Shown here piece after piece: positions 1 to 48,536 of a stretch of 48,536 nt of DNA. Below the pieces are notes generated by a model. It was not told the DNA's origin. It saw only the letters and a list, made by a program, of their open reading frames with translations, and made no database searches. The position numbers were made by a program, and so were the translations under genes. Within the stretch, counting starts at the first letter, position 1; every line of letters begins with the position of its first letter. The stretch spans positions 1 to 48,536 of the forward strand of contig OMST01000056.1 of NCBI GenBank assembly GCA_900313815.1, read 5' to 3'. Source of the DNA: an uncultured Eubacteriales bacterium. Its GTDB lineage: Bacteria; Bacillota_I; Bacilli_A; RF39; UBA660.

Positions 1-630
1 ATTATTTCTATTAAAATCTTTTTTCATTATCAGCATACTTACTTCATCTTCAGTTTGCTTTACTGTTAATCTTTCTTCTATAATTTTATTAAGTAAACTT
101 TTTTGTAAGTCTTCATTTTCTAAAGATAATAATGTTCTTGCATGCCTCTCAGATATTTTATTGTATAATAAAGCATCCCTAACTTCTTTAGGTAAATTTA
201 ATAATCTTAATTTATTTGCTATTGAAGATTGACTAACACTTAATTTGTTTGCAATATCCTCTTGTGTAAAACCTTTATCTATTAATTTTTTATATGATTG
301 AGCTTCTTCTATTACAGTTAAATTTTTTCTTTGTAAATTTTCTAATAAAGCTATTTCAGCACTTGTATTATCATCTGTATTATTTATTATAGCAGGTATT
401 TTCTTAAGTCCAGCTAAACAAGCAGCTTTATATCTTCTTTCTCCTGCTATTATTTCATATTTGTCGGATATTTTTCTTAAAACAATTGGTTGAATTACAC
501 CATATTTAATAATAGAATCAGCTAAATTATTTAATTCTTTCTCATCAAAAGCCAACCTAGGTTGAAATCTATTAGGTAAAATATCTTCAACTGGAATATA
601 ATAAATTTTCTCACTATTGTTTTCTTCCAT
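1..630 (-). CDS. noc: Nucleoid occlusion protein Noc (ParB family), 3' end runs off the window
   Basis: Not in ORF track. Manual translation MEENNSEKIYYIPVEDILPNRFQPR...IIAGERRYKAA...LLENLQRKNL...SQSSIANKLRLLNLP...ISERHAR shows the ParB GERR and ENLQR motifs plus Noc-type QSxIANK and ERHAR. Lies directly downstream of rsmG as in B. subtilis. Confidence 0.85.
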   Translation of the reverse strand, partial: MEENNSEKIYYIPVEDILPNRFQPRLAFDEKELNNLADSIIKYGVIQPIVLRKISDKYEIIAGERRYKAACLAGLKKIPAIINNTDDNTSAEIALLENLQRKNLTVIEEAQSYKKLIDKGFTQEDIANKLSVSQSSIANKLRLLNLPKEVRDALLYNKISERHARTLLSLENEDLQKSLLNKIIEERLTVKQTEDEVSMLIMKKDFNRNN

Positions 631-692
631 ACCCTTTTTCCTCTTTATTATTCTATTATAATTGTAATCTATTTTATTAATATAATCAAGAT

Positions 693-1400
693 TTATTTAT
701 TCTTATATTTTTTAATAATTACATTGTAATTTCTTGGATATATAGAGTTTGTATGTCCAACTTTTACATATTCAATTATAGTTCGCTTTGCATTATTTAT
801 TGGTAAATAATATTCATTTATTTTATTTAATTTTAATTCTAATTTTGGCAGTAATTCTTTACTCATAGATATTTCTTCATCACAATTTGCTTTTAAAGGA
901 ACAATTGATCCATTAATTTTAACAGAAGAAACTGCTATTTCAAGTATTATCGGTAATAAAGTAACTGCTCTACATGTTACTATATCAAATTTTTCTTTAT
1001 TATTTTTACTATATATTTCCATTCTATCATTGATAACTATAACATTTTTTAATTCTAGTTCTTTAACTACCTCTTTTAAAAACGTACATTTTTTATTGTT
1101 AGATTCTATTAATGTTACATTAACATTTTTAAATAAGATAGCTATAACTAGTCCAGGAAAACCTGCTCCTGTACCAAAATCACACAATTCTATATTTTTA
1201 TTTAAATTAACATATTTAGATAATAATAATGAATCATAAAAATGTAGTAGAAATACATCCTCTTTTTTTGTTATTGTAGTCATATTGAATTTTTTATTCC
1301 ATTCAATTAATAAGTCATAATATTTCTCTAATAATTCATAATTACTATTTATTTCGATATTTATTTCTTTACATCTTTTTATAAATTCTTCTTTATTCAT
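693..1400 (-). CDS. rsmG: 16S rRNA (guanine(527)-N7)-methyltransferase
   Basis: WNKKFNMT, HFYDSL, DFGTGAGFPG and TCRAV motifs; follows mnmG. Confidence 0.97.
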   Translation of the reverse strand: MNKEEFIKRCKEINIEINSNYELLEKYYDLLIEWNKKFNMTTITKKEDVFLLHFYDSLLLSKYVNLNKNIELCDFGTGAGFPGLVIAILFKNVNVTLIESNNKKCTFLKEVVKELELKNVIVINDRMEIYSKNNKEKFDIVTCRAVTLLPIILEIAVSSVKINGSIVPLKANCDEEISMSKELLPKLELKLNKINEYYLPINNAKRTIIEYVKVGHTNSIYPRNYNVIIKKYKNK

Positions 1401-3255
1401 TATTATATTCCTTTTTTAAATAAACTAATAACATAGTTATATCTGATGGATTAACTCCACTTATTCTAGAAGCTTGACCAATTGTTAATGGTTTTACTTT
1501 TATAAATTTTTGTTTTGCTTCAGTTGCTATATTAGGTACTTTCTCATAATCAATATCATTAGGTATTTTTTTACTTTCAAGTTTTAACATTTTTTCAACC
1601 TCTTGATTTGTTTTATTAATATATCCTTCATATTTAATTTCGGTTTGTACCATATCTGCTATTCTAGAATTGTAATCTTGATTTAAATATTTTAACAATT
1701 TAGTAATCTCAATTTCTGGCCTTTTTAAAATATTCTTTAAGCTTGTTTTTCCGTATAATTGAGAAGACCCATTTTCTTCTAAAAATCTATTAGTATCTGC
1801 AGTTGGTGTTAAATAATTATTATCTAAATATATATTTAATTTATTCATTTCATTAAGAATATTCAAATAAATATTATATTTTTCATCATTAATTAATCCT
1901 ATTTTTCTTCCATATTCTGTTAATCTAATACTGGCATTATCATGTCTTAATAATAATCTAAATTCAGCTCTTGAAGTTAATAATCTATATGGTTCAGTTA
2001 TTCCTTTATTTATTAAATCATCTATTAAAACTCCAATATATGCTTCATTTCTTTTAAGAATAAATGGTTCCTTATTTTTTATTTTTAAAGAAGCGTTAAT
2101 ACCTGCAATTAATCCTTGTGCTGCTGCCTCTTCATATCCACTTGTTCCATTTATTTGACCAGCTGTAAATAAATTAGATATTATTTTATTTTCTAATGTT
2201 AAATTTAATTGTAAAGGATCTATAGCGTCATATTCTATAGCATATCCATATTTTGTTATTTTAACATTATGTAAGCCTTCCATAGTCTTTAACAATTTTT
2301 CTTGGATATCATGTGGCATTGTCGTTGAAAAGCCTCCAACATAGTATTCTATATCATCACTTCTTTCAGGCTCTAAAAATATTTGATGTCTTTCTTTATC
2401 ATTAAATTTTACAACTTTATCTTCTATTGAAGGGCAATATCTTGGTCCTACTCCTTTTATCATTCCACTATATAATGCACATTTATCAAGATTGTCCATT
2501 ATTATCTTATGAGTTTCCTTATTAGTATAAGTTAAATAGCAAGGATATTGTTTATCAATATCATATGTTGCATCATAAAAATTACTAAAAGTTAGTGGTT
2601 CTTTATCTCCTAACTCTATTTGAACTTCATCAAAATTAATACTTTCTTTTAGTATTCTTGGTGGAGTTCCTGTTTTAAGTCTAATTAATTTAATACCATT
2701 TTTTTCTAAGAAAGGACTTAAAAACATAGAATTTTTTTCACCATGAGGTCCACCTTTATATTTTTCATGTCCACACATGATATCAGAATTTAAATAAGTA
2801 CCTGTTGTTAAAATTACAATTTTACTATTTATTTTTTCATTTTCTTCTGTAATTATTCCTTTAGCAGTTTTATTATCAATTATTAATTCTTTTACTGTTG
2901 ACTCTTTTAAATCTAAATTTGGTGTTTCATTTAATGTTTTTAACATTTGTTTTGGGTAATTAACTTTACAACCTTGTGCTCGTAAAGATCTTACACCGGG
3001 ACCTTTTTTAACATTTAACATTTTTATTTGTAAAAGAGTTCTATCTGTACAGTATCCCATTTCTCCACCTAATGCATCTATTTCTCTTACCACTATTCCT
3101 TTAGCACTTCCACCAATAGATGGATTACATGGCATATCAGCTATATTTTTAAAATTTGTTGTAATAAGAAGTGTTTTTATTCCCATTCGGGCACATGCTA
3201 AAGAAGCTTCACATCCTGCGTGACCTCCTCCAACTACTATTACATCATATTCCAT
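1393..3255 (-). CDS. mnmG: tRNA uridine-5-carboxymethylaminomethyl(34) synthesis enzyme
   Basis: VVGGGHAGCEA, MPCNPSIGG, KTGTPPR, GPRYCPSIEDK, AGQINGTSGYEEAAAQG. Start moved to the ATG at 3255 (MEYDVIVVGGG). Confidence 0.98.
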   Translation of the reverse strand: MEYDVIVVGGGHAGCEASLACARMGIKTLLITTNFKNIADMPCNPSIGGSAKGIVVREIDALGGEMGYCTDRTLLQIKMLNVKKGPGVRSLRAQGCKVNYPKQMLKTLNETPNLDLKESTVKELIIDNKTAKGIITEENEKINSKIVILTTGTYLNSDIMCGHEKYKGGPHGEKNSMFLSPFLEKNGIKLIRLKTGTPPRILKESINFDEVQIELGDKEPLTFSNFYDATYDIDKQYPCYLTYTNKETHKIIMDNLDKCALYSGMIKGVGPRYCPSIEDKVVKFNDKERHQIFLEPERSDDIEYYVGGFSTTMPHDIQEKLLKTMEGLHNVKITKYGYAIEYDAIDPLQLNLTLENKIISNLFTAGQINGTSGYEEAAAQGLIAGINASLKIKNKEPFILKRNEAYIGVLIDDLINKGITEPYRLLTSRAEFRLLLRHDNASIRLTEYGRKIGLINDEKYNIYLNILNEMNKLNIYLDNNYLTPTADTNRFLEENGSSQLYGKTSLKNILKRPEIEITKLLKYLNQDYNSRIADMVQTEIKYEGYINKTNQEVEKMLKLESKKIPNDIDYEKVPNIATEAKQKFIKVKPLTIGQASRISGVNPSDITMLLVYLKKEYNNE

Positions 3256-3263
3256 ATTATCAT

Positions 3264-4616
3264 CTACTTTCCTAGACAAAATTTACTAAATATTTCATTT
3301 AATAAATCTTCATTACTTGATTCGCCTGTTATATCACTTAAACATTCCCATAATCTTTTTACATCTATTTCTATTAAATCTATTTCATATTCATTTTTTA
3401 TTGCTTGATCAATATCATCTATTATTTCTAAACATTTATTTAATAAAGATATTTGTCTAGCATTTGAAATATATGCATAATTAGATTTTGTTATATTATT
3501 TAAATCAAATATTTCTGTTATTTTCTTTTTTAATTTTTCTATTTTATCATTATCAAAACTAGATAAACTTATATTATTGTATTTATCTAATTCTTTTACA
3601 TTGTAATTTTCTTTTAAATCATTTTTATTATATATAACTAATATTTCTTTATTACTCAATTTAGCTAATATTTCTTTATCCTCATTATTCCAGCCTTCAT
3701 TACTATCTACTACAAATAAAACTAAGTCAGCATCATTTATTGCTTCAATACTTCTTTCAACACCAATTGATTCAACTACATCAGTTGTTTTTCTTATTCC
3801 AGCAGTATCTAATATATCAATTTTAATACCTTCTAACATTAAACTTCCTTCAATTATATCTCTAGTTGTTCCTTTAATATCAGTTACGATAGCTTTATTT
3901 TCGTTTAATAAGGCATTTAATATACTACTTTTACCAACATTAGGTTTTCCTACTATAACAATTTTTAAACCATTTTTTACTAATAATCCTTTTTTACTAT
4001 TATTTAATAATTCTTCTATTTTATTTTTAATTTCTTTATTAGTATCATTAATCATTTCTTTAGTAACTACTACTGCATCTTCATATTCAGGATAATCTAT
4101 GTTGACTTCTATATTGGCTATTAAAGATAATACTTTTTCTTTTAAACCGTTAATAACATTATAAATTGTTTTATCTATTCCTTTTAAAGCCATTTTTCTT
4201 GAACCTTCAGTTTGTGCATTAATTAAATCACTTACGGCTTCTGCTTGAGTTAAATCAATTCTACCATTTAAAAAAGCTCTTTTTAAAAATTCACCAGGCT
4301 CAGCCATTCTAGCACCATTGGATAATAATAATTCCATTACTTTATTTACTGATGTTGGTCCTCCATGCATACTTATTTCAATTACATCTTCCATAGTAAA
4401 ACTTTTAGGAGATAAAAATATTGATAAAAATACTTCATCTACTTTTTCATTACCTTCTAATATATATCCATAATTAATAGTATGACTTTTAAATTTAGTA
4501 ATGTCCCTTGAAAATATTTTATTAGCTATGCTAATTGCATCTTTTCCACTTAATCTAATAACATTAATTGAACTTTTTCCTATAGTTGTAGCTACAGCCA
4601 CTATTGTATCTTCCAT
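3264..4616 (-). CDS. mnmE: tRNA modification GTPase
   Basis: GKPNVGKSS, GTTRD, DTAGIR, NKND and C-terminal FCLGK. Confidence 0.98.
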   Translation of the reverse strand: MEDTIVAVATTIGKSSINVIRLSGKDAISIANKIFSRDITKFKSHTINYGYILEGNEKVDEVFLSIFLSPKSFTMEDVIEISMHGGPTSVNKVMELLLSNGARMAEPGEFLKRAFLNGRIDLTQAEAVSDLINAQTEGSRKMALKGIDKTIYNVINGLKEKVLSLIANIEVNIDYPEYEDAVVVTKEMINDTNKEIKNKIEELLNNSKKGLLVKNGLKIVIVGKPNVGKSSILNALLNENKAIVTDIKGTTRDIIEGSLMLEGIKIDILDTAGIRKTTDVVESIGVERSIEAINDADLVLFVVDSNEGWNNEDKEILAKLSNKEILVIYNKNDLKENYNVKELDKYNNISLSSFDNDKIEKLKKKITEIFDLNNITKSNYAYISNARQISLLNKCLEIIDDIDQAIKNEYEIDLIEIDVKRLWECLSDITGESSNEDLLNEIFSKFCLGK

Positions 4617-4641
4617 TTATATCTCCCTTTCTTCACGCTAG

Positions 4642-4650
4642 ATTATAACA
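4642..4650 (-). promoter_or_regulatory. Extended -10 promoter (TGnTATAAT) for mnmE-mnmG-rsmG
   Basis: Minus strand reads TGTTATAAT upstream of the AAGGGAG RBS of mnmE. Confidence 0.55.
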
Positions 4651-4684
4651 TATTGTTACAAATAAAAAAAGATTAAATATTATA

Positions 4685-5305
4685 TTAATCTTCTTTATTT
4701 TCTACATATTTTATAACAACGCAGCGATTTGGTTCTTCTCCTTCACTTTCAGTTTTAACATATTTAAATCCTTGAAGTGCTGAATGAACTACTTTTCTTT
4801 CATATGAATTCATTGGATCTAATTTTACATCTATTTTAGATAATGTTACATCTCTTGCAATTTTTTTAACTTTCTTTTCAAGAAAATAATTTTGTTTTTC
4901 TTTATATTTTTCAACATCAACTAAAATATTTACATATAAACCAACTGTATTATAAATTGCTTGTCTTAAATAGCTTTGAATTGAATCTAAAATATGACCT
5001 TTTTTACCAATTAAAACTGAATTATTTTGTGAAAATATTTCATATTTTATTTGAGATTCACGAATTTTAGTTTCTATATTTGTACTAATATTAAGACCAT
5101 TTAATAATTCTGAAAGAATTTCTTTTCCGACAGATGCTACATCACTTAATTTAACTACTTCAAGTATGTATTTTTTTCCGCTAAATAATCCACCTTTTTC
5201 TTCATATAAATTAGTAATAACATCCTCTTCTTTAACTTTTAATTCTTCTAAAGCTTTCTCTAATAAATCTTCTTTACTTTTTGATTGAAATTTATACTTC
5301 TCCAT
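4685..5305 (-). CDS. jag: Jag/EloR/KhpB RNA-binding protein (Jag_N, KH, R3H)
   Basis: KH LIGKKG, R3H PMNSYERKVVH and SEGEEPNR; follows yidC. Confidence 0.95.
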   Translation of the reverse strand: MEKYKFQSKSKEDLLEKALEELKVKEEDVITNLYEEKGGLFSGKKYILEVVKLSDVASVGKEILSELLNGLNISTNIETKIRESQIKYEIFSQNNSVLIGKKGHILDSIQSYLRQAIYNTVGLYVNILVDVEKYKEKQNYFLEKKVKKIARDVTLSKIDVKLDPMNSYERKVVHSALQGFKYVKTESEGEEPNRCVVIKYVENKED

Positions 5306-5310
5306 AACTA

Positions 5311-6219
5311 CTATAACTTACCTTTCTTTATTATTAAATTTTGAATAATAGTAAATCCATTAGATACTATCCAATATAAAGCAATTGATGTTGGTAAACT
5401 AAATGAAATTATAGAAATAAACACTATCATAAATGTACTCATCATTTTCATTTGTTTTGCTTGATCTGTATTTCCACTATTATTCATATTTTTAAATGAA
5501 AAATATGTTGCGCCTATAATTAATAATACTATAATAGCATACCAATAATTTCCCGCTCTCATTCCTTCTAGTGGTGTTGTTCCTAAATTAAATACAAGAA
5601 ATTTATTTTCAAAAAATGCTGGTACTCTATAGACTGCTTCTAAAAATGCAAAGAATATAGGTAATTGTAAAAATGCAAATAAGCAACCTGACATCGGGCT
5701 TATATTATGTTTCTTATATATAAGCATCATTTCTTGACTTTTTGCCATCATTGATTCTTTATCTTCTTTACCTTTATATTTTCTTTCTAAGTTATCTAAA
5801 TCTTTTTGAGCTTTTTTCATATTTTCACTCATATTTGTAGATTTTTTAGAAAGTGGAAACATAATTGCTCTTAATAAAAAACCAACTATCATAATAGCGA
5901 GACCATTACTTTTAACAAAATTACCTATTTTTATGATTATCCATGCTAAAGGTTTAACAAAAACTGATGTCCATAAACCTTCATATCCACCAGAATTAAT
6001 TTTTAATTTTGAACACTTTGGTAATTTTTCATATTCAACTAACAATTTATCACTATTTTCAATATATATTTGTTGTAATTCTTTACTTTGTGGTTTACAT
6101 AATATATTTGAAACATATTGTTTTTTATTTTTTCCATCGTCTGTTTCAATAGTAAATCTTTTTGTACATCCCGTTAAAGTTACTAATAGTAATAATAATA
6201 TAACTATTTTTTTCTTCAT
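5311..6219 (-). CDS. yidC: Membrane protein insertase YidC/SpoIIIJ (lipoprotein)
   Basis: Lipobox LTGC, GCLFAFLQLPIF, LPTSIALYWIVSN; rnpA-yidC-jag synteny. Confidence 0.95.
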   Translation of the reverse strand: MKKKIVILLLLLVTLTGCTKRFTIETDDGKNKKQYVSNILCKPQSKELQQIYIENSDKLLVEYEKLPKCSKLKINSGGYEGLWTSVFVKPLAWIIIKIGNFVKSNGLAIMIVGFLLRAIMFPLSKKSTNMSENMKKAQKDLDNLERKYKGKEDKESMMAKSQEMMLIYKKHNISPMSGCLFAFLQLPIFFAFLEAVYRVPAFFENKFLVFNLGTTPLEGMRAGNYWYAIIVLLIIGATYFSFKNMNNSGNTDQAKQMKMMSTFMIVFISIISFSLPTSIALYWIVSNGFTIIQNLIIKKGKL

Positions 6220-6539
6220 TATTTTTCTCCTTTCAATATTTTTATTATTATATCTTTCATATCTATATAAGAAAGATTCATAATTCCGTTCCTTAATATT
6301 ATAACATAATCATTTGAATTATCTATATTATTTTTCATTAGAATATCTTTCATTCTTCTTTTTAATAAATTTCTTACGTTAGCTTTTCCTATTTTTTTAC
6401 TAACACTTATACAATATCTATTGTAATTAATAGAGTTTTTTTTATAATAAACAATAAAATATTTATCAACTATTTTATTTGAATTAGATATTATTTTTTG
6501 TATTTCTTCATTTTTTTTAATTATATATTTCTTATTCAT
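6219..6539 (-). CDS. rnpA: Ribonuclease P protein component
   Basis: ISVSKKIGKANVRNLLKRR (RNR motif); follows rpmH. Confidence 0.95.
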   Translation of the reverse strand: MNKKYIIKKNEEIQKIISNSNKIVDKYFIVYYKKNSINYNRYCISVSKKIGKANVRNLLKRRMKDILMKNNIDNSNDYVIILRNGIMNLSYIDMKDIIIKILKGEK

Positions 6540-6597
6540 AATATTTCCTTTTCAAAAATATTATATAAAAAAAATTACTTATTTAAAAGTAATTTTA

Positions 6598-6720
6598 TTA
6601 TTTTGATAATTCTTTTCTTCCTTTAGATCTTCTTGCTTTTATAACTGAACTACCTTTTCTTGATAAAAAACCAGATGTTTTTCTTTTTTTACTATTATTA
6701 GGTTGAAATGTTCTTTTCAT
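6598..6720 (-). CDS. rpmH: 50S ribosomal protein L34 (40 aa)
   Basis: Not in ORF track. Manual translation [40 protein letters not shown], with RBS AAGGGAG; divergent from dnaA. Confidence 0.95.
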
Positions 6721-6751
6721 AAATAACTCCCTTTCTTTAATAACTGAAAAA

Positions 6752-6780
6752 ATTATATATTATCTTTTAATTTTTGTCAA
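6752..6780 (-). promoter_or_regulatory. Sigma-A promoter of the rpmH operon
   Basis: Minus strand TTGACA-17 bp-TATAAT, perfect consensus. Confidence 0.85.
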
Positions 6781-7021
6781 ATTTATAATAATTTACTAAA
6801 TATATAATATTATGTTAACTTCTTTTTTAAGAATATATTAATTTTTTATTAACAACCAACTAACAATATTATGTTAACTTGTTAATAAGGTTGTTAATAA
6901 ATTAATATTATGTTAATAACTTATTTTGTTGATATTGTTGATAACTTGTATTTTTTACTTTAAAATAAGAAAAAATTATGTGGACAAATTATTAATTACT
7001 TGTTAATATAAATGTTAATTA
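6781..7021. other. oriC, DnaA-box cluster upstream of dnaA
   Basis: TTATTAACA/TGTTAATAA at 6846, 6880, 6892 and 6911; TGTTGATAA at 6936; TGTGGACAA at 6979; near-matches at 6927, 7001 and 7013. Gene orientation switches here. Confidence 0.85.
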
Positions 7022-7032
7022 AATTATTTAAT

Positions 7033-7060
7033 TTGACATTGAAGAAAGTTGTTTTATAAT
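7033..7060 (+). promoter_or_regulatory. Sigma-A promoter of dnaA
   Basis: TTGACA(7033)-16 bp-TATAAT(7055). Confidence 0.75.
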
Positions 7061-7093
7061 TTAATTAGAGGATTAGGGAAAGGATTTGGTTAT

Positions 7094-8533
7094 ATGAATA
7101 ATTCAGATATTTGGTCATCTTTTATAACAAAAGTTAAATCTAAAGTAACTTTAATGTCATATAACTATGTTTTTAAAGATCTTAAATTATATTCCTATGA
7201 AAATTCAATTGTAACTATTATTGTTCCAAATAATGAACTATTACTTCAAAATATTAAAAAAAATTATAATGATATAATTGAGGAAATATTTAATGAAATT
7301 ACAAATGATTCATGTGAAATTAAATATATTTTTCAAAATGATGAAAAGAATATTAAGAAAAAAAGAAATATCATTAATATTAAAGATGAAATAGTTGATA
7401 TAGATAATGAAAATAATATAAATAGCATTGAAGATGAATTTGATGATTTTGATGATAATATATCTAATTATAAATATAATAGTAATTTTAAACCCGAATA
7501 TACATTTGATACTTTTGTAGTTGGAGATTCAAATAAACTGGCGTACGGAACTGCATTATCTGTCGCACAAAATCCAGGTAAATTATATAATCCTTATTTT
7601 ATATATGCAAAAAGTGGACTTGGAAAAACACATTTATTACATGCAATAGGAAATTATATTGTTACTCACTCTGATAAAAAAGTTTTATATATTACAGCTG
7701 AAGAGTTTTCAAATGATTATAGATCAATTATTAATACTAAAAATAAATCAGAAAATAATATATCTTATTTAGAAGCATTTAGAAAAAAATATAGAAATAT
7801 TGATGTTTTAATGATAGATGATATACAATTTTTAGAAAACATGCAAAAATCTCAAATAGAATTTACTAATACTTTTAATTCTTTATATGATAATGAAAAA
7901 CAAATTATTATAGCATCTGATACTTCTATAGATGATTATAAATATTTGGAAGACAGATTAAAAACTAGATTTAGATGGGGATTAACAGAATCTATAAATC
8001 CTCCTGAAATTGAACTTAAAAAAAATATTATTAGAAATAAAATTAAAATTAACAATTATGATTTAGATATTAATGAAGATGTTATAGATTATATTGCTAA
8101 CAATTGCGGAAGTGATATTAGAAACTTAGAAGGTTCAGTATTGAGAATAGTAGCATATAAAGCAACTTTTAATATTGATAATGTTACTTTAGATATTGCA
8201 AAAGAAGCTCTACAAGATTATGTTACTAATAAAGTATATAGAACTAATTCAGTTGAAAAAATAATTGATGTTGTTGCTAAATACTTTAAATTAGATTCTG
8301 GTATGTTAAAAGGAAAAATGAAAAAGAAAAATGTTACTGATGCTAGAGCTATAGCAATGTATCTAAGTAGAATAATGACTGATGAAAGTTTACAACGAAT
8401 AGGATTAGAATTTGGAGGTAGAGATCATTCAACTGTAATTTATTCACATGAAAAAATATCTAATGAATTAAAAAATAATATACAATTACAAGAACAAATT
8501 AAAATACTTAAAGATAAAATATGTGAACAATAA
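7094..8533 (+). CDS. dnaA: Chromosomal replication initiator
   Basis: YTFDTFVVG, YNPYFIYAKSGLGKTHL, IDDIQF, EDRLKTRF, GGRDHSTV. ATG 7094 chosen because it follows a GAAAGGA RBS. Confidence 0.98.
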   Translation: MNNSDIWSSFITKVKSKVTLMSYNYVFKDLKLYSYENSIVTIIVPNNELLLQNIKKNYNDIIEEIFNEITNDSCEIKYIFQNDEKNIKKKRNIINIKDEIVDIDNENNINSIEDEFDDFDDNISNYKYNSNFKPEYTFDTFVVGDSNKLAYGTALSVAQNPGKLYNPYFIYAKSGLGKTHLLHAIGNYIVTHSDKKVLYITAEEFSNDYRSIINTKNKSENNISYLEAFRKKYRNIDVLMIDDIQFLENMQKSQIEFTNTFNSLYDNEKQIIIASDTSIDDYKYLEDRLKTRFRWGLTESINPPEIELKKNIIRNKIKINNYDLDINEDVIDYIANNCGSDIRNLEGSVLRIVAYKATFNIDNVTLDIAKEALQDYVTNKVYRTNSVEKIIDVVAKYFKLDSGMLKGKMKKKNVTDARAIAMYLSRIMTDESLQRIGLEFGGRDHSTVIYSHEKISNELKNNIQLQEQIKILKDKICEQ

Positions 8534-8650
8534 TATATTATTTAACATATTAACATCTATATATAAACAATAAAAATTGTTTAAAATAAAGAAAAAAATA
8601 AGTTATTAACAATATTAACACTAATATTAATAATAATTAAATAATAAAGG
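8534..8650. other. oriC, dnaA-dnaN part with tandem DnaA boxes, DnaA-trios and AT-rich unwinding element
   Basis: TTATTAACA(8603) ATATTAACA(8612) followed by CTA ATA TTA ATA ATA (8621-8635); further box-like matches at 8539-8569. Confidence 0.75.
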
Positions 8651-8661
8651 AGAAATGAAAA

Positions 8662-9780
8662 ATGAAAATGATTATTGAAAAAAGAATATTAATTGAAAGT
8701 TTAAATTGTGTTAGTAAAGCATTAAGTACAAGAAATATTATTCCTGTATTAAATGGTATTAAATTTGATTTAACAAAAAAAGGTTTATTTTTAACAGCAA
8801 CTGATAATGATATAACTATTCAAACTTTTATAGAAAAAAAGAATATTGCATCTATAGAAGAAGAAGGTTGTTCTATTATATATGGAAAAACTTTATTAAA
8901 TACTATTAGTAAATTGCAAAATGGAATGTTAGAAGTAGAAATATTTGAAAATAATGAAGTAACTTTTAAAACAGAAAATGGTGGTATATATAATTTTCCT
9001 TGCTTTAATAAAGAAGATTTTCCTTCTATAAATTTAGAATTACAAAAGAAACCTTTAGAATTAGATGCATTAAAATTTAGAGAAATTATAAATAATACTA
9101 GTTTTGCATGTTCATTACAAGAAAGTAGACCATTATTAACAGGTGTTAACATTAAAATAATAGGAGATTTATTTGAATGTGTTGCAACTGATTCATATAG
9201 ACTTTCTAAATATAATATAAAAATTAATAAAATTCCTGATGAAAATTTTAATATTGTAGTTCCCGCTAGAAATATTAATGAATTTGTAAAAATAATTAAT
9301 GAAGAAAATGTTGTAGAATTACATGTATTTTCAAATAAATTATTATTAAAATATGGAAATGTTTTATTTCAAACATCTTTATTAAATGGTACATATCCTA
9401 ATACTGATAATTCTATTCCAAAAGAATTTAAATATCAAATTCAAGCTAATTTAAAGGAATTTTATTCTTTGTTAGATACAGCATCATCTTTAACGCAATC
9501 AAAAGATAAAAATATAGTAGATTTAGAAATCAAAGATAATAATTTAATTATAAGTGCGACTAGTTTAGAAGGAAAAGGAAAGGATAAAATAAATATTCAA
9601 AATAAAACAAAGAATAATATAAAAATTTCTTTTAGTGTAAGATATATGTTAGAAGCATTAAAAGTATTTAAAGAAGAAGATATTCAAATATTATTAAATG
9701 GTGAAATAAGTCCTATTATATTAAAAAATTTAAAAAATGAAGAATTAATTGAATTAATTTTACCAATGAAGACATATTAA
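8662..9780 (+). CDS. dnaN: DNA polymerase III beta sliding clamp
   Basis: IIPVLNGIK, ESRPLLTGV, VATDSYRL, LLNGTYP and C-terminal LILPMKTY. Confidence 0.97.
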   Translation: MKMIIEKRILIESLNCVSKALSTRNIIPVLNGIKFDLTKKGLFLTATDNDITIQTFIEKKNIASIEEEGCSIIYGKTLLNTISKLQNGMLEVEIFENNEVTFKTENGGIYNFPCFNKEDFPSINLELQKKPLELDALKFREIINNTSFACSLQESRPLLTGVNIKIIGDLFECVATDSYRLSKYNIKINKIPDENFNIVVPARNINEFVKIINEENVVELHVFSNKLLLKYGNVLFQTSLLNGTYPNTDNSIPKEFKYQIQANLKEFYSLLDTASSLTQSKDKNIVDLEIKDNNLIISATSLEGKGKDKINIQNKTKNNIKISFSVRYMLEALKVFKEEDIQILLNGEISPIILKNLKNEELIELILPMKTY

Positions 9781-9804
9781 AAACGAATTTATTCGTTTTT
9801 TTTT
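9779..9804 (+). terminator. Intrinsic terminator after dnaN
   Basis: AAAAACGAAT-TT-ATTCGTTTTT inverted repeat plus T-run. Confidence 0.75.
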
Positions 9805-9819
9805 ATAAAAAAATATGAA

Positions 9820-9846
9820 TTCGACACTATTCGACAAATTTCGACA
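9820..9846 (+). promoter_or_regulatory. Three tandem Spo0A boxes (TTCGACA, reverse complement of TGTCGAA)
   Basis: TTCGACA at 9820, 9830 and 9840, exact 10-bp period, 54-80 bp upstream of the comK-like ATG. Confidence 0.8.
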
Positions 9847-9899
9847 AACCTATTATGTTATTGTATTAGTCATTATTTAAAGAAAGGGGGAATTCTTAA

Positions 9900-10358
9900 A
9901 TGGATTATGAAATTAATTATGATACTCAGGCTATAATACCTATTTCAGAAACAAGTTGTAAAGTATTAGAAAATAATGAAAAATATATAATTAATTCATC
10001 AGTATTAAGTTTAATGGAACATAGTTGTGAATATTTTGGTAGTTCATTTACTGGAAGAAAAGAAGGAACAAAAAAATTACTTGGTATAACACATAAATCA
10101 CCAATAATAGTTGAAGAAAGTAGAAAAATAATATTCTTTCCAACAACTTCTCCAGATAATATTGAATGTGTATGGATTAATCTTGAAAAAATAGATAAAT
10201 ATTATAGAGTAAGTTCAAAAAAATCTGAGATATTATTTAAAAATGGAAATAGAATAACTATTAATATTTCTTATGGTTCATTATCTAATCAAATATTAAG
10301 ATCAACAAGATTAAAATATATATTAGAAGAAAGAACTGAAAAAAAAGGTGTTTTTTAA
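9900..10358 (+). CDS. comK: ComK-family competence transcription factor
   Basis: YEIN..TQAIIP, SCEYFGSSFTGRKEGT, ITHKSPIIV and FFPTTSP...CVWI match the ComK pattern SCxFFGSSyxGRKxGT / HKPPI / FPT..CxWI. Confidence 0.88.
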   Translation: MDYEINYDTQAIIPISETSCKVLENNEKYIINSSVLSLMEHSCEYFGSSFTGRKEGTKKLLGITHKSPIIVEESRKIIFFPTTSPDNIECVWINLEKIDKYYRVSSKKSEILFKNGNRITINISYGSLSNQILRSTRLKYILEERTEKKGVF

Positions 10359-10373
10359 TAAAATACCTTTTTT
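10341..10373 (+). terminator. Intrinsic terminator after comK
   Basis: AAAAAAGGTGTTTT...AAAATACCTTTTTT inverted repeat. Confidence 0.65.
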
Positions 10374-10387
10374 AAATTAAATTAATA

Positions 10388-10396
10388 TGATATAAT
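10388..10396 (+). promoter_or_regulatory. Extended -10 promoter for recF-gyrB-gyrA
   Basis: TGATATAAT. Confidence 0.55.
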
Positions 10397-10462
10397 TAAT
10401 ATGTGTGTAGGTGACCGAGAAAATATTAAAAATTAAAATTAAGGTTAAAAATGAGGTCTAAA

Positions 10463-11548
10463 ATGAATATTACAAAAATTGAACTACTTAATTTTAGAAA
10501 TTATACAAAAAAAATCTTTGATAATTTTACTAACTTAAATATCATAATTGGAAAAAATGGAATTGGTAAGACAAGTATTTTAGAAGCAATATATTTAGGG
10601 AGTTTGGCTAAATCTTTTAAAACAAATATTGAAACATCTGTTATAAAAGAAGGGCAATCATTTTATAAATTAAAGATTACTTATTTTGATTATGGTCCTA
10701 AAAAAAATATAGAAATATATTTAGATAAATCAGGAAAGAAAACGAAAATAAATGGTAAATTACAAAGTAAATTAAGTGATTTTATTTCTCAATATAGAAT
10801 TATATTATTATCTCCGGATGAATTAAAATTAATAAAATCATCACCAAATACACGAAGAAATTATCTTAATATAGAAATTTCTCAATTACATAAAGAATAT
10901 ATATATTATTTAAACAATTATAATAATCTAATAAAAAATAAAAATGATTTTTTAAAAAAATTAATGATAAATGGAAATTTAGATGATAGATATTTAGATG
11001 TAATTGATCAAAAAATAGTTTCTGAAGGATTAAAAATATATGAATTTAGGAAAAAATATATTGATTCTATTAATGATAATATAAATAGTATTTTTAATAA
11101 ATATGTAAGTAATCAAAATTTATATATAAAATACGAATCAGATTATGAAATAAATGATAGTGAGAAATTATTAAAAATATTAAAAAAGAATAGAAAAAAA
11201 GAAATTAATATAGGTATGACTGATTTTGGGGTTCATAGAGATGATCTTTCATTTATATATAATGGTAATTCTGCAAAAGAATATAGCTCTCAAGGTACTC
11301 AAAAATTAATAGTGCTCGCAATGAAATTAGCTGAAGTTAAAATATTTATTAATAAATACAATATATATCCTATATTATTGTTAGATGATTTATTCAGTGA
11401 ATTAGACATGAAAAATAGAAATAATATATTTAAATCATTGGATGATAATATTCAAATATTTATAACAACAACTGATTTAAAAAATATTAATAAAAATATA
11501 ATTAAAAAAGCAAAAATATATAATTTAGATGAGAAGGTGAAAAAATGA
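10463..11548 (+). CDS. recF: DNA replication/repair protein RecF
   Basis: [36 protein letters not shown]. Start 10463 follows GAGG (alternative start 10451). Confidence 0.96.
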
Positions 11549-13464
11549 AAGAAGAATATGGAGTAAATGATATTCAAGTATTAGAAGGATTAGAAGCTGT
11601 AAGAAAAAGACCAGGTATGTATATAGGTACAACTGACCTAAAAGGATTACATCATTTGGTATGGGAAATAGTTGATAATTCAATTGATGAAGCATTAGCC
11701 GGTTATTGCAAAAATATAGAAATAATTATTAATAAAGATAATTCTATAACTGTAAAAGATGATGGACGTGGAATTCCTGTTGGAATACACCCTAAAACTG
11801 GAATATCAACTGTAGAAACTGTATATACAGTACTTCATGCAGGAGGAAAATTTGGTGGAGGGGGATATAAAGTATCTGGTGGACTTCACGGAGTAGGTGC
11901 ATCTGTTGTAAATGCTTTATCAAAATGGGTTGATGTTACTGTTTATAAAGATGGTAAAATATATAATACCAAATTTGAAAATGGTGGAAAAACAGTACAA
12001 AAATTAACTGTAGTAGGAGAATGTGAAAAAGATAGAAGTGGTACAACAGTTACATTTAAACCTGATCCTGATATTTTTGATTCAGATATCTATGATTATG
12101 AGACTTTAAAAGTAAGAACTAGAGAATTAGCATTTTTAAATAAAGGATTACAATTAACTTTAAGAGATGATAGAGATGAAAAAGATACTCAAGGAGATAA
12201 ATTTTTATATGAAGGTGGAATCAGTGAGTATGTTAAATTTATAAATCAAGAAAAAACTCCTTTACATGAAAAAATTATTCATTTAAATGGAGAAAAAGAT
12301 GGAATAATGTTTGAAGTAGCTCTTCAATATAATAATGGATATAATGATAATATTTATTCATTTGTTAATAATATTAATACTCATGATGGTGGTACTCATG
12401 AAGATGGTGTTAAAAGAGCACTTGTTAGAGTAACAAATTCATATGCAAGAAAAAATAATATATTAAAAGAAAAAGATGAAAATTTAACAATAGATGATGT
12501 TAAAGAAGGATTAACGATGATTATTTCTTGTAAACATCCTAATCCTCAATTTGAAGGTCAAACTAAAGGAAGACTAGGAAATTCTGAAGTAAAAAATTTA
12601 GCAGATAGTGTTTTTGCAGAAGGATATGAACAATTTTTATTAGAAAATCCTGAAGAAGCAAAATTAATAGTAAGTAAGTCTATACTTGCTAAGAATGCTA
12701 GAATGGCAGCAAAGAGAGCTAGGGAAGCAACAAGAAAAAGTGATTTAGCAACAACTAATTTTTTTGGAAAACTATCCGATTGTAAGAGCAAAGATCCAAC
12801 TATTTCAGAAATATTTATAGTCGAGGGAGATAGTGCTGGTGGTTCGGCTAAAAAAGGAAGAGATTCGATGACACAAGCAATATTACCTTTAAGAGGAAAA
12901 ATATTAAATGTAGAAAAAGCTCGTCAGGATAAAGCATTAGCTAATGAAGAAATTAGAACAATAATAACTGCATTCGGTACTGGAATTGGTGAATATTTTG
13001 ATTTATCAAAATTGAGATACGATAAAATAATAATTATGACCGATGCTGATGTTGATGGTTCTCATATTAGAGTATTATTACTAACTTTATTTTATAGATT
13101 TTTTAGACCAATTGTTGAGGCAGGACATGTATATGCTGCACAACCCCCATTATTTAGAATAATGCATGGTAAAACACGAAAATATGTACTAAATGAAGCC
13201 GAACTAAATGATTATATGAATAGTTTACCTGAAAATATTCGTTCTAGAGCTGAAGTTGCTCGTATGAAAGGTTTAGGAGAAATGGATGCTGAAGAATTAA
13301 ATGAAACAACAATGGATATTAATAAAAGAGTTTTAAGAAAAATAACTGTTGAAGACTGCATAGCCGCAGATGCTATATTTGAAAAATTAATGGGTGATGA
13401 AGTAGAACCAAGAAGAAAATTTATTGAAGAAAATGCAGGATATGTTCAAAATTTAGATATATAG
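11545..13464 (+). CDS. gyrB: DNA gyrase subunit B
   Basis: [46 protein letters not shown]. Confidence 0.98.
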
Positions 13465-13477
13465 GAGGTTTAAAATT

Positions 13478-16000
13478 ATGAATGAAGATATAAATAATGA
13501 TGATTTAGTTATCGATTCTAATGAAGAATTTGAAAAGGTTAATGTTGATAATAATTTTAACGGGTATTTTCATGAAAGAGATAGATTAGATCACAATAAT
13601 ATAGTTGAAGAAGTAAAAACCTCATTTATGGAATATTCAATGAGTGTTATAATGTCTCGTGCACTTCCTGATTTAAGAGATGGTCTAAAGCCTGTTCATA
13701 GACGTATTTTATGGTCAATGTATGAATCAGGATATACACCAGATAAACCACATAGAAAAAGTGCTAAAACTGTTGGTGAAGTTATGGGAAATTATCATCC
13801 ACACGGAGACTCTTCTATATATGAAGCTATGGTTCGTTTAGCACAAGATTTCAATGAGAGATATGTGCTTATTGATGGTCACGGAAATTTTGGTAATATT
13901 GAAGGTGATGGAGCTGCCGCAATGCGTTATACTGAATCTCGATTATCAAAAATATCATTAGAATTATTAAGAGATATTAATAAAGATACAGTAGATATGG
14001 ATGATAACTTCGATGTTACTAGAAAAGAGCCTAAAGTTTTACCATCAAGATTTCCTAATGTATTAGTTAATGGATCTATGGGAATTGCAGTTGGTATGGC
14101 AACAAATATTCCTCCTCATAATTTGGGTGAAGTAATTGATGGATGTGTTGCTTATATAGATAATCCTGATATTGATGTATTAGGATTAATGGAATATATT
14201 AAAGGCCCAGATTTTCCAACAGGTGGTATAATTCTTGGAAGTTCGGGTATAAAAAAAGCATATGAAACAGGTAGAGGTTCTATAACAATTAGAGGAAAAG
14301 CCGAAATTGAAGAAGTTGATGGTCATAATAACATAGTATTTACTGAGGTTCCTTACGGTGTAAATACAATGGAATTAAAAAATAAAGTTGCAGAATTAGT
14401 TCATACAAAAGTAATTGATGGAATAGCTGATTATCATACTGATTTAAAAGATGGAGTAAAAATAACTATAACTTTAAAAAAGGATGCCAATGCTCAAGTA
14501 GTTTTAAATAATCTATATAAACACACAGCTTTTCAAGTTAATTATGGAATTATATTTTTGATGTTAGATGGATTAACTCCAAGGACTTTAGGACTTAAGG
14601 ATATTATTTCAAAATATATAGATCATCAAAAAGAAGTTATAATTAGAAGAACCAAATTTGATTTAATAAAAGATGAAAAAAGAGTACATATATTAGAAGG
14701 ATATAAAATTGCTTTAGATAATATAGATGAAGTAGTTAAAATAATAAGAAATGCTAAAACAGATGAGGAAGCTAAAAATAAATTAATTGAAAAATTTGGA
14801 CTTGATATGATTCAAGCTGAAGCTATTTTAGAATTAAAATTAAGAAGATTAACTGGATTAGAAAGAGACAAAATAGAGGCTGAATTAGCTGCTTTATTAG
14901 CAGAAATTGAAGAATTAAAATCTATATTAGCCAGCGAAGAAAAAGTATTACAAATAATAAAAAAAGAAATGCTTGAAATTAAAGATAAATATGGTGATGA
15001 AAGAAAAACAAATATTGATAATACAGCGGTTGAATACATTGAAGATGAATCTTTAATACCACAAGAAGAGGTAATTGTTACAATAACAAATAAAAATTAC
15101 ATAAAGAGAATAACAAAAGATACTTATAAGGTACAACATAGAGGTGGAGTTGGTATTAAAGGAATGCAAACTACTGAAGAAGATGTAGTCGAGCAATTGA
15201 TATCATTAAATACTCATGACAATTTATTATTCTTTAGTAATAAAGGAAAAGTATATAGACTCAAAGGATATAAAATACCAGAATATTCAAGAACAGCTAA
15301 AGGACTACCAATCGTAAATTTATTATCTCTTGAAAAAGACGAAAAAATCAATACAATGATTAAAATAAGTGAAAATGATACGTACAAATGTTTGATTTTT
15401 GCAACTAAAAAAGGCATCGTAAAAAGAACATTAATTAGTGAATTTGATAATATAAGACAGAGTGGAAAAATAGCAATTAGCTTAAAAGAAAATGATGAAT
15501 TAATATCTGTTAAAAAGACAACCGGAGAAGATCAAGTTCTTATGTGTTCATCTAATGGTAGAATGGCTCGTTTTCCTGAAAACGAAATTAGAATCATGGG
15601 AAGAACTGCTTCTGGTGTTAGGGGAATGAATCTCGTTAATGATGAATGTGTTGGTATGGAAATATCTGAAGTTGGTAAACTATTACTTGTAGTTACTGAA
15701 AAAGGATATGGCAAAAAAACTGCTATTGAAGAATATAGAGAAACTAAAAGAGGCAGTAAAGGAGTTAAAACATTAAATATTTCTGATAAAAATGGAAAAA
15801 TAGTTAGTTTCAAATCTACTGACAATGATAAAGATTTAATGATTATAACTACTGAAGGAATTATTATTAGATTGGATATTAATTCAATTTCTCAAATGGG
15901 ACGTGTTACAAAAGGTGTTAGACTTATTAATTTAAAAGATAATAATAAGGTGGCTTCCATATCAATATTAGATAAAGAAACAAATGAAGAAGAAAATTAA
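13478..16000 (+). CDS. gyrA: DNA gyrase subunit A
   Basis: [25 protein letters not shown] and GyrA-box QHRGGVG. Confidence 0.98.
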
Positions 16001-16013
16001 TTTTCTTCTTTTT
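15987..16013 (+). terminator. Intrinsic terminator after gyrA
   Basis: AAGAAGAAAA-TTAA-TTTTCTTCTT plus T-run. Confidence 0.7.
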
Positions 16014-16028
16014 ATTTCCCGGGAAATA
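16013..16028. promoter_or_regulatory. Noc-binding site (NBS)
   Basis: Perfect palindrome TATTTCCCGGGAAATA matching the B. subtilis NBS consensus; extends to 18 bp. Confidence 0.85.
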
Positions 16029-16163
16029 ATATTTGTATCAATTTTGTTTCAATAAATATTATATTTTAAAAGGTATTAAAATTATAGTGTTAAAAAATTG
16101 TATCAATCAATATCTATCAATTAAATAAATTTATTTAAATTAATAATCAAATATTATTTTCAA

Positions 16164-16179
16164 TGTTTCACGTGGAACA
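16164..16179. promoter_or_regulatory. parS site 1
   Basis: TGTTTCACGTGGAACA inside a 32-bp palindrome (16156-16187). Confidence 0.93.
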
Positions 16180-16226
16180 TTGAAAATTAATTAATAATAT
16201 TATTTATCAATTTTGTAACTAGTTAA

Positions 16227-16242
16227 TGTTCCACGTGGAACA
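16227..16242. promoter_or_regulatory. parS site 2
   Basis: TGTTCCACGTGGAACA, perfect palindrome. Confidence 0.93.
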
Positions 16243-16437
16243 TTAATTAAGATATCAATTATAATTATAAAAAAAATAATATAATATAATATTGTTTATT
16301 AATATTCGGTAGCTGAAAGTATAAAACGTAGTTGTAATATTTCAATGTTCATGCAAATATTAAAATACAGATAAAAATTATTAATACTAATAATTAAAAT
16401 AACATTAATTAGATTATATTATTTAAATATATAATTA

Positions 16438-16453
16438 TGTTCCACGTGGAACA
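16438..16453. promoter_or_regulatory. parS site 3
   Basis: TGTTCCACGTGGAACA. Confidence 0.93.
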
Positions 16454-16637
16454 TTAACTAAGATATCAATTATAATTTTAATATAATATTATTTGCTAAT
16501 ATTTAGTAGATGAAAGTATAAAATGTATTTGTAATATTTCAATGTTCATGCAAATATTAAAATACAGATAAAAAATATTAATACTAATAATTAAAATAAT
16601 ATTAATTAGATCATATTATTGTTTGAATATATAATTA

Positions 16638-16653
16638 TGTTCCACGTGAAACA
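16638..16653. promoter_or_regulatory. parS site 4
   Basis: TGTTCCACGTGAAACA. Confidence 0.93.
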
Positions 16654-16662
16654 TTAAATTAA

Positions 16663-16691
16663 TTGATTATTAATATACCATATGATATAAT
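16663..16691 (+). promoter_or_regulatory. Sigma-A promoter of SRP RNA
   Basis: TTGATT-17 bp-TATAAT with TG extension. Confidence 0.75.
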
Positions 16692-16693
16692 TG

Positions 16694-16772
16694 AAATGTG
16701 CAATGGTGATTTTGTGAACCAAGTCAGAATCGGAAGATAGCAGCTTTAAACAAAATTACTATGTGCACATTT
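16694..16772 (+). ncRNA. ffs: Signal recognition particle RNA, small (4.5S) type
   Basis: Long hairpin (AAATGTGC/GCACATTT; ATGGTGATTTTG/CAAAATTACTAT) with helix 8 GTCAGAATC-GGAA-GATAGCAGC; adjacent to tadA-dnaX. Confidence 0.9.
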
Positions 16773-16803
16773 ATTTTATAATAATATACGAATAGGTGTT
16801 TGT

Positions 16804-17208
16804 ATGAATGACATATTTAAAATATTAAAAAAATTGAATATTAAAGCAATAAGAAATGGTGATGTTCCTGTTTCGGCTATTATTACATATAATAATAAAA
16901 TAATTGCTAAAGCATATAACATGCGTGAATATAAAAAAAATCCTTTATATCATGCTGAAATACTTGTAATAATGAAAGCCGCTAAAAAATTAAATAGATG
17001 GAATCTCAATGGATGTGTGTTATATTCCACAATGAAACCTTGCCCCATGTGTTTAGAAGTAATTAAAATGTCAAAAATTAAAAATGTTTACTATTTTATT
17101 AATAATGGCAAAAAAATTAATTACAATTTTAATTTAAAGGAAATTGAAACCGGCGATAAAAACTATTTTATAAAGGAAATACAGGATTTTTTTGCTGATA
17201 AAAGATAG
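16804..17208 (+). CDS. tadA: tRNA adenosine(34) deaminase (divergent)
   Basis: DVPV, HAE, PCPMC and C-terminal DFF; located next to ffs and dnaX. Confidence 0.85.
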   Translation: MNDIFKILKKLNIKAIRNGDVPVSAIITYNNKIIAKAYNMREYKKNPLYHAEILVIMKAAKKLNRWNLNGCVLYSTMKPCPMCLEVIKMSKIKNVYYFINNGKKINYNFNLKEIETGDKNYFIKEIQDFFADKR

Positions 17209-17252
17209 TATTATATATATAAATTTGATATAATTAATAAAGGAGGTTTACT

Positions 17253-18869
17253 ATGTCATATGTATCTTTATATAGAAAGTATAGACCTAAAAAATTTTCA
17301 GAAGTCGTAGGTCAAGAAGTTGTAGTAGATATACTTAAAAATAGTATAATAAATAATAAAATAGGTCATGCATATATATTTAGTGGACCGAGGGGCACTG
17401 GAAAAACAAGTGTGGCAAAAATATTTTCAAAAGCAGTTAATTGCTTATCACCAGAAGATGGTGATTTATGTGATAAATGTGAAGTATGCAAACTTAATTT
17501 TGATGATGAAATAGATATCATAGAAATCGATGCTGCTAGTAATAATGGTGTTGATGAAATTAGGGAAATTAGAAACAATGTTAAATTATTACCAGTACAT
17601 TTAAAATATAAAGTATATATTATAGATGAAGTACATATGCTATCAACTAGTGCGTTTAACGCTTTATTAAAAACATTAGAGGAACCACCCGAAAATATCA
17701 TTTTTATTTTAGCTACAACTGAGTTTAATAAAATACCATCTACTGTGGTATCAAGATGCCAAAAATTTGACTTTAAGAAACTTACTGAAAAACAAATTTT
17801 TGATAGAATATCTTTAATATTAAAAAAAGAAAATAAAAAACTAAGTAAGGAAGTTATAGAACTAATATCAAGTATTAGTGATGGTGGTTTAAGAGATGCA
17901 ATTAATTTACTTGATCAAATATTATCAATAGAAAAAGATGATATCACTTTAGACGATGTTTATAATTTAATTGGAGATGTTAGTGAAATTGAAATTATAG
18001 AGCTACTAAAAAGCATTGTTAATTATGACGTTAAGTCAGTTTTAAATTATATTGATGCAGTATACAATGCTGGTAAAAATTTATTAAACATATGTGATAG
18101 ACTACAATTACTAATAAGAAATATAATAATATATGATAACACTAATAAATATTTTGATAAAAAATACGAAGAAAAAATAGAATTATTTTCAAAGATTGAT
18201 AGTAGTTTATTAATTGAATTATCCAAAGAAATATTTAATCTTATTAATGATCTAAAGAAAACTTCTAATCAAAAAACAATTATGGAAATATACTGTATAA
18301 AAATGTCGCTATTGTTTAATAATCTAAAAAATAATAAAAATGAAAAAACAATTGATATTTCACAAAAAGAAGAAATAATATATGAAAAAACGGTATTGGA
18401 ACCAAAAATTAATGAAGAATTAAGAAATATTAAAATAAATAATTCGTTTTCAGGAGCAAGTAAGGAATTAAAAAATAAATTTATTGAAAAATATAATTCA
18501 ATAAATGAATATTTATCTAATAAAAAATATAATGCTTTAAGCAATTTATTGATTAAAGGAATACCAGAAATAGTATCTGAAAAAAATGCAATTATATCTT
18601 TTAAAAATAATTTTGATGTAATATTATTTGAAAAAAATGAAGAAGAAATACAAAAATTCATTGAGAAAATATTTAATAAAAAATATTCAATGGTAGCAAT
18701 GACTGGAGAAGAATGTAATAAAATTAAAAAAGAATATATTGAAAATATTAAAAATGGCAAAAAATATGAATATAAAGAAGAAAAAATTAAGACAACTAAG
18801 AAAAATAAAAATAAATTAGAAGAAACAATTGAAAACATATTTGGAGAAGAAATAATAAAAGAAGATTGA
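17253..18869 (+). CDS. dnaX: DNA polymerase III gamma/tau
   Basis: LYRKYRP, GPRGTGKT, EIDAAS, IIDEVHML, LLKTLEEPP, SRC. Confidence 0.97.
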   Translation: MSYVSLYRKYRPKKFSEVVGQEVVVDILKNSIINNKIGHAYIFSGPRGTGKTSVAKIFSKAVNCLSPEDGDLCDKCEVCKLNFDDEIDIIEIDAASNNGVDEIREIRNNVKLLPVHLKYKVYIIDEVHMLSTSAFNALLKTLEEPPENIIFILATTEFNKIPSTVVSRCQKFDFKKLTEKQIFDRISLILKKENKKLSKEVIELISSISDGGLRDAINLLDQILSIEKDDITLDDVYNLIGDVSEIEIIELLKSIVNYDVKSVLNYIDAVYNAGKNLLNICDRLQLLIRNIIIYDNTNKYFDKKYEEKIELFSKIDSSLLIELSKEIFNLINDLKKTSNQKTIMEIYCIKMSLLFNNLKNNKNEKTIDISQKEEIIYEKTVLEPKINEELRNIKINNSFSGASKELKNKFIEKYNSINEYLSNKKYNALSNLLIKGIPEIVSEKNAIISFKNNFDVILFEKNEEEIQKFIEKIFNKKYSMVAMTGEECNKIKKEYIENIKNGKKYEYKEEKIKTTKKNKNKLEETIENIFGEEIIKED

Positions 18870-18884
18870 AAGGAATGATAAAAT

Positions 18885-19178
18885 ATGAATATGCAAGCAA
18901 TTATGGCCCAAGCAAGAAAATTACAAGGAGATTTAGAAAAAACCACAAAAGAAATTGAAGGTACATTATTTAATTATGAAAATGAAAATATACTAGTTGA
19001 ATGTAATGGTAAAAATGAAATAAAAAAAGTAACTATTAAAAATAAAGATTTATTAGAAGATAGTGAAATGTTGGAGGATATTTTGGTAGTGGCCATTAAT
19101 AATGTGTTAAGCCAAGTAAAACAAGAAAAAGATAAAAAACTTGGTAAATATACAAATGGATTAGGGGGATTATTCTAA
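18885..19178 (+). CDS. ybaB: YbaB/EbfC nucleoid-associated protein
   Basis: MNMQAIMAQARKLQ and DSEMLEDILVVAIN; dnaX-ybaB-recR synteny. Confidence 0.9.
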   Translation: MNMQAIMAQARKLQGDLEKTTKEIEGTLFNYENENILVECNGKNEIKKVTIKNKDLLEDSEMLEDILVVAINNVLSQVKQEKDKKLGKYTNGLGGLF

Positions 19179-19181
19179 TAA

Positions 19182-19781
19182 ATGGCAGCGCCAAAGAGTT
19201 TTATAAATTTGGTTCAACAATTATCTATATTACCCGGAGTAGGTGAAAAAACCGCAGAAAGATATGCATATTCTTTACTAGAAAGAGAATATGAAGAAAT
19301 AGAAGAATTATCAAAAGCTTTATTAGAATTTAAAAAAAATATTAAAAATTGTTCTATTTGTGGATGCTTAACTGATAATGAAACATGTGATATATGTGAA
19401 GATAAAAGTAGGGATACTTCAACTATATGTATTGTTGAAGATTCTAAAAATGTATTTTTTATTGAAAAAACAAAAAAATATAATGGTTTATATCATGTTT
19501 TAAACGGATTAATTTCACCAATGGATGGGAAAAATCCTGAAGATTTAAACATTTCTAATCTAGTAAATAATAGAATTAGTGATGATATTAAAGAAATAAT
19601 AATAGCATTAAATCCTTCAATTGAGGGTGAAGTAACCTCATTGTATTTACAAAAAGTACTTGAAAAACATAACGTTAAAGTATCACGATTGTCATACGGA
19701 ATACCTATGGGAGGAGATATTGAATATTTAGACCCAATTATGGTTTCTAAAGCTTGGGATGATAGAAAAGTAATATCATAA
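19182..19781 (+). CDS. recR: Recombination mediator RecR
   Basis: LPGVGEKTA, C4 zinc finger, YHVLNG, EGEVT, GIPMGGDIEY. Confidence 0.97.
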   Translation: MAAPKSFINLVQQLSILPGVGEKTAERYAYSLLEREYEEIEELSKALLEFKKNIKNCSICGCLTDNETCDICEDKSRDTSTICIVEDSKNVFFIEKTKKYNGLYHVLNGLISPMDGKNPEDLNISNLVNNRISDDIKEIIIALNPSIEGEVTSLYLQKVLEKHNVKVSRLSYGIPMGGDIEYLDPIMVSKAWDDRKVIS

Positions 19782-19813
19782 AAAAAATATCATAAATTAT
19801 TTTGAGGTAAACT

Positions 19814-19990
19814 ATGATATTTCTAATAGTTAAAAAATTAGTTTGGACATTATGTTTATTATATACAGTAAATATAATAATTAGTAAAACTGGTAAAATG
19901 ATTCCAATAAATATATATACAATAATAATAGTTTATTGCTATGATTTGATAGCAATAATGGCAATTATATATTTTAGATATTACTTTTAG
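19814..19990 (+). CDS. bofA: Pro-sigmaK processing inhibitor BofA-like protein (58 aa)
   Basis: Not in ORF track. MIFLIVKKLVWTLCLLYTVNIIISKTGKMIPINIYTIIIVYCYDLIAIMAIIYFRYYF*, RBS GAGGT, IPINxxT motif, located after recR. Confidence 0.72.
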   Translation: MIFLIVKKLVWTLCLLYTVNIIISKTGKMIPINIYTIIIVYCYDLIAIMAIIYFRYYF

Positions 19991-19999
19991 GAGGTTTTT

Positions 20000-20791
20000 T
20001 TGAATAAGTTAGAGGAGTATTTTAATCATTTAGATAACATTTCACATGCATTTCTTATTGGAAATGTTATTTTTGATGAAATAGAAGAAAGTCTAATAAA
20101 AATTATAGATAGTAAAATTTTACCGGGAATTAAAAATATTAAAGAAAATCCCGACATCTTTTATTATGATCAATATAGTGAATTAATAACAAAGGAAGAA
20201 ATAAAACAACTATTAAATAATATATCTAAAACATCCCAATTTAATAATGTAAAAATATATATAATTAATGGTGCTGAGAGATTATCTGATACAGTATACA
20301 ATGCATTACTTAAAACATTAGAAGAGCCTCAATTGAATGTATATGCCTTCTTGTTATCAAACAATATAGAAAATGTTAGGGAAACTATTAAAAGTAGATG
20401 CCAAAAAATATTTATTAATTCATCCGTTGACAGAAAAATAGAAAATGAGGAATTAAGAAACATCTCATTAAAAATAATAAATAACATTGAAAGTAATGGA
20501 ATAAATACAATGTTTGAATATAATAATATTTACTCTGAAATAGAAGATCGAGAGAAATTTAAGGAAATATTATATATATTATTAAAAGAATATGATCTAG
20601 TTTTAAGAAAAAAATTAAATAATGAAAAATATGATAGTATTATAATAGAAAAAAATGATATAATATCGTTGTCAAAAAAAGTTTTAGTTATTGATAAAAC
20701 AATTAACAATTTAAATAACTATTTAAATAAAAATCTTGCTATAGATAGATTCCTTATAGAAATGTGGAGATGTAAAAATGAAATGTGTTAG
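20000..20791 (+). CDS. holB: DNA polymerase III delta' (degenerate)
   Basis: NALLKTLEEP and TIKSRCQ; TTG start after AGGAGG; precedes ricT. Confidence 0.85.
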   Translation: MNKLEEYFNHLDNISHAFLIGNVIFDEIEESLIKIIDSKILPGIKNIKENPDIFYYDQYSELITKEEIKQLLNNISKTSQFNNVKIYIINGAERLSDTVYNALLKTLEEPQLNVYAFLLSNNIENVRETIKSRCQKIFINSSVDRKIENEELRNISLKIINNIESNGINTMFEYNNIYSEIEDREKFKEILYILLKEYDLVLRKKLNNEKYDSIIIEKNDIISLSKKVLVIDKTINNLNNYLNKNLAIDRFLIEMWRCKNEMC

Positions 20792-21581
20792 TGTAGAATT
20801 TAAATCAAATGGTAAACAATATACATTTAATAGTAACAATCTAGAATTAAAAATTGGCGACTATGTTATAGTTGAAACTGAAAGGGGACAACAATTTGGA
20901 AAAATAAGCGCAATTTTAGGTGAATTGGATGATAAAAAAGAACATTCTAATGTACTAAAGATTGCTAATGATAAAGATATCAAACAAAATAATAATAATA
21001 TTAAAGAAGCTGCTGAAGCATTAAAAAAAGCCCAAGAATTTGCTAATGAATATTCATTAGATATGAAATTTTTGGATGCATATTATACATTTGATAAGAA
21101 ACAATTATTTTTTCAATTTTTAGCGGATAATAGAGTTGATTTTAGAGATTTGGCTAAATCATTGGCTTCTATTTATAAAACAAGAATTGAATTAAGACAA
21201 GTTGGGGTAAGAGATAAAGCAAAAGAAATTTCTGGCATTGGAGCGTGTGGTAGAAAATTATGTTGTTCAAATTTTTTAAATGATTTAGATTCTGTTGGAA
21301 TTGCTCAAGTTAAAAATCAGAATTTAGCACTAAACCCTAATAAAATTAACGGTTTATGTGGTAGATTATTATGCTGTTTAAAATTTGAAGATGATTTATA
21401 TACCGAATATAGAAAAAATCTTCCTGAAGTTGGAGATAAGATAGAATATCAAAATGAAACTGGAACAGTATTAAGTATTGATATTCCTAATAGAAAATAT
21501 GTTTTTTTAAGTGAAAATGGAAATAAAATGGAAGTAAAGGTACCTTTTAGAAATGAAACAACAAAAAAATATAATAAATGA
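20778..21581 (+). CDS. ricT: RicT/YaaT PSP1-domain Fe-S protein
   Basis: RVDFRDL, TRIELRQVGVRD, GACGRKLCC, KINGLCGRLLCCLKFE. Confidence 0.93.
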   Translation: MKCVSVEFKSNGKQYTFNSNNLELKIGDYVIVETERGQQFGKISAILGELDDKKEHSNVLKIANDKDIKQNNNNIKEAAEALKKAQEFANEYSLDMKFLDAYYTFDKKQLFFQFLADNRVDFRDLAKSLASIYKTRIELRQVGVRDKAKEISGIGACGRKLCCSNFLNDLDSVGIAQVKNQNLALNPNKINGLCGRLLCCLKFEDDLYTEYRKNLPEVGDKIEYQNETGTVLSIDIPNRKYVFLSENGNKMEVKVPFRNETTKKYNK

Positions 21582-22287
21582 TTTAGTATATTTTAACAAT
21601 ATTAAAATAGTTCAAAATAAAGACTATTTTAATTTTAGTTTGGATTCAGTTCTTCTTCCGTATTTTGTTCAAATTAATCCTAGTACAAAAAGAATAATGG
21701 ATTTATGTACTGGTAATGCACCTATACCAATGATATTATCTTTAAAAACTGATGCCGAAATATTTGGAGTTGAATTACAAAAAGAAATATTTGATTTAGC
21801 TAAGCAAAGTATTGACTTAAACAAACAATTTAAGAATATCAGGTTAATTAATGAAGATGTTAAAAATATTTCTAATTTGTATGAAACTGATTATTTTGAT
21901 ATAATTACATGCAATCCACCTTATTTTAAAAAACAAGAAAATAGTATTATTAATAATAATAAAATTAAATCAATAGCTAGACATGAAATTGAAATAAATC
22001 TTGAAGATATAATTAAAGTAAGTAAAAAGTTATTAAAAAATGGCGGTTCATTAAACCTTATTCATAGAACAGATAGATTAATTGAAATAATATATTTAAT
22101 GAAGCTAAATAATATAGAACCAAAAAGAATAAGATTTATTTATCCTAAAAATGGAAAAGAATCTAATCTTGTTTTGATAGATGGTAGAAAAAATGGTTCA
22201 ACAGGATTAAAAATATTACCACCATTATATGTTCATAATGAAGACGGTAGTTATACAGATGAAGTATTAGAAATGTTTGGGAAGTGA
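21553..22287 (+). CDS. tRNA1(Val) (adenine(37)-N6)-methyltransferase (YabB/TrmN6)
   Basis: FSLDSVLL, DLCTGN, CNPPYF, ARHE. Confidence 0.9.
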   Translation: MKQQKNIINDLVYFNNIKIVQNKDYFNFSLDSVLLPYFVQINPSTKRIMDLCTGNAPIPMILSLKTDAEIFGVELQKEIFDLAKQSIDLNKQFKNIRLINEDVKNISNLYETDYFDIITCNPPYFKKQENSIINNNKIKSIARHEIEINLEDIIKVSKKLLKNGGSLNLIHRTDRLIEIIYLMKLNNIEPKRIRFIYPKNGKESNLVLIDGRKNGSTGLKILPPLYVHNEDGSYTDEVLEMFGK

Positions 22288-22291
22288 TAAA

Positions 22292-23134
22292 ATGAATCAA
22301 AAAAGTTATGAAGATAGTAAATATGGAAAATTATATTTGATACCTACTCCTATTGGCAATTTAGATGATATAACTTTAAGAGGAATAAACACATTAAAAG
22401 ATGTTGATATAATATATGCCGAAGATACCCGAAATACTTTAAACTTACTAAAATATTTTAATATTTCTAAAAAGATAGAATCATGCCATAAGTATTCGGA
22501 AATGATGCACAAGGATAGAATTATTAGAACGCTTAAAGAAGGGAAAAATATAGGATATGTAACCGATAGAGGAACACCATTAATCAGTGATCCAGGGAAT
22601 GTTATTGTTGATGCATGTATTAATGAAAATATTACTGTTATTTCTTTACCTGGAGCAAGCGCTCTTTTACCGGCTTTGAATATGTCTGGTATTTCTAATG
22701 AAAAATTTGTGTTTTATGGTTTTTTAAACAGTAAGAGTTCTATAGCAAAAAAAGAATTAATTCAATTAAGAGAAAACAATTGTACTTTAGTATTTTATGA
22801 GGCACCTCATAGAATTAAAAGTACTTTAGAACTAATGTTAAAAGTATTTGGTGATAGAAATGCTGCCATAGTACGAGAAATTTCAAAGATACATGAAGAA
22901 GTATTAAGAAATAAAATAAGTAATTTAATAGAAATATGTGATAAAATAAAAGGGGAAATAGTAATAGTCGTTGAAGGAAATACCGACAAAGAAGAAAAAA
23001 TTGATTATAATAAAAAAGTAAAAGAATTAATAAAAAAAGGATATTCAAAAAAAGATGCTGTTCATGAAGTGGCAGATCAATATAATATTAGTAAGAATAA
23101 ATTATATAATGAATTGTTCGATAAGGAGAAATAA
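22292..23134 (+). CDS. rsmI: 16S rRNA (cytidine(1402)-2'-O)-methyltransferase
   Basis: PTPIGNL, AEDTR, GTPLISDPG, YEAPHR, REISKIHEE. Confidence 0.96.
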   Translation: MNQKSYEDSKYGKLYLIPTPIGNLDDITLRGINTLKDVDIIYAEDTRNTLNLLKYFNISKKIESCHKYSEMMHKDRIIRTLKEGKNIGYVTDRGTPLISDPGNVIVDACINENITVISLPGASALLPALNMSGISNEKFVFYGFLNSKSSIAKKELIQLRENNCTLVFYEAPHRIKSTLELMLKVFGDRNAAIVREISKIHEEVLRNKISNLIEICDKIKGEIVIVVEGNTDKEEKIDYNKKVKELIKKGYSKKDAVHEVADQYNISKNKLYNELFDKEK

Positions 23135-23136
23135 TA

Positions 23137-23697
23137 ATGAAATTAGTGGTTGGTCTAGGAAATCCGGATAAAAAATATGAGAATACGAGACATAATTGTG
23201 GTTTTAGAGCCATAGATTTTTATGCGAAAAAAAATAATTTATTATTTAAAAACAAATATAATAGTTTATATACTGAAATTATTGTTAATAATGAAAAAAT
23301 AATACTAGTAAAACCACAAACATATATGAATTTATCCGGGACAGCTGTTAGAAAATTTGTTAATTTTTACGATATTAATATAAAAGACATTTTAATAATT
23401 TATGATGATGTTGATTTTGAAATTGGTAAATTTAAAATTAAAAGAAATGGTTCTTCTGGTGGCCATAACGGAATTAATAATATAATAGAAAATTTGAAAA
23501 CAAATAATATTCAACGTGTGAGAATAGGAATATCAAAAACCAAGGAAGAATTAATGAGTTATGTTCTCGGAACATTTTCAAAAGATGAAAATGAAAAAAT
23601 AGATAAATTATTACCTGTTATATGTAATATTATAGATGATTTTAGTATATTAGATATCGATAAATTGATGGAGAAATATAATAAGTCAAATGAATAG
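23137..23697 (+). CDS. pth: Peptidyl-tRNA hydrolase
   Basis: GLGNP, TRHN, KPQTYMNLSG, GGHNG. Confidence 0.97.
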   Translation: MKLVVGLGNPDKKYENTRHNCGFRAIDFYAKKNNLLFKNKYNSLYTEIIVNNEKIILVKPQTYMNLSGTAVRKFVNFYDINIKDILIIYDDVDFEIGKFKIKRNGSSGGHNGINNIIENLKTNNIQRVRIGISKTKEELMSYVLGTFSKDENEKIDKLLPVICNIIDDFSILDIDKLMEKYNKSNE

Positions 23698-26600
23698 TAA
23701 ATTATATTTAAAACTATTTGATTTTGATATAAATAAATATAATAAGATATTTATTAGTCCTAATGAAATATATAATCAATTTATATTATATATATTTTTT
23801 AAGTTGCAAAAAAACATTTTATTAGTAACACCTACACTTAATGAAGCTACAGAAATATATAACAATTTGAAAAATTATGTTGATAATGTTTATATTTTTC
23901 CAGAAGACGATTTTATAACAAAAAAGGCAATTGCCACTTCTCCTGAATTATTGTTTATGAGATCTAATTTGTTAAACAAATTTAGTAATAATGAACCCAA
24001 AATAATATTAGTGCATTTAAATAGTTTTATTAAAAAACTACCAAGTTTATTTGAATACAATAGTAAAAAGATTAAAATAACAAAAGGGGATAAAATTGAT
24101 AGAGAATCTTTTATTAAAAAATTATTAGATATAGGTTATAAGAAAGAAAGCATTGTATATGATACATCTGATTTTTCTGTAAGAGGATTTGTAATAGATA
24201 TATTTCCTATAAACTATGATAATCCATTAAGACTAGAATTGTTTGATGATGAGATAGAATCAATTAAATATTTTGATCCAGTATCTCAAAAGTCAATAAA
24301 AGAAATAGAAGATGCTTGCATTAGTTCAATTAAAGATGACTTTGGAGATAATAATTCTTCATTGAGAGAATATATAAATGATGGTAAAGTAATATTTCAT
24401 AATTATAATCAATTATTAAATCAAGAAAAGATGATTTTACCTCAAATTAAATACCTTGAAATTGAAAATGATGTGTATAAAGTAAATCAATTAGTAAATT
24501 TAAAAGAAGACATCTTTATTGACACAATTAATAATAAAAATAAACAATTAACAATTGAAGCAAAATCAATAGACAATTATAATTCTAATAAGGAAAAATT
24601 TGCTGATGCTATTATTACTAATAATGGAAAATTATATTGCACAAATAAAAATCTTTCAAATGAATTAAAAAAAATATATAAAAATATTACAATTATAGGA
24701 GAAAATCTAAATCATGGTTTTATATATAAAGACGAATACTATTTTTCTGAACATGATTTATATGAGTACAAAGTACATAAAGAATTATTAAAAAGCCAAA
24801 ATTATGGTAGTAAAATTTCTTCTATCGATAGTATTAAAGTAGGAGACTATGTTGTCCATAGAAAATCCGGTATTGGTATATATATGGGCATAACTACTAT
24901 AGAGAAAAAAGGTTTAAAAAAAGATTATATATTAATTCAATATAAAGGTAATGATAAATTATATATGCCTGTTGAAGATATATCTAAATTATACAAATAC
25001 TCTGCAAAAGAAGGTGCAAAACCTACAATAAATAAACTTAATAGTGTTGAATGGACTAAAACTAAATTAAGAATTAAAGAAAGAATAAAGAGCATAACAG
25101 GAGAATTATTAAAAATCTATAAAGAAAGAAATAAAGCAACTATTGAACCGTTTAAAAAAGACGACGAAGAACAATTAATGTTTGAATCTGAATTTGAATA
25201 TGAAGAAACTGCAGATCAATTAAAATGTTCTACTGAGATCAAACAAGATTTAGAAAAATCTAGACCAATGGAAAGATTATTATGTGGAGATGTTGGATAT
25301 GGTAAAACAGAAGTAATATTTAGAGCCATATTTAAAACTGTAATGAATAATAAACAAGTTGCATATTTATGCCCCACAACTTTGCTTTCTCATCAGCAAT
25401 TTGAATCTGCTAAAGATAGATTTAAAAATTATGGAATTAATATAGATATAGTAAATAGACATTATTCAAATAAACAAGTTCAAGAGAAATTAAAGAAACT
25501 AAAAGAAGGAAAAATAGATATAATATTTGGTACTCATAGATTATTAAGTAATGATGTTGAATTTAAAGATTTAGGATTACTGGTTATAGACGAAGAACAT
25601 CGTTTTGGTGTAGAGCAAAAAGAAAAAATCAAGAAACTAAAATCGAATGTACATGTACTATCGGTATCCGCAACACCAATACCAAGATCATTACAAATGT
25701 CTCTTGTCGGTATTAGAGATTTATCTTTAATTGAAAGTGCGCCTAAAAATAGATATCCGGTTCAAACATATGTTATTGAATATAATGAAATGTTAATAAG
25801 AGAAGCAATTATAAAAGAAATGTCTAGAAAAGGACAGGTGTTTATTTTATATAATAACATTATCAATATGAATAACATAGTTGATAAATATAGAAAACTT
25901 ATACCTGAAGCAAGAATATGTTATGCACATGGCAAGATGTCTAAAGATGAGATGCAAGATGTAATATATGATTTTACTAATCTTGAATATGATGTACTTA
26001 TAAGCACAACAATTATTGAAAATGGAATAGATATTCCAAATGCAAATACAATAATTGTAATTGATAGTGATAGATTTGGATTAAGTCAACTTTATCAAAT
26101 AAGGGGAAGAGTTGGTAGAAGTGATCGTATTGCTTATGCATATTTGATGTATAAAAAAGAAAAAGTATTAAATAGTACTGCTAAAAAAAGATTAGAGGCT
26201 ATAAAAGAATTTACTGAATTAGGTAGTGGATATAAAATTTCTTTAAGAGATTTAGCAATCAGAGGAGCAGGAGATATTTTAGGAAAAGAACAAGCTGGTT
26301 TTATAGATTCAGTTGGTGTTAGCATGTACATGGATTTATTAAATGAAGAAGTTAGTGGAAAAGAAATTGATGAAGAAGATGAAAAAGAACTACAACAAAT
26401 TGATGTAGAAACACATATTAGTAAAGAATATACAGATGAAAGCGAAATTGTTATTGAACTACATAAAAAAATAAATGGTATTACTAATAAAAAAGAATTA
26501 AATGATGTTTTAGAAGAAATTAAAGATCGATTCGGTTATACAAATGAAAAAATAATAATATATGCTCATGAAAAATATATAGAAAAATTATTAACTATTA

Positions 26601-26845
26601 CAATGGTTAAAATAACAGAAAATGACAATTTAAAGTGTGTTCTTAAAATAAAAAAAGAGAATTATGAGACATTAAATATAGAATCATTATTCTTAGAATC
26701 AGCGAAAATAACTACAAAATTTAATTTCGAATATAAGAACGGATCAATATTTATAACTTTATTGAAAGCAAGCCTAGAAAAGAACTATATTTATTATTTA
26801 GAATCATTATTAGAAATAATATATAAGCAAAAATTTCTTGTATAA
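23690..26845 (+). CDS. mfd: Transcription-repair coupling factor
   Basis: GDYVVH, GDVGYGKT, DEEHRFG, SATPIPR, QLYQIRGRVGR, RDLAIRGAG. Confidence 0.97.
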   Translation: MNSKLYLKLFDFDINKYNKIFISPNEIYNQFILYIFFKLQKNILLVTPTLNEATEIYNNLKNYVDNVYIFPEDDFITKKAIATSPELLFMRSNLLNKFSNNEPKIILVHLNSFIKKLPSLFEYNSKKIKITKGDKIDRESFIKKLLDIGYKKESIVYDTSDFSVRGFVIDIFPINYDNPLRLELFDDEIESIKYFDPVSQKSIKEIEDACISSIKDDFGDNNSSLREYINDGKVIFHNYNQLLNQEKMILPQIKYLEIENDVYKVNQLVNLKEDIFIDTINNKNKQLTIEAKSIDNYNSNKEKFADAIITNNGKLYCTNKNLSNELKKIYKNITIIGENLNHGFIYKDEYYFSEHDLYEYKVHKELLKSQNYGSKISSIDSIKVGDYVVHRKSGIGIYMGITTIEKKGLKKDYILIQYKGNDKLYMPVEDISKLYKYSAKEGAKPTINKLNSVEWTKTKLRIKERIKSITGELLKIYKERNKATIEPFKKDDEEQLMFESEFEYEETADQLKCSTEIKQDLEKSRPMERLLCGDVGYGKTEVIFRAIFKTVMNNKQVAYLCPTTLLSHQQFESAKDRFKNYGINIDIVNRHYSNKQVQEKLKKLKEGKIDIIFGTHRLLSNDVEFKDLGLLVIDEEHRFGVEQKEKIKKLKSNVHVLSVSATPIPRSLQMSLVGIRDLSLIESAPKNRYPVQTYVIEYNEMLIREAIIKEMSRKGQVFILYNNIINMNNIVDKYRKLIPEARICYAHGKMSKDEMQDVIYDFTNLEYDVLISTTIIENGIDIPNANTIIVIDSDRFGLSQLYQIRGRVGRSDRIAYAYLMYKKEKVLNSTAKKRLEAIKEFTELGSGYKISLRDLAIRGAGDILGKEQAGFIDSVGVSMYMDLLNEEVSGKEIDEEDEKELQQIDVETHISKEYTDESEIVIELHKKINGITNKKELNDVLEEIKDRFGYTNEKIIIYAHEKYIEKLLTITMVKITENDNLKCVLKIKKENYETLNIESLFLESAKITTKFNFEYKNGSIFITLLKASLEKNYIYYLESLLEIIYKQKFLV

Positions 26846-26868
26846 ATAATATAAATGTATTCAAAATA
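26840..26868 (+). promoter_or_regulatory. Putative sigma-G promoter of spoVT
   Basis: GTATA(26840)-17 bp-CAAAATA(26862), fits GNATA-N17/18-CAnnnTA. Confidence 0.5.
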
Positions 26869-26885
26869 TTATAAGGGTGATATAT

Positions 26886-27380
26886 TTGAATACTAGTGGA
26901 ATCATTCGAAAAATAGATGATTTGGGAAGAATTGTTTTACCAAAAGAATTAAGAAAATATTTAAATATTAATACTGGCGATGATTTTCAAATATCATTAG
27001 AAGATGAAAAAATAATATTAGAAAAATATTCATATATTAAAAGTAATCAAAACGAAATAATTAAAATAATTTCAAGCTTTATTAAAATTACTAATGTCAA
27101 TTTTAGATTAATAGTAAATAATAGAATAGTGACTACTGGTGAAAAGATAGAATCTAAAATAATAGATATTATTAATGATAGAAAAATATTTATAGATGAA
27201 GATATTAAAAACTATGAGTTGATTTCATGTAACTATGAAAACGGGAAATTAATAATATATCCAATTGTATTAAATAGCGATTTATATGGAGCAATTGTTG
27301 TAGTGCATAATCATGATACTAAAACAGTTTTAGAATACTTAAAAATTATTTATGATATAATTAAAAACAAATATATATAA
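26886..27380 (+). CDS. spoVT: Stage V sporulation protein T (AbrB-like N-terminus plus GAF-like C-terminus)
   Basis: GIIRKIDDLGRIVLPKELR and PIVLNSDLYGAIV; directly after mfd. TTG start at 26886 after GGTGA (alternative GTG 26877). Confidence 0.8.
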   Translation: MNTSGIIRKIDDLGRIVLPKELRKYLNINTGDDFQISLEDEKIILEKYSYIKSNQNEIIKIISSFIKITNVNFRLIVNNRIVTTGEKIESKIIDIINDRKIFIDEDIKNYELISCNYENGKLIIYPIVLNSDLYGAIVVVHNHDTKTVLEYLKIIYDIIKNKYI

Positions 27381-27459
27381 TATGTAAAAAAATGTAAATT
27401 ATTTGTTTATTTTGTCATTGTTATTGAAAATAAAATATATGAAATGTTAATATTGATAT

Positions 27460-27666
27460 GTGATGACTATGAAAATTATGAGAAATGTTTTTAAAGATAA
27501 TAGCATGTTAAAATTTACTTTAATGAGTTTAATTGGTGCTATTGGTATTATTATATTAGGTAGTAAATTTCATTTTTATGCATATCAAATTATGTATTTG
27601 TTTTTAGGATTTTATTTTATATTAAAAAATATTTATTGCAATATTTTTGGAGTTTATAATGATTGA
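27460..27666 (+). CDS. Small hypothetical membrane protein
   Basis: 68-aa ORF with two hydrophobic stretches filling the spoVT-tatD gap and overlapping the tatD start; weak RBS. Confidence 0.4.
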   Translation: MMTMKIMRNVFKDNSMLKFTLMSLIGAIGIIILGSKFHFYAYQIMYLFLGFYFILKNIYCNIFGVYND

Positions 27667-28402
27667 TTCTCATGCTCATATTTTAAATGAATACTATGAT
27701 AATATATATGGATTAATATATGACTTAAAAAATAAGAATATTAGATATGTATTAAATTGTGCAGATAGTATTAAGACTTCAAAGGAAGTAATTGAATCAT
27801 ATATAAAATATGATGGCTTTTTATTGCCAGCAGTTGGTATACATCCTGAATGTATAGATACTGCTGATTTGAGCGAATTAGAACATCTAATAAAAAACAA
27901 TAAAGTATATGCTGTGGGAGAAATAGGTTTAGATTATTATCAAAATGATACTAATAAAGAAGAACAAAAAGAATTATTTAACAAGCAATTAGATTTAGCT
28001 GAAAAATATAAATTGCCGATTGTAGTTCATATTAGAGATGCTATGCAAGATACATTTGATATATTAAAAAAAAGAAATCTAAAAGGTATTATTCATTGTT
28101 TTAGTGGAAGCTATGAAATGGCAAAAGAATTTATTAAATTGGGATATAAATTAGGAATCGGTGGAGTGTTGACTTTTAAAAATTCTAAATTATATCAAGT
28201 AATAGAAAAAATTGATCTTAATTATATATTATTAGAAACTGATAGTCCATATTTATCACCAGAACCATTTAGAGGCAAAAAAAATAATCCAGCAAACATA
28301 TACTATATTGCTAAAAAAATATCTGAAATAAAAAATGTATCTGTAGATGAAGTTATTAAAAAAACTAGTGAAAATTTTAATGATATTTTTGACATTCAAT
28401 AA
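27659..28402 (+). CDS. tatD: TatD family DNase
   Basis: IDSHAH, VGIHP, GEIGLDY, HCFSG, ETDSPYL. Confidence 0.95.
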   Translation: MIDSHAHILNEYYDNIYGLIYDLKNKNIRYVLNCADSIKTSKEVIESYIKYDGFLLPAVGIHPECIDTADLSELEHLIKNNKVYAVGEIGLDYYQNDTNKEEQKELFNKQLDLAEKYKLPIVVHIRDAMQDTFDILKKRNLKGIIHCFSGSYEMAKEFIKLGYKLGIGGVLTFKNSKLYQVIEKIDLNYILLETDSPYLSPEPFRGKKNNPANIYYIAKKISEIKNVSVDEVIKKTSENFNDIFDIQ

Positions 28403-28417
28403 ACAAGATTATATAAT
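28389..28417 (+). promoter_or_regulatory. Sigma-A promoter of the 3D-domain gene and rsmA
   Basis: TTGACA-17 bp-TATAAT, perfect consensus. Confidence 0.8.
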
Positions 28418-28437
28418 ATTGTCAAGAGAGAGGCAAT

Positions 28438-28992
28438 ATGAAGAAGTATATAATCAGCCGTATTATTATGGGCTTACAATTTTTATTTATATTAGCTGTT
28501 ATTTTCTGTTTAAAGGAAGAATTACCTAGGACAGGAATGCTTTCAATTTCACTAAATGATGATCTTACTAAAAGTGTAGGAAAAGAAATAATACAAGCAT
28601 CTCAAAATGAGTTATATAAAAAAGGTATTAATAATCCTATATATACTTTTGTTGGTGAATTAACTGGATACGCAGGCGATTGTGCTCTTTGCACTGGATA
28701 TTTAGCATGCCCTCCAAGAACTAATGTTATAAAAGAGGGTATATATTATAATGATAAAACATATGGCAGGATAAGAATAGTTGCTAGTAGCAGAAAATAT
28801 CCTTGTGGTACTATATTAAAGTTTAATGTTAATAAACTTTCTAATGAACCAATTGTTGCGATAGTACTTGATCGAGGCGTTGGAGGCAATGTTATTGATT
28901 TATTAACAGAAAGTGAAGATTATGCAATAAAACATGTTGGAAGAGTGAGACAATTAGAGTTTGAAGTTTTAAGAGAAGGATGGACAAAATGA
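28438..28992 (+). CDS. Membrane-anchored 3D-domain-like protein (YabE position)
   Basis: N-terminal hydrophobic helix; ELTGY, YPCGT and AIVLDRG..VIDLL resemble a 3D domain; between tatD and rsmA. Confidence 0.65.
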   Translation: MKKYIISRIIMGLQFLFILAVIFCLKEELPRTGMLSISLNDDLTKSVGKEIIQASQNELYKKGINNPIYTFVGELTGYAGDCALCTGYLACPPRTNVIKEGIYYNDKTYGRIRIVASSRKYPCGTILKFNVNKLSNEPIVAIVLDRGVGGNVIDLLTESEDYAIKHVGRVRQLEFEVLREGWTK

Positions 28993-29762
28993 GAAATTTT
29001 GATTATAAAAAATCATTGGGCCAGAACTTCTTAATAGATAAAAATATTATAAATAAGATAGCAGAATCTATTAATGTTAACAATGATGATTTAATTATAG
29101 AAATAGGCCCTGGATCAGGTGCTTTAACACAAGAATTAGTAAAAAAAGGTTGTAAAGTAATTTGCTTTGAAATAGACGAAAGATTAAAAGATAAATTATC
29201 ACTTATAAAAAGTGATAATTTAACAATTATATTTAATGACTTTTTAACAATTAATTTAAATGATTATACTAAAGATTATAAGAGATTATTTTTTGTAGGC
29301 AATCTACCTTACTATATAACAACTGCGATAATCAATAAAATTGTAAGTGAAAGTAATCCATATGAAATAACCATAATGATTCAAAAAGAAGTGGCTGATC
29401 GATTTTCAGCAAAACCTAATTCAAAAGAATATGGATCTTTAAGCGTTTTTTTACAGTATAATTTTGATATAATTAAAATATGTAATGTAAGTAAAAATTG
29501 TTTTGAACCTGTTCCCAAAGTAGACAGTACGGTTTTAAAACTAATTAAAAATAAAAAATATAATGTTAAAAACGAACAAAAATTTTATAAATTAATAAAA
29601 GATTCATTTAAGCAAAAAAGAAAAAATCTTAGAAACAATTTAAAAAGCTATGATTTTGAAAAAATCAATAGCATTTTAAAAACATTTGATAAAGATTTAA
29701 ATAAAAGAGCTGAGCAAATAACAATAGAGGAATTTGTTAAAATATCTAATGAAATATTTTAG
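28989..29762 (+). CDS. rsmA: 16S rRNA dimethyladenosine transferase
   Basis: KKSLGQNFL, EIGPGSGALT, NLPYYIT, PVPKVDS. Confidence 0.97.
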   Translation: MRNFDYKKSLGQNFLIDKNIINKIAESINVNNDDLIIEIGPGSGALTQELVKKGCKVICFEIDERLKDKLSLIKSDNLTIIFNDFLTINLNDYTKDYKRLFFVGNLPYYITTAIINKIVSESNPYEITIMIQKEVADRFSAKPNSKEYGSLSVFLQYNFDIIKICNVSKNCFEPVPKVDSTVLKLIKNKKYNVKNEQKFYKLIKDSFKQKRKNLRNNLKSYDFEKINSILKTFDKDLNKRAEQITIEEFVKISNEIF

Positions 29763-29771
29763 ATATTTTTT

Positions 29772-31241
29772 TTATTCTGAAAAATATCCAACCTCTGGAA
29801 GACTTCTTCCATTACCAACTATAGTTTCAATTGAAGATGAATTGCTTGATTTAAATAAAAGAGCAACGGAACCTCCACCATCTAAATTAACTGCTGTCTG
29901 ACATCCTAGGTCGTAGAATATATTGATACCAGTATTTCTCGATTCATTACTTGAAGTAAATAAAACAAAATTATTATTATTTATTTGGCATAGCATTTGT
30001 AATCCTTTTTTCCCTTCATTATCTCCAGGCATACGAGAATTATGATTATTATAATTTGTTTTTTGACCATCTAATATAACTGGAGCTGCGAATGTATATG
30101 TGTTTCTAATTCCGGAATTTATTACGCTTTCTGACCAAGCTTTCTTCTCAGTTTTATTTGTTTCTTTCATTTTTTTATCTACAAATACTACCATTTGATT
30201 ATCAGGATTTACACCTGCAATAAACCAAGTTAATAAATCGCCTTTTTCCCATTGATTTCTTACTACTTTTCCATCTGTTATTACAATTGTACCAACACTA
30301 GTTTTGTTATAACCACTATAATAATTAACACTATTAGGATCATATGTATCTTTTAAATAAAAGCCACTTGCATTAAAACCTAAAACTAATTTATTATTCA
30401 TTCCTTTATCAGTTATTTCTTTTTTTAATAAATTTCCGGGGCGTTCAAGTACAGAACCATATGGACTAGCATCCCTTTTATTTAATTGTTCATATGGATT
30501 TATTGCCCATATTCTTGTCAAATAATATTTACCTTTTTGAGTAATATAAACTTTTAAAGTATCAGTTTCTTCTTGTTTAATAATTGTCTCATCACTATTA
30601 GGTAATATTGGTTCAAATATCATTAATCCAGAACTTATTTTTTCTAATTCATTTAATAATACTTCTTTTATCTCTTGATCATTAATACTTTCAACTCTAA
30701 CTCTAAGTTCACTTAGTTTAGCATAGCTTTTAGAAAATCTTAGTTGTCTAATCTCTGTCATAATATCAACAAATGGTTTTAAATATCTTAGTTTTTCTAA
30801 TAAACTTTCTTGGGTATCATCATTTACCTTTTCTATTTTACTTTCAGCGTTATAGTAATCATTTAATAATAAAGTTTGTTTAACAAGATTTAATTTTGCT
30901 AATGCATCATTATAATATAATTCACTTATTGTATTGCTATTAGAATTATCTAAACATTGAGAATATTCACTATTTGGAAATGATACTTGTACTAATAAGC
31001 TAACAATTGTTGGAATTAAAAATATTAGGGCAGCTGCTACAATATTTGGAACAGCTTTTTTCTTTATAATAGCTATAGCATCATCGTCACCTTTAGTTGC
31101 TGCACTAATAAATTTAAATATTAGTGAAAACATTAAAACTGAAGGAACCACAATTAAAATAACAGTAATTATTATTCTTACTATTTTAATTATTTCTAAA
31201 ATACTTGGGCTATTACATATACTTAAAATCATATTTATCAC
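29772..31241 (-). CDS. Phosphodiester glycosidase (NAGPA)-family protein with a two-TM pilin-like N-terminus
   Basis: C-terminal FNASGFY and AVNLDGGGS motifs; N-terminal two TM segments. Confidence 0.7.
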   Translation of the reverse strand: MINMILSICNSPSILEIIKIVRIIITVILIVVPSVLMFSLIFKFISAATKGDDDAIAIIKKKAVPNIVAAALIFLIPTIVSLLVQVSFPNSEYSQCLDNSNSNTISELYYNDALAKLNLVKQTLLLNDYYNAESKIEKVNDDTQESLLEKLRYLKPFVDIMTEIRQLRFSKSYAKLSELRVRVESINDQEIKEVLLNELEKISSGLMIFEPILPNSDETIIKQEETDTLKVYITQKGKYYLTRIWAINPYEQLNKRDASPYGSVLERPGNLLKKEITDKGMNNKLVLGFNASGFYLKDTYDPNSVNYYSGYNKTSVGTIVITDGKVVRNQWEKGDLLTWFIAGVNPDNQMVVFVDKKMKETNKTEKKAWSESVINSGIRNTYTFAAPVILDGQKTNYNNHNSRMPGDNEGKKGLQMLCQINNNNFVLFTSSNESRNTGINIFYDLGCQTAVNLDGGGSVALLFKSSNSSSIETIVGNGRSLPEVGYFSE

Positions 31242-31324
31242 AAGCTAATTATATCATAATAGTATAAATATTTCATAAATAATGAATATATTTATTTAAA
31301 AAACATATTTATATATAGGGGATT

Positions 31325-32086
31325 ATGTTTAAAATAGGAGATTACGTTACTAGAAAAAAATATAATAATGATATAATTTTTAAAATTACTAAAATCAATG
31401 ATAATATTGTTTATTTAACCGGAGTAGATTTAAGATTATATGCCGATTCAAATATAGAAGATTTAATACCATGTAATAAATGCACTGATAAAGGAAATAA
31501 TAATAAATTAAGAAATTTAGATACAAATAATTACTTTTATATTCCTGGAACTATTTTGCACTTAGATACGGATACTGATTATTTAAATAAATGCTTAAAA
31601 TATTATAAAAAACAAAATATTAAAGCTTATGGATATTGTTATAAGATAGAAGAATTTAAAGATCATGTGTTGGATTTATTAAATACATGTGATCCTTCAA
31701 TATTGGTAATAACAGGACACGATGCTTATTATAAAAAAACAAATACATACAAAAATAGCAAATATTTTATTGAAACAGTGAAAGAAGTTAGAAAGTATTA
31801 TAAAAAGCATCAGGATTTAATAATTATAGCTGGTGCATGTCAAAGCGATTATAAAAATTTAATATTGGCGAAATCTACATTTGCATCGAGCCCTAAACAT
31901 ATAAATATACACGCGTTAGATCCAGCAATATTAGCTTGTTCAATAGCTTTATTAGAGCAAAGTGAAAAAGCAAATATACTTAGCATATTGGAAAAAACTA
32001 AATGTGGTTCAGATGGATTTGGAGGAGTGATAACAAACGGAGTAATGTTTGTTGGATTTCCAAGAAAGGACAATAATGAATATTAA
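31325..32086 (+). CDS. yabG: Sporulation peptidase YabG
   Basis: KIGDYVTRKKYNNDIIF, ITGHDA, AGACQS, FASSP..IHALDP. Confidence 0.93.
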   Translation: MFKIGDYVTRKKYNNDIIFKITKINDNIVYLTGVDLRLYADSNIEDLIPCNKCTDKGNNNKLRNLDTNNYFYIPGTILHLDTDTDYLNKCLKYYKKQNIKAYGYCYKIEEFKDHVLDLLNTCDPSILVITGHDAYYKKTNTYKNSKYFIETVKEVRKYYKKHQDLIIIAGACQSDYKNLILAKSTFASSPKHINIHALDPAILACSIALLEQSEKANILSILEKTKCGSDGFGGVITNGVMFVGFPRKDNNEY

Positions 32087-32291
32087 CAAAATTATTAAAA
32101 GTATTAATGAATTATCAGGAAAAAAATTAAAAATCAAAGTTAATATTGGTAGAAACAAGTATGAATACTATGAAGGTTATATTAAATCTATATATTCTAA
32201 TCTATTCACAGTTGAAACTAATAAAGGCATTAAAACATGGACATATTCTGACGTAGCTACTAAAGTGGTGACACTTACCAAATTTAATTAA
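32076..32291 (+). CDS. veg: Veg family protein
   Basis: GRNKYE..EG.I..IYSNLF and TYSDV; follows yabG; ATG at 32076. Confidence 0.88.
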   Translation: MNINKIIKSINELSGKKLKIKVNIGRNKYEYYEGYIKSIYSNLFTVETNKGIKTWTYSDVATKVVTLTKFN

Positions 32292-32296
32292 AAATA

Positions 32297-32325
32297 TTGA
32301 TATTGAGTAATAAATGTATTATAAT
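32297..32325 (+). promoter_or_regulatory. Sigma-A-like promoter of spoVG
   Basis: TTGATA-17 bp-TATAAT. Confidence 0.6.
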
Positions 32326-32353
32326 TAAAGTAGCTAAATGTAAGGAGGTACTT

Positions 32354-32638
32354 ATGAAAATAACATCTGTAAAAATTCGTAAGGTTGAGAGAGAAAATTC
32401 TCGTATGAAAGGAATTGCATCTGTTGTTGTTGATGATGCTATAGCTATTCACGATATTAGAATTATTGAAGGGGATAATGGACTATTTATCGCTATGCCA
32501 AGTCGTAAAACTCCAGTAGGTGAATACAAAGACATTGCTCATCCAATCAACCAAGAAGTAAGAACTATGTTTGAAAAAGAAATTTTAGATGCTTATGATA
32601 AAGCAGAAGACGTTCAAACAAACGAAACTGAAGAATAA
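32354..32638 (+). CDS. spoVG: Septation regulator SpoVG
   Basis: MKITSVKIRK, IHDIRIIEG, FIAMPSRK, DIAHPI; AGGAGG RBS. Confidence 0.96.
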   Translation: MKITSVKIRKVERENSRMKGIASVVVDDAIAIHDIRIIEGDNGLFIAMPSRKTPVGEYKDIAHPINQEVRTMFEKEILDAYDKAEDVQTNETEE

Positions 32639-32644
32639 TAAATT

Positions 32645-32668
32645 AAGACCATCAAGGTCTTTTTTTTT
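32645..32668 (+). terminator. Intrinsic terminator after spoVG
   Basis: AAGACC-ATCAA-GGTCTT plus T-run. Confidence 0.75.
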
Positions 32669-32699
32669 ATTTACTTGAATAATATTAATTGGTGATAAT

Positions 32700-32993
32700 A
32701 TGGAAATTGTAAAAGAGACCAACATCATGAATATATCTAATCATAATATAACAATAGCAGAAAGAAAAAATATAGTTTTAAGCGGAATTAAAAAATTAAA
32801 TAGTTTTGATGATACAGAGTTTTTTATTGATTCAACTATGGGATCCATACTAATAAAAGGTAATAATTTAGAATTAGTAAATTTAGATACGTATTCAGGG
32901 AAATTATCTATAAAAGGAAAAATAATATCGTTAACTTATTTAGATGATACTAAAGTAAAAAATGATGGATTAATATCAAGGTTGTTTAAATGA
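32700..32993 (+). CDS. yabP: Sporulation protein YabP
   Basis: HNITIAERKNIVLSGIKKLNSFD, TMGSILIKG and GLISRLFK. Confidence 0.88.
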   Translation: MEIVKETNIMNISNHNITIAERKNIVLSGIKKLNSFDDTEFFIDSTMGSILIKGNNLELVNLDTYSGKLSIKGKIISLTYLDDTKVKNDGLISRLFK

Positions 32994-33277
32994 GTTTGAA
33001 AGAACAAATAGTATCTTTTATTTTTTCTTTTTTATATGGAACCATTAGTAGTTATTTATATATCACATTCTATAGATTCTTTCATGATAAAAATAGATCT
33101 TTTAATATTTTAAATTCTTTATTATTTGTCATAGATTTAATAATTATTTATTTTGTAATTTTTCTACTTATAAATGAAGGGGATGTTAAAATAGTATTCG
33201 TATTAATAACTATAACTACATTTTTTGTATTAAATTATAAAAATTTACAAAAAAAATGTAAAAATATGTTTAATTGA
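32990..33277 (+). CDS. yabQ: Spore cortex protein YabQ-like (short)
   Basis: MSLKEQIVSF..SFLYG and INEGDV; yabP-yabQ-divIC synteny. Confidence 0.7.
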   Translation: MSLKEQIVSFIFSFLYGTISSYLYITFYRFFHDKNRSFNILNSLLFVIDLIIIYFVIFLLINEGDVKIVFVLITITTFFVLNYKNLQKKCKNMFN

Positions 33278-33322
33278 TTGTAATTGTAAATATACATAAG
33301 TTATAATTATATTAATAATAGG

Positions 33323-33628
33323 ATGGGATATAATAGTATGAGAAAAATGAGTCAAAAAACTAAATTTAGAGTGACTTTTTTAACAATAGTGTTTATAATA
33401 TCTATTGTGGTTTTTGTTTCTACTACTATTTCATATGTATCTCAAATTATTAAAAATAATAATGAAATAAAAGATTTAAATACAGTTTTTAATGAAAAAC
33501 TTGCTGAAGATGAAAATTTAAAAGATGAAATTAATAGACTACAAGATCCTGAATATATGGCAAAATATGCTCGTGAAAAATATTTATATTCTAAAAATGG
33601 TGAAATAATCATAAAAATAGAAGAATAA
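33323..33628 (+). CDS. divIC: Septum formation initiator DivIC/FtsB
   Basis: TM plus coiled coil plus LQDPEYMAKYAREKYLYSKNGE. Confidence 0.9.
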   Translation: MGYNSMRKMSQKTKFRVTFLTIVFIISIVVFVSTTISYVSQIIKNNNEIKDLNTVFNEKLAEDENLKDEINRLQDPEYMAKYAREKYLYSKNGEIIIKIEE

Positions 33629-33642
33629 TAGAAAGGCTTGAT

Positions 33643-34968
33643 ATGGAAGAAGTATATAATTTTATTGGTCAGGAAATAGAATTAAAGCCTTCTGATACAG
33701 TTGTTATTGGTGTTTCAGGTGGACCCGATTCTATGGCCCTATTATACATTTTAAATGAATTTAAAAATAAAATAGGATTTAAAATAGTATGTGCTCATGT
33801 AAATCATAATAAAAGAGTTGAAAGTGAGCAAGAAAAAAAGGATTTAGAAAAGTATTGTAAAGAAAACAATATTATTTTTGAGTATATTAAAATAGAGTCT
33901 TGGGGAGATGATAATTTTCATAATGAAGCACGAAGTGTTAGATATGGTTTCTTTACTGAACTTGTAGAAAAATATAGTGCTAAGTATTTAATGACTGCTC
34001 ATCAAGGTGATGATTTAATTGAAACAATACTTATGAGAATAGTAAGGGGCTCAACTCTTAAAGGATATAGTGGTTTTAGTAGAATAGTTGATAAAGATAC
34101 ATACAAAATAGTAAGGCCACTAATAACTGTTACTAAAGATGAAATAAATGAATTCAATAAGAAAAATAATATAAAATATGCGATTGATGCTTCTAATAAT
34201 GAAGATCATTATACTAGAAATAGATATAGACATGTAGTATTACCATTTTTAAAAAAAGAAGAAAAAAATGTTCATAAAAAATTCTTAAAATTTAGTGAAA
34301 CATTATTAGAAAATAGTAATTATATTGATTTAGAAGCAAGAAAAGTTTTTAATAAAGTGTTTGTAAATGGATCTTTAGATATCGATAAATTCAAAGTATT
34401 AGAAAAAGTTATTCAAACTAAAATAATTTACAATATTTTGGAAAAAATATATGGTGATGATTTATTAATAGTTGGAGATGCTCACGTTGATTTAATATTT
34501 GATTTAATATATTCAACAAAATCAAATAGTATAGTTCATTTACCAAATAATGTTATAGTAATAAAAGCCTACAATGAATTGGTATTTAGTTTTGATGAAG
34601 ATGAGTATGGTTCTTATGAAATAGAAATTAATAAAGTAGTTAATCTTCCGAATGGAAAAATAATTGAACAAATAGAAGATATAAATGATCACTCTAACTA
34701 TGTTGTTCGACTAAATAGTAAAGACGTTGCATTACCTTTATATGTTAGAAATAGAAAAGATGGAGATAAGATTGATGTTAAAGGAATGGAAGGTCGCAAA
34801 AAAGTAAGTGATATTTTTATTAATGAGAAGATTAAAACCAGTGATAGAAAACTATGGCCAATAGTATTAGACTCTAAAGATAATATAGTTTGGATTCCTG
34901 GAATTAAAAAGTCTAAATTTGACAAAAAACCAACCGAAGAGTATGATATTATACTAAGGTATTATTAG
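33643..34968 (+). CDS. tilS: tRNA(Ile)-lysidine synthase
   Basis: SGGPDS, TAHQGDD..ET, RPL, YTRNRYRH. Confidence 0.96.
   Translation: MEEVYNFIGQEIELKPSDTVVIGVSGGPDSMALLYILNEFKNKIGFKIVCAHVNHNKRVESEQEKKDLEKYCKENNIIFEYIKIESWGDDNFHNEARSVRYGFFTELVEKYSAKYLMTAHQGDDLIETILMRIVRGSTLKGYSGFSRIVDKDTYKIVRPLITVTKDEINEFNKKNNIKYAIDASNNEDHYTRNRYRHVVLPFLKKEEKNVHKKFLKFSETLLENSNYIDLEARKVFNKVFVNGSLDIDKFKVLEKVIQTKIIYNILEKIYGDDLLIVGDAHVDLIFDLIYSTKSNSIVHLPNNVIVIKAYNELVFSFDEDEYGSYEIEINKVVNLPNGKIIEQIEDINDHSNYVVRLNSKDVALPLYVRNRKDGDKIDVKGMEGRKKVSDIFINEKIKTSDRKLWPIVLDSKDNIVWIPGIKKSKFDKKPTEEYDIILRYY
34919..34947 (+). promoter_or_regulatory. Sigma-A promoter for ftsH inside the tilS 3' end
   Basis: TTGACA-17 bp-TATGAT. 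Confidence 0.6.
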
Positions 34969-34983
34969 GAAAGGAAGAAGATT

Positions 34984-36903
34984 ATGAATATAAAAAAGAG
35001 TAAGAAAAGTGTGAATTTTATTCCATATTTATTTTTAATAGCATTCGTATGTGGTGCCTACTTATATTTAAATACATTTGGTAGAAAAATAAACACATTA
35101 GATTATAATGAATTAACTAAAGAATTAGCTAATAATAATGTTACTGAATTGGACGTAACTCCAAAATCTAGTTCTGGTATTTATCTTATTACTGGTAAAT
35201 TAAATGGGTACAAAAAAACAGAAATATTTAGTGTTAGTGTTCCATATACTGATACAGTTATTTCTTCAATATATTCTTATGCCGAAAGTAATAATTTAAA
35301 AGTAACTACTAATAGTAATCCAGAAAATAGTATTTGGTTAACAATATTATTTAATGTGGTTCCTTTTATTATGATAGGTGCATTATTATATGTAATGTTT
35401 ATTAAATTAGGAAATAATGGAAAAGGAACTTTTGATTTTGGTAAAAGTAGAGCAAAATTATCTGAAAATGGTGGTACTAAAACATTTAAAGATGTTGCCG
35501 GATTGAAAGAAGAAAAAGAAGAAGTTCAAGAATTAATTGATTTCCTAAAAAGTCCAAAGAAATTCACTAAGATGGGTGCTAGAATTCCTAAAGGAGTATT
35601 ATTAGTTGGTCCTCCAGGAACTGGTAAAACTTTATTAGCAAAGGCAGTCGCTGGTGAAGCAGGAGTTCCATTCTTTTATATAAGTGGTTCTGACTTTGTA
35701 GAGTTATTTGTAGGCGTTGGTGCTTCTCGTGTAAGAGATATGTTCAAACAAGCTAAACAAACAGCCCCATGTTTAATATTTATTGATGAAATAGATGCAG
35801 TTGGACGTGAAAGAGGAACGGGTTTAGGTGGTGGACATGATGAGAGAGAGCAGACATTAAACCAATTATTATCTGAAATGGATGGTTTTGGTGAAAATGA
35901 AGGTATAATTATTATTGCTGCAACAAATAGACCAGATGTACTAGATCCTGCATTACTTCGTCCAGGTAGATTTGATAGACAGGTTACAGTTAATAGACCA
36001 GATGTTAGAGAAAGAGAAGAAATATTAAAAGTACATGCTAAAAATAAAATATTATCTCCTTCAGTAAAACTTAAGAATATTGCTGAAAGAACACCTGGAT
36101 ATTCTGGAGCAGATTTAGAGAATTTATTAAATGAAGCTGCTTTATTAGCAGTTAGAAGAAACAAAAATGCTATTACTATGGATGAAATAGATGAAGCAAG
36201 TGATAGAGTATTAATGGGTCCTGCTAAAACGAGTAGAAAAGTAACTGATTATGAGAAAAAAATTGTTTCTTATCATGAAGCTGGACATGCTGTTTCTGGT
36301 ATAGTTCTTCCAAATGGAGAAGAAGTACATAAAGTTACAATTATTCCTCGTGGTATGGCAGGTGGATATACTCAAATGTTACCAAGAGAAGAAAGAACAT
36401 TAGTTTATACTAAAGATGATCTTGAAGCACAAATAACAACTTTATTATCTGGTCGTGTTAGTGAAGAAATGTTTATGAAAGAAATTTCTACTGGAGCATC
36501 AGATGATTTCAAAAAAGCTACTAAGATAGCTAGAAGTATGGTAACAGAATATGGTATGAGTTCTCTAGGACCTGTTCAGCTAGAACACAGAAGTGAAAGT
36601 GTATTTTTAGGAAGAGATTATAATCAAACTAAGAATTTCTCTGATCAAGTAGCTTTAAGAATAGATGAAGAAGTTAAAAAAATAATAGATCAATGCTATA
36701 AACGTTCTGAAGACATTCTTAAAAAATATAAAAAGTTAGTTGATATTTTAGCTGATACATTATATACAAAAGAAACTTTAACAAAAGAAGAAATATATGA
36801 TATAGTAGAAGCTAATAGTGATTTAAAAGTTAACAGGGATGATAATGAGGAACAAGATGAATCAACTAATAAAAAAACTAAAGTAGAAGAAAAAAATAAT
36901 TAG
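34984..36903 (+). CDS. ftsH: ATP-dependent zinc metalloprotease
   Basis: Two TMs, [39 protein letters not shown]. Confidence 0.98.
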
Positions 36904-36931
36904 AAGATTGATTTTTTATCAATCTTCTTTT
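36902..36931 (+). terminator. Intrinsic terminator after ftsH
   Basis: AGAAGATTGAT-TTTTT-ATCAATCTTCT plus T-run. Confidence 0.75.
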
Positions 36932-36957
36932 AATATATAATTATAGAAGGTGGAAAT

Positions 36958-37851
36958 ATGAAAGATAAAACTTTATTAATTTTAGCTGCTGGTATGGGAA
37001 GCAGATTTGGTGGATTAAAACAAGCTGAAAAGTTTGGACCTAATGGAGAATACATTATAGATTATTCTATATATGATGCGATAAGAGCGGGTTTTAACAA
37101 AGTGGTTTTTATTATAAAAGAAGAAAACTATGATTTATTTAGGGATACAGTTGGTAAAAGAGTAGAAAACCATATTAAAGTAGAATATGTTTTTCAAAAT
37201 TTTGATAATGTTCCAGAGGAATATGAAATCCCTAGTAGTAGGGTTAAACCATTAGGCACTGCGCATGCTGTATTATGTGCAAAAAATGTTATTCATGAGC
37301 CTTTTTTGATGATTAATTCTGATGATTTTTATGGTTATGATGCATTTAAAGTTGCAAGTGAATTTTTAGATAATAATAAAAATGAAATTGCAATTGTTGG
37401 ATATAATGTAGAAAATACTATTACTGAAAATGGAGCTGTTAAAAGAGGAGTTATGAAAACTATGAATGGTAAACTATTGGAAATAGTTGAAAGTAGCATT
37501 GAAAAACAAAATGGAAAAATATATGCAACTCCACTTGGAACAACCAATATTAAAGAGATAAGTAGCGATACAAAAGTTTCTATGAATATGATTGCATTTT
37601 TACCGTCTTTCTTTGATTTAATTGATAAATATTTTGAAAGTTTTTTAAGACATAGTGATTTAGAAAAAGATGAATATCTAATTCCAGACTTAATAACGAA
37701 AGCTGTTGATACTGGGGCATATTCGGTTAAAATAATAGATACTATAGCAAAATGGGTAGGAGTTACTTATAAAGAAGATAAAGAAAGCGTTATAAATTAT
37801 TTAAATAAATTAATAGAAGATGGAGAATATAAAAAAGACTTATGGGGTTAA
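36958..37851 (+). CDS. Sugar-phosphate nucleotidyltransferase family protein
   Basis: LAAGMGSRFGGLKQ, KPLGTAHA, INSDDFYG, WVGVTY. Confidence 0.85.
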   Translation: MKDKTLLILAAGMGSRFGGLKQAEKFGPNGEYIIDYSIYDAIRAGFNKVVFIIKEENYDLFRDTVGKRVENHIKVEYVFQNFDNVPEEYEIPSSRVKPLGTAHAVLCAKNVIHEPFLMINSDDFYGYDAFKVASEFLDNNKNEIAIVGYNVENTITENGAVKRGVMKTMNGKLLEIVESSIEKQNGKIYATPLGTTNIKEISSDTKVSMNMIAFLPSFFDLIDKYFESFLRHSDLEKDEYLIPDLITKAVDTGAYSVKIIDTIAKWVGVTYKEDKESVINYLNKLIEDGEYKKDLWG

Positions 37852-37867
37852 AGCCTTATCTTTTATA

Positions 37868-37896
37868 TTGATATAAAAAAATAATTGTTGTAAAAT
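37868..37896 (+). promoter_or_regulatory. Sigma-A promoter of tsaB-rimI-tsaD
   Basis: TTGATA-17 bp-TAAAAT. Confidence 0.55.
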
Positions 37897-37919
37897 ACAT
37901 TAGGAAATGGGGCTTTAAT

Positions 37920-38471
37920 ATGATATTATTTATAGATACTCATGATGAATTAATAACTATTGCTGTTAAAACTAAGGATGATTTGTTTATTAAAACTAAA
38001 ATAAGCGAATATAGTCATTCTATTTTTACTATGCCTATGATTGAGGAAATATTTAATGAAAATAACTTAAATATTAAAGATCTAAATAAAATAATAGTTG
38101 TAAATGGACCAGGTAGTTTTACAGGTATTAGAATAGGATTATCGATTGCTAAAACAATGGCTTATGCATTAAATATTAAAATAAATACAATATCTAGTTT
38201 AAAAGCATATATGATAAGTGATTCTAATAATGATGATAAAATGGTTGTTATAAATGATAATAAAGGTTCTTATATTTATGCTGTTTCAAAAGATAATAAG
38301 GTAATATTAGAAGAACAATATATTTATGAAAATCATTATAATTATAGAGAAGTAGAACATAAATTAGATATAAATAAAATAATAGATTATTGTGATAAAC
38401 TTAAAAGTGAAAATCCTCATCATATTAAAGCAAATTATATTAAGAAAATTGAGGTAGAAAATAATGATTGA
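37920..38471 (+). CDS. tsaB: t6A synthesis protein TsaB
   Basis: ILFIDT, HS and GPGSFTGIRIG. Confidence 0.93.
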   Translation: MILFIDTHDELITIAVKTKDDLFIKTKISEYSHSIFTMPMIEEIFNENNLNIKDLNKIIVVNGPGSFTGIRIGLSIAKTMAYALNIKINTISSLKAYMISDSNNDDKMVVINDNKGSYIYAVSKDNKVILEEQYIYENHYNYREVEHKLDINKIIDYCDKLKSENPHHIKANYIKKIEVENND

Positions 38472-38799
38472 AAAAGAAAAATTAAGTGATACTGATTCTA
38501 TATATAATTATTATGACGGCAATAAAATATTAGGATATTTAGAAATAAGGTTAGTAGATGGAGTAATAGATATAATGAATTTATTCGTTAATGAAGAAAA
38601 TAGACATCAAAAGATCGGAACTTTATTAATGAATGAAATGATTAATAAAGAAGAATATAATAAGATAATGTTAGAGGTTAATGAAAAAAATTCTATAGCT
38701 ATTAAACTATATACTAAACTTGGTTTTAAAGAAATAAGTGTTAGAGATAGGTATTATGGTGAAGACACAGCAATTATTATGGAGAAGGTGAAGATGTGA
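38464..38799 (+). CDS. rimI: RimI-like GNAT acetyltransferase
   Basis: RHQKIG, LEVNEKN..AIKLYTKLGF and RDRYY; tsaB-rimI-tsaD synteny. Confidence 0.85.
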   Translation: MIEKEKLSDTDSIYNYYDGNKILGYLEIRLVDGVIDIMNLFVNEENRHQKIGTLLMNEMINKEEYNKIMLEVNEKNSIAIKLYTKLGFKEISVRDRYYGEDTAIIMEKVKM

Positions 38800-39806
38800 A
38801 AGATATATATATATTAGCAATTGAATCTTCTTGTGATGAAACTAGTGTAAGTATTATTAAAAATGGTTATGAAGATGTTTCAACAGTAATTAATACTCAA
38901 ATAGATGTTCATACTAAATACGGTGGTGTAGTTCCGGAAGTAGCAAGCAGATTACATTTAGAAAATATAACAATGGTAATTGATGAATGCTTATCAAGAG
39001 CAAAAATGAAATTGGATGATATAGACGCTTTTGCATGTACTTATGCTCCTGGATTACTAGGTAGTTTATTAGTTGGCGTTGAAGCTACTAAAGTATTATC
39101 ATTCATATATAAGAAACCATTCATAGCGGTAAATCATATGATGGGACATATTTGTGCTAACATGATTGGCAATAAACTTGAATATCCGTTATTATCATTA
39201 ATAATATCAGGTGGTCATACTGATTTAATATTAATGGAAAGTGAAAGCAAATTTAAATATTTAGGTCAAACATTAGATGATGCAATAGGAGAAGCATATG
39301 ATAAAGTTGCAAGAATATTATCTTTGCCTTATCCTGGGGGACCTAATGTAGAAAAATATGCATTAGAAGGGAAGCCATCATATAATATGCCTAAATTAAT
39401 GGATGATGGATCATATAATTTCAGTTTCAGTGGTATAAAGAGTCATGTCAATAATATTGCTCATAATGCTATGCAAAGAAATGAAGAAATTAACAAATAT
39501 GATTTAGCATGTTCATTTCAAGAGTGCGTTACTAAAAATCTAATAGAAAAAACAAAAAAAGCACTAAAAGATTATAATTTAAAAACTTTATTAATTAGCG
39601 GTGGTGTTGCGAGTAATTCTCATATAAGAAATTCTTTAAAAGAAATGTGTGATTCTATAGGTGTTGAAATGCATGTTCCACCTAAAAAATATTGCACAGA
39701 TAATGCTGCAATGATAGGAGCGGCTGCATATATATTATATAAAAATAAAAAGTTTTCTAAATTAGATATTAATGCTAAAAGCACAGTTCAACTAAAAAGT
39801 TTATAA
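38796..39806 (+). CDS. tsaD: tRNA N6-adenosine threonylcarbamoyltransferase
   Basis: IESSCDET, GGVVPEVASR, HMMGH, SGGHT, DDAIGEAYDK, CTDNAAMIG. Confidence 0.97.
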   Translation: MKDIYILAIESSCDETSVSIIKNGYEDVSTVINTQIDVHTKYGGVVPEVASRLHLENITMVIDECLSRAKMKLDDIDAFACTYAPGLLGSLLVGVEATKVLSFIYKKPFIAVNHMMGHICANMIGNKLEYPLLSLIISGGHTDLILMESESKFKYLGQTLDDAIGEAYDKVARILSLPYPGGPNVEKYALEGKPSYNMPKLMDDGSYNFSFSGIKSHVNNIAHNAMQRNEEINKYDLACSFQECVTKNLIEKTKKALKDYNLKTLLISGGVASNSHIRNSLKEMCDSIGVEMHVPPKKYCTDNAAMIGAAAYILYKNKKFSKLDINAKSTVQLKSL

Positions 39807-39834
39807 AAAAAAATAAGAGAAATCTTATTTTTTT
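39807..39834. terminator. Bidirectional terminator between convergent genes
   Basis: AAAAAAATAAGA-GAAA-TCTTATTTTTTT. Confidence 0.7.
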
Positions 39835-40238
39835 AGTTTCTTATTAATTTCAGATACATTTTCGTGTATTGATAACAATACTAATGAAAATTCATAAGTA
39901 ACTCTTAATGCTAAATTTCCAAGTAACAATATACACAAGAATAATAAGAAATTAGAAATAACAGCAAAAGATGCTAATGTTAAGAAAATAGCTGAAATCA
40001 TATAAGAGATTTTTAAAATTTCAGTGATATATAGCTTTTTGAATTTAACAAAATCATAAAGCCAAGCCATAAATCCTTTATATTTACTAGAATTCTTTTC
40101 AGAGAAAATAGTAAAGTATAAGCATAGCCCTCCAATTACAGCAATTACTCCAGCAATAATAATCCAAATATAACCATTGCCATTAGATGCAGCTTGATTA
40201 TATGGATATACTGGAACTCCTAATCCATCTAATCTCAT
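39825..40238 (-). CDS. DUF4282-like membrane protein
   Basis: ATG 40238 after GGAGG; FKKLYITEILKISY...LRVTYEF...IHEN pattern; three hydrophobic segments. Confidence 0.6.
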   Translation of the reverse strand: MRLDGLGVPVYPYNQAASNGNGYIWIIIAGVIAVIGGLCLYFTIFSEKNSSKYKGFMAWLYDFVKFKKLYITEILKISYMISAIFLTLASFAVISNFLLFLCILLLGNLALRVTYEFSLVLLSIHENVSEINKKLKK

Positions 40239-40305
40239 AAGTTTACCTCCTAATAATATATTAACATAAAAATAAAAAAAATAGTATATACAAATACTAC
40301 TTTTT

Positions 40306-41217
40306 TTATAAAATATCTTCATCAAATCCTAATTTCCTTTTAGAAATAAATATGGGTCTATTTTTTGCTTCATTATAAGTTTTACCTAAATACTCGCCTA
40401 AAATGCCTATAAATATTAAGTGTATACCTCCAAGGAAAAGAATAATGCATATTATAGGAGAATACCCAATAGTAGCAACACCTTTTATTATAATTTTAAT
40501 AATAATAGCAATTAAGTATAAAAAAGATATTATGCTAATGAATAGTCCAGTCCATGTGGCAGCCCTTAGAGGTTTAGAATTTATTAAGGCATCAAACAAA
40601 TAATTAAATGGTATTTTTTTACTTTTTATAGATTTACTATTTTCAACATCATAATAATCATAATATGTATTAAATCCAATATAGCTAAATATTCCTTTTG
40701 TAAACCTGTTTTTTTCACTTATTTTATTTATAGCTAATACAACATTCCTTCGAAACATTCTAAAGTCTGAAGCACCTTCTATAATTTCTAGATTAGACAT
40801 CTTTTTAATTAATTTATAAAACAAATGTTGAAAAAATTTTTTCTTTTTTTGCTTTTGACACATACATATAGAATCATATTCAGAGTTTTCTTTTAAAAAA
40901 TTATACATCTTTAATAGATAATTTAAATTTTGTTTATTATCTACATCTATTATGCATGCAATTTTAGCTTTTGAATATTGAAGTCCAGCGTACATAGCAG
41001 CTTCTTTTCCAAAATTTCTTGAAAAACTAATTACTTTAATATTATTATCATTTGTTTTATATATTTCTTCTAATTCTTCAAATGTTTTATCAGTTGATCC
41101 ATCATCAATAAATATATAGTTATGTTTAATATCTTTTAATATTTTCTGTGTTTCATTATAAAAATTTTTAATATTACCTTCTTCATTATAAGTAGGTATA
41201 ATAATATCTAATTCCAT
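40306..41217 (-). CDS. GT2 glycosyltransferase, GtrB/CsbB-like
   Basis: IPTYNEE, IDDGSTD, FSRNFGKEAA, SDFR, two C-terminal TMs and GEYLGK...RP. Confidence 0.88.
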   Translation of the reverse strand: MELDIIIPTYNEEGNIKNFYNETQKILKDIKHNYIFIDDGSTDKTFEELEEIYKTNDNNIKVISFSRNFGKEAAMYAGLQYSKAKIACIIDVDNKQNLNYLLKMYNFLKENSEYDSICMCQKQKKKKFFQHLFYKLIKKMSNLEIIEGASDFRMFRRNVVLAINKISEKNRFTKGIFSYIGFNTYYDYYDVENSKSIKSKKIPFNYLFDALINSKPLRAATWTGLFISIISFLYLIAIIIKIIIKGVATIGYSPIICIILFLGGIHLIFIGILGEYLGKTYNEAKNRPIFISKRKLGFDEDIL

Positions 41218-41287
41218 TTTTAATACTCCTATTAAAAACCCCTTAAAATCATTGTATCATTATTTTAATATAAATTAAATAACTAAC

Positions 41288-41316
41288 TTGTATTTTAATA
41301 TTTAAATAGTTATAAT
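41288..41316 (+). promoter_or_regulatory. Sigma-A-like promoter of the ABC gene
   Basis: TTGTAT-17 bp-TATAAT. Confidence 0.5.
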
Positions 41317-41334
41317 TATTATAATAGGAGATAT

Positions 41335-43011
41335 ATGAAAGAATTTAACAAGAAAATATTAAGAAAAACTGGTAAAGAAATAGGATTAGAATTCTTTGTA
41401 TGCATAGTTTTAAGAGCATGCTTATTGATTATTCCAATATTATATAGCGAAATGATTAGTTTCGTATCTTTATCATTGTTTCAAAAAGCTATTCATATAT
41501 TAATTATATATATTGTGGTTATTACAATTTATAAACTGTTTGATTTTTTTAGACAATATACATATTACTATGTATATAACAAATTGTATAAAGAATGGAC
41601 TACTGTAGGCATGCAGTATACATATAAAAATTCTATATTTAGTTTATCTAGATTTTCTTCTGGAGAATATCTTAATATAATGAATAATGATATAGATATA
41701 ATATGCACATTCTTTTCAAATTCTATATATAGAATTATTCAAATATGTGAATTAGTATTTATATTTTATTACTTTTTTACTATAAATACTGCTTTGTTTA
41801 TTACTACTTTATCAGCATCTTTAATAGTGTTAATGTTCATAATTATGTGCAGTGATAAAGTACAAGAATTTAATCAAAATAAAAAAGATTCATATGATAA
41901 AAAAACAAGCACTATAAGTGATATATTTAGTGGTATTAAAGAAATAAAAGGATTTAATATAGGTAAAAAGATTAATAATAGAGCATTACTTGACACTAAT
42001 AAATGGACAAGTGATAATGCTAAATACTCTACAACATATAATTCAGTAAATATAATAAGTGTATATTTTTTAGAAACTTTAAGACTTTTATTATTAATAT
42101 ATGGTGTTTATCAAATATCACATGGAAATATGGAAGTAGGAATACTTGTAATAATATATAGTTATTATCAAAAATTGATTGATAATTTCTCTCTAGTAAC
42201 AACATTAAACTTAGAATATCGTAATCTTAAAATATCTATGAAAAGAATTAATAAATTATTTGAATATGCTAATGAAGGAAAAAACAATTTATTAGAAGTT
42301 AAAAACATAGAAGGAAAAATAGAATTTAAAAATATATTATATGGATATAGGCATGATCCTGTATTAAATGATTTTTCTTTAACACTAGAACCAAATAAAA
42401 TGTATGCTATAACTGGTAAAACAGGAAGTGGTAAAACGGGTGTTGTAGATTTATTATTAAAGATGAATAGGCAATTGGAAGGTCAAATATTACTAGATGG
42501 AATAGATATTTCTACAATATCGGAAGATTCATATTATAATTTAGTTTCAGTTGCTCGCAAAAGTCCATTTTTCTTTAACTGTAGCATTAAAGATAATTTA
42601 ATGATTCTAGGAACCACTGAGGAAGAAATAATTAATACATGCAAAGAACTAGGATTGCATGATAGAATAATGTCATTAGATAAAGGATATGATACAATTG
42701 TATCTAATGAGAATAAATTATTATCTTCTTCTGATAGAAGACTATTAGCTATAGCAAGAGTATTATTAAAAAATAGTAGAATATTCTTGTTTGATGAAAT
42801 AATTGAAACGTTTGATAAATCTAATAGGGACATTATTATTAGACTATTAAAACAAAAGAAAAAAGAACATACAATTCTAATTATATCTAGAGATACTAAG
42901 ATATTAAAACATATGGATAAAATAATTTTGATGGATAGCGGTAATTTAATAGATACTGGCACTAATGATGAATTATTAAAAAGAAGTAAATTATATAGTG
43001 AAATATGTTAA
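41335..43011 (+). CDS. ABC exporter half-transporter (TMD plus degenerate NBD)
   Basis: Multi-TM N-terminus; GKTGSGKT, LSSSD and FLFDE. Confidence 0.88.
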   Translation: MKEFNKKILRKTGKEIGLEFFVCIVLRACLLIIPILYSEMISFVSLSLFQKAIHILIIYIVVITIYKLFDFFRQYTYYYVYNKLYKEWTTVGMQYTYKNSIFSLSRFSSGEYLNIMNNDIDIICTFFSNSIYRIIQICELVFIFYYFFTINTALFITTLSASLIVLMFIIMCSDKVQEFNQNKKDSYDKKTSTISDIFSGIKEIKGFNIGKKINNRALLDTNKWTSDNAKYSTTYNSVNIISVYFLETLRLLLLIYGVYQISHGNMEVGILVIIYSYYQKLIDNFSLVTTLNLEYRNLKISMKRINKLFEYANEGKNNLLEVKNIEGKIEFKNILYGYRHDPVLNDFSLTLEPNKMYAITGKTGSGKTGVVDLLLKMNRQLEGQILLDGIDISTISEDSYYNLVSVARKSPFFFNCSIKDNLMILGTTEEEIINTCKELGLHDRIMSLDKGYDTIVSNENKLLSSSDRRLLAIARVLLKNSRIFLFDEIIETFDKSNRDIIIRLLKQKKKEHTILIISRDTKILKHMDKIILMDSGNLIDTGTNDELLKRSKLYSEIC

Positions 43012-43031
43012 GACCGTATGGTCTTTTTTTT
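43010..43031 (+). terminator. Intrinsic terminator after the ABC gene
   Basis: AAGACC-GTAT-GGTCTT plus T-run. Confidence 0.75.
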
Positions 43032-43054
43032 ATTTAAGAGAATAAAATTAATTG

Positions 43055-45613
43055 ATGAAAACTAATATTAAAACAGGTTTAACAAATAAAGAAATAGAAG
43101 ATTCTAAAAAAAAATATGGATCAAACATAATAGAAGGCCAAAAGAAAAGAACTTTTATAGATTTAATAATTGAGTCCTTAAATGATCCAATAATCAAAAT
43201 TCTTATTATTGCTTTGGGAGTAAAATTATTATTTTTATTTAACAATAATGATTTATATGAAACATTGGGTATAGTAGTTGCTATATTTTTAGCATCATTT
43301 ATTTCTGCTATATCAGAATATGGTAGTGAAAAAGCATTTGAAAAATTAAATTCGGAAAATTCAATTATTAAAGTAAAAGTTCAAAGAAATTCTAAAAAAA
43401 CAATTATAAATATTAATGAGGTTGTAGTTGGAGATATAGTATATCTAGAAAGTGGAGATAAAGTGCCTGCAGATGGAAGATTGATAAGTGGAGAAATATA
43501 TATAGATGAAAGTTCTTTAACTGGTGAAACAAAAGAAAAATATAAAACTATTGTTGATAATAAATTATTTATGGGGACCATAGTTACTGATAAAAGTGCA
43601 ATTATGCAAGTAACTGATGTTGGTTCTTCAACTATGTATGGTAGAATTGCTCAAGATATACAAGAATTAACTATAGAAAGCCCATTAAAATCTAGATTAA
43701 GAGTATTAGCAAAACAAATTAGTAAAATGGGATATATAGCAGCTTTATTAATATTAGTATCCTATATGTTTAATGCTATAATAATAGCTAATGGTTTTAA
43801 TTGGTCTAAAATATTAGAATTGAATGGTTTCTTTTCGCATTTGATTTATGCATTAACATTGAGTGTTGCTGTAGTAGTAATGGCTGTTCCCGAAGGATTG
43901 CCTATGATGATAACATTAGTATTATCATCAAATATGAAAAGACTATTAAAGAAAAATGTCCTTGTCAAAAAACTAGTTGGTATAGAAACCGCGGGTTCTT
44001 TAAATATTCTTTTTACAGATAAAACTGGTACATTAACTGAAGGAAAATTAAGAGTTATCTCATATTTAGATAATAATTATAATGAGTATAAAGAATTTAA
44101 TAATATTAATAATGAATTAGTATATCAATCCCTTGTATACAACAATGATTCTTTTTATAATGAGAATAATATAGAGGGCGGAAATACAACTGATAAAGCA
44201 ATATTGATGTTTACTAAAACTGATATAAAAGAAAAATATAATATAATAGAAAAAGTTCCTTTCAATAGTAAAAATAAATACTCAAAAATTGTAACTAATT
44301 ATAAAAATAAAACAACTTTTATTAAGGGTGCATATGAAACAATAATATCCAAATGTAATAAATATATTGATAGTAAAGGAAACATTCAAATATTAACGGA
44401 TAAAAAAAGAAAAATAGATTATTTAAATATAAAGGCATCAATGGGATACAGAATTATAGCATTATGCTATTCTTATGATGATACTAACTATATATTATTA
44501 GGATATGTATTATTAAAAGATGATATAAGGCCTAAATCATTCGAGGGAGTTAGTTTAATTCAGAAAGCAGGAGTTCAAGTTGTTATGGTAACAGGTGATG
44601 CTAAAGAAACGGCTTGTTCAGTTGCAAAAGAATTAAATATAATGTGTGATAATGACATTGTTTTGACTAGTGAAGAATTTAATAAAATGAGTGATGAAGA
44701 AGTAAAGAGTATAATGCCTAAATTAAAAGTAATAGCCAGATGCTTACCAAGTGATAAAAACAGATTAGTTAAATTAGCTCAAGAATTAGATTTGATAGTA
44801 GGCATGACTGGTGATGGAGTAAATGATGCTCCTGCTCTTAAAAGAAGTGATGTAGGTTTTTGTATGGGAAGTGGTACAGAAGTTGCAAAAGAAACCAGCG
44901 ATATTATAATATTAGACAATAATGTTGTTTCTATAAGTAGTGCTATTTTGTATGGAAGAACTATATTTAAAAGTATTAGAAAATTTGTAATATTTCAATT
45001 AAGTGTTAATGTATGTGCTGTGTTGTTGAGTATTATAGGACCTTATATTGGTATATTATCACCTATAACTATCATTCAAATGTTATGGATAAATATGGTA
45101 ATGGATACTTTCGCTGGATTAGCATTTTCATATGAACCCGCATTATTAGAATATATGGATGAAAAACCTAAAAAAAGAAATGAAAAAATCATTAATCATT
45201 ATATGTTGAATCAAATATTATATAATGGGATATACTCAACAGTAATATGTATATGGTTTTTAAAATCTAATTTTATTAAAAACCTATATAGATGGGATTC
45301 TTCTAATAAATATATAATGACTGCTTTTTTTGGATTGTTTATATTTTTAGCAATATTTAATGCTTTTAATGCAAGAACACATAGATTAAATGTATTATCT
45401 AATATATTTAAAAATAAAATATTTATAATAATTATTTCTTTGATATCAATAATTCAGGTGCTATTAATGTATTATGGTGGAACTATCTTTAGAACTACAG
45501 GATTAACTATATATGAATTTGAATTAATGATAGTTATAGCTTTTTCAATCATACCATTTGATATTATAAGGAAAATAATACTTAAAAAAAAGAAAATAGA
45601 AAGAGGAGTCTAA
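43055..45613 (+). CDS. Calcium-translocating P-type ATPase
   Basis: LTGE, VPEGLP, DKTGTLT, MVTGD, TGDGVNDAPAL, QMLWINMVMD. Confidence 0.92.
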   Translation: MKTNIKTGLTNKEIEDSKKKYGSNIIEGQKKRTFIDLIIESLNDPIIKILIIALGVKLLFLFNNNDLYETLGIVVAIFLASFISAISEYGSEKAFEKLNSENSIIKVKVQRNSKKTIININEVVVGDIVYLESGDKVPADGRLISGEIYIDESSLTGETKEKYKTIVDNKLFMGTIVTDKSAIMQVTDVGSSTMYGRIAQDIQELTIESPLKSRLRVLAKQISKMGYIAALLILVSYMFNAIIIANGFNWSKILELNGFFSHLIYALTLSVAVVVMAVPEGLPMMITLVLSSNMKRLLKKNVLVKKLVGIETAGSLNILFTDKTGTLTEGKLRVISYLDNNYNEYKEFNNINNELVYQSLVYNNDSFYNENNIEGGNTTDKAILMFTKTDIKEKYNIIEKVPFNSKNKYSKIVTNYKNKTTFIKGAYETIISKCNKYIDSKGNIQILTDKKRKIDYLNIKASMGYRIIALCYSYDDTNYILLGYVLLKDDIRPKSFEGVSLIQKAGVQVVMVTGDAKETACSVAKELNIMCDNDIVLTSEEFNKMSDEEVKSIMPKLKVIARCLPSDKNRLVKLAQELDLIVGMTGDGVNDAPALKRSDVGFCMGSGTEVAKETSDIIILDNNVVSISSAILYGRTIFKSIRKFVIFQLSVNVCAVLLSIIGPYIGILSPITIIQMLWINMVMDTFAGLAFSYEPALLEYMDEKPKKRNEKIINHYMLNQILYNGIYSTVICIWFLKSNFIKNLYRWDSSNKYIMTAFFGLFIFLAIFNAFNARTHRLNVLSNIFKNKIFIIIISLISIIQVLLMYYGGTIFRTTGLTIYEFELMIVIAFSIIPFDIIRKIILKKKKIERGV

Positions 45614-45616
45614 CTA

Positions 45617-47344
45617 TTATCTTTTTAATTGTAGTGCTCTCATATATTCACCATACATTAATGACAATTCTGTTTCTCTTTGATTAAAATATTCTATTAA
45701 ATCTTCAAAGGTTTCACTATCAAAGAATTCTGGTATATCATTAAAATAGAATTGATGTACCAAATATTGATTATAAGTAGAAACATATTGTCTTGCAGTA
45801 CCAGTTGAGTGAGAATATTCATTAAATCCTAATCCATGATGATAAAGAGGCTTAGAAGAATATTTACTATTTAGAAACAATTCATTTATTATTTTTTTAG
45901 TCCATCCGTTAATTTCTATATTTAATTCCTTCATTAATGGAGTTATATATTCTTTATCTTGCATTCTATATACATAAGGATAATTATGTTCTTTAGCTAT
46001 TAATGCTAGTGTTCTATTATATGTTATTATGAATTCTCTAACAATCATATCGCTTTCATAGTCGTGTTCTGTATTATCATTAACAGCATCTTTCTTTTTC
46101 CAATAATCTCCTTTTATAGAGTTTCTTGCTTTTAATGCATATGCAAGTGATTTTAAATCATTTAAATCATTATATAGTTCTTTGAAAATAGCGCCTTTTA
46201 AGATTCTGTCTCCTTGAGAATATGAAATGTTTTTTGAAACAATAATATTCTCTTTTTCAAATGAATAATCTACTATTCTACCATCATCAGTAAATACAAG
46301 AGTTAGAGCTAATGCTCCTCTAGGAACGTTTTCATTAAGAGAAAGTGCTTCTGTAATTCTACTATTAAAAATTTCCACTCTATGCTCGGGAAGACAAAAA
46401 TTCTTATAATTATTTCTTGCTTCTAAATCAATTTTACTATTAGGCTTAATAAATCTGCCTACATCAGTAATATATATTTTAACTATAAATAAATTACCAT
46501 CTTTAGTAATACTTAAGGCATCATCTCTTAAATGAGTCCCATTTTTATCAAGTGTAATAATAGTACTATTTGAATGAGCTTTCTTAATGTTTAATATTTT
46601 ATATTCGCTATGATTAGTAACAAGCTCATATTTTTTTAATACTTCATCTGTATCAAAAGGCCTTCTAAGGCCATTTATTATATAGTGAAGCTCATTTGTC
46701 CATTTATTTCTTCCTTCAACTGTAAGTATTGCTTGATACTTTTTTTGATTAATTTTAGATGTCCAAACTACTTTTAATAATGTTATATAATAATATATAT
46801 CTCTACTATTATCTCTAATAGCATTTATGGCTTTTTTAAAAACTATATCAAATAATTCAACACTATCAGTAACAGCTTCTTTGTTAATGTTAATAAATTT
46901 TTTAATAATGTTTACATCTTCTTTTTTATCTATTAATTGTTTAATCAATTCTCTTAAAGCATTCGGATCTATACTTTTATCAAGTATAATTTCATCTATT
47001 ATATTTATTAAATCTAAAATTTCATCCTTAAATGATTTAGCTTCATTTCTACAAGTAATTAATGCGGCTCTTGCTCTTTTAATTCTTGCTTTATTAATTT
47101 CAATTTCATCTGCATCAAATTTTTGTTTACTACAAAGAATTTTAATGAGTTCTATATTGTTTTTCATTAATCCTATTTCATAATCGGTATTGTTAAAGCT
47201 TTTAGCAGAACTTATAAGCCTATCAAAAGAGTCTCTAATTAGTTGGCCATTATTTTTACCAGTGTCTTGTTTTAAATAATTGATATTGTCATCACTGAAA
47301 TTACCATATTTAATAAATGAATATAATTTATTAGTTCGTCCCAT
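45617..47344 (-). CDS. RNB-domain (RNase II/R-like) protein with an atypical N-terminal region
   Basis: ITLD...RDDALS, IYITDV, IVREFII..N, VYR and HHGLG...YSHSTGTARQY. Start at ATG 47344 after GGGGG (alternatives upstream). Confidence 0.75.
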   Translation of the reverse strand: MGRTNKLYSFIKYGNFSDDNINYLKQDTGKNNGQLIRDSFDRLISSAKSFNNTDYEIGLMKNNIELIKILCSKQKFDADEIEINKARIKRARAALITCRNEAKSFKDEILDLINIIDEIILDKSIDPNALRELIKQLIDKKEDVNIIKKFININKEAVTDSVELFDIVFKKAINAIRDNSRDIYYYITLLKVVWTSKINQKKYQAILTVEGRNKWTNELHYIINGLRRPFDTDEVLKKYELVTNHSEYKILNIKKAHSNSTIITLDKNGTHLRDDALSITKDGNLFIVKIYITDVGRFIKPNSKIDLEARNNYKNFCLPEHRVEIFNSRITEALSLNENVPRGALALTLVFTDDGRIVDYSFEKENIIVSKNISYSQGDRILKGAIFKELYNDLNDLKSLAYALKARNSIKGDYWKKKDAVNDNTEHDYESDMIVREFIITYNRTLALIAKEHNYPYVYRMQDKEYITPLMKELNIEINGWTKKIINELFLNSKYSSKPLYHHGLGFNEYSHSTGTARQYVSTYNQYLVHQFYFNDIPEFFDSETFEDLIEYFNQRETELSLMYGEYMRALQLKR

Positions 47345-47438
47345 TTTGGCCCCCATAATTAAGCATCTATATATATAATAGCACATGTTTCTTTATTAAA
47401 ACAAGAATTAATGTTATAATTTAATTGGAAGTGATCAT

Positions 47439-47861
47439 ATGTATAAATATAGGAAAATACTTTTATATTTTTTAACGCTATCATATATTATTTTAACTAT
47501 TATTGAGCTTACTAAATATTTAGCGTTAGATTCAACAATATATGGACTTATTTATTTAATTGCGTCGTTATTATTAATATTTATTCTAATACCAACAACA
47601 ATAAATTATAAAAACAATTATTCAATGACTAGATTCAGTAAATTTATGATAATAATAATACTTGGAATATTTAATTCATTTATATTAAATCATATAGTTT
47701 TTAGTAATTTACATTATTTAGATTCTTCTTATGAATATCTTGGCAGTATTAGGTATATTAAAAATATTTTTAAACCATTTATATATTGTGTTATATTGCT
47801 TATTTCTCTAAGAGAATGCAAGGTATATGAAAAACTATTTAAATTAATCAAAAAGTCTTGA
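47439..47861 (+). CDS. Hypothetical four-TM membrane protein
   Basis: 140-aa hydrophobic ORF with upstream TGTTATAAT and GGAAGTGA RBS. Confidence 0.7.
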   Translation: MYKYRKILLYFLTLSYIILTIIELTKYLALDSTIYGLIYLIASLLLIFILIPTTINYKNNYSMTRFSKFMIIIILGIFNSFILNHIVFSNLHYLDSSYEYLGSIRYIKNIFKPFIYCVILLISLRECKVYEKLFKLIKKS

Positions 47862-47873
47862 TTAATTTTTTTT
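47841..47873 (+). terminator. Intrinsic terminator
   Basis: AAATTAATCAA-AAAGTC-TTGATTAATTT plus T-run. Confidence 0.6.
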
Positions 47874-47948
47874 GCTACTATATAATATTGTCTCGAATAT
47901 GCCGAAGCATAGGTAATATTTGACAAATACTCGGTTTTGTGATATAAT
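47858..47948 (+). promoter_or_regulatory. Tandem sigma-A promoters
   Basis: TTGATT(47858)-17-TATAAT(47881) and TTGACA(47920)-17-TATAAT(47943) with TG extension. Confidence 0.7.
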
Positions 47949-47979
47949 ACAAGCCATATTTACGAAGGGGGTAAATTTT

Positions 47980-48536
47980 ATGAGTAAAGAAGAGTATTTA
48001 GATTACTTATATTCTAAACAAGCTGAAAAACAAGCTGATGTAGAAAAATTAGATAAGGAGTATAGAAATCTTTGGAGACGTTACAATGACGCTCCTGCTG
48101 ATTCAAAAGATGATTTTAAACCATTGATGTGGAATAAATATCATGAATTAGTAGATGCTAAAGCTGAATTAGCTAATATTGATGATGAAATTAATAAAAC
48201 TAAAGCAGAAATAGCAGAAGAATCAGTAGAAGAATCTAAAGATGAAGTTGTTAAAGAACACAAACTAAGCGGATTAGCTAGATTTGGTATTGTAGCTTTA
48301 GCATTAGCTTCTGGTGGTGTAGGATATGCAATTGCTAAGAACACTAATTGTTCTGGTAAAGTTGCTACAGTTCAATCAGATGATGTTAAAGAAACAAATG
48401 ACGTTAGTAGAGATTTATCAACACCTGTTGTAGCTCCAAATGCTACACCTGAGTTAACTGCTGCACCAGTAGTTGTAACAACTCCAGAAGCAACAGTTGA
48501 ACCAACTGCTGAGCCAACTGCTGAACCAACTGCTGA
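47980..48536 (+). CDS. Single-pass membrane protein with Pro/Thr-rich stalk (3' end runs off the window)
   Basis: Not in ORF track. MSKEEYLDYLYSKQ...coiled coil...FGIVALALASGGVGYAIA...TPVVAPNATPE...EPTAEPTAEPTA; RBS GAAGGGGG. Confidence 0.85.
   Translation, partial: MSKEEYLDYLYSKQAEKQADVEKLDKEYRNLWRRYNDAPADSKDDFKPLMWNKYHELVDAKAELANIDDEINKTKAEIAEESVEESKDEVVKEHKLSGLARFGIVALALASGGVGYAIAKNTNCSGKVATVQSDDVKETNDVSRDLSTPVVAPNATPELTAAPVVVTTPEATVEPTAEPTAEPTA
48499..48536 (+). repeat. 12-bp coding tandem repeat (EPTA)n
   Basis: GAACCAACTGCT GAGCCAACTGCT GAACCAACTGCT GA..., cut by the window end. Confidence 0.9.

What the first reader, a model, noticed from the sequence alone, without database searches (positions are those of the whole stretch)
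9820..9900. Three perfect, helically phased Spo0A boxes upstream of comK
Seen: TTCGACA three times at exact 10-bp spacing between the dnaN terminator and comK, a striking CG-containing motif in such AT-rich DNA. Known: TGTCGAA is the consensus 0A box, and tandem boxes in this orientation overlapping the -35 region occur at Spo0A-activated promoters such as spoIIG. The middle TCGACA lies 22 bp from a TG-extended TATTGT (9859). I saw no clear ComK AT-box pair. Inference: a simplified circuit where Spo0A~P directly switches on ComK, coupling competence or a repurposed ComK regulon to sporulation entry. This is my best candidate for an undescribed regulatory system here.
Basis: partly seen in the sequence, partly recalled or inferred. 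Interest (0 to 1): 0.8.

Follow-up and report, generated by a model that had tools for sequence, protein, structure and literature searches.

The report
Conserved Spo0A box array before comK
Three perfect binding sites for the sporulation master regulator Spo0A sit where the -35 element of the comK promoter should be, conserved across a group of uncultured gut bacteria, so sporulation signalling probably controls this competence-regulator gene directly, as is already known in weaker form in Bacillus subtilis.

Summary
TTCGACA stands at 9820, 9830 and 9840, between the dnaN terminator and a Pfam-confirmed comK. It lies 12 nt upstream of a TRTG-extended -10 (TATG-T-TATTGT, 9854-9864), and there is no -35 hexamer.

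The array is conserved. Of 44 distinct genus-level comK promoters, 28 carry the perfect triple, and the flanking sequence varies.

The heptamer is very probably the Spo0A box:
- spo0A is present (48 of 50 genus genomes), and its recognition helix is identical to that of B. subtilis Spo0A.
- One perfect box precedes spoIIGA-sigE in 29 of 29 orthologues and a sirA-like gene in 30 of 30.
- The one genus member without a spo0A match keeps comK but has no boxes.

Tandem perfect boxes occur almost only at comK and at an orphan histidine kinase.

Direct Spo0A~P control of comK is already published for B. subtilis (PMC3297582). The sign of regulation is also unresolved. I favour activation (about 0.5) over repression (about 0.33).

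Verdict: a new variant of a known kind, of moderate interest.

The parts
8662..9780 (+). dnaN (DNA polymerase III beta), the upstream neighbour
   Evidence: All three Pfam beta-clamp domains are found. dnaN lies upstream of comK in 76 of 80 public relatives.
9779..9804 (+). Hairpin (9779-9800) whose 3' arm runs into a U tract ending at 9804: the likely dnaN terminator
   Evidence: Folds at -6 kcal/mol, z -2.09. The strict scan, which needs at least 3 G-C pairs, did not call it.
9820..9826 (+). 0A box 1 (TTCGACA, which is TGTCGAA on the other strand), about -51 to -45
   Evidence: Every position is at least 90% conserved in 39 anchored genus-level promoters.
9830..9836 (+). 0A box 2, about -41 to -35, 22 nt upstream of the -10 hexamer
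   Evidence: Positions are 80-90+% conserved. This is the box most often degenerate in orthologues.
9840..9846 (+). 0A box 3, about -31 to -25, 12 nt upstream of the -10 hexamer; the best-conserved box
   Evidence: Every position is at least 90% conserved. A 9-nt gap to TG was the criterion on which 39 of 44 genus-level comK promoters could be anchored, and it is seen by eye at the kinase promoters.
9854..9864 (+). TRTG-extended -10 element (TATG, T, TATTGT) of a sigma-A-type promoter without a -35 hexamer
   Evidence: Sequence. TG and TAnnAT are at least 90% conserved in 39 anchored promoters. The position 17 nt upstream reads AAATTT. Naming it a TRTG -16 motif is recalled knowledge.
9883..9890 (+). 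Shine-Dalgarno sequence AAAGGGGG
   Evidence: Sequence. Conserved in orthologues.
9900..10358 (+). comK homologue, 152 aa
   Evidence: Pfam PF06338, E 1.4e-44, 151.9 bits against a cut-off of 22.3, covering 3-151 of 152 profile positions.
10451..11548 (+). recF, the downstream neighbour
   Evidence: Pfam SMC_N. recF lies downstream of comK in 74 of 80 public relatives.

Best explanation
The three heptamers form a head-to-tail array of consensus Spo0A binding sites (0A boxes). The array takes the place of the -35 region of a sigma-A promoter for comK that has a TRTG-extended -10. When the orphan sporulation kinase phosphorylates Spo0A, three Spo0A~P molecules are expected to bind cooperatively on one face of the helix, from about -51 to -25, and to set comK transcription directly. 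I think the most likely sign is activation. In that case comK and the kinase gene, which carries the same array, would be the highest-affinity, earliest-responding tier of the Spo0A regulon in this clade of small-genome, uncultured gut Bacilli.

Shown: the sequence, its conservation, the presence of Spo0A, and the co-occurrence of the box with sporulation genes.

Inferred: Spo0A binding, the promoter assignment and the sign of regulation.
For: Motif identity:
- The heptamer is the exact complement of the published core TGTCGAA (PMC3485338; PMC2731898).
- Seven bp plus a 3-bp spacer is the spacing of tandem 0A boxes footprinted in phage Nf (PMC2731898).
- Spo0A's DNA-binding domain binds direct repeats as an asymmetric dimer in structure 1LQ1 (PMC3358323).

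Factor:
- spo0A is present as a 254-aa gene with Response_reg and Spo0A_C domains.
- Its C-terminal domain aligns to 1LQ1 at E 2e-41, with the stretch RVERAIRHAIEV identical.
- Spo0A_C is found in 48 of 50 genus genomes and in 44 of 45 more distant relatives.

Regulon context in the same genomes:
- One perfect, co-oriented box precedes spoIIGA-sigE in 29 of 29 usable orthologous loci.
- One precedes a sirA-like gene in 30 of 30. SirA is produced under Spo0A~P control in B. subtilis (PMC4285326).
- In the window's genome, 14 of 32 perfect boxes are intergenic although only 7.5% of the genome lies outside long ORFs. They include sites upstream of spoIIP and the orphan kinase.

Conservation:
- 28 of 44 distinct genus-level comK promoters have the perfect triple. 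Heptamer columns are 80-90+% conserved, while the 9-nt spacer is 30-50% conserved in its middle.
- The pattern TTCGACANNNTTCGACA occurs in 38 of 50 genus genomes. The reversed control occurs in 0 of 50.
- Of 43 distinct tandem sites, 32 are at comK, 10 at the kinase (one of these a weak match) and 1 at a sigma-factor gene.

Natural loss:
- G063 (same genus, 93% complete) has no match to Spo0A_C, SpoIIGA, the sirA-like gene or the kinase.
- It keeps dnaN-comK but has no boxes there.

For activation specifically:
- The boxes have the same orientation as at spoIIG and the sirA-like gene.
- The distance to the -10 looks fixed across the genus at two unrelated genes. Every comK and kinase promoter I read shows 9 nt to TG. 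By eye it is 8 nt in many more distant relatives. cannot test this, because it anchored promoters on that very spacing.
- No -35 hexamer is present.
- Positive feedback on a sporulation kinase is the biologically coherent design. This last point is inference.
Against: - No binding or expression data exist. The public runs held only contigs and showed nothing about transcripts.
- The geometry differs from the spoIIG and sirA-like promoters of the same genomes, where a single box lies 21 nt from the -10. At comK the best-conserved box lies in the spacer, 12 nt from the -10, where sigma region 4 would normally sit.
- Published cases of 0A boxes overlapping a core promoter are repressive: the Nf and phi29 A2c promoters (PMC2731898) and site R1 at B. 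subtilis comK (PMC3297582).
- A TRTG-extended -10 may give basal activity without an activator.
- G063 kept comK, with a TG-preceded TAGTCT hexamer ahead of it, after losing spo0A. comK expression therefore need not depend on Spo0A.
- Four of the 44 genus-level promoters have no perfect box although their genomes have spo0A.
Confidence: 0.5

Rival explanations
1. The boxes are the same Spo0A~P array, but it acts as an operator. comK and the kinase gene are transcribed from the extended -10 promoter during growth. They are shut off as soon as Spo0A~P appears, because three Spo0A molecules across -51 to -25 keep RNA polymerase off the promoter.
For: - The array covers the -35 position and part of the spacer.
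- Two boxes 3 bp apart that overlap the core promoter repress the phage Nf and phi29 A2c promoters by preventing polymerase binding (PMC2731898).
- Site R1, overlapping the -35 of B. subtilis comK, represses (PMC3297582).
- The promoter-proximal box is the best conserved, more so than the box at the spoIIG-like position.
- The known-activated promoter types in these genomes use a different geometry, 21 nt from the -10.
- The TG-extended -10 could work without an activator. G063 keeps comK without spo0A and without boxes.
Against: - Simple occlusion needs neither a fixed orientation nor a fixed distance, yet both look constant wherever I read them, at two unrelated genes across the genus.
- No -35 hexamer exists to give a strong basal promoter.
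- Negative feedback on the only evident sporulation kinase is a less usual design for a developmental switch (inference).
- The one box placed like a roadblock at +1, upstream of a ttcA-like gene, is not conserved: 1 of 30.
Confidence: 0.33
2. The direct repeats are bound by a different regulator, for example another response regulator that reads direct repeats. The match to the 0A box would then be coincidental.
For: - Response regulators of the OmpR/PhoB type bind phased direct repeats that replace the -35. This is recalled knowledge.
- No binding experiment exists.
- The kinase that carries the same array has no adjacent regulator gene, so its partner is not identified.
Against: - The heptamer is an exact match to the Spo0A core, and the period is 10, not 11.
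- The same heptamer sits at spoIIGA (29 of 29) and the sirA-like gene (30 of 30), both classic Spo0A targets.
- The genus member without spo0A lacks the boxes at comK.
Confidence: 0.08
3. The array serves replication control rather than transcription. Spo0A~P would bind next to the origin region (dnaA-dnaN) to help block initiation at the onset of sporulation.
For: - In B. subtilis Spo0A~P binds 0A boxes at oriC (cited in PMC4285326).
- Phage phi29 origins carry four consecutive boxes (PMC2731898).
- The array lies about 1.2 kb from the dnaA-dnaN intergenic region.
Against: - The same array, at the same distance from an extended -10, precedes the kinase gene on another contig.
- There are no other perfect boxes around dnaA or dnaN.
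- The array is locked in register with a promoter element.
Confidence: 0.04

Closest known systems
Direct Spo0A~P control of the B. subtilis comK promoter (Mirouze et al. 2012, PMC3297582; passages read)
   Same: The regulator is the same and the target gene family is the same. The regulator binds directly to several 0A boxes around the promoter, and three boxes lie in the upstream group.
   Different: - In B. subtilis the five sites are imperfect, with 1-2 mismatches each. They are split into upstream activating sites (A1-A3) and separate repressing sites (R1 over the -35, and R2), and they work alongside ComK boxes and Rok.
- Here there is one contiguous array of three perfect boxes in 10-bp register, taking the place of the -35.
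- No A4N5T4 ComK box lies in the promoter.
- Rok was not examined.
spoIIG-type Spo0A-activated sigma-A promoters
   Same: The box orientation is the same on the coding strand. Box 2 lies 22 nt from the -10, close to the 21 nt seen at spoIIGA and sirA-like promoters of the same genus.
   Different: - Those promoters have a single box and no TG extension.
- comK adds a box 12 nt from the -10 and another 32 nt away.
- Details of the B. subtilis spoIIG promoter are recalled only. The paper was not held.
Tandem 0A boxes at phage phi29 and Nf early promoter A2c and at phi29 origins (PMC2731898)
   Same: The boxes are separated by 3 bp, they overlap part of a core promoter, and arrays of up to four consecutive boxes occur.
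   Different: Those are phage sites that repress transcription or block replication, and the Nf boxes are imperfect. Here the array is chromosomal, perfect, and conserved at two host genes.
Pho-box promoters of PhoB and PhoP
   Same: Phased direct repeats for a response regulator on the coding strand replace the -35 and end about 10 nt from the -10. In those systems this arrangement activates.
   Different: The regulator family, the repeat sequence and the period (11 bp) are all different. This is a functional analogy only.

Membership tests
0A box (Spo0A binding site) | Match to the 7-bp core TGTCGAA | tested here: met
   Three exact matches on the complementary strand at 9820, 9830 and 9840. 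The core is as given in PMC3485338 and PMC2731898.
0A box (Spo0A binding site) | Spo0A encoded in the genome with a conserved DNA-binding domain | tested here: met
   Spo0A_C at E 1e-37 plus a receiver domain. The alignment to 1LQ1 is E 2e-41, with RVERAIRHAIEV identical. Found in 48 of 50 genus genomes.
0A box (Spo0A binding site) | The same motif at canonical Spo0A target genes of the same organism | tested here: met
   spoIIGA-sigE in 29 of 29 orthologous loci and the sirA-like gene in 30 of 30. Also spoIIP and a spoIIAA-like gene in the window's genome.
0A box (Spo0A binding site) | Physical binding by Spo0A~P and Spo0A-dependent expression | not testable with these tools
The public runs held contigs only.
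ComK (Pfam PF06338) | Profile score above the curated cut-off over the full domain | tested here: met
   151.9 bits against a cut-off of 22.3, covering 3-151 of 152 profile positions. No NCBIfam model matched.
ComK as competence master regulator | ComK boxes (paired A4N5T4) at its own promoter and at DNA-uptake genes | tested here: inconclusive
   No A4N5T4 in the comK promoter. Paired boxes genome-wide number 10, against 6-15 in shuffles. ComEC and two T2SSE ATPases are present. DprA was not found in a genome that is 67.5% complete.
spoIIG-type Spo0A-activated promoter | Box at the -35-like position about 21-22 nt from the -10, with the spacer left free | tested here: not met
   Box 2 is 22 nt from the -10, but box 3 occupies the spacer 12 nt from it. 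The genus's own spoIIG and sirA-like promoters have one box at 21 nt.
B. subtilis-type comK gate (separate activating and repressing Spo0A sites) | Distinct upstream activator sites and promoter-overlapping operator sites of lower affinity | tested here: not met
   There is a single contiguous array of identical perfect boxes. No further perfect box exists in the window.

The most novel reading that the evidence does not exclude
In this clade of uncultured, small-genome gut spore-formers, the multi-input comK circuit of Bacillus has collapsed into a single input. comK, fixed in the origin-proximal dnaN-recF slot, and the orphan sporulation kinase together would form the top-affinity tier of the Spo0A regulon. 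DNA uptake, or whatever ComK now controls, would then be switched obligatorily with the very first Spo0A~P, without ComK autoregulation. Competence would be an early step of the sporulation programme rather than an alternative fate.
Probability: 0.3. Interest if true: 0.6.

Novelty: new variant of a known kind. Interest (0 to 1): 0.45.

Why it matters
It gives a concrete, testable wiring diagram for organisms that have never been cultured. One master regulator, one perfect operator array and two top-tier targets (a kinase and ComK) are conserved across dozens of gut species. If Spo0A~P switches comK on, gene uptake in these abundant gut spore-formers would be tied to the entry into sporulation. 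That bears on when and how they exchange DNA. The contrast between one box at 21 nt (spoIIG, sirA-like) and a phased array at 12, 22 and 32 nt (comK, kinase) is also a natural experiment on how Spo0A box position sets promoter response.

Tried and rejected
- **Chance or simple duplication: rejected.** There are only 32 boxes in 1.03 Mb. The spacers differ. The heptamers are conserved while the flanks vary. The reversed control pattern occurs in 0 of 50 genomes.
- **Structured RNA in the leader: nothing found.** The only Rfam hit was a sub-threshold CRISPR-repeat match at E 0.39.
- **Expression evidence: none obtained.** One search found six runs, all kept as contigs with small shares of the stretch. 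Laying three of them gave short pieces and no transcript ends. No support either way.
- **An AbrB-type repressed promoter as an in-genome example of repression: not found.** One AbrB-domain match is a 176-aa open frame at window 26904, and I only guess that it is SpoVT-like. The other is a small gene ahead of an ABC transporter with no boxes nearby.
- **spo0A's own upstream region:** it shows only weak ACA-containing repeats and no perfect box.
- **A second class of boxes at +1 in the opposite orientation (ttcA-like and mnmA genes) as conserved repression sites: rejected for the ttcA-like gene.** Conserved in 1 of 30. The mnmA site was not tested.
- **B. subtilis-type ComK boxes genome-wide: at chance level**.
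- **Correlating box loss with spo0A loss across distant relatives: too few cases.** Only one lineage without spo0A was available, so this is a single case, and no genome here is complete.
- **The orientation and positions of boxes at B. subtilis spoIIG could not be verified.** The paper was not held. Two searches gave no passage with those details, so what I say about them is recalled.
- **Not in print, as far as I searched.** (terms Spo0A, comK promoter, 0A box; ComK, Spo0A, Erysipelotrich) found no description of this array in these organisms. Supplementary files were not consulted.

Full report
**The observation**

The window reads ...GAATTCGACACTATTCGACAAATTTCGACAAACCTATTATGTTATTGTATTAG.... 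TTCGACA starts at 9820, 9830 and 9840 on the + strand, and these are the only three copies in the window on either strand. The whole 1.03-Mb, 26% G+C genome holds 32 copies. By my arithmetic a phased triple is expected about 1e-8 times per genome.

The array lies between two features:
- Upstream is the end of dnaN (9780), followed by a hairpin at 9779-9800 that runs into a U tract ending at 9804. It folds at -6 kcal/mol, and the strict scan did not call it a terminator.
- Downstream is a 152-aa ORF at 9900-10358 that is a full-length ComK by Pfam (E 1.4e-44).

The gene order is dnaA, dnaN, comK, recF, and then two ORFs that I take from their position and size to be gyrB and gyrA.

Nine bases after box 3 comes TG (9856-9857), preceded by TA to give TATG. 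One base later comes TATTGT (9859-9864). The hexamer 17 nt upstream reads AAATTT, so there is no -35.

**Conservation**

A ComK search of relatives found an orthologue in 21 of 24 other genomes of the same genus, nearly always directly after dnaN.

The counts were as follows.

| Perfect boxes | ComK identity at least 57% (44 sequences) | More distant (40 sequences) |
|---|---|---|
| Triple, in phase | 28 | 1 |
| Double, in phase | 3 | 1 |
| Two, not adjacent | 6 | 2 |
| One | 3 | 14 |
| None | 4 | 22 |

In the genus-level set the two non-adjacent boxes flank a degenerate middle box.

In 39 promoters anchored on the -10, every heptamer column is 80-90+% conserved, and so are TG and TAnnAT. The middle of the 9-nt spacer is only 30-50% conserved. 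Selection therefore acts on the boxes and on their distance to the -10, not on the region as a whole.

Many orthologues add a fourth, degenerate box (TTTTACA) one turn further upstream. The window itself does not.

The public relatives are all uncultured gut metagenome-assembled genomes. They are labelled variously as Bacilli, Erysipelotrichaceae, Mollicutes, Tenericutes or Clostridium sp. CAG. Among them dnaN-comK-recF synteny is widespread: dnaN in 76 of 80 and recF in 74 of 80.

**Is it a Spo0A site?**

The published core is TGTCGAA (PMC3485338; PMC2731898), which is the exact complement of TTCGACA. Tandem boxes separated by 3 bp are a footprinted arrangement (PMC2731898). The Spo0A DNA-binding domain binds direct repeats as an asymmetric dimer in structure 1LQ1 (PMC3358323).

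The genome encodes a 254-aa Spo0A with receiver and Spo0A_C domains. Its C-terminal domain aligns with 1LQ1 at E 2e-41, with the stretch RVERAIRHAIEV identical. Spo0A_C is found in 48 of 50 genus genomes and in 44 of 45 more distant relatives.

The box marks canonical Spo0A targets in these same genomes:
- A single perfect, co-oriented box precedes spoIIGA-sigE in 29 of 29 usable orthologous loci. The thirtieth locus is cut by a contig end.
- A single perfect box precedes a sirA-like gene in 30 of 30. That gene matches Pfam SirA over its full length at E 0.002, below the cut-off. It sits next to a UPF0154 gene. I recall that sirA lies beside such a gene (yneF) in B. subtilis. SirA is made under Spo0A~P control in B. 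subtilis (PMC4285326).

In the window's genome 14 of 32 boxes are intergenic, although only 7.5% of the genome lies outside ORFs of 90 aa or more. Eleven boxes, at eight promoters, are co-oriented with a gene start within 120 nt. Those eight are spoIIP, spoIIGA, the kinase, comK, the sirA-like gene, murT and two genes of unknown function.

One genus member, G063 (0.7 Mb, 93% complete), shows what happens when the factor is lost:
- It gave no match to Spo0A_C, SpoIIGA, the sirA-like protein or the kinase.
- It keeps dnaN-comK, but the boxes are gone.
- It has only five TTCGACA genome-wide.

This is a single lineage in an incomplete genome, so I count it as supportive only.

**The tandem-box regulon**

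The pattern TTCGACANNNTTCGACA occurs in 38 of 50 genus genomes. The reversed control occurs in none. The matches collapse to 43 distinct sites:
- 32 lie upstream of comK: 25 identified and 7 already known.
- 10 lie upstream of an orphan membrane histidine kinase with HisKA and HATPase_c domains. No regulator gene sits beside it. One of the ten is a weak match to a partial ORF.
- 1 lies upstream of a SigK/SigE-like sigma gene.

The kinase promoters have the same geometry as comK: last box, 9 nt, TG, one base, TAnnAT. comK and the probable sporulation kinase thus share a promoter design that the other Spo0A targets lack.

**Activation or repression**

Two promoter classes can be told apart in this genus.
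- Class A (spoIIGA, the sirA-like gene, and spoIIP in the window's genome): one box, then 21 nt, then a TAWAAT-type -10, with no TG extension. The B. subtilis counterparts of spoIIG and sirA are Spo0A-activated, so I read class A as the activating geometry.
- Class B (comK and the kinase): two to four boxes at 12, 22, 32 (and 42) nt from a TRTG-extended -10.

Four points favour activation of class B:
- The box orientation is the same as in class A.
- The distance to the -10 looks fixed at two unrelated genes across the genus. Every promoter I read has 9 nt. By eye it is 8 nt in many distant relatives. The anchoring presupposes this spacing, so it cannot test it.
- There is no -35 hexamer.
- Activation would fit the biology: positive feedback on the kinase, and the low-threshold opening of competence described for B. 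subtilis (PMC3297582).

The arrangement also resembles pho-box promoters, where phased repeats replace the -35 and activate. That comparison is recalled and is an analogy only.

Four points favour repression:
- The best-conserved box sits in the spacer, where sigma region 4 would lie.
- Every published case I could read of 0A boxes overlapping a core promoter is repressive: Nf and phi29 A2c (PMC2731898) and R1 at B. subtilis comK (PMC3297582).
- An extended -10 can work alone.
- G063 kept comK without Spo0A.

I put Spo0A binding at about 0.88. Within that, activation is about 0.5 overall and repression about 0.33. The sequence cannot settle the sign.

**Comparison with what is known, and novelty**

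Direct Spo0A~P binding to the comK promoter is established in B. subtilis. That promoter has five imperfect sites split into activating and repressing groups, alongside ComK boxes and Rok (PMC3297582).

Several things are new here:
- the architecture: three perfect boxes in one phased array taking the place of the -35;
- the absence of a recognisable ComK box;
- the same design at an orphan kinase;
- its conservation across dozens of uncultured gut species, in a fixed dnaN-comK-recF slot.

My literature searches found no description of this array.

The genome has ComEC and two type II/IV secretion ATPases. DprA was not found in this 67.5%-complete genome. A DNA-uptake role for ComK is therefore plausible but untested.

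I rate this a new variant of a known kind, with interest 0.45.

Noticed in passing
G000:C12:4026 (L033/L037) and orthologous loci L038-L066: The single 0A box of the spoIIGA-sigE promoter sits in the loop of the upstream gene's terminator hairpin. The stem sequence differs between species but stays complementary, and the T-run leads straight into the -10 (29 of 29 loci). Terminator and Spo0A site are thus superimposed.
   Followed up: partly
G000:C13:17761-17777 (L031/L078) and L073, L075, L082, L084, L086, L093, L097, L099: An orphan membrane histidine kinase (391 aa) carries two or three perfect 0A boxes with the same spacing to an extended -10 as comK. It is absent from the spo0A-less genome G063. 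It is a candidate sporulation kinase under Spo0A feedback.
   Followed up: partly
G000:C44:47435-47882 (L189) and L225-L253: A 134-aa gene weakly matches Pfam SirA over its full length (E 0.002, below the cut-off) and lies next to a UPF0154 gene. It has a perfect co-oriented 0A box in 30 of 30 orthologues. It is a probable SirA counterpart outside Bacillus.
   Followed up: partly
G063 (L186; same upstream sequence as L149/G071): This 0.7-Mb member of the genus (93% complete) has no match to Spo0A_C, SpoIIGA, the sirA-like gene or the kinase, but it retains comK. In place of the 0A boxes its promoter has two TTCGTGCAC repeats 21 bp apart. It may be a lineage that has lost sporulation.
   Followed up: partly
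G088, G094, G104 (genomes of L166, L172, L182): In some distant relatives the Spo0A_C match lies in open frames of only 118-143 aa, with weaker scores (E 1e-20 to 4e-22). These may be receiver-less Spo0A-like proteins or fragmented genes.
   Followed up: no
L001 2356-3258 (-), G000:C48: The gene directly upstream of spo0A encodes a 300-aa protein whose N-terminus looks to me like a prepilin-type leader with a hydrophobic helix. It may be a type IV pilin or a competence pseudopilin. No family search was run on it.
   Followed up: no
window 26904-27038: An AbrB/MazE-type domain (PF04014, E 1e-10) lies at the start of a 176-aa open frame inside the window. I guess it is SpoVT-like.
   Followed up: no
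L072 (G044:C34), 796-1458 (-): In one species a SigK/SigE-like sigma factor gene (below the NCBIfam cut-offs, and starting at profile position 26-28) has two perfect 0A boxes. The proximal box is 21 nt from a TATTAT -10, which is the spoIIG-type geometry.
   Followed up: partly
spoIIGA, kinase, spoIIP and sirA-like promoters: The -10 hexamers lie only 6-7 nt from the GGTGA ribosome-binding sequence. The predicted mRNAs would therefore start at or just before the Shine-Dalgarno sequence, giving very short leaders.
   Followed up: no
G007:C1 (L023, L030, L074): This single-contig 1.5-Mb genome shows many in-frame stops in comK, spo0A, spoIIGA and the sirA-like gene, and its completeness is 45%. 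This looks more like assembly error than gene decay.
   Followed up: no
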